A program made the position numbers and the translations under genes. From positions 1-10,531 of the forward strand of contig JAHQXC010000046.1 in assembly GCA_029856525.1 (NCBI GenBank): 10,531 nucleotides of DNA, given 5' to 3'. How positions within the stretch are numbered: position 1 is the stretch's first letter; each line of letters begins with the position of its first letter. Positions 1-10,531 of the stretch are shown here, piece by piece. The notes beneath the pieces were generated by a model. That model saw nothing but the letters and a program-made list of their open reading frames with translations, searched no databases and was not told the DNA's origin. The stretch comes from Candidatus Odinarchaeia archaeon. Lineage in GTDB: Archaea > Asgardarchaeota > Odinarchaeia > Odinarchaeales > Odinarchaeaceae.

Positions 1-1070
1 TCTATGACTTTTTTCAAATCTATGGTTTGACTTCCAGACCAGGTTAATCTCTGAGTTGCAGAATTATAGCTTATACTACTACTACCGACAGAGTTACCGG
101 CCATCAGCTCATACTCGTACATGACAGCAGCGGTCTTATTCCAGTCATTTCCCCCTATAGTATTGTAGATAAGCGGTGCAATGAAAACTTTTCTAAGACC
201 CCATGTAGTGTTCTCCGCCTTGAAGTCGAAGTTAATTAAAGCACCAGGGTGGGTTCCACCGAAAGTGGTGTTCGTGTAAGTGAAGCTCGCGTAAGTGCAT
301 AAAACACGGGTATCGGTTATATTGTAAAGAGAAGTGTCGCCTGTGCCAACCAGGCCTTCCATAAACTGTTTAAAGACCTCTAAATGCGTGTAATTGAATG
401 ATTCTCCCTGGTAGATTAAGCCACCGTCCCCGTATACCCTCATATTAGTGTTGTTTAACCATAGGTGAACGGTTATAGGGCTCCCGATATAGTCGTTAGT
501 GCTCAGCGTTATCACACCGGTTAAAACACCTTTGTTAATATTTAAGCTGCCTGTGAATGAAGGTATTTCGAATAGCATACTTATTGATAAGGCGTCCTCA
601 ATTATTTTAGTTAAATTAAAATCTGTTAGAAGTGTTGAAACACTTAAAACCCCTTGATCGCCATCATAGTTGAGGTTGAAGTTTATGTCTCCTCGGACTG
701 GTGCGCCTGTGGCGTTAAAACTCCGATCGTAGTTGAAGGTGAAGTTTAGTTTGTTATTCAAAATATCTGTGACTAACTTAATTGACTCCGGGTATGTTAC
801 GCTTTGATGCCAGTAATGTGTTAAGTTTTCAATGATTGTGTCATTGGTTACAGATAATATAAAACTCTTATTATAGGATGCACTAAACTGTTTTAAATAT
901 GAATTAGTGATCTGAACGCTTCCATCAGGCATAACCGTGAAAGTAATAGAGTTTGTAGTATCAACAGACGGCGTCGCTTTAACAGGTTGAAAATTTAACG
1001 GTAGAACAGCCATTATTGACAATAACAGAGCTGCTGTTGTTAGAAATCCTAAAACTGTTTTTCTACTCAT
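1..1070 (-). CDS. Secreted/cell-surface glycoprotein of unknown function (partial; 3' end lies beyond the left edge)
   Basis: Manually translated open frame from ATG at 1070 to the window edge, 356 codons with no stop: MSRKTVLGFLTTAALLLSIMAVLPLNFQPVKA|TPSVDTTNSITF... It has a basic N-region, a hydrophobic core and a VKA signal-peptidase-type site. I count 12 N-X-S/T sequons, and the protein is rich in T/N/S/F with beta-like alternation. An AGGAG SD-like site lies 9 nt upstream (1080-1084). Confidence 0.85.
   Translation of the reverse strand, partial: MSRKTVLGFLTTAALLLSIMAVLPLNFQPVKATPSVDTTNSITFTVMPDGSVQITNSYLKQFSASYNKSFILSVTNDTIIENLTHYWHQSVTYPESIKLVTDILNNKLNFTFNYDRSFNATGAPVRGDINFNLNYDGDQGVLSVSTLLTDFNLTKIIEDALSISMLFEIPSFTGSLNINKGVLTGVITLSTNDYIGSPITVHLWLNNTNMRVYGDGGLIYQGESFNYTHLEVFKQFMEGLVGTGDTSLYNITDTRVLCTYASFTYTNTTFGGTHPGALINFDFKAENTTWGLRKVFIAPLIYNTIGGNDWNKTAAVMYEYELMAGNSVGSSSISYNSATQRLTWSGSQTIDLKKVI
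663..749 (-). repeat. Short in-frame internal duplication (2 x 24 nt, 63 nt apart)
   Basis: atcatagttgaggttgaagtttat (663-686) and atcgtagttgaaggtgaagtttag (726-749) are 20/24 identical. They encode INFNLNYD and LNFTFNYD. Confidence 0.6.
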
Positions 1071-1100
1071 ATTATTTTTCTCCTTTTAATATACTTCTTT

Positions 1101-1108
1101 AAAAAAAA
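1101..1108 (-). terminator. Candidate archaeal oligo-T terminator (T8 on the minus strand)
   Basis: A8 run on the plus strand, about 40 nt after the stop of the 1150..2619 gene. It overlaps the likely promoter region of the next gene. Confidence 0.4.
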
Positions 1109-1149
1109 TTAAGCTATAATAAATATCATAAAAGTTTTATATAAAATTA

Positions 1150-2619
1150 TTAGCTGTTCACAGGCTTATTATAATCAGAGGAGTAGCGGACATGTCTACT
1201 TTTACCCTGACCGATAATCTCTAGATTAAGTTTGTCAACGAATTTAATAGGCTCTAATATGAATAATCCTGCGTCTAAACCGATTTTAAAAGCTTCTATT
1301 CTGAGAAGTCTTGAAATAATTTCTTCTCTAAAAAGCTTTTCATCTTTAATATACCCTGGTTTAATTGTTAACGTTAACATTGGTTTATAATTTTTACGGG
1401 AAACATATATTTCCCAGTCATCTACGCGGCCGTTCACCATATTAGATTTTAAAATCTCATCAACAGAGATTGTGGAGAATCTTATAATACCGAGATTGAT
1501 AATATCATCTACACGGCCTAAAATCTTAAGTTTAGGGCAGACGCTTCCACACGAGCACTCTTCTACTTGAACTACTTTTACAAGATCTCCTATTCTATAT
1601 CTTACAAGCGGTAATGCTTCTTTAAAATCGGTGACTACAAGCGCGCCGGTTAAGTTTTTTTCAGCTTCAGATAGTAGAACAGCTTCAGGTGTATAACCTG
1701 GTTGTTTACGTTCTCTTTCAAGCTCTCTTTCAGGGATAATTTCTAATATACAGTTAAGTGAGGGAAAGTGTAAACCGTTATGTTCACTGCATTCATATCC
1801 TACTCCGAAGCCTTCAGTAAACCCGTATAAGTCGAATGCTTCTAAACCCCAAAGGTCTTGTAAAACCCTCCTGTAAGGGTCAAGTGACTCAGCGGTGAAG
1901 AATCCTAATCTAAGTTTTTTAAAAATATGCTTAGGTTTTATTGATATAATTTTTGTGAGAGTGGAACCTATTTTCAGTTTAAGACTCCCTTTCTCTTCAG
2001 CTATTTTTTTCAAGATACTCGGGGTTCTGCTCGCTATTTCCTCAGCTATTCTAAGTATAAGTGAGGGTGTTGATAATAGAACTGTTGGTTGTCTTTTCAT
2101 TAAAAGCTCGAAGCTATCTTGTATAGATGTCGGGCTTGCGATAATCTGCTCTATAGGATAGCCTACAGTAGCCGAGGACTCTAAAACCCGGTATGGTAGG
2201 CTCCCTGATATGAAAGGCGCTGGGAGAGTTATAGAAAGCATTATATCCTCAGGTTTCAATCCAGCTTCAAATAGTATTCTCCCTATTTCAAGACGAGCTG
2301 TCGAATAATCTTGGTAACTCCAGGGAATCCATTTCTTCTTACCCATAGATCCGGATGTGCAATGCCAGAGCGCTACGTTTCCTGTTAAAATTATCTCTTC
2401 CACAGGATGTCTTTCCCAAACTATTCTTAAATCATTCGAATCGATGAAGGGGAGTTTTCTAAGAGTATTGAAACCCTTCGAATCGTCTATTTTTAAATCT
2501 CTATTAGACCATTTATACCGGTATAAGGCTGAGAGAGAGCTCTTCCTGAAGAGATCGCTTTCAACCAGTTTCCTCTCCTGGTTTTCATAATGCTGCTGGA
2601 AGCTTAACAGATTTAACAC
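1150..2619 (-). CDS. Phenylacetate-CoA ligase (PaaK/F390-synthetase)-like adenylate-forming enzyme, paralog A
   Basis: Motifs: KLPF..SNDLR, P-loop HCTSGSMGKKK, LYGFTEG, ECSEHNGLH + CSCG (Zn site typical of PaaK-like proteins), RYRIGD, GRVDD, and C-terminal GKSRHV. GTG start. Substrate unknown. Confidence 0.85.
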   Translation of the reverse strand: MLNLLSFQQHYENQERKLVESDLFRKSSLSALYRYKWSNRDLKIDDSKGFNTLRKLPFIDSNDLRIVWERHPVEEIILTGNVALWHCTSGSMGKKKWIPWSYQDYSTARLEIGRILFEAGLKPEDIMLSITLPAPFISGSLPYRVLESSATVGYPIEQIIASPTSIQDSFELLMKRQPTVLLSTPSLILRIAEEIASRTPSILKKIAEEKGSLKLKIGSTLTKIISIKPKHIFKKLRLGFFTAESLDPYRRVLQDLWGLEAFDLYGFTEGFGVGYECSEHNGLHFPSLNCILEIIPERELERERKQPGYTPEAVLLSEAEKNLTGALVVTDFKEALPLVRYRIGDLVKVVQVEECSCGSVCPKLKILGRVDDIINLGIIRFSTISVDEILKSNMVNGRVDDWEIYVSRKNYKPMLTLTIKPGYIKDEKLFREEIISRLLRIEAFKIGLDAGLFILEPIKFVDKLNLEIIGQGKSRHVRYSSDYNKPVNS

Positions 2620-2621
2620 CT

Positions 2622-2629
2622 TTTAAATA
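2622..2629 (+). promoter_or_regulatory. Candidate TATA box (TTTAAATA) upstream of the structured intergenic segment
   Basis: Would place a transcription start near 2650, where the first hairpin begins. The region is AT-rich, so this is weak evidence. Confidence 0.3.
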
Positions 2630-2650
2630 ATTTATAGCTAAGATTTATCT

Positions 2651-2849
2651 ACCGAGAATTTTAACTTTGTCGGTGAGAAGCCTCTGTGAAAGAGGATGGT
2701 GGAAGTCAGAAGATATTTATAATTCCAAATCTTCAAAAGGATACAGGTGTAGAGTTTGGATAGGCCTATGCGCCTGTTGATGGTAGAGAATACAGGCAAA
2801 CTCCCTTATTGGAGTAGGAATACCCTTACGATATAAGGGATTAGTTCAC
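2651..2849 (+). ncRNA. Orphan omegaRNA-like / IS200-IS605 right-end-like structured element without tnpB
   Basis: Six consecutive stems: 2651-55/2670-74, 2681-85/2691-95, 2709-14/2729-34, 2743-51/2769-77, 2800-04/2811-15 and 2823-28/2834-39. It ends GGAAT-hairpin-TAGTTCAC, the same layout as the element at 10429-10462 (GGAAG-hairpin-TAGCTCAC). It contains CGCCTGT...ACAGGCAAA...GGAAT.CCC, which resembles tnpB 3'-end sequences as I recall them. No TnpB-sized ORF. Confidence 0.55.
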
Positions 2850-2874
2850 TATAAGTTTCCAGCTATTATAGGAT

Positions 2875-4251
2875 GTGAGTAAACTGCTTGAAAAAATAGC
2901 TACATATATTATAGATAGAAAACTCCGGGATTTGCGGCATAAACTCAGTGAACTAGATTCTGAGAAGACTAGAAGAATCTTAAAAAAAGTTAACGCGAAT
3001 ATTATAGATAAGATTATTAAATATAAGTTTTATAAAACGCTTAAGCATTGCTCGGTAGACTCTCCCTTCTATAAGAAGAAGCTTACCAATCTTATGAGAG
3101 AATTAAATTATAAAAACTGTTTAAGCATACTAGAGACCCTGCCTTTTACCTATCCTGAAGATGTATCTAGAAGTCCTTCAAGTTTTCTAACAGTTCCTTT
3201 AACTGATATAGCCGCCTTCCATTTCACAGCGGGGACAACTGGTAAACGGAAGCTTTTATATGTTACAAGAGAAGACTTAGATTTAATAGCTTATAATTAT
3301 TCTCTTGGTTTTTTATGGAATGGTATTAATAGAAATGATATAGCGCAGATAATGTACTCGTTTGATATCTGGCAGCTTGGATTATTGGTTCAAGACGCTT
3401 TTAGAAGAATCGGAGTTAAAACTATACCTGCAGGTAACTCGATTACTCTTCGAGAGCAGCAGAATTTTATAGAAGAATATAATGTGAATGTTTTAGCAGG
3501 GACACCGTCATATATTTACCAGCTTGCAAGAGCGATAGATTTAAAGAACTCTGCTAAGGAGCATGTTAAAGCGATTATGCTAGGAGGGGAAGGGCTTTCT
3601 AAAACTAGAAGAAATTATATTCAGAACAGACTTGGGGGTGAAGTGTTTCTAGGATATGGTTTAATGGAGATAGGTGGCGGTGTCGCATCAGAATGCAGCA
3701 TGCATAATGGAATGCATATTTCAACTACAACTATACCTGAAATAGTTGATATTAAAACAGGTGAACCGGTTGGTTTAGAAGAACACGGGGAGCTGGTTTT
3801 AACCTCATTAGATAGATATGGAATGCCGTTTATCCGTTATAGAACAAGAGATGTAACCAGGTTTATAGAGGGGGATTGTGATTGCGGGTTAAAGCTTCCG
3901 AGAATCGATTATATTAAAGGCCGGCTTGACGACAGGGTAACTATTGGAACCGCTGAAAAATATTATCCGATAGTTTTTGAAGAGCTTTTTGAGCAGATAA
4001 CTGAGATTATCGACTTTCAAATAGAGATAACAAATTTGGATGGTCGAGATAATTTAAAAATACTTGTTAAAGCTGATAAGCCTTCTAAGGATGTTGAAAG
4101 AAAAATAATTGAGAAAATATATTCTATAAGCGGGCTTAGAAATGATATTGAAAAAACCGGGACTATTAATCCGCTTCAAATAGTCTTCACAGATGAATTA
4201 GAGAAATCTCCTAAGAGAAAGATTATAATTGATAAGAGGCTGGTTGATTAG
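2875..4251 (+). CDS. Phenylacetate-CoA ligase (PaaK/F390-synthetase)-like adenylate-forming enzyme, paralog B
   Basis: Motifs: SPFYKKK, LPFT, P-loop FTAGTTGKRK, GYGLMEIGG, ECSMHNGMH + CDCG, GELVLTSL...MPFIRYRTRD, GRLDD, and C-terminal KRKIIIDKR. GTG start; basic N-terminal extension of roughly 40-50 aa. Confidence 0.88.
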   Translation: MSKLLEKIATYIIDRKLRDLRHKLSELDSEKTRRILKKVNANIIDKIIKYKFYKTLKHCSVDSPFYKKKLTNLMRELNYKNCLSILETLPFTYPEDVSRSPSSFLTVPLTDIAAFHFTAGTTGKRKLLYVTREDLDLIAYNYSLGFLWNGINRNDIAQIMYSFDIWQLGLLVQDAFRRIGVKTIPAGNSITLREQQNFIEEYNVNVLAGTPSYIYQLARAIDLKNSAKEHVKAIMLGGEGLSKTRRNYIQNRLGGEVFLGYGLMEIGGGVASECSMHNGMHISTTTIPEIVDIKTGEPVGLEEHGELVLTSLDRYGMPFIRYRTRDVTRFIEGDCDCGLKLPRIDYIKGRLDDRVTIGTAEKYYPIVFEELFEQITEIIDFQIEITNLDGRDNLKILVKADKPSKDVERKIIEKIYSISGLRNDIEKTGTINPLQIVFTDELEKSPKRKIIIDKRLVD

Positions 4252-4691
4252 ATTACTGTTATTTTATTTGTGAAAACTGTTTTAATATTAGGGTTAATAG
4301 CTCTTGTCAGATGACAGTAGTGGACTGCAAGCTCAAAACATTCTTTCAATTTATCTTCTTGTTCTTTTAATCCTGTTATCTCGAAGTCGAATAACAGCTC
4401 TTTAATATGATAACCGTCTCGGCTGAACTGAATTACGCTTCTACTGTTTACAGAGAGCTCCGTAATTTTCAATCTCATCCTCCGGCTTATATACAGGTAT
4501 GTTTCCAGCAGGCAGCCGGAGACAGCTGCTAGAAAAATTTCGTCAGAGCAATAATATTTTCCTTCACCGCCGAATTCCTCAGCCATATCAAATTTTAAAA
4601 CAGGGTTTCTCTTAAAATACGCTTCCCCGCCTGTTTTCTTATCCCAGTTTAATTTAACAGTGTATTCTAGTATTTCAGGCAAAAACACCAC
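4248..4691 (-). CDS. OsmC/Ohr-family protein (putative thiol peroxidase)
   Basis: 147 aa with EFGGEG...DEIFLAAVSGC and HYCHLTRAI, which give the two conserved Cys of the OsmC fold. Tandem GTG GTG makes the start ambiguous. Overlaps the stop of the convergent gene by 4 nt. Confidence 0.8.
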   Translation of the reverse strand: MVFLPEILEYTVKLNWDKKTGGEAYFKRNPVLKFDMAEEFGGEGKYYCSDEIFLAAVSGCLLETYLYISRRMRLKITELSVNSRSVIQFSRDGYHIKELLFDFEITGLKEQEDKLKECFELAVHYCHLTRAINPNIKTVFTNKITVI

Positions 4692-4710
4692 CTTAACCGT
4701 GTTTTAAAAA

Positions 4711-6129
4711 TTAGTTAGATAAATTAAACTCATCGTGGATTGCTTGAAGCGCTTGTGAGATATCTCTTCTAGGTATAACCATTGAAATATTCATTTCGCT
4801 GCTACCCTGAGCTATAGCTATGATATTTATATTTTTTTCAGCGAGTGCTTTGAATACTCTCGCAGCGATTCCGGGTGTGTTAAGCATACCCGCGCCTACA
4901 ACTGCTATGAGGCTTACATCATTCATTGCGTTTATCTTAATCCACCTGCGCCCGAAGAAATCTGATGCTTTTAAAACCTCTTCAGATCTCTCTTTATCAG
5001 CCTGGTCTACAACTAAAGTTATATTATTCTCAGATGAGGCTTGGCTGATCATAATTATATTAATATTATTGTTTCCTAGAATTTCAAACAGCTTAGCCGC
5101 GGTTCCTGGAAGAGACACCATTGCAGCCCCTTCCACGGTTATTAAAGCCACATCTTCTTTAGCTGTTAAAGCTTTAACAATGTCTTTTTTAACCTGTTGC
5201 TCGGTTGTGAAAGTAGTGTAATCAGCGTTTAAAGGCTTGGAGAAGTTACGGATCTCTAAGGGGATTTTCTTCTCTTCGAGTGGTATAAGACACATAGGGT
5301 GTATTATTTTAGAGCCGAAGAAAGCTAATTCTTTAGCCTCCTTGTAGGAGATTGTCTTTATAAGCTTCGCGTTTGGAACATACTTAGGGTTAGCTGTTAG
5401 AAGACCGTCTACATCCTTCCAGAGTATCACCTTCGTATGCTTAAAGGAGTCTACAATACTATACGCTATTAGAGTTGCAGTGAAATCACTGCCCCCTCTT
5501 CCAAGTGTTGTTACGAAACCGTCCTCGCTTCTAGCTAGAAAACCTGTGATTACAGGGATCTCCCTGTTTCTTAAAACTGGAACTATCTGGGTTTCTATAA
5601 GTTTCTTCGTTTTATCAAGTTTAGGCAGCGCATTAGTATAATTGTTATCTGTTACTATCAGGTTATCCGCTTGGAAGAATCTTACAGCGTATCCTTTAGA
5701 CTTTAAGTAATAGTATAGGATTGAAGTTGAGAAGCGTTCGCCGAATGCTATAACTTGGTCTGTAAGCTGAGGACTGATCGAGCATAAATCATAGACTTTA
5801 GTTAAAACCTCTTTTAACTGGGCGGCTAAATCTGAGATGAAAGATGAGGCTAAACTGAGATTCTCAGAGTCTTTTATTATTTCGACAGCTATTTTCAAAT
5901 GCATGTCTTGAAGTTTTTTAACCACTTCACCTGGTTCCGTAGCATGAGCGTTACATTCTCGCATGAATTTTATAAGCTGGTTTGTAACCCCTTGTAGAGC
6001 TGAGGCTACCAGTACTAAGCCGCCTTTTTTATAATTTTCTATAATAGCGAGTATTTTATCAAAGCTTCTCTCATCTACTAAGCAGCTTCCACCCAGCTTA
6101 TGCACTGTTACCTCGGCGGGCTCGCTCAT
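4711..6129 (-). CDS. lysC: Aspartate kinase, monofunctional, with two C-terminal ACT domains
   Basis: Motifs: HKLGGS, TTLGRGGSDFTA, WKDVDGLLTANP, ISYKEAKELAFFGSKIIHP; ACT repeats PGTAAKLFEILGNNNINI..ISQASSE and PGIAARVFKALAEKNINIIAIAQGSSE. GCGTGAT SD-like site upstream. Confidence 0.95.
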   Translation of the reverse strand: MSEPAEVTVHKLGGSCLVDERSFDKILAIIENYKKGGLVLVASALQGVTNQLIKFMRECNAHATEPGEVVKKLQDMHLKIAVEIIKDSENLSLASSFISDLAAQLKEVLTKVYDLCSISPQLTDQVIAFGERFSTSILYYYLKSKGYAVRFFQADNLIVTDNNYTNALPKLDKTKKLIETQIVPVLRNREIPVITGFLARSEDGFVTTLGRGGSDFTATLIAYSIVDSFKHTKVILWKDVDGLLTANPKYVPNAKLIKTISYKEAKELAFFGSKIIHPMCLIPLEEKKIPLEIRNFSKPLNADYTTFTTEQQVKKDIVKALTAKEDVALITVEGAAMVSLPGTAAKLFEILGNNNINIIMISQASSENNITLVVDQADKERSEEVLKASDFFGRRWIKINAMNDVSLIAVVGAGMLNTPGIAARVFKALAEKNINIIAIAQGSSEMNISMVIPRRDISQALQAIHDEFNLSN

Positions 6130-6142
6130 ATAATCACGCCTT

Positions 6143-6148
6143 AAAAAA
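6143..6148 (-). terminator. Candidate oligo-T (T6) terminator after the tRNA
   Basis: TTTTTT on the minus strand about 14 nt after the encoded CCA. Confidence 0.4.
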
Positions 6149-6193
6149 CGGTTACGGTTGAATGGTGGGAGCGATGGGATTCGGACCCATGAC

Positions 6194-6213
6194 CTCCGGT
6201 TTACATGTTTAAT
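6194..6213 (-). other. tRNA intron 3 (20 nt, variable loop, ~45/46)
   Basis: A 20-nt insert is needed to restore the perfect anticodon stem. BHB: CCGG(40-43):CCGG central helix, bulges AAA and AGG, closed by G39.U47 and two U-A pairs. The exact position is ambiguous from sequence alone because CCGGA is duplicated. Confidence 0.7.
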
Positions 6214-6221
6214 TTCCGGCT

Positions 6222-6256
6222 TTCTCAGAGGATTGCTCTTGTTACGAGCGCGGTCG
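6222..6256 (-). other. tRNA intron 2 (35 nt, canonical 37/38)
   Basis: Textbook BHB: C32-U33-U34-A35 pairs with intron UGAG, bulges UA|C and AA|A, outer helix is the anticodon stem. Internal GCUC/GAGC hairpin. Confidence 0.88.
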
Positions 6257-6273
6257 TATAAGGCCGGCGCTCT

Positions 6274-6288
6274 TTCTGGATGCAGTTT
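6274..6288 (-). other. tRNA intron 1 (15 nt, D-loop, 20a/21)
   Basis: CUGG:CCAG central helix, bulges UU|A and AA|A, closed by C16-G22 and an A-U pair. Confidence 0.8.
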
Positions 6289-6342
6289 AACCAGGCTGAG
6301 CTACGCTCCCACACCGTACCTACTTTAATGGTTATCTAAACA

Positions 6343-6353
6343 TTTTTTAAATA
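6343..6353 (-). promoter_or_regulatory. Candidate TATA box for the tRNA
   Basis: TATTTAAAAAA on the minus strand, about 33-43 nt upstream of tRNA position 1, which would allow a short 5' leader. Confidence 0.45.
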
Positions 6354-6363
6354 TTTAGGTATA

Positions 6364-9321
6364 TTAATCTGATCTTTTGAAGAGAACAGTCACTTTTTCA
6401 CCGCTTATATTAAATTCGCTGATCGTATAATTTTCAACATTATTTTCAAATTCACTTAACAGTTTTAGAGATGAGGCGTTCACTTTAGAGAGCAATAGGT
6501 CTTGGAGATCTTTAACAGATTTGCTTATAAGGTTGCTTTTAGTAATTATTTGAAGATTTATTTTTTCACTGACATGGTAATTATTCTGTTTCCGAGCGAA
6601 CTGTATCCTTCTTATAAGCTCTCTTAATATTCGCTCCTCGACAAGCTGCTCATCCTCGCTTAAATCTAAGAAGATCTTGTATTCCTTTAACTCTTTGAAT
6701 TTTAACCCTTGATCTACTGGTGTTTCAGTTGAAACCTCTACTTGCTTAACATTAGCCATGGATTCTATTATAGATGTTATCTCTTCACTAAGCTTAATAT
6801 TAGAGGATACTATAATGAGTTTTTTACAAGGCCATCTTAATTTCACATTATTCTCTTGCCTTAAGGCGAGAGTGGCTTCTATGATCTCTCTAGCATTCTC
6901 CATTTCAGCTTCAAGATTGCGATCAACCATTTTTTCATCTACATTAGGCCAGCTAGTAAGGTGAACGCTTTCAGGGGCTTCAGCGTTCACGCTTTTAACG
7001 AAGTATTTGTATATGTAATCTGTTATGAAGGGGGTTATCGGAGCCATAATTCTAAGCAGACGCTCTAACACATAATATAAAGTGGATAAAGCCGCGTGCT
7101 TATCTTCAAGGTTATCCTGAGATGTAATCCGGTCGCGGATGATTTTAATATATAAGCGGCTTAAATCCTCTGTGATAAATTGTTCTAGTAATCTAGGCGC
7201 TTGGGGTATGTTGTAATCTTTGAAAAGATCATTTAACTTTTTAATTAAACTGTTTAACTTAGATATAATCCATTTATCCTCTAATCTTAAATCTGATAAG
7301 TCGAGTTTATCTGAAGGCTTGAACCCCTCTATTTTCATAAAGGTTGAAGCGTAAACGTATATATTATAGAAGATGTTGAGAACTTTCTCAGTGTCCTCTA
7401 TTTCCTTCCAGCCGAATTTCATATCTAAACCGGGTTCTGAGCAGCCTACACTGTAGAATCTGAAAGTATCCACCCCATACTTCTCTGTAACCACCTCCGG
7501 TAGAATAATGTTTCCAAGAGATTTACTCATCGGCCTACCTTCAGGATCGTTTACGAAACCGTGCATGTAAACTGCTTTATACGGGCACTTGTGGAAGGCT
7601 GCGGCTCCGAGACACATCATCGTGTTAAACCAGCCTCTTATCTGATCTTTACCTTCAAGAACGAGATCTGCACTACTCCAATCCTCGAATACCGGTTTAC
7701 CTAGCATAACAGGGGTTGAAGCCCACACCACTGAGCCGCTGTCAACCCACACATCTAAAACATCTTGAACTCTTTTAAACCAGCCTCCGCATTTACAAAC
7801 CCATTTAAATTCATCCACCCACGGTCGATGTAAATCATCTACTTTACGATTAGTTTTATTCTCCAACTCTTTTATCGAACCTATAACCTCTATAGCCCCG
7901 CATTTATCACAAACCCATATTGGGAGAGGTGTGCCCCAAAATCTTTGCCTTGAAATACACCAGTCTTGAACACTCTCAAGCCATTTATCAAACCAAGGGT
8001 TACCAGCCCACTTAGGAGTCCAGTTAACTTTAGAGTTTAAAAGTCTCATCTCATCTGAAAGCTTAGAAACGTTGATAAACCATTGTTCAACTGCACGGTA
8101 GATTAAAGGAGTCTTACACCTCCAGCAGTGAGGGTATTCATGCTCCACTTCCCCTTCGTATAATAAGAGGTTTTTACGCTTCAAATCCTTTAAAACTTCA
8201 AGGCTGGCATCCTTCACATGCATTCCAGCATACTTACCAGCTTCAGCCGTCATCCTACCTGATTCATCCACAGGGGAGAAAGCGGGTAAACCGTATTTTA
8301 AACCTACGATGAAGTCTTCTGGGCCGTGTCCTGGAGCTGTGTGGACGCAACCTGTACCCTGCTCTAAAGTCACATACTCATCGCTTAAGATTACTTTATG
8401 AGCGTTACTATATTTTTCACCAAGCTCTTTTTGGAATGGAACCTCCTCTAATAGACAGTGAATATAGGATAATCCCTCCAGTTTCTCACCGGGAATCTCC
8501 TCTATGATTTCGAAGCTTTTCCCTAGAAGGCCTTGGATAATCGAAACCGCCATTCCTTTAGCTAGAATCCAGATTTCATCTTCAACTTTAGCTCTCACAT
8601 AAGTATAGAATGGGTTAACCATAACAGCTAGATTAGCTGGCAGAGTCCAGGGTGTGGTGGTCCAGATCAGTATATACTCGTTTCCTCCTCCGGTTAGTTT
8701 GAATTTAACGAAAATAGATTTATCAGAGACATTCTTATACTCGTATTCGTGTTTAGCTAACGCGGTTTCACAGCGAGGACAGAAAGCTAAAGGTCTTAAT
8801 CCTTTATACAATAGTTTGTTTTCATATATTTTTTTAAGCCCGAACCAGACGCCTTCAATATAATCGTTTGTAAGCGTCATGTAAGGTTTACTCCAGTTCA
8901 TCGCTACGCCGAGTTTTTTAAACTGTTCTGTCATTTTACTCAGATTTTTTAAAGCGAATTCACGGCATTTTAAAGTAAATTCCGCTATTCCACCGGTTTC
9001 AATACTCTTTTTATCTTTAATTTTTAATTCTCTCTCAACTTTAACTTCAATAGGTAAACCGTGCATGTCAAAACCTGGTGTGTCTATTACTCTATGCCCT
9101 GTCATCCGTTTATATCTTAAAATAACATCCTTCAATATTTTATTCCAAGCGGTTCCTAAGTGAATGACGCCTGTGGTATATGGAGGGCCGTCTATAAAAA
9201 GGAATTCAGGGCGATTCTCTACTAGAGCAGTCATTTTCTCATATATTTTGCTAGCCTCCCAGAAATCGAATACCTCCTGTTCAGCTGATTTTCTAGAATA
9301 TACTTTCGGAAGCTCCTCCAT
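6364..9321 (-). CDS. ileS: Isoleucyl-tRNA synthetase (archaeal type)
   Basis: Motifs: DGPPYTTGVIHLGTAWNKILKD (HIGH variant), GFDMHGLPIE, editing domain WTTTPWTLPAN and GTGCVHTAPGHGPED, DWCISRQRFWG, EGKDQIRGWF, and PMSKSLGN (KMSKS variant). GGTGA SD upstream. Confidence 0.97.
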   Translation of the reverse strand: MEELPKVYSRKSAEQEVFDFWEASKIYEKMTALVENRPEFLFIDGPPYTTGVIHLGTAWNKILKDVILRYKRMTGHRVIDTPGFDMHGLPIEVKVERELKIKDKKSIETGGIAEFTLKCREFALKNLSKMTEQFKKLGVAMNWSKPYMTLTNDYIEGVWFGLKKIYENKLLYKGLRPLAFCPRCETALAKHEYEYKNVSDKSIFVKFKLTGGGNEYILIWTTTPWTLPANLAVMVNPFYTYVRAKVEDEIWILAKGMAVSIIQGLLGKSFEIIEEIPGEKLEGLSYIHCLLEEVPFQKELGEKYSNAHKVILSDEYVTLEQGTGCVHTAPGHGPEDFIVGLKYGLPAFSPVDESGRMTAEAGKYAGMHVKDASLEVLKDLKRKNLLLYEGEVEHEYPHCWRCKTPLIYRAVEQWFINVSKLSDEMRLLNSKVNWTPKWAGNPWFDKWLESVQDWCISRQRFWGTPLPIWVCDKCGAIEVIGSIKELENKTNRKVDDLHRPWVDEFKWVCKCGGWFKRVQDVLDVWVDSGSVVWASTPVMLGKPVFEDWSSADLVLEGKDQIRGWFNTMMCLGAAAFHKCPYKAVYMHGFVNDPEGRPMSKSLGNIILPEVVTEKYGVDTFRFYSVGCSEPGLDMKFGWKEIEDTEKVLNIFYNIYVYASTFMKIEGFKPSDKLDLSDLRLEDKWIISKLNSLIKKLNDLFKDYNIPQAPRLLEQFITEDLSRLYIKIIRDRITSQDNLEDKHAALSTLYYVLERLLRIMAPITPFITDYIYKYFVKSVNAEAPESVHLTSWPNVDEKMVDRNLEAEMENAREIIEATLALRQENNVKLRWPCKKLIIVSSNIKLSEEITSIIESMANVKQVEVSTETPVDQGLKFKELKEYKIFLDLSEDEQLVEERILRELIRRIQFARKQNNYHVSEKINLQIITKSNLISKSVKDLQDLLLSKVNASSLKLLSEFENNVENYTISEFNISGEKVTVLFKRSD

Positions 9322-9474
9322 TTCACCACACCGTTAACTTGTTTACAGTAAATAGAATTTTTTAAAATAAAATCACTTATAGTATAATTATTTTACTGTT
9401 GCTTGCTGACAACGAATAAGGTGGATATGCTTTTAAATTTTTTCATGTAAACTATTATCAAGGTTGACTTGTAA

Positions 9475-10531
9475 ATGCGGCGCATCATCCTTATAGCATT
9501 TATATTATTATCTAGTTTGATTGTAAGCCCAAATATTATCTCAGCCTCCCAGCAGCCTGCAATAATCTCAGAGATATCTGAAGCGAACATTCAATGGATT
9601 TTAAATAATCTAACAAGTTTCCAAACTAGACGCGCAGGAACTGTTGAATGCAATATGAGCGCTGAATACATCTACAATTATTTGAAGGCGATTAATATCA
9701 GCGTAGACTATGAGTTTTTTAACACTCCTAGTGGAGTGTTAGCCAATGTAGTTGCTGATATAACAGGTTCCAGCTTGAAAGAGAATTATGTGATTATAGG
9801 AGCTCACTATGATTCTATAAGTAGCAGTGGAAACGCTCCTGGAGCTGTTGACAACGCGGCAGCTGTAGCCGTATTAATGGAGTTAGCTAGAGTGTTATCT
9901 AATCACAGCCTATCTAGAAGCGTTAAAATTCTATTTTTCAGCGGAGAGGAGATCGGTAGATACGGGTCTTTAAACTGGGTGAGTAAAAATTACGAGATAA
10001 GATGGAATCTGACCGCTACACTCATACTTGACATGGTCGCTTACGGTAACAGTCTAGTTATAGATTATAATAGTGTCTCTAAACCTTTAGCTGACTACAT
10101 ATTCGAGAAAACCAGTTTTAAAAACTATTTGAGCGTTGAAGAGAATAATTATTTAAGCGATCATCAAAGCTTCTGGTCTGCGAATATACCAGCAGTATTA
10201 ATACACCAGAATAACCCGTTAGAGTATCCTTACTATCACACATCTGAGGATACTGTGGATAAAGTGAACTTTAAACTATTAGCTTTAACAGCCTCATTAA
10301 CTCTGGAAGCTGTCTACTTTCTAGCTACAGACCCAAGCTTAGAGAACCTATATTATAAAGCGAATCCTATTTATCTTATTATACTTATAGTTTTACCTAT
10401 AGTCTTTTTAACATGTTTAGGGTTAGTAGTGAGCTACTCCTCGACTAAAGTCGGGAGCTTCCAGCGTTCGTCTGAGGCTTTACGCCTTCAGTTACACGTG
10501 CTGGTTCGCGGGGCTCACAGCTCCGCCATCC
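9475..10531 (+). CDS. M28-family zinc aminopeptidase with signal peptide and C-terminal TM anchor; no stop in the window, runs into an IS end
   Basis: Manually translated from ATG 9475: MRRIILIAFILLSSLIVSPNIISA... Motifs GAHYDS, GAVDNAAAV, FSGEEIG, LDMV, SDH and YHTSED. TM helix IYLIILIVLPIVFLTCLGLV ends at 10428. Five N-X-S/T sequons. Confidence 0.9.
   Translation, partial: MRRIILIAFILLSSLIVSPNIISASQQPAIISEISEANIQWILNNLTSFQTRRAGTVECNMSAEYIYNYLKAINISVDYEFFNTPSGVLANVVADITGSSLKENYVIIGAHYDSISSSGNAPGAVDNAAAVAVLMELARVLSNHSLSRSVKILFFSGEEIGRYGSLNWVSKNYEIRWNLTATLILDMVAYGNSLVIDYNSVSKPLADYIFEKTSFKNYLSVEENNYLSDHQSFWSANIPAVLIHQNNPLEYPYYHTSEDTVDKVNFKLLALTASLTLEAVYFLATDPSLENLYYKANPIYLIILIVLPIVFLTCLGLVVSYSSTKVGSFQRSSEALRLQLHVLVRGAHSSAI
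10429..10531 (-). mobile_element. Right end / omegaRNA 3' region of an IS200/IS605- (or IS607-) family tnpB element; the rest lies beyond the window
   Basis: The minus strand reads ...CTGAAGGC-GTAAA-GCCTCAG ACGAACGCT GGAAG CTCCCGAC-TTTA-GTCGAGGAG TAGCTCAC. This shows a subterminal hairpin, GAAG at its foot, a TCAC end, and an upstream GTGAGC (10513-18) complementary to the terminal GCTCAC. GC content jumps abruptly relative to the host gene. Confidence 0.75.

What the first reader, a model, noticed from the sequence alone, without database searches (positions are those of the whole stretch)
2651..2870. Orphan omegaRNA-like RNA with no tnpB, followed by a potential guide
Seen: about 200 nt of back-to-back hairpins ending GGAAT-[CCCTTA/TAAGGG]-TAGTTCAC, paralleling the IS end at 10429-10462. 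The loop of hairpin 2681-2695 (GTGAA) is exactly complementary to the terminal TTCAC (2845-2849). GGATGGTGGA (2694-2703) matches GGATGGCGGA at 10531-10522 in 9 of 10 positions. No TnpB ORF is present. Established: TnpB omegaRNAs derive from the element's right end, form a pseudoknot with their 3' end, and use the flanking DNA as guide. Inference: either a non-autonomous miniature element or a stand-alone omegaRNA that loads a TnpB or nuclease-dead TnpB encoded elsewhere. The guide would be TATAAGTTTCCAGCTATTAT (2850-2869).
Basis: partly seen in the sequence, partly recalled or inferred. Interest (0 to 1): 0.72.

Follow-up and report, generated by a model that had tools for sequence, protein, structure and literature searches.

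The report
Gene-less mini-transposon carrying TnpB guide-RNA remnant
The flagged stretch is one worn copy of a roughly 190-base, protein-less IS200/IS605 mini-transposon (a PATE) that landed in a gene promoter of this Odinarchaeota genome; it keeps its parent's promoter joined to the guide-RNA scaffold of a TnpB nuclease, which is a real but already described kind of element.

Summary

- **Copies.** It is one of at least 21 full-length, 65-83% identical copies in this 1.32-Mb Odinarchaeota assembly. All are intergenic and all follow TTTAA.
- **Insertion.** Two same-genus genomes have the same gene pair with an uninterrupted site (GAATTTTAA|TATAA). This proves insertion 3' of TTTAA without target duplication, the IS200/IS605 hallmark.
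- **Parent.** A complete parent-type element is found in another archaeal MAG: TTTAA, left end, TATA box, tnpA, tnpB, then ...GGTAGTTCAC. The mini-element's 3' ~100 nt aligns to that tnpB 3' end plus right end.
- **RNA structure.** A covariance model of this module shows strong covariation. It also hits the 3' end of an annotated TnpB gene in Halorubrum.
- **This copy.** It is degenerate: 24.8 bits against 77-112 for typical copies, with one stem-loop deleted.
- **Partners.** No cognate TnpB or TnpA is in the assembly.
- **Unsupported details.** The proposed pseudoknot is not conserved, the 9-of-10 motif is at chance level, and the "guide" has no second target.

Verdict: a PATE carrying an omegaRNA remnant, a known kind. 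This scan already reached the same verdict on other copies in this genome.

The parts
2660..2664 (+). Target / transposon-adjacent motif TTTAA, immediately 5' of the element. It is the upstream half of the split TATA box of the + strand gene.
   Evidence: TTTAA precedes every full-length copy. The empty sites in G003 and G002 read ...TTTTAA|TATAA... and ...TTGGAA|TATAA.... The parent-type IS in G201 is also preceded by TTTAA.
2665..2849 (+). The inserted element: a 185-nt protein-less IS200/IS605 derivative (PATE), here called 'family B'.
   Evidence: Removing exactly 2665-2849 restores colinearity with two same-genus genomes, and there is no target duplication. It is one of >=21 full-length copies.
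2681..2695 (+). Sub-terminal left-end palindrome (CCTCT GTGAA AGAGG), preceded by GAGAAG.
   Evidence: Read. The homologous hairpin GGAAG-CCCC...GGGG is present in other copies and in the left end of the tnpA/tnpB element L073.
2707..2721 (+). BRE/TATA-like block (CAGAAGA TATTTATA), inherited from the parent's tnpA promoter. The predicted start of transcription is about 2743-2746.
   Evidence: This is the most conserved block of the family, with invariant T58, T60 and A61 and near-invariant neighbours. In L073 the same block lies 31 nt upstream of the tnpA ATG. Promoter activity is inferred, not measured.
2743..2849 (+). omegaRNA-scaffold-derived module, homologous to the 3' end of tnpB plus the right end of the parent. 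Stem S1 and part of S2 are kept; stem-loop S3 is deleted.
   Evidence: Alignment A3 to tnpB-linked right ends. Covariance model R1 hits 2763-2849 at 24.8 bits, E = 7e-4. 15 of 24 model pairs form and 6 are gapped.
2823..2839 (+). Sub-terminal right-end hairpin (CCCTTA CGATA TAAGGG), preceded by GGAAT.
   Evidence: Read. The helix covaries across the family and across tnpB-linked homologues (helix 6).
2842..2849 (+). Conserved right terminus TAGTTCAC, the transposon-encoded end motif.
   Evidence: Shared by most copies and by the tnpB-linked right ends in G201 and G202. The extended terminal motif has more than 118 exact matches in other genomes.
2850..2869 (+). 3' flank, which is the nominal guide if a read-out transcript is made. 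It is also the downstream half (TATAAG) of the split promoter of the gene starting at GTG 2875.
   Evidence: It aligns to the DNA that directly follows TTTAA in the empty site of G003. There is no second TTTAA-adjacent match in the genome: at best 6 mismatches in 20, or 3 in 16. No match in viral contigs.

Best explanation
Window 2665-2849 is a non-autonomous, protein-less derivative of an IS200/IS605-family transposon (a PATE). It arose from a tnpA-tnpB parent by deletion of the coding core. What remains is the left end (target-proximal sequence, sub-terminal palindrome, tnpA promoter) joined to the last ~105 nt of the parent, that is the tnpB 3' end (omegaRNA scaffold), the right-end palindrome and TAGTTCAC.

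It inserted as single-stranded DNA, mobilised by a Y1 TnpA supplied in trans. It landed 3' of TTTAA without target duplication, inside the TATA box of the AMP-binding-enzyme gene that starts at 2875. This happened after this lineage split from its sequenced congeners.

If its internal promoter fires, it makes a ~105-nt omegaRNA-like RNA that runs into the flank. A cognate TnpB would use that RNA to cut the vacant site (TTTAA + TATAAG...) and so favour retention of the element.

In this copy that RNA function is probably lost: one stem-loop is deleted and no cognate TnpB is in the assembly.

Shown: repeat family, exact insertion boundaries, homology to a tnpA/tnpB element, conserved RNA structure of the module. 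Inferred: promoter activity, transcript ends, use by TnpB, effect on the neighbouring gene.
For: 1. **Repeat family.** nhmmer finds >=21 full-length copies and ~10 partial ones. Ends are sharp (TTTAA|CTTTATCGG ... TAGTTCAC) and flanks are unrelated.
2. **Empty sites.** In same-genus genomes G003 and G002 the window minus 2665-2849 aligns straight across GAATTTTAA|TATAA.
3. **No coding capacity.** The flanking genes are ordinary AMP-binding enzymes.
4. **Parent-type element.** L073 (G201:C196) reads TTTAA|left end with the same hairpin and TATTTATAG box, then tnpA (PF01797), tnpB (PF01385, PF07282, PF12323), then ...GGGTAGTTCAC.
5. **Homology of the 3' module.** The 3' ~90 nt of a typical copy aligns to that tnpB 3' end plus right end at 78% identity, E = 2e-13 (alignment A3).
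6. **RNA structure.** Model R1 has three nested stems plus the right-end hairpin. 88.5% of cells pair against 40-48% when slid, 18 of 24 pairs show double changes, and 0 of 500 shuffles reach this.
7. **Independent annotated hit.** R1 matches the 3' end of an annotated 'RNA-guided endonuclease TnpB family protein' gene in Halorubrum lacusprofundi pHLAC01 at 34 bits, E = 2e-6.
8. **Literature.** PATEs are defined by near-terminal palindromes, no inverted repeats, no target duplication and origin by core deletion of IS605-type elements (PMC3119063). PATEs 'often encode omegaRNAs' to be used in trans (PMC10055086). TTTAA is the experimentally shown TAM of the archaeal SisTnpB1 (10.1101/2023.03.06.531077).
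Against: - No cognate TnpA or TnpB is in the 93%-complete assembly, so the mobilising and RNA-using proteins are not identified here. The two TnpBs present share 22% identity, or no significant similarity, with the cognate type. The only TnpA is 34% identical.
- Transcription is untested.
- Within this genome's own copies, covariation alone is not above shuffled controls. The strong signal needs the tnpB-linked homologues, and it comes from an alignment fitted to the model.
- The copy lacks stem-loop S3 and scores only 24.8 bits.
Confidence: 0.9

Rival explanations
1. The copy is still a working guide-RNA gene. Its promoter makes an omegaRNA that a cognate TnpB uses in trans for homing or retention. 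That TnpB would be encoded in the unassembled ~7% of the genome or on a virus or plasmid of the same host.
For: - The promoter block is the best conserved part of the family.
- 16 copies keep a high-scoring scaffold at 77-112 bits, although the model was built from these copies.
- The vacant-site sequence in G003 has TTTAA next to the guide match.
- PATE omegaRNAs used in trans are proposed in the literature.
- Several contigs end inside family copies, so the assembly is broken at such repeats.
- The right-end motif occurs in 16 viral contigs.
Against: - No cognate tnpB was found with the G201 protein or by Pfam or tblastn searches of the genome.
- This copy lacks S3 and is among the lowest-scoring members.
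- The family's copies are 65-83% identical, which fits old insertions.
- No vacant-site form appears in the source sample's contigs, though contigs drop rare variants.
Confidence: 0.12
2. Domesticated stand-alone guide RNA for a nuclease-dead TnpB-like repressor (TldR-like) or another host protein, regulating genes through its guide.
For: Only circumstantial: it has no tnpB, it carries its own promoter-like block, and it lies in a promoter region.
Against: - It is absent from the orthologous site and from the whole genomes of three congeners.
- None of 19 copies tested has a second TTTAA-adjacent target with fewer than 3 mismatches in 16.
- No TnpB-like gene of the matching clade is present.
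Confidence: 0.03
3. Exapted mobile promoter. The insertion split the TATA box of the gene at 2875, and the element's outward-reading promoter, or the new junction CACTATAAG, now drives or modulates that gene. This does not exclude the PATE reading.
For: - The empty site shows TTTTAATATAA about 27 nt upstream of the conserved GTG start, and the element sits exactly inside it.
- The element reads toward the gene, 25 nt from its start.
- 4 of 21 copies lie 26-32 nt upstream of a co-oriented ORF start, against 4.6% of intergenic TTTAA sites (crude P ~0.014).
Against: - TTTAA is simply common in archaeal TATA boxes, so promoter hits are expected from target choice alone.
- There are no expression data.
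- The ORF starts come from a crude caller, and the distance window was chosen after seeing the data.
Confidence: 0.1
4. A host structured non-coding RNA or cis-regulatory leader (such as a riboswitch) of the AMP-binding gene, unrelated to transposons.
For: Intergenic position directly upstream of a gene, and several hairpins.
Against: - No Rfam hit.
- The same element sits in >=21 unrelated contexts.
- It is absent upstream of the orthologous gene in congeners.
- It is homologous to transposon ends.
Confidence: 0.01

Closest known systems
PATEs (palindrome-associated transposable elements) of Haloquadratum walsbyi and other haloarchaea (Dyall-Smith et al. 2011, PMC3119063)
   Same: It is too short to encode a transposase and has no inverted terminal repeats. 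It has near-terminal palindromes at both ends, causes no target duplication, and inserts next to a 4-6-nt target. It derives from IS605-type transposons by core deletion and forms heterogeneous, diverged families. Terminal-only mini versions exist too (about 44 nt here, 52 bp there).
   Different: Different host (Odinarchaeota, Asgard) and a different sequence family. Here the deletion joins the parent's promoter to the omegaRNA scaffold, a point the 2011 work could not address.
PATE-like elements encoding omegaRNAs in Geobacillus stearothermophilus (Meers et al. 2023, PMC10055086)
   Same: These are protein-less IS200/IS605 derivatives with conserved left and right ends whose omegaRNA would have to be used in trans by a TnpB encoded in another element. 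The guide is the flank, and its target is the vacant site next to the TAM.
   Different: There the TnpA and TnpB partners are present in the same genome and omegaRNA expression was measured. Here no cognate partner is in the assembly and no RNA data exist.
IS200/IS605 elements with tnpA+tnpB and TAM 5'-TTTAA of Sulfolobus islandicus (SisTnpB1; bioRxiv 10.1101/2023.03.06.531077)
   Same: An archaeal, thermophile-associated IS200/IS605 with the same TTTAA target/TAM. The omegaRNA is derived from the right end.
   Different: That element is autonomous and its TnpB activity is shown. I did not test sequence relatedness of SisTnpB1 to the G201/G202 TnpB. A Sulfolobus MAG contig does carry the same right-end motif.
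TldR systems: TnpB-like nuclease-dead repressors with adjacent guide RNAs (bioRxiv 10.1101/2023.11.30.569447)
   Same: A TnpB-type guide RNA outside an active transposon.
   Different: TldR guide RNAs are single-copy, lie next to the tldR gene, and target a conserved promoter elsewhere. This element is multi-copy, mobile, lineage-specific, has no partner gene and has no second target.

Membership tests
PATE (non-autonomous IS200/IS605 derivative) | Too short to encode a transposase | tested here: met
   The element is 185 nt. The only overlapping ORF is a 53-aa minus-strand frame that also covers the flank. No Pfam hit in or next to it other than the two AMP-binding genes.
PATE (non-autonomous IS200/IS605 derivative) | Near-terminal palindromes at both ends, no inverted terminal repeats | tested here: met
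   Left palindrome 2681-2695 and right palindrome 2823-2839, each preceded by GA/GGAAG-like bases. The termini CTTTG... and ...GTTCAC are not inverted repeats.
PATE (non-autonomous IS200/IS605 derivative) | Insertion 3' of a short specific target without target-site duplication | tested here: met
   Empty sites in G003 and G002 give TTTTAA|TATAA, and removal of exactly 2665-2849 restores colinearity. TTTAA precedes all copies.
PATE (non-autonomous IS200/IS605 derivative) | Ends homologous to those of an IS605-type transposon that encodes tnpA and/or tnpB | tested here: met
   L073 carries the same left end, hairpin and TATA block, then tnpA and tnpB, and the same right end.
PATE (non-autonomous IS200/IS605 derivative) | Dispersed multi-copy family | tested here: met
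   >=21 full-length copies on 17 contigs. 19 covariance-model hits at E <= 0.01.
PATE (non-autonomous IS200/IS605 derivative) | A matching Y1 TnpA available in trans | tested here: not met
   The only Y1 transposase (C44) is 34% identical to the parent-type TnpA and belongs to an element with TTAC/TCAA-type ends. The assembly is 93% complete. This bears on current mobility, not on identity.
TnpB omegaRNA | Derived from the transposon right end, overlapping the 3' end of tnpB | tested here: met
   Shown by homology. The module aligns to the tnpB 3' end plus right end in G201 and G202. Model R1 hits the 3' end of an annotated TnpB gene, ending 15 nt past its stop codon.
TnpB omegaRNA | Conserved secondary structure supported by covariation | tested here: inconclusive
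The family plus tnpB-linked homologues show strong covariation. This genome's copies alone do not. The window copy forms 15 of 24 pairs, with stem-loop S3 deleted.
TnpB omegaRNA | Guide taken from the 3' flank, matching the vacant site next to the TAM | tested here: met
   In G003 the sequence homologous to 2850-2869 directly follows TTTAA.
TnpB omegaRNA | Cognate TnpB encoded in the genome | tested here: not met
   No match to the G201-type TnpB at E <= 1e-20. The two TnpBs present are 22% identical or not significantly similar.
TnpB omegaRNA | Expressed as a discrete RNA and bound by TnpB | not testable with these tools
   No run recorded as RNA holds this DNA.
Rfam families | Match to a curated covariance model | tested here: not met
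   No hit at gathering thresholds. The only hit at E <= 10 is a chance-level trypanosomatid snoRNA.

The most novel reading that the evidence does not exclude
A 1.3-Mb Asgard genome keeps about 20 promoter-equipped TnpB guide-RNA cassettes without the matching nuclease gene. They could be serviced by a TnpB carried on a virus or plasmid, or by a non-cognate resident TnpB. Alternatively they could act as mobile promoters, because their TTTAA target is the archaeal TATA box, so that a mini-transposon family rewires the expression of several host genes, including the AMP-binding enzyme gene at 2875.
Probability: 0.1. Interest if true: 0.55.

Novelty: new member of a known kind. Interest (0 to 1): 0.25.

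Why it matters
It documents, with exact boundaries and an empty site, an IS200/IS605 mini-element in an Odinarchaeota (Asgard) genome. It also links the family to its tnpA/tnpB parent type and to a widely distributed archaeal omegaRNA right-end class.

This helps annotation, since these ~190-nt repeats would otherwise be mistaken for structured host RNAs or regulatory leaders. It also gives a covariance model for this omegaRNA class.

It does not reveal a new mechanism. PATEs, and PATEs that carry omegaRNAs, are already described. The possible side effect, insertion into TATA boxes because the target TTTAA resembles them, is a modest testable point.

Tried and rejected
- **Rfam** at gathering and permissive thresholds: nothing relevant.
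- **RNAalifold on a plain MAFFT alignment** of 19 copies found only one 5-bp hairpin, because indels misalign the stems. A column-pair scan was swamped by low-complexity pairings.
- **C44 IS605 as the parent: rejected.** I first took this tnpA+tnpB element as the parent because its upstream region matches the family's 5' part (E = 7e-16). Comparison with its 68%-identical relative in G048 shows that the C44 element starts after TTTAC and ends ...TGTCAA. It therefore merely sits inside a family-B-like 5' fragment.
- **C93 TnpB element ('family A') as the partner: rejected.** Only the last ~37 nt are similar (nhmmer E = 2.8; R1 15.5 bits, E = 0.13). The proteins are 22% identical.
- **Pseudoknot GTGAA/TTCAC:** not conserved.
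- **9/10 motif:** chance level by my estimate.
- **Guide targets:** none in the genome and none in viral contigs.
- **Sequencing runs:** no RNA holder listed. Only the probable source DNA sample holds the stretch. Laying its contigs showed no joined (vacant-site) form and no cover in the other two runs.
- **Family in three same-genus genomes:** not found by BLAST or by the covariance model.
- **Papers:** no paper holds both 'Odinarchaeum' and 'TnpB'. The 2025 paper on circular archaeal omegaRNAs does not mention PATEs.

Full report
**Setting.** The finding lies in the 255-bp gap between two divergent genes for AMP-binding enzymes: 1150-2619 on the minus strand and 2875-4251 on the plus strand. 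The aspartate kinase gene in the window is 85-89% identical to proteins of two 'Candidatus Odinarchaeota archaeon' MAGs, so the host is an Odinarchaeota (Asgard) archaeon. Its assembly has 1.32 Mb in 127 contigs, 38.5% G+C, and is 93% complete.

**Observation.** The single-sequence fold is not unusual, with z = -1.56 on the plus strand and -0.92 on the minus strand. Rfam gives nothing.

**It is a repeat.**
- BLAST and two rounds of nhmmer against the genome find at least 21 full-length copies and about ten partial copies of a ~190-nt unit, 65-83% identical to each other.
- Ends are sharp. Every copy follows TTTAA, begins CTTTATCGG..., and ends ...TAGTTCAC. Flanks are unrelated.
- All copies are intergenic.
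- The best conserved block is an archaeal BRE/TATA-like GAAAAGTATTTATAG in the middle.

**It is an insertion, with exact boundaries.**
- Two same-genus genomes (G003, flanks ~80% identical; G002, a one-contig genome) carry the same divergent gene pair but not the element.
- The window with 2665-2849 removed aligns straight across the junction: window GAATTTTAA|TATAAG, G003 GAATTTTAATATAATG, G002 GAATTGGAATATAATT.
- Only removal of exactly 2665-2849 restores colinearity.
- The element is therefore 185 nt, inserted 3' of TTTAA with no target duplication. That is the signature of IS200/IS605 'peel and paste' transposition and part of the definition of PATEs (PMC3119063).
- The family is not found anywhere in three congeners, either by BLAST or by covariance model.

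**The parent type.**
- A pattern scan of 185,579 species genomes with the left end plus the TATA block hit two other archaeal MAGs.
- In one of them (G201, labelled Thermoproteota; locus L073) the whole element is present: TTTAA | CTTAGCCGGCAGGAAG-hairpin-...AAGTATTTATAG | tnpA starting 31 nt after the start of the TATA box | tnpB | ...GAAGCAGGAAGCCCC-loop-GGGTAGTTCAC.
- Pfam confirms a Y1 transposase and a TnpB with PF01385, PF07282 and PF12323.
- The 3' ~90 nt of a typical copy from this genome aligns to the 3' end of that tnpB plus its right end at 78% identity, E = 2e-13. The window copy aligns too, with a 14-nt gap.
- The mini-element is thus the parent's left end and promoter joined to the parent's last ~105-120 nt, which is where TnpB omegaRNA scaffolds lie.
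- By analogy with the parent's leaderless tnpA, transcription from the retained TATA box (2714-2721) should start near 2743-2746, right at the start of the scaffold-derived part. This is inference.

**RNA structure.**
- I wrote a structure of three nested stems (S1-S3) plus the right-end hairpin on an alignment of 14 copies and one tnpB-linked right end.
- On those sequences alone, 86% of cells pair against 33-58% when slid, but covariation is not above shuffles.
- After building model R1 and aligning 26 matches that include tnpB-linked right ends of G201 and G202, 88.5% of cells pair against 40-48% when slid. 18 of 24 pairs have changes on both sides, and 0 of 500 shuffles reach any measure.
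- The caveat is that this alignment is fitted to the model.
- R1 also hits the 3' end of an annotated 'RNA-guided endonuclease TnpB family protein' gene on Halorubrum lacusprofundi pHLAC01. The hit ends 15 nt past the stop codon (34 bits, E = 2e-6).
- The terminal motif GAAGCAGGAANCCCC...GGTAGTTCAC has more than 118 exact occurrences across many archaeal lineages and a few bacteria, plus 16 viral contigs. This is a widespread omegaRNA/right-end class.

**State of this copy.**
- The window copy scores 24.8 bits (E = 7e-4 in 66 kb). Sixteen other copies in the genome score 77-112 bits, though the model was built from such copies.
- It forms 15 of 24 model pairs and has lost stem-loop S3. It shares that deletion with its closest paralogue on C119, which is 79% identical.

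**Partners.**
- The assembly holds two tnpB genes and one tnpA.
- The TnpB on C93 belongs to another element ('family A'). Its target is TTTAT, its end is ...GTAGCTCAC, and it has its own ~280-bp mini derivatives. Window 10429-10531 is one of its right ends.
- That protein is 22% identical to the cognate type.
- The C44 tnpA+tnpB element has TTAC/TCAA-type ends and sits inside a family-B-like fragment. Its TnpB shows no significant similarity to the cognate type, and its TnpA is 34% identical.
- No cognate mobilising or RNA-using protein was therefore found.

- A complement to the terminal pentamer occurs in the 5' part of only ~9 of 19 copies, at shifting places. It also lies upstream of the predicted transcript start. 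The pseudoknot is therefore not supported.
- The 9/10 motif is at chance level by my estimate, and it is neither in the family consensus nor collinear with the other IS end.
- The nominal guide (2850-2869) matches only its own flank. The best other TTTAA-adjacent site has 6 mismatches in 20. None of 19 copies tested has a second site with fewer than 3 mismatches in 16. No viral contig matches.
- This is what a transposon guide, aimed at the vacant site, should look like.

**Side effect.**
- The empty site shows that TTTTAATATAA lies about 27 nt upstream of the conserved GTG start, so the element split the likely TATA box of a leaderless gene.
- Four of 21 copies lie 26-32 nt upstream of a co-oriented ORF start, against 4.6% of intergenic TTTAA sites. 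This is a crude, post hoc P ~0.014.
- Whether this alters expression is unknown.

**Comparison with what is known and verdict.**
- The element meets the tested defining features of a PATE (PMC3119063).
- It matches the description of PATEs that 'often encode omegaRNAs' needing a TnpB in trans (PMC10055086).
- TTTAA is the demonstrated TAM of an archaeal TnpB.
- It is a new member of a known kind.
- Earlier notes of this scan on other copies in the same genome reached the same verdict. I formed the reading before seeing them, and I checked it independently here.
- New here are the empty site for this copy, the tnpA/tnpB parent type, the covariance model, and the finding that this copy is degenerate.

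Noticed in passing
window 10429-10531 (minus strand): Right end of a different TnpB element ('family A', ...GGAAGCTCCCGACTTTAGTCGAGGAGTAGCTCAC) at the contig end. It is 96-100% identical at five other places. The full copy, with a 426-aa TnpB, is at C93:25961-27305. About 280-bp mini derivatives (left end 105 nt + right end 173 nt, target TTTAT) lie at C125:1-278, C29:3820-4100 and C71:10583-10863. The M28 peptidase ORF (9475-10530) runs into this end without a stop codon.
   Followed up: partly
G000 C44:7996-9876 (L010/L044): An IS605-type element (tnpA 8222-8614, tnpB 8580-9902) whose ends look like IS608 (insertion after TTTAC, end ...TGTCAA). It appears to have inserted into a decayed family-B-like fragment. 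Its closest TnpB relative (68% identity) is in a distant Asgard genome (G048), not in the congeners.
   Followed up: partly
G000 C84:613-656, C82:20388-20431, C3:4618-4662, C10:5042-5090: Very short (~44 nt) units made of TTTAA, the left-end sequence, one hairpin and, in C84, ...GGTCAC. They resemble the 'terminal-only' 52-bp PATEs described in Haloquadratum.
   Followed up: no
G000, 21 full-length copies: Four copies (C78, C51:11735, C24, C119:676) end 26-32 nt upstream of a co-oriented ORF start, against 4.6% of intergenic TTTAA sites (crude P ~0.014). The TTTAA target may steer these elements into archaeal TATA boxes.
   Followed up: partly
L073:1474-2616 (G201:C196) and relatives in G202: The cognate-type TnpB (380 aa) matches the whole 60-position PF07282 profile with only 46 residues. 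In the pairwise alignment it has a gap where the C93 TnpB has its CxxC...CxxC zinc ribbon. In L056 the tnpA frame is interrupted by an early stop codon.
   Followed up: no
Genome contigs and viral contigs (L077-L172): The right-end motif GAAGCAGGAANCCCC(8-24)GGTAGTTCAC occurs exactly in more than 118 stretches from many archaeal lineages (Hadesarchaea, Methanoculleus, Bathyarchaeia, Heimdall- and Hermodarchaeota, haloarchaea, Sulfolobus, Thermococcus). It also occurs in a few bacterial MAGs and in 16 IMG/VR viral contigs.
   Followed up: partly
G000 C121:4163-4450: A TnpB C-terminal remnant (zinc-ribbon part only) directly after a hisF-like gene. It is followed by an AGTGTAGAGCT... stretch resembling the window/C119 subfamily and by a right-end-like hairpin ending GGTGGTTCCC. 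This is a third decayed TnpB element.
   Followed up: no
window 1150-2619 (-) and 2875-4251 (+): The two genes flanking the insertion are divergently oriented and are both AMP-binding enzymes (PF00501; one also has a weak GH3 middle-domain hit). The arrangement is conserved in congeners.
   Followed up: no

Follow-up and report, generated by a model that had tools for sequence, protein, structure and literature searches.

The closest described systems are the tRNA genes of other Asgard archaea. In three complete Asgard genomes, introns are present in 92–95% of the tRNA genes, often at non-canonical sites, and over half of the tRNA genes contain several introns (Valentin-Alvarado et al. 2024, PMC11291895). 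The tRNA table of that study provides columns for up to four introns, and its Ile TAT entry shows two predicted introns with the flag 'possible pseudo'; Supplementary Data 4 marks an Atabeyarchaeia Ile TAT gene in this way. Multiple-intron tRNAs of the Asgard group have also been mapped by Kaneta et al. (2018, PMC5829648). According to that survey, some Asgard tRNA sets could not be completed and needed manual curation, and Asgard archaea, including Odinarchaeota LCB_4, possess a splicing endonuclease (EndA) of the (αβ)2 type with the crenarchaeal loop, L1. It is this Crenarchaea-specific loop, together with its K44, that confers cutting of D-loop and relaxed motifs (Hirata et al. 2011, PMC3241643).

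We consider it highly likely that the locus described here is a functional tRNA-Ile(UAU) gene, the probable AUA decoder of its host, from whose transcript three introns would be spliced stepwise by an (αβ)2 EndA, with the exons joined by RtcB. The original prediction for this DNA had treated triple-intron tRNAs as rare and known mainly from Thermoproteales. That premise has not lasted: the genome is that of an Odinarchaeum-like Asgard archaeon, published work on two other Asgard classes shows multi-intron tRNAs to be the norm there (PMC11291895), and the Asgard (αβ)2 EndA with this loop had been described by 2018 (PMC5829648). The tRNA-Ile(UAU) gene is a further well-supported case of the published Asgard pattern and not a new kind.

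The window, by which we mean the whole 10,531-nt stretch of DNA that was analysed, comes from a genome (G000) of 1.32 Mb in 127 contigs. The features of the locus are collected in Table 1. The Rfam tRNA model, RF00005, whose gathering score is 29, matches positions 6166–6310 of the minus strand with 43.8 bits (E 5.7e-8, model positions 1–71), in an alignment that has to span 22 surplus D-loop bases and another 56 on the 3′ side of the anticodon. With its 5′ end at 6310, which is index 1 of the precursor, and an encoded CCA at 6165–6163, the gene occupies exactly the coordinates at which a tRNA had been predicted, and it is read from the minus strand. On that strand it starts GGGAGCG-UA-GCUC and ends AUGGG-UCCGAAU-CCCAU-CGCUCCC-A-CCA, that is, with a T-arm, the 3′ strand of the acceptor stem, which is complementary to the first bases of the gene, the discriminator A and CCA. 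The anticodon, within exon 2, is at 6260–6258.

Table 1. Features of the tRNA-Ile(UAU) locus, in the order in which they are read; index numbers count from the 5′ end of the precursor.
Feature	Window positions	Strand	Description
ileS (isoleucyl-tRNA synthetase)	6364..9321	-	TIGR00392 match of 939 bits (cut-off 621)
A/T-rich TATA-like box TTTAAAAAA	6343..6351	-	Upstream of the mature tRNA, about 37 nt from its 5′ end; block conserved in congeners
tRNA-Ile(UAU) gene	6163..6310	-	148-nt precursor, encoded 3′ CCA included; RF00005 match, and ARAGORN after in silico splicing
Exon 1, 22 nt	6289..6310	-	Acceptor 5′ strand GGGAGCG, U8 A9, D-stem 5′ strand GCUC, D-loop AGCCUGGUU; invariant in four genomes
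Intron 1, 15 nt	6274..6288 (index 23–37)	-	D-loop, 20a/21; helix CUGG/CCAG, bulges UU/A and AA/A (slash in a bulge, cut)
Exon 2, 17 nt	6257..6273	-	A21, D-stem 3′ strand, G26, anticodon-stem 5′ strand CCGGC, loop CUUAUA; invariant in four genomes
Intron 2, 35 nt	6222..6256 (index 55–89)	-	37/38, canonical; helix CUUA/UGAG, bulges UA/C and AA/A
Exon 3, 8-nt micro-exon AGCCGGAA	6214..6221	-	Position 38, anticodon-stem 3′ strand, positions 44–45
Intron 3, 20 nt	6194..6213 (index 98–117)	-	Variable loop, 45/46; helix CCGG/CCGG, bulges AA/A and AG/G
Exon 4, 31 nt	6163..6193	-	G46 U47 C48, T-arm AUGGG-UCCGAAU-CCCAU, acceptor 3′ strand, A73, CCA; invariant in four genomes
Oligo-T run	6143..6148	-	15 nt downstream of CCA; read from sequence

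When the exons are joined in silico, with 15, 35 and 20 nt removed, a 78-nt cloverleaf is obtained that ARAGORN calls as tRNA-Ile(tat), and the same call, again of 78 nt, is made for the spliced genes of all four congeneric genomes (G000–G003). All stems of the spliced tRNA are fully paired, and its anticodon loop has 7 nt, with U33 and the anticodon UAU; the D-loop AGCCUGGUUA, G53-C61, A73 and CCA are all normal. The G+C content of the spliced sequence is 61.5%, whereas that of the introns is 35–54%. U55 is near-universal in tRNA T-loops, and the T-loop of this tRNA has a C at position 55.

Would such a gene be found by routine annotation? The RF00005 match was obtained with permissive filters and on a 701-nt slice only; when the whole window was scanned with Rfam by default, at gathering thresholds, the result was blank. 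On the raw window, ARAGORN does not call the gene with or without its intron mode, and a search of the whole genome with RF00005 returns 28 tRNAs, the tRNA-Ile(UAU) gene not being among them. The expectation that standard scans would miss the gene thus came true for ARAGORN in both modes and for RF00005, whether the window was scanned at gathering thresholds or the whole genome was searched. When ARAGORN is run with -i on the whole genome, it makes many wrong calls, such as a 'tRNA-Stop' and a 1460-nt 'intron'. Routine tRNA finders, then, do badly on Asgard genomes, with an apparently essential tRNA unseen by ARAGORN and by default Rfam scans. Therefore, automatic annotations will seem to lack an AUA decoder.

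To place the introns, each oversized loop was searched for the deletion that would bring it back to normal length with the best fit to the archaeal splice motif, the bulge-helix-bulge (BHB), in which the cuts lie two bases into 3-nt bulges on either side of a 4-bp helix. The position of the cuts was taken from the canonical geometry at 37/38 and from the anticodon–intron pair, which joins position 32 with the third-last base of the intron. The best boundary solutions are unique, and each of the three introns has 4/4 central pairs. The constrained search recovers the three introns of 15, 35 and 20 nt that had been predicted, 70 of the 148 nt, and the pattern of conservation described below fits them. 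Intron 2 forms a full hBHBh′ motif: the anticodon stem, of 5 bp, serves as outer helix, the central helix includes a U34·G pair, and the inner helix is 2 bp long. In intron 1, the 3′ bulge AAA adjoins the D-stem, and the 5′ site is within an 11-nt loop. In intron 3, the CCGG of the anticodon-stem 3′ strand pairs with an intronic CCGG, and the inner helix is UU/AA. Since the flanking helices h and h′ have only 1 and 1 bp in intron 1 and 1 and 2 bp in intron 3, these two are relaxed BHB motifs of a bulge-helix-loop-like form. Thus, the 4-bp helix flanked by 3-nt bulges that had been reported for each insert is indeed present in all three, but the full BHB is found in intron 2 only.

How readily would such motifs arise by chance? 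In shuffles of each insert, a motif as good as that observed occurs at a frequency of 0.0006 for intron 2, 0.0006 for intron 3 and 0.11 for intron 1. The motif of intron 1, taken alone, is not above chance, and therefore this intron is carried by the comparative data. An unsupervised splicing search, in which BHB candidates were combined up to four at a time with ARAGORN as the judge, accepted 12 variants for the tRNA-Ile(UAU) gene and hundreds for other genes. It was too permissive and was therefore not used for the tRNA inventory. Its top pick for the D-loop, a 12-nt intron at index 14–25, was rejected, as its removal would delete G18-G19.

The gene was aligned with its orthologs in three congeners (G001–G003), which are 90–93% identical to it (93% for G002). 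Only one of the 78 exon columns varies among the four genomes, versus 20 of the 72 intron columns (p 1e-6). Within the introns, the variation avoids the splice motif: none of the 22 columns occupied by bases of the central or inner helices varies, versus 20 of the 50 other intron columns (p 1.5e-4). Intron 1 has 17 nt in G003 and 15 nt in the other genomes, with 8 of its 17 columns variable, and 9 of the 35 columns of intron 2 vary, the helix bases being invariant in both. Intron 3 has 19 nt in G001 and G002 and 20 nt in the other two. The frozen state of the exons is not due to a lack of divergence, because the neighbouring proteins have diverged; across the congeners, identity is 73–82% for IleRS and 85–89% for the aspartate kinases. 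There is no covariation in the proposed helix pairs, every pair being invariant in the four genomes, and therefore the support comes from conservation and not from compensatory change. The alignment supports the view that the inserts are discarded but would first be folded into a splice motif, since this is the pattern of variability to be expected of them.

Similar genes are found outside the genus. The orthologs in G005, which belongs to another family of the same order, and in G037, from another Asgard family, are also tRNA-Ile(UAU) genes, and they too have an insert in each of the three loops. In both, the D-loop is cut at the site used in G000, and the 37/38 motif is full. In the variable loop, the intron of G005 lies at 45/46, with only 2/4 central pairs and a 9-bp inner helix or hairpin, and for the intron of G037 the best cut is at 44/45, with 4/4 pairs. 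The orthologs of G037 and G017 are Atabeyarchaeia-like and have their inserts in the same three loops, and in the G017 relative there are at least four, including one within the anticodon stem. An IleRS-based search of the contig collection gave only distant relatives, of 46% identity or less, and no close orthologs.

Within G000, a loop-anchored parser provided a rough and partial inventory of 20 credible tRNA genes; this parser misreads class II extra arms as introns and gives long false positives. In the rough parse, at least nine credible genes have introns both at 37/38 and in the variable loop (two for Glu, two for Gln, and one each for Lys, Leu, Pro, Thr and Trp), and tRNA-Ile(UAU) is the only credible gene with three introns.

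The boundary of intron 3 deserves further consideration. The sole variable exon column in the four-way alignment is position 45, which changes from A to U in G002; it adjoins this boundary and therefore casts some doubt on it. The gene might have three introns with the variable-loop cut shifted by one or two bases, to 43/44 or 44/45, so that the mature loop would read AGGUC and not AAGUC. Boundaries at index 96–115 or 97–116 would make every exon column invariant, and in G037 the favoured cut is at 44/45. However, only 98–117 places both cuts two bases into 3-nt bulges with a 4/4 helix, the alternatives having 2/4, and the BHB solution for G037 also yields AAGUC. In addition, the products that the BHB solutions give for G000, G002 and G005 have A, U or G at position 45, which so looks like a variable position of the tRNA. 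A shifted boundary is, in our judgement, improbable.

Must all three inserts leave the RNA? It could be that only the 37/38 intron is excised, or that intron and one other, and that the mature tRNA is expanded, for instance by a long extra arm, because it keeps the D-loop insert, the variable-loop insert or both. In the Rfam alignment the inserts are treated as plain insertions, the G005 variable-region insert, with its hairpin and poor central helix, resembles a class II extra arm, and the D-loop motif does not reach significance when judged by itself. We nevertheless find retention very improbable. Both the sequence and the length of the inserts change fast in an otherwise frozen gene, and the invariant bases of the inserts are exactly those of the splice helices. 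The 20-nt variable-loop insert, with 35% G+C, has no stable stem, and a retained D-loop insert would produce a D-loop of 25 nt in which G18-G19 are parted from A21 and the D-stem. Moreover, in the rough parse, at least 12 other tRNA genes of G000, of many specificities, have a variable-loop insert with a BHB-like motif. That the locus is a decaying or silent tRNA pseudogene is scarcely credible: although standard scanners overlook it, C55 is unusual and a related Atabeyarchaeia Ile TAT gene carries the 'possible pseudo' mark (Supplementary Data 4, PMC11291895), the four species share 77 of the 78 exon positions despite a divergence of 11–27% in the neighbouring proteins, all stems are perfect, the promoter-like and terminator-like flanks are conserved, linkage to ileS is retained across three families, and AUA is the most used Ile codon of a window whose genome, like G001–G003, G005 and G017, gives no match to TiaS.

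Our reading remains a functional gene from whose transcript all three inserts would be excised, and non-canonical sites call for an endonuclease of broad specificity. Classified by subunit, the EndA of this genome comprises two genes (two PF01974 matches), a catalytic α and a β. The α subunit, encoded on contig C56, has 188 aa and matches the catalytic subunit of Aeropyrum pernix, 3P1Z_B (E 6e-44), with an alignment that is ungapped across the Crenarchaea-specific loop (L1). In its loop, GFFGKPVGIRKPKVPEFDRP, one K is aligned with A. pernix K44 and another with R46, and the catalytic Tyr, His and Lys are retained (..FAVYEHGPGIDHSPF.. and ..VRKKF..). The β subunit, encoded on contig C61, has 187 aa with Ala in place of the catalytic His of M. 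jannaschii, and it looks like a structural subunit. The two sequences support an EndA of the (αβ)2 type with broad specificity, predicted to be a heterotetramer. An EndA of relaxed specificity had been foreseen from the introns, and the crenarchaeal loop with its K44-equivalent lysine in α, next to a β lacking the catalytic His, points the same way. The RtcB ligase gene is present as a fragment, which carries an intein and runs off the end of its contig.

As to expression, the A/T-rich box is probably the archaeal promoter of the tRNA gene, and the oligo-T run is probably its transcription terminator; a downstream run of at least five T is found in all four genomes, with six T in three of the four. 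Transcription would begin from this promoter of its own, just after ileS, and stop at the oligo-T run. In the 148-nt precursor, the (αβ)2 EndA would cut at 20a/21, 37/38 and 45/46, two bases into the 3-nt bulges, and RtcB would ligate exons of 22, 17, 8 and 31 nt into a 78-nt tRNA already ending in CCA. The order of these events is constrained by the motifs themselves. The helix of intron 3 takes the CCGG at positions 40–43, which is the anticodon-stem 3′ strand, i.e., part of the outer helix of intron 2. Because both motifs need positions 40–43, they are mutually exclusive, and we infer that splicing is stepwise, with the precursor refolding between cuts and introns 2 and 3 excised in separate steps. 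For the same reason, the 8-nt exon would never be freed on both sides at once. The calculated folding energies are −44.2 kcal/mol for the cloverleaf with BHB1 and BHB2, −41.8 for the BHB3 conformer and −45.9 for the unconstrained minimum. With one strict and two relaxed motifs, an 8-nt micro-exon and two motifs that exclude each other, the 148-nt gene offers a compact test substrate for Asgard EndA.

What is the role of this tRNA in its host? The ileS gene ends 53 nt upstream of it on the same strand, and ileS is likewise directly upstream and on the same strand in G001–G003, G005 and G037, so that the arrangement is found in three Asgard families. This adjacency is circumstantial evidence that IleRS would charge the tRNA with isoleucine. 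Among the 283 Ile codons in the seven ORFs of the window, AUA is the most frequent, with 139. Nanoarchaeum and Korarchaeum, which are not known to have TiaS, are archaea with a tRNA-Ile(UAU). The TiaS domain model, which matches all four archaeal controls, finds no match in G000–G003, one closed genome included, nor in G005 and G017. TiaS is present in 70 of the 121 genomes of the phylum that were sampled, and its absence tracks families (0/26, 0/7, 0/3, 0/3, 0/2, 0/2 and 0/1).

A 16-mer that runs from the D-stem 3′ strand through the anticodon stem to CUUAUA is present in six genomes only, all of them from families without a TiaS match. A metagenome scan with this 16-mer revealed no further Odinarchaeia copies; the matches were mostly chance ones in bacterial genes, intron-less tRNAs and one 90-nt single-intron archaeal tRNA-Ile(UAU). 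A search for CAU anticodons gave one initiator-like gene with several inserts, which was seen only when targeted and could be only partly parsed. On a tRNA inventory that is partial and in which a CAU-type tRNA-Ile2 may have been missed, tRNA-Ile(UAU) is probably the AUA decoder of this archaeon. More broadly, the comparison of genomes suggests that Asgard lineages without TiaS may decode AUA in the eukaryotic manner, by means of a UAU tRNA. Our literature search found no paper naming both TiaS and Asgard. That TiaS is not found in several Asgard families, and that a UAU tRNA-Ile is linked to ileS in three, bears on the origin of eukaryotic AUA reading.

In eukaryotic tRNA-Ile(UAU), the intron is needed to set anticodon modifications. 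Intron 2 of the present gene pairs with U33–A35 of the anticodon loop, and U34 is opposite an intronic G. It is tempting to carry the analogy further and to propose that several Asgard lineages, this genus among them, lost TiaS or never possessed it and have a eukaryotic style of AUA reading, with a tRNA-Ile(UAU) tethered to ileS whose intron may set anticodon modifications (e.g., pseudouridines) that guard against the misreading of AUG. We hold this proposal to be doubtful. If it were true, eukaryote-type decoding and an intron-dependent modification step would be pushed back into the archaeal relatives of eukaryotes.

Among known systems, the multi-intron tRNAs of Atabeyarchaeia and Freyarchaeia (PMC11291895) are alike in phylum and in kind of gene, and an Ile TAT gene is listed among them. 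The present gene, in contrast, belongs to the class Odinarchaeia and to a small genome, of 1.3 Mb, and its introns, of 15, 35 and 20 nt, are shorter. The published Atabeyarchaeia Ile TAT entry has two predicted introns, whereas for the present gene three BHB motifs, the exact bonds and the conservation have been worked out by hand. Multi-intron tRNAs of Thermoproteales and other Crenarchaeota resemble it in having up to three BHB or relaxed introns, the D-loop included (Sugahara 2008, as cited in PMC11291895; PMC3241643). In these crenarchaeal tRNAs, the cloverleaf is given up where a non-canonical motif forms, and stepwise splicing is known, as is proposed for introns 2 and 3. The heterotetrameric EndA of Crenarchaeota, with its broad specificity brought about by a loop lysine (PMC3241643), is also like the one predicted here, although the phylum is different. 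Closer by lineage is Odinarchaeota LCB_4, for which the survey by Kaneta et al. (2018, PMC5829648) gives the same (αβ)2 EndA with the L1 loop. Finally, the tRNA-Ile(UAU) of eukaryotes and of archaea lacking TiaS is alike in employing UAU for AUA instead of a modified CAU and in having a 37/38 intron that pairs with the anticodon, but the eukaryotic genes have one intron, compared with the three found here.

The precursor of tRNA-Ile(UAU) has introns in the D-loop (20a/21), at 37/38 and in the variable loop (45/46). A 90-nt archaeal tRNA-Ile(UAU) whose sole intron lies at 37/38 is frequent in metagenome contigs (L135, L139, L140 and about 15 further loci); its anticodon arm is the same as that of the Odinarchaeia gene, and its intron ends at the 3′ side in ...CCU(A/G)AGAAA, like the 37/38 intron here. 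Therefore, the 37/38 intron looks older than those of the D-loop and the variable loop. Within the central helix of the 37/38 splice motif, U34 (window 6260) stands opposite an intronic G (window 6226, precursor index 85), forming a U.G wobble that is found in the genus and in a further Asgard relative, G037. The partner of U34 is A in G005, from another family of the same order, and also in most metagenome copies of the 90-nt gene. An intronic G opposite position 34 could pair perfectly with a C34.

In a different family of the phylum, a tRNA-Arg(UCU) gene carries a D-loop intron at the site of intron 1; the 3′ parts of the two introns, UGCAUCCAGAAA, match exactly. This identity could reflect common descent, or it could result from movement of an intron between tRNA genes or from a constraint imposed by D-loop pairing. 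At least 12 tRNA genes of the Odinarchaeia genome have a variable-loop intron with its central helix on the 3′ strand of the anticodon stem, mostly accompanied by an intron at 37/38. In an initiator-like tRNA-Met gene of this genome, the D region, the 37/38 site and the variable region all carry inserts. The gene reads AGCGGGG-UG-GGGU..., with the anticodon arm CGGGG-CUCAUA...CCCCG, and its 3′ end is ill-defined, with neither U72 nor CCA in place; ARAGORN, Rfam and the loop-anchored parser did not detect it. The RtcB ligase gene of the same genome is itself interrupted, by an intein that splits the protein some 50 residues into the RtcB domain and that contains a LAGLIDADG homing-endonuclease domain.

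Coordinates of the features discussed
Feature	Location	Strand	Remark
ileS (isoleucyl-tRNA synthetase)	window 6364-9321	-	ends 53 nt upstream of tRNA-Ile(UAU), 6163-6310(-)
T-loop UCCGAAU	window 6179-6185	-	C at position 55
RtcB ligase gene (L132)	G000:C95:1-1311	-	ORF runs past contig end
Initiator-like tRNA-Met	G000:C11, about 9853-9975	+	
tRNA genes with variable-loop intron, examples	G000:C123:116-227; C99:1425-1537; C13:4065-4187		many contigs
tRNA-Arg(UCU) (L116)	G012:C56, about 1503-1610		D-loop intron at site of intron 1
tRNA-Ile(UAU) (L118)	G017:C1, about 36,850-37,090		closed 2.8-Mb Asgard genome

The genes for isoleucyl-tRNA synthetase and tRNA-Ile(UAU) are neighbours on one strand in this genome, its three congeners, G005 and G037 (loci L115, L117, L112-L114). 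IleRS identity is 47% in G005 and 42% in G037. Thus, the linkage of synthetase and cognate tRNA has been kept in three Asgard families.

No TiaS domain (PF08489) was found in the whole genomes of G000-G003, G005 and G017. The domain is present in 70 of 121 sampled genomes of the phylum, and several other families in that sample gave none (0/26, 0/7, 0/3, 0/2 and 0/2). A 16-mer of the UAU anticodon arm occurs solely in genomes whose families give no TiaS hits. A literature search found no paper that mentions TiaS and Asgard together.

Position 55 of tRNA is a near-universal U, modified to pseudouridine 55. Among 20 credibly parsed tRNA genes of the Odinarchaeia genome, tRNA-Ile(UAU) alone has C55, which is fixed in 4/4 congeners; its orthologs in G005, G037 and G017 have U55.

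The G017 ortholog shares the acceptor stem GGGAGCG/CGCUCCC with the Odinarchaeia gene and has at least four inserts, one of them within the anticodon stem (CCGG|...|C). The Ile TAT entry in Supplementary Data 4 of PMC11291895, with two introns and the label "possible pseudo", probably refers to this gene.

What the first reader, a model, noticed from the sequence alone, without database searches (positions are those of the whole stretch)
6222..6262. Rare tRNA-Ile(UAU) anticodon with a trace of C34 ancestry in its intron
Seen: BHB geometry fixes the anticodon loop as CU-UAU-AA. In the splice helix U34 faces a G as a wobble; C34 would make CUCA:UGAG perfect. ATA is heavily used here (13 of 26 Ile codons in ORF 1-1070 by my count). 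Established: most archaea read AUA with tRNA-Ile(CAU) modified to agmatidine by TiaS; UAU anticodons are exceptions (Nanoarchaeum and Korarchaeum, as I recall). Inference: an independent C34>U switch, possibly with loss of tiaS and another way to avoid misreading AUG.
Basis: partly seen in the sequence, partly recalled or inferred. Interest (0 to 1): 0.75.

Follow-up and report, generated by a model that had tools for sequence, protein, structure and literature searches.

The report
Asgard tRNA-Ile(UAU) without TiaS
This is a real, three-intron isoleucine tRNA gene with the unusual anticodon UAU in an Odin-type Asgard archaeon that has no TiaS enzyme; the same arrangement is shared by about half of 400 sampled Asgard genomes, so it is an old lineage trait resembling the eukaryotic way of reading AUA, not a recent private mutation.

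Summary
A tRNA gene lies on the minus strand (6310..6166, CCA encoded) with three bulge-helix-bulge introns. The canonical 37/38 intron (6256..6222) fixes the anticodon loop as CU-UAU-AA, and U34 faces a G in the 4-bp splice helix. The gene sits 53 nt downstream of IleRS. ATA makes up 50% of Ile codons and is read as Ile.

TiaS was not found in this genome, in three congeners (one closed) or in the sister family. Record titles place the genus in Candidatus Odinarchaeota.

- The UAU/no-TiaS state is not an independent switch. Among 400 Asgard genomes, 12 families (194 genomes plus this one) have no TiaS hit. I confirmed tRNA-Ile(UAU) genes in 10 of those 12 families and in none of eight pattern hits inspected from TiaS-positive families.
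- The U34·G wobble is not a usable relic of C34. Six other families have A opposite U34, and G·U pairs occur in 19 of 28 predicted splice helices here, including U34·G in tRNA-Thr(UGU).

The system is of a known kind (Nanoarchaeum, Korarchaeum, eukaryotes). I found no paper reporting it for Asgard archaea. How AUG misreading is avoided is unknown; Elp3 is present.

The parts
6166..6310 (-). Pre-tRNA-Ile(UAU) gene, 145 nt including discriminator A73. The mature form is 75 nt plus CCA.
   Evidence: RF00005 43.8 bits. Cloverleaf solution with all 21 stem pairs formed. 91-92% identical orthologues in three congeners.
6163..6165 (-). Genomically encoded 3' CCA.
   Evidence: Sequence. 28 of 30 tRNAs found by my T-arm scan in this genome also encode CCA.
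6258..6260 (-). Anticodon U34-A35-U36.
   Evidence: Position fixed by the anticodon stem CCGGC/GCCGG and the BHB geometry. Invariant in all relatives and metagenome contigs.
6274..6288 (-). Intron 1, 15 nt, in the D-loop (about 20a/21). Central helix CUGG:CCAG.
   Evidence: The loop bases are the only variable D-region columns in alignment A1 and.
6222..6256 (-). Intron 2, 35 nt, at the canonical 37/38 position. Carries UGAG (6227..6224), which pairs with C32-A35; G at 6226 faces U34.
   Evidence: The interior varies while the helix strands are conserved.
6214..6221 (-). Eight-nt micro-exon: A38, G39-G43, A44, A45.
   Evidence: Conserved in the genus except position 45, which is A/U, and G in the sister family.
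6194..6213 (-). Intron 3, 20 nt, at 45/46. Its central helix CCGG:CCGG re-uses the 3' strand of the anticodon stem, so it cannot fold at the same time as the intron 2 motif.
   Evidence: Variable. The sister family has an intron at the same site.
6364..9321 (-). Isoleucyl-tRNA synthetase gene, ending 53 nt upstream of the tRNA.
   Evidence: TIGR00392 ileS 939 bits against a cut-off of 621. Pfam class I synthetase plus Anticodon_1. The linkage is conserved in G001-G003, G005 and G037.
6343..6351 (-). A/T-rich TTTAAAAAA box 33-41 nt upstream of the tRNA 5' end; possible archaeal TATA element (inference only).
   Evidence: Read from the sequence; not tested.
6143..6148 (-). T6 run 15 nt after the CCA; likely archaeal oligo-T terminator (inference).
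   Evidence: Read from the sequence.

Best explanation
The feature is the single gene for tRNA-Ile(UAU) of an Odinarchaeia (Asgard) archaeon. Its transcript carries three protein-spliced BHB introns: D-loop, 37/38 and 45/46. After cleavage by the two-subunit splicing endonuclease and ligation by RtcB (inferred), the 75-nt tRNA with anticodon UAU, A37 and A73 is charged by the IleRS encoded just upstream (inferred). It reads AUA, the commonest Ile codon here. The organism has no TiaS and no detectable tRNA-Ile2(CAU), so AUA decoding does not use agmatidine. The arrangement is not private to this genome. It is the rule in Odinarchaeales and in at least four other TiaS-free Asgard classes, whose UAU tRNAs share the anticodon arm and the 37/38 intron. 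It is therefore an old Asgard trait. The U34·G wobble in the splice helix is ordinary neutral variation. How U34 is kept from reading AUG is not known; candidates are pseudouridine as in eukaryotes, an unmodified U as in Mycoplasma mobile, or exclusion from Elp3.
For: Shown for the gene:
- tRNA model match and cloverleaf.
- Exons invariant and introns variable in four species and in three further metagenomes.
- Single copy in each genome of the genus.
- The unusual T-loop UCC and the acceptor stem GGGA-CG are shared only with tRNA-Ile(GAU) of the same genome.
- IleRS lies immediately upstream, and this linkage is conserved in two classes.

Shown for decoding:
- ATA is 50.4% of Ile codons, 46.6 per 1000 codons.
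- ATA positions in IleRS align to I/L/V like ATT and ATC, and to M in only 5% of cases, against 28% for ATG.

Shown for TiaS:
- No PF08489 hit in the own genome (93% complete), in three congeners including a one-contig genome, or in three genomes of the sister family.
- A complete Asgard TiaS protein finds nothing either.
- Across the phylum, 0 hits in 194 genomes of 12 families against 184 of 205 in the other families. One whole class scores 0/121 and another 0/19.

Shown for distribution and machinery:
- tRNA-Ile(UAU) genes were inspected in f1, f2, f9, f12, f13, f16, f27, f28 and f29.
- Two EndA-domain genes, RtcB and Elp3 are present.
- The 21-mer spanning the anticodon arm and the start of the intron hits only Odinarchaeota and Promethearchaeota records among 185,579 species genomes.
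Against: - No RNA data: splicing, charging and the state of U34 are all inferred.
- The tRNA inventory of this 127-contig genome is incomplete. I found about 41 tRNAs, and multi-intron genes escape the scanners, so a third CAU tRNA cannot be strictly excluded.
- TiaS absence rests on homology searches; a non-homologous C34 modifier would not be seen.
- UAU genes were confirmed in only one to four genomes per family, and only eight pattern hits from TiaS-positive families were inspected. The reciprocal claim, that TiaS-positive genomes lack UAU, is therefore weakly sampled.
- In haloarchaea a U34 version of tRNA-Ile binds AUG as well (PMC3895270). A protective mechanism must exist here and I could not identify one.
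Confidence: 0.85

Rival explanations
1. One reading: a recent, lineage-specific C34-to-U34 mutation of a tRNA-Ile2(CAU), with the intron G opposite position 34 kept as a relic of the former C-G pair, accompanied by loss of tiaS.
For: A C-to-U change would leave exactly a G·U pair. The G is conserved in all four species of the genus and in G037 of another class. The anticodon stem (CCGGC) and D-arm resemble the elongator tRNA-Met(CAU) of the same genome more than tRNA-Ile(GAU).
Against: UAU and the lack of TiaS are shared by the sister family and at least four other classes. Relatives in f2, f9, f12, f16, f28 and f29 have A opposite U34. G·U pairs occur in 19 of 28 predicted central helices here, including U34·G in tRNA-Thr(UGU). 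No CAU version of the arm exists in 400 Asgard genomes.
Confidence: 0.07
2. A deep-origin variant: the UAU tRNA arose once, by C34-to-U34 change in an ancestral Asgard tRNA-Ile2(CAU), before the TiaS-free classes diverged, and TiaS was then lost. Alternatively it arose by duplication of tRNA-Ile(GAU), as proposed for Korarchaeum.
For: The anticodon arm GCGCCGGCCUUAUA, the 37/38 intron and, in two classes, the IleRS linkage are shared across classes, which suggests one origin. The acceptor stem and T-loop resemble tRNA-Ile(GAU), while the anticodon arm resembles tRNA-Met. PMC6000648 derives the Korarchaeum UAU gene from its GAU paralogue.
Against: I could not build a class-level tree, so one origin and several origins cannot be told apart. 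The mosaic similarity gives no clear donor. The tRNA-Ile2(CAU) genes of TiaS-positive Asgards were not retrieved for comparison.
Confidence: 0.35
3. The gene is a decaying or non-functional tRNA copy, and AUA is read by another undetected tRNA, such as a multi-intron tRNA-Ile2(CAU) modified by an unknown enzyme.
For: Standard finders miss many tRNAs in this genome, so an undetected gene is conceivable. The T-loop has C55 where nearly all tRNAs have U.
Against: Every exon base is conserved while the introns vary. CCA, a T-run and an A/T box are present. C55 is shared with the tRNA-Ile(GAU) of the same genome. AUA accounts for 4.7% of all codons. Orthologues exist in at least five classes.
Confidence: 0.04
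4. AUA is reassigned to Met, as in many mitochondria, and this is a Met-accepting tRNA that reads AUR.
For: A U34 anticodon UAU can pair with both AUA and AUG (PMC3895270).
Against: ATA codons of IleRS align to I 33%, L 16%, V 16% and M 5% in 80 homologues, like ATT and ATC. ATG aligns to M at 28%. The tRNA body shares features with tRNA-Ile(GAU), and separate initiator and elongator tRNA-Met genes exist.
Confidence: 0.02

Closest known systems
tRNA-Ile(UAU) ('tRNA-Ile3') of Nanoarchaeum equitans and Korarchaeum cryptofilum, the two archaea reported to lack TiaS and tRNA-Ile2(CAU) (PMC6000648; tRNAscan-SE 2.0 paper, 10.1101/614032; PMC3895270)
   Same: A genomic UAU anticodon, no TiaS, and AUA read as Ile. 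The Korarchaeum gene also carries an intron.
   Different: A different phylum (Asgard). There are three introns, two at non-canonical sites. The trait covers whole classes (hundreds of genomes) rather than single species. The gene is linked to IleRS. The anticodon arm is not a simple copy of the GAU paralogue, which is what was reported for Korarchaeum.
Eukaryotic cytoplasmic tRNA-Ile(UAU), anticodon pseudoU-A-pseudoU (as summarised in PMC3895270 and PMC8879553; that its pseudouridylation depends on the intron is from my own knowledge of yeast work)
   Same: UAU anticodon, an intron at 37/38 that pairs with the anticodon, no C34-modifying enzyme, and occurrence in the lineage most closely related to eukaryotes.
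   Different: The modification state is unknown here. The introns are BHB type, cut by archaeal endonuclease subunits. Eukaryotes also use IAU for AUA. Homology between the Asgard and eukaryotic genes was not tested.
Archaeal TiaS / agmatidine system: tRNA-Ile2(CAU) plus TiaS
   Same: Solves the same problem of reading AUA but not AUG. It is present in the other half of Asgard genomes (184 of 400).
   Different: Neither the enzyme nor a CAU-type tRNA-Ile2 was found in this genome or its order.
Mycoplasma mobile and Bacillus subtilis tilS-bypass tRNA-Ile(UAU) with unmodified U34 (PMC3575796, PMC3919564)
   Same: Loss of the C34-modifying enzyme is compensated by a UAU anticodon.
   Different: These are bacterial, have no introns, and occur in isolated species or laboratory mutants.
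Multi-intron tRNA genes of Thermoproteales and of Asgard archaea (PMC11291895; bioRxiv 10.64898/2026.10.13.758758)
   Same: Several BHB introns at non-canonical positions, tiny exons, and overlapping motifs that imply ordered splicing.
   Different: Those papers do not mention Ile, UAU or TiaS.

Membership tests
tRNA (Rfam RF00005) | Score above the curated gathering threshold and a complete cloverleaf. | tested here: met
   43.8 bits against 29. After intron removal all 21 stem pairs form, with U8, A14, GG in the D-loop, U33, A37 and A58 present.
Archaeal BHB (hBHBh') tRNA introns | Two 3-nt bulges separated by a 4-bp helix, with cleavage after the second bulge base on each strand. | tested here: met
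   All three introns have a 4/4-paired central helix in the right register. The 37/38 intron also has a 5-bp outer helix; the other two are relaxed forms with weak outer or inner helices.
Archaeal BHB (hBHBh') tRNA introns | Splicing endonuclease and RNA ligase encoded in the genome. | tested here: met
   Two PF01974 genes (C56, C61) and an RtcB match (C95). Actual cleavage was not tested.
TiaS-independent AUA decoding by tRNA-Ile(UAU) (Nanoarchaeum/Korarchaeum type) | A genomic tRNA gene with anticodon UAU and Ile-type body. | tested here: met
   Acceptor stem and T-loop are shared with tRNA-Ile(GAU).
TiaS-independent AUA decoding by tRNA-Ile(UAU) (Nanoarchaeum/Korarchaeum type) | No TiaS gene. 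| tested here: met
   PF08489 finds 0 hits in the own genome, three congeners (one closed) and three genomes of the sister family. Full-length TiaS protein finds 0 hits. The positive controls gave hits.
TiaS-independent AUA decoding by tRNA-Ile(UAU) (Nanoarchaeum/Korarchaeum type) | No tRNA-Ile2(CAU): only initiator and elongator tRNA-Met carry CAU. | tested here: inconclusive
   Only two CAU tRNAs were recognised (C11:9853-10077, C13:15336-15514). No CAU twin of the arm exists in 400 genomes. However, the inventory is incomplete and my CAU hairpin scan misses intron-split stems.
TiaS-independent AUA decoding by tRNA-Ile(UAU) (Nanoarchaeum/Korarchaeum type) | AUA is translated as Ile. | tested here: met
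   Residue profile at ATA codons of IleRS across 80 homologues.
TiaS-independent AUA decoding by tRNA-Ile(UAU) (Nanoarchaeum/Korarchaeum type) | Aminoacylation by IleRS. | not testable with these tools
   Only indirect support: A73, the UAU anticodon, and the adjacent ileS gene.
Eukaryote-type tRNA-Ile(pseudoU-A-pseudoU) | Pseudouridine at positions 34 and 36, made in an intron-dependent way. | not testable with these tools
   A 37/38 intron pairing with the anticodon is present. A single TruA-family gene occurs in TiaS-positive and TiaS-free Asgards alike, so gene content says nothing either way.
TiaS/agmatidine system | TiaS protein plus a tRNA-Ile2 with genomic CAU. | tested here: not met

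The most novel reading that the evidence does not exclude
Reading AUA with an intron-containing tRNA-Ile(UAU), without any C34-modifying enzyme, arose in Asgard archaea before eukaryotes did. On this reading the eukaryotic tRNA-Ile(UAU), with its conserved 37/38 intron and intron-guided protection of U34, descends from this Asgard gene rather than being a eukaryotic invention.
Probability: 0.2. Interest if true: 0.85.

Novelty: new member of a known kind. Interest (0 to 1): 0.58.

Why it matters
Reading AUA as Ile without misreading AUG as Ile is a classic problem. Bacteria solve it with lysidine, most archaea with agmatidine, and eukaryotes with inosine and pseudouridine. The papers I read list only two archaeal exceptions that use UAU, and treat use of UAU as a eukaryotic innovation (PMC8879553).

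Here the UAU solution, on an intron-bearing tRNA and without TiaS, is the norm in Odinarchaeia and in roughly half of 400 sampled Asgard genomes. In this organism it serves 4.7% of all codons. This gives a natural, phylum-wide contrast within the closest relatives of eukaryotes: TiaS-positive against TiaS-free classes.

Two questions become testable. When did the eukaryote-like mode arise? What protects U34 from pairing with G? The result also warns annotators: standard tRNA finders miss this gene, so AUA would look undecodable.

Tried and rejected
- ARAGORN without introns and Rfam at gathering thresholds found nothing in the window. The genome-wide RF00005 search lists 26 tRNAs but not this one.
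- The MFE fold of the whole precursor gives a non-tRNA structure and is not informative.
- A rival two-intron model, with one 55-nt intron at pre-tRNA positions 57-111, scores equally in this genome. I rejected it because A38-GCCGG and the UGAG strand are conserved, and because the sister family has no second CCGG to support it. It would keep UAU anyway.
- The 14-mer pattern with one mismatch across 400 genomes gave as many hits as its reversed control. Fourteen inspected one-mismatch hits were coding sequence (eight in TiaS-positive families, six in TiaS-free ones); five others and the exact G137 match proved to be tRNA genes, as did the three other exact matches fetched, all in f16. Two extra hits in the own genome (C118, C21) are coding sequence.
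- The CAU version of the arm gave 0 of 400.
- My CAU/TAT hairpin scan found only chance coding hits plus this gene. It misses tRNA-Met genes whose stems are split by introns, so it cannot prove that tRNA-Ile2 is absent.
- My intron solver could not resolve the four-intron tRNA-Met genes.
- IleRS homologue search: close relatives were withheld from the results, and the best hits (DPANN, Desulfurococcales, 40-48% identity) gave no taxonomy. The look-up of encoding contigs returned only an SRA contig.
- Sequencing runs: no RNA holder was listed, and only assembled contigs were available, so there is no evidence on expression or splicing.
- TruA/Pus1-family copy number does not differ between TiaS-free and TiaS-positive genomes.
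- Family names could not be obtained for most coded families, because record titles say only 'Promethearchaeota archaeon' or 'uncultured archaeon'.
- Literature: no paper holds both 'Asgard' and 'TiaS'. None of the listed Asgard papers mentions agmatidine.

Full report
**What is in the sequence**

The minus strand of window 6310..6166 matches the Rfam tRNA model at 43.8 bits against a gathering score of 29. The match appears only under permissive filters, because two long insertions break it. ARAGORN and the default Rfam run see nothing.

I enumerated all bulge-helix-bulge candidates, defined as a 4-bp helix flanked by two 3-nt bulges with cleavage after the second bulge base. Each spliced product was scored against a cloverleaf. 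The best solution removes three introns:
- pre-tRNA positions 23-37 (window 6288..6274), in the D-loop;
- positions 55-89 (window 6256..6222), at the canonical 37/38 site;
- positions 98-117 (window 6213..6194), at 45/46.

The mature tRNA reads GGGAGCG UA GCUC AGCCUGGUUA GAGC G CCGGC CUUAUAA GCCGG AAGUC AUGGG UCCGAAU CCCAU CGCUCCC A, and CCA is encoded.

The 37/38 motif is textbook.

**Is the gene real and correctly read?**

Three other species of the same genus carry the gene at 91-92% identity. In their alignment every exon column is identical except position 45. All other changes sit in the loops of the three introns.

Contigs from three further metagenomes (oil field and hot springs) span the gene. 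All 20 listed differences lie inside the three introns, and none lies at 6257..6262. This pattern supports the three-intron model and rules out a C/T error at 6260.

A rival model with one 55-nt intron scores equally in this genome. It does not explain why A38-GCCGG and UGAG are conserved, and it cannot be drawn in the sister family. It would leave UAU unchanged in any case.

The intron 3 helix (CCGG:CCGG) re-uses the 3' strand of the anticodon stem. The motifs of introns 2 and 3 therefore cannot fold at the same time, which implies stepwise splicing. That step is inferred.

**Identity as tRNA-Ile**

- The acceptor stem (GGGA-CG), the D-arm, A73 and an unusual T-loop UCC (C55 in place of U55) are shared with tRNA-Ile(GAU) of the same genome (C43:1187-1289). 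None of the other 28 tRNAs found by my scan has this T-loop.
- The gene lies 53 nt downstream of a 985-aa ORF that is isoleucyl-tRNA synthetase by NCBIfam TIGR00392 (939 bits, cut-off 621).
- This ileS-tRNA linkage is kept in the three congeners, in the sister family (G005) and in G037 of another class.
- ATA accounts for 50.4% of Ile codons in 585 long ORFs, which is 46.6 per 1000 codons and 2.4 times as frequent as ATG.
- ATA positions in the ileS gene align to I 33%, L 16%, V 16% and M 5% in 80 homologues. This matches the profile of ATT and ATC. ATG aligns to M at 28%. AUA is therefore read as Ile.

**TiaS and tRNA-Ile2**

The Pfam TiaS domain PF08489 finds nothing in this genome (93% complete), in three congeners (one a single contig, 98% complete) or in three genomes of the sister family. 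It does find hits in all four archaeal control genomes. A full-length TiaS from another Asgard genome, carrying all four TiaS Pfam domains, also finds nothing.

I recognised only two CAU tRNAs, both multi-intron. One is an initiator with an AGCGGGG acceptor stem (C11:9853-10077). The other is an elongator tRNA-Met (C13:15336-15514). My inventory of about 41 tRNAs is incomplete, so absence of tRNA-Ile2(CAU) is likely but not proven.

**Who is it, and how far does the trait reach?**

Earlier notes of this scan called the genome Odinarchaeia. I checked this independently. A 21-mer spanning the anticodon arm and the start of intron 2 matches only four records among 185,579 species genomes. Two are 'Candidatus Odinarchaeota archaeon' MAGs, which correspond to congeners G001 and G003. 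Two are 'Promethearchaeati/Promethearchaeota archaeon' records.

Across 400 Asgard genomes TiaS splits cleanly by family:
- There are 0 hits in 12 families, f1, f2, f9, f12, f13, f16 and f25-f30, which hold 194 genomes besides this one.
- There are 184 hits among the 205 genomes of the other families.
- One whole class (f9, f25-f27, f29, f30) scores 0 of 121.
- Family f12 is a class of its own and scores 0 of 19.

I inspected tRNA-Ile(UAU) genes in the following TiaS-free families:
- f2
- f13
- f9, four genomes
- f28 and f29
- f12 and f27
- f16, three genomes

Eight pattern hits from TiaS-positive families were all coding sequence, consistent with the reversed-pattern control. UAU with no TiaS is thus a shared state of several Asgard classes. 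It is not an independent event in this genome.

**The 'C34 relic'**

The base opposite U34 is G in the four species of this genus and in G037 (f13). It is A, a full Watson-Crick pair, in f2, f9, f12, f16, f28 and f29.

G·U pairs are also common in this genome's predicted splice helices. They occur in 19 of 28 helices and make up 24 of 112 pairs, and they include U34·G in tRNA-Thr(UGU). Those predictions come from my own solver, and only the canonical ones are secure.

No CAU version of the same arm exists in 400 Asgard genomes. The wobble pair is compatible with a C34 ancestor at some deep node, but it is not evidence for one.

The body is a mosaic. The acceptor stem and T-loop resemble tRNA-Ile(GAU), while the D-arm and anticodon stem resemble tRNA-Met. 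The donor gene therefore remains open.

**Mechanism**

Shown: the gene, its intron motifs, two endonuclease-domain genes and RtcB, the absence of TiaS, and AUA read as Ile.

Inferred: splicing at the predicted junctions, charging by IleRS, and decoding of AUA by U34.

Unknown: how AUG misreading is avoided. In haloarchaea a U34 mutant of tRNA-Ile acquires cnm5U and binds AUA, AUG and AUU (PMC3895270). This genome encodes Elp3 (752 bits), so the tRNA must either escape that pathway or carry something else. A TruA/Pus1-family gene is present once in both TiaS-free and TiaS-positive Asgards and so gives no clue.

**Comparison with what is known**

The closest known system is the tRNA-Ile(UAU) of Nanoarchaeum equitans and Korarchaeum cryptofilum. 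These were the only two of 167 and 217 archaeal genomes with this gene in two surveys (PMC6000648; 10.1101/614032). Functionally the system also parallels the eukaryotic tRNA-Ile(UAU) and the bacterial tilS-bypass cases (PMC3575796, PMC3919564).

I found no paper containing both 'Asgard' and 'TiaS'. The two papers on Asgard tRNA introns do not mention Ile or UAU. A 2022 review treats use of UAU as arising in eukaryotes (PMC8879553).

**Verdict**

This is a genuine, ordinary-looking member of a rare but known decoding system, found in a new and evolutionarily interesting phylum. The 'independent switch' and 'relic' inferences are not.

Noticed in passing
window 6166-9321 (-); L111, L116, L108-L110: The ileS gene is immediately followed by tRNA-Ile(UAU) on the same strand in this genus, in the sister family (G005) and in G037 of another Asgard class. 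This is not so in the f9 and f29 loci examined. It may be a conserved synthetase-tRNA unit.
   Followed up: partly
window 6178-6184 (-) and G000:C43:1187-1289 (-): Both tRNA-Ile genes of this genome have a T-loop UCCGAAU or UCCAAAU, with C where the near-universal U55 (pseudouridine 55) should be. The other 28 tRNAs scanned have UUC. The sister family has AUCGAAG and G037 has the normal UUCGAAU.
   Followed up: partly
G000:C13:15336-15514 (+) and G000:C11:9853-10077 (+): Elongator tRNA-Met (179 nt) and initiator tRNA-Met (225 nt) are heavily interrupted, including introns inside the anticodon stem and the T-loop. My intron solver could not resolve them. Elongator Met shares the D-arm and four of five anticodon-stem pairs with tRNA-Ile(UAU).
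   Followed up: partly
window 6214-6221 (-): An 8-nt micro-exon lies between introns 2 and 3. The intron 3 central helix re-uses the GCCGG strand needed for the intron 2 motif, which implies ordered splicing.
   Followed up: partly
G000:C95:1006-1164 (-): The RtcB ligase model matches only its first 50 positions, inside a 438-aa open frame. The gene may be divergent, split or interrupted.
   Followed up: no
G000, whole genome: 28 of 30 tRNA genes found by the T-arm scan encode their 3' CCA. The two tRNA-Arg genes (C61:10414-10488, C77:20609-20683) do not.
   Followed up: no
window 4711-6129 (-) and 9475-10530 (+): The flanking genes are an aspartate-kinase-like protein (AA_kinase plus two ACT domains) and an M28-family peptidase. 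There is no obvious functional tie to the tRNA.
   Followed up: no
L119 (G172, family f9): In this relative the anticodon-loop intron sits at 38/39 rather than 37/38. The central helix is UUAU:AUAA, so the whole anticodon is Watson-Crick paired with the intron.
   Followed up: no
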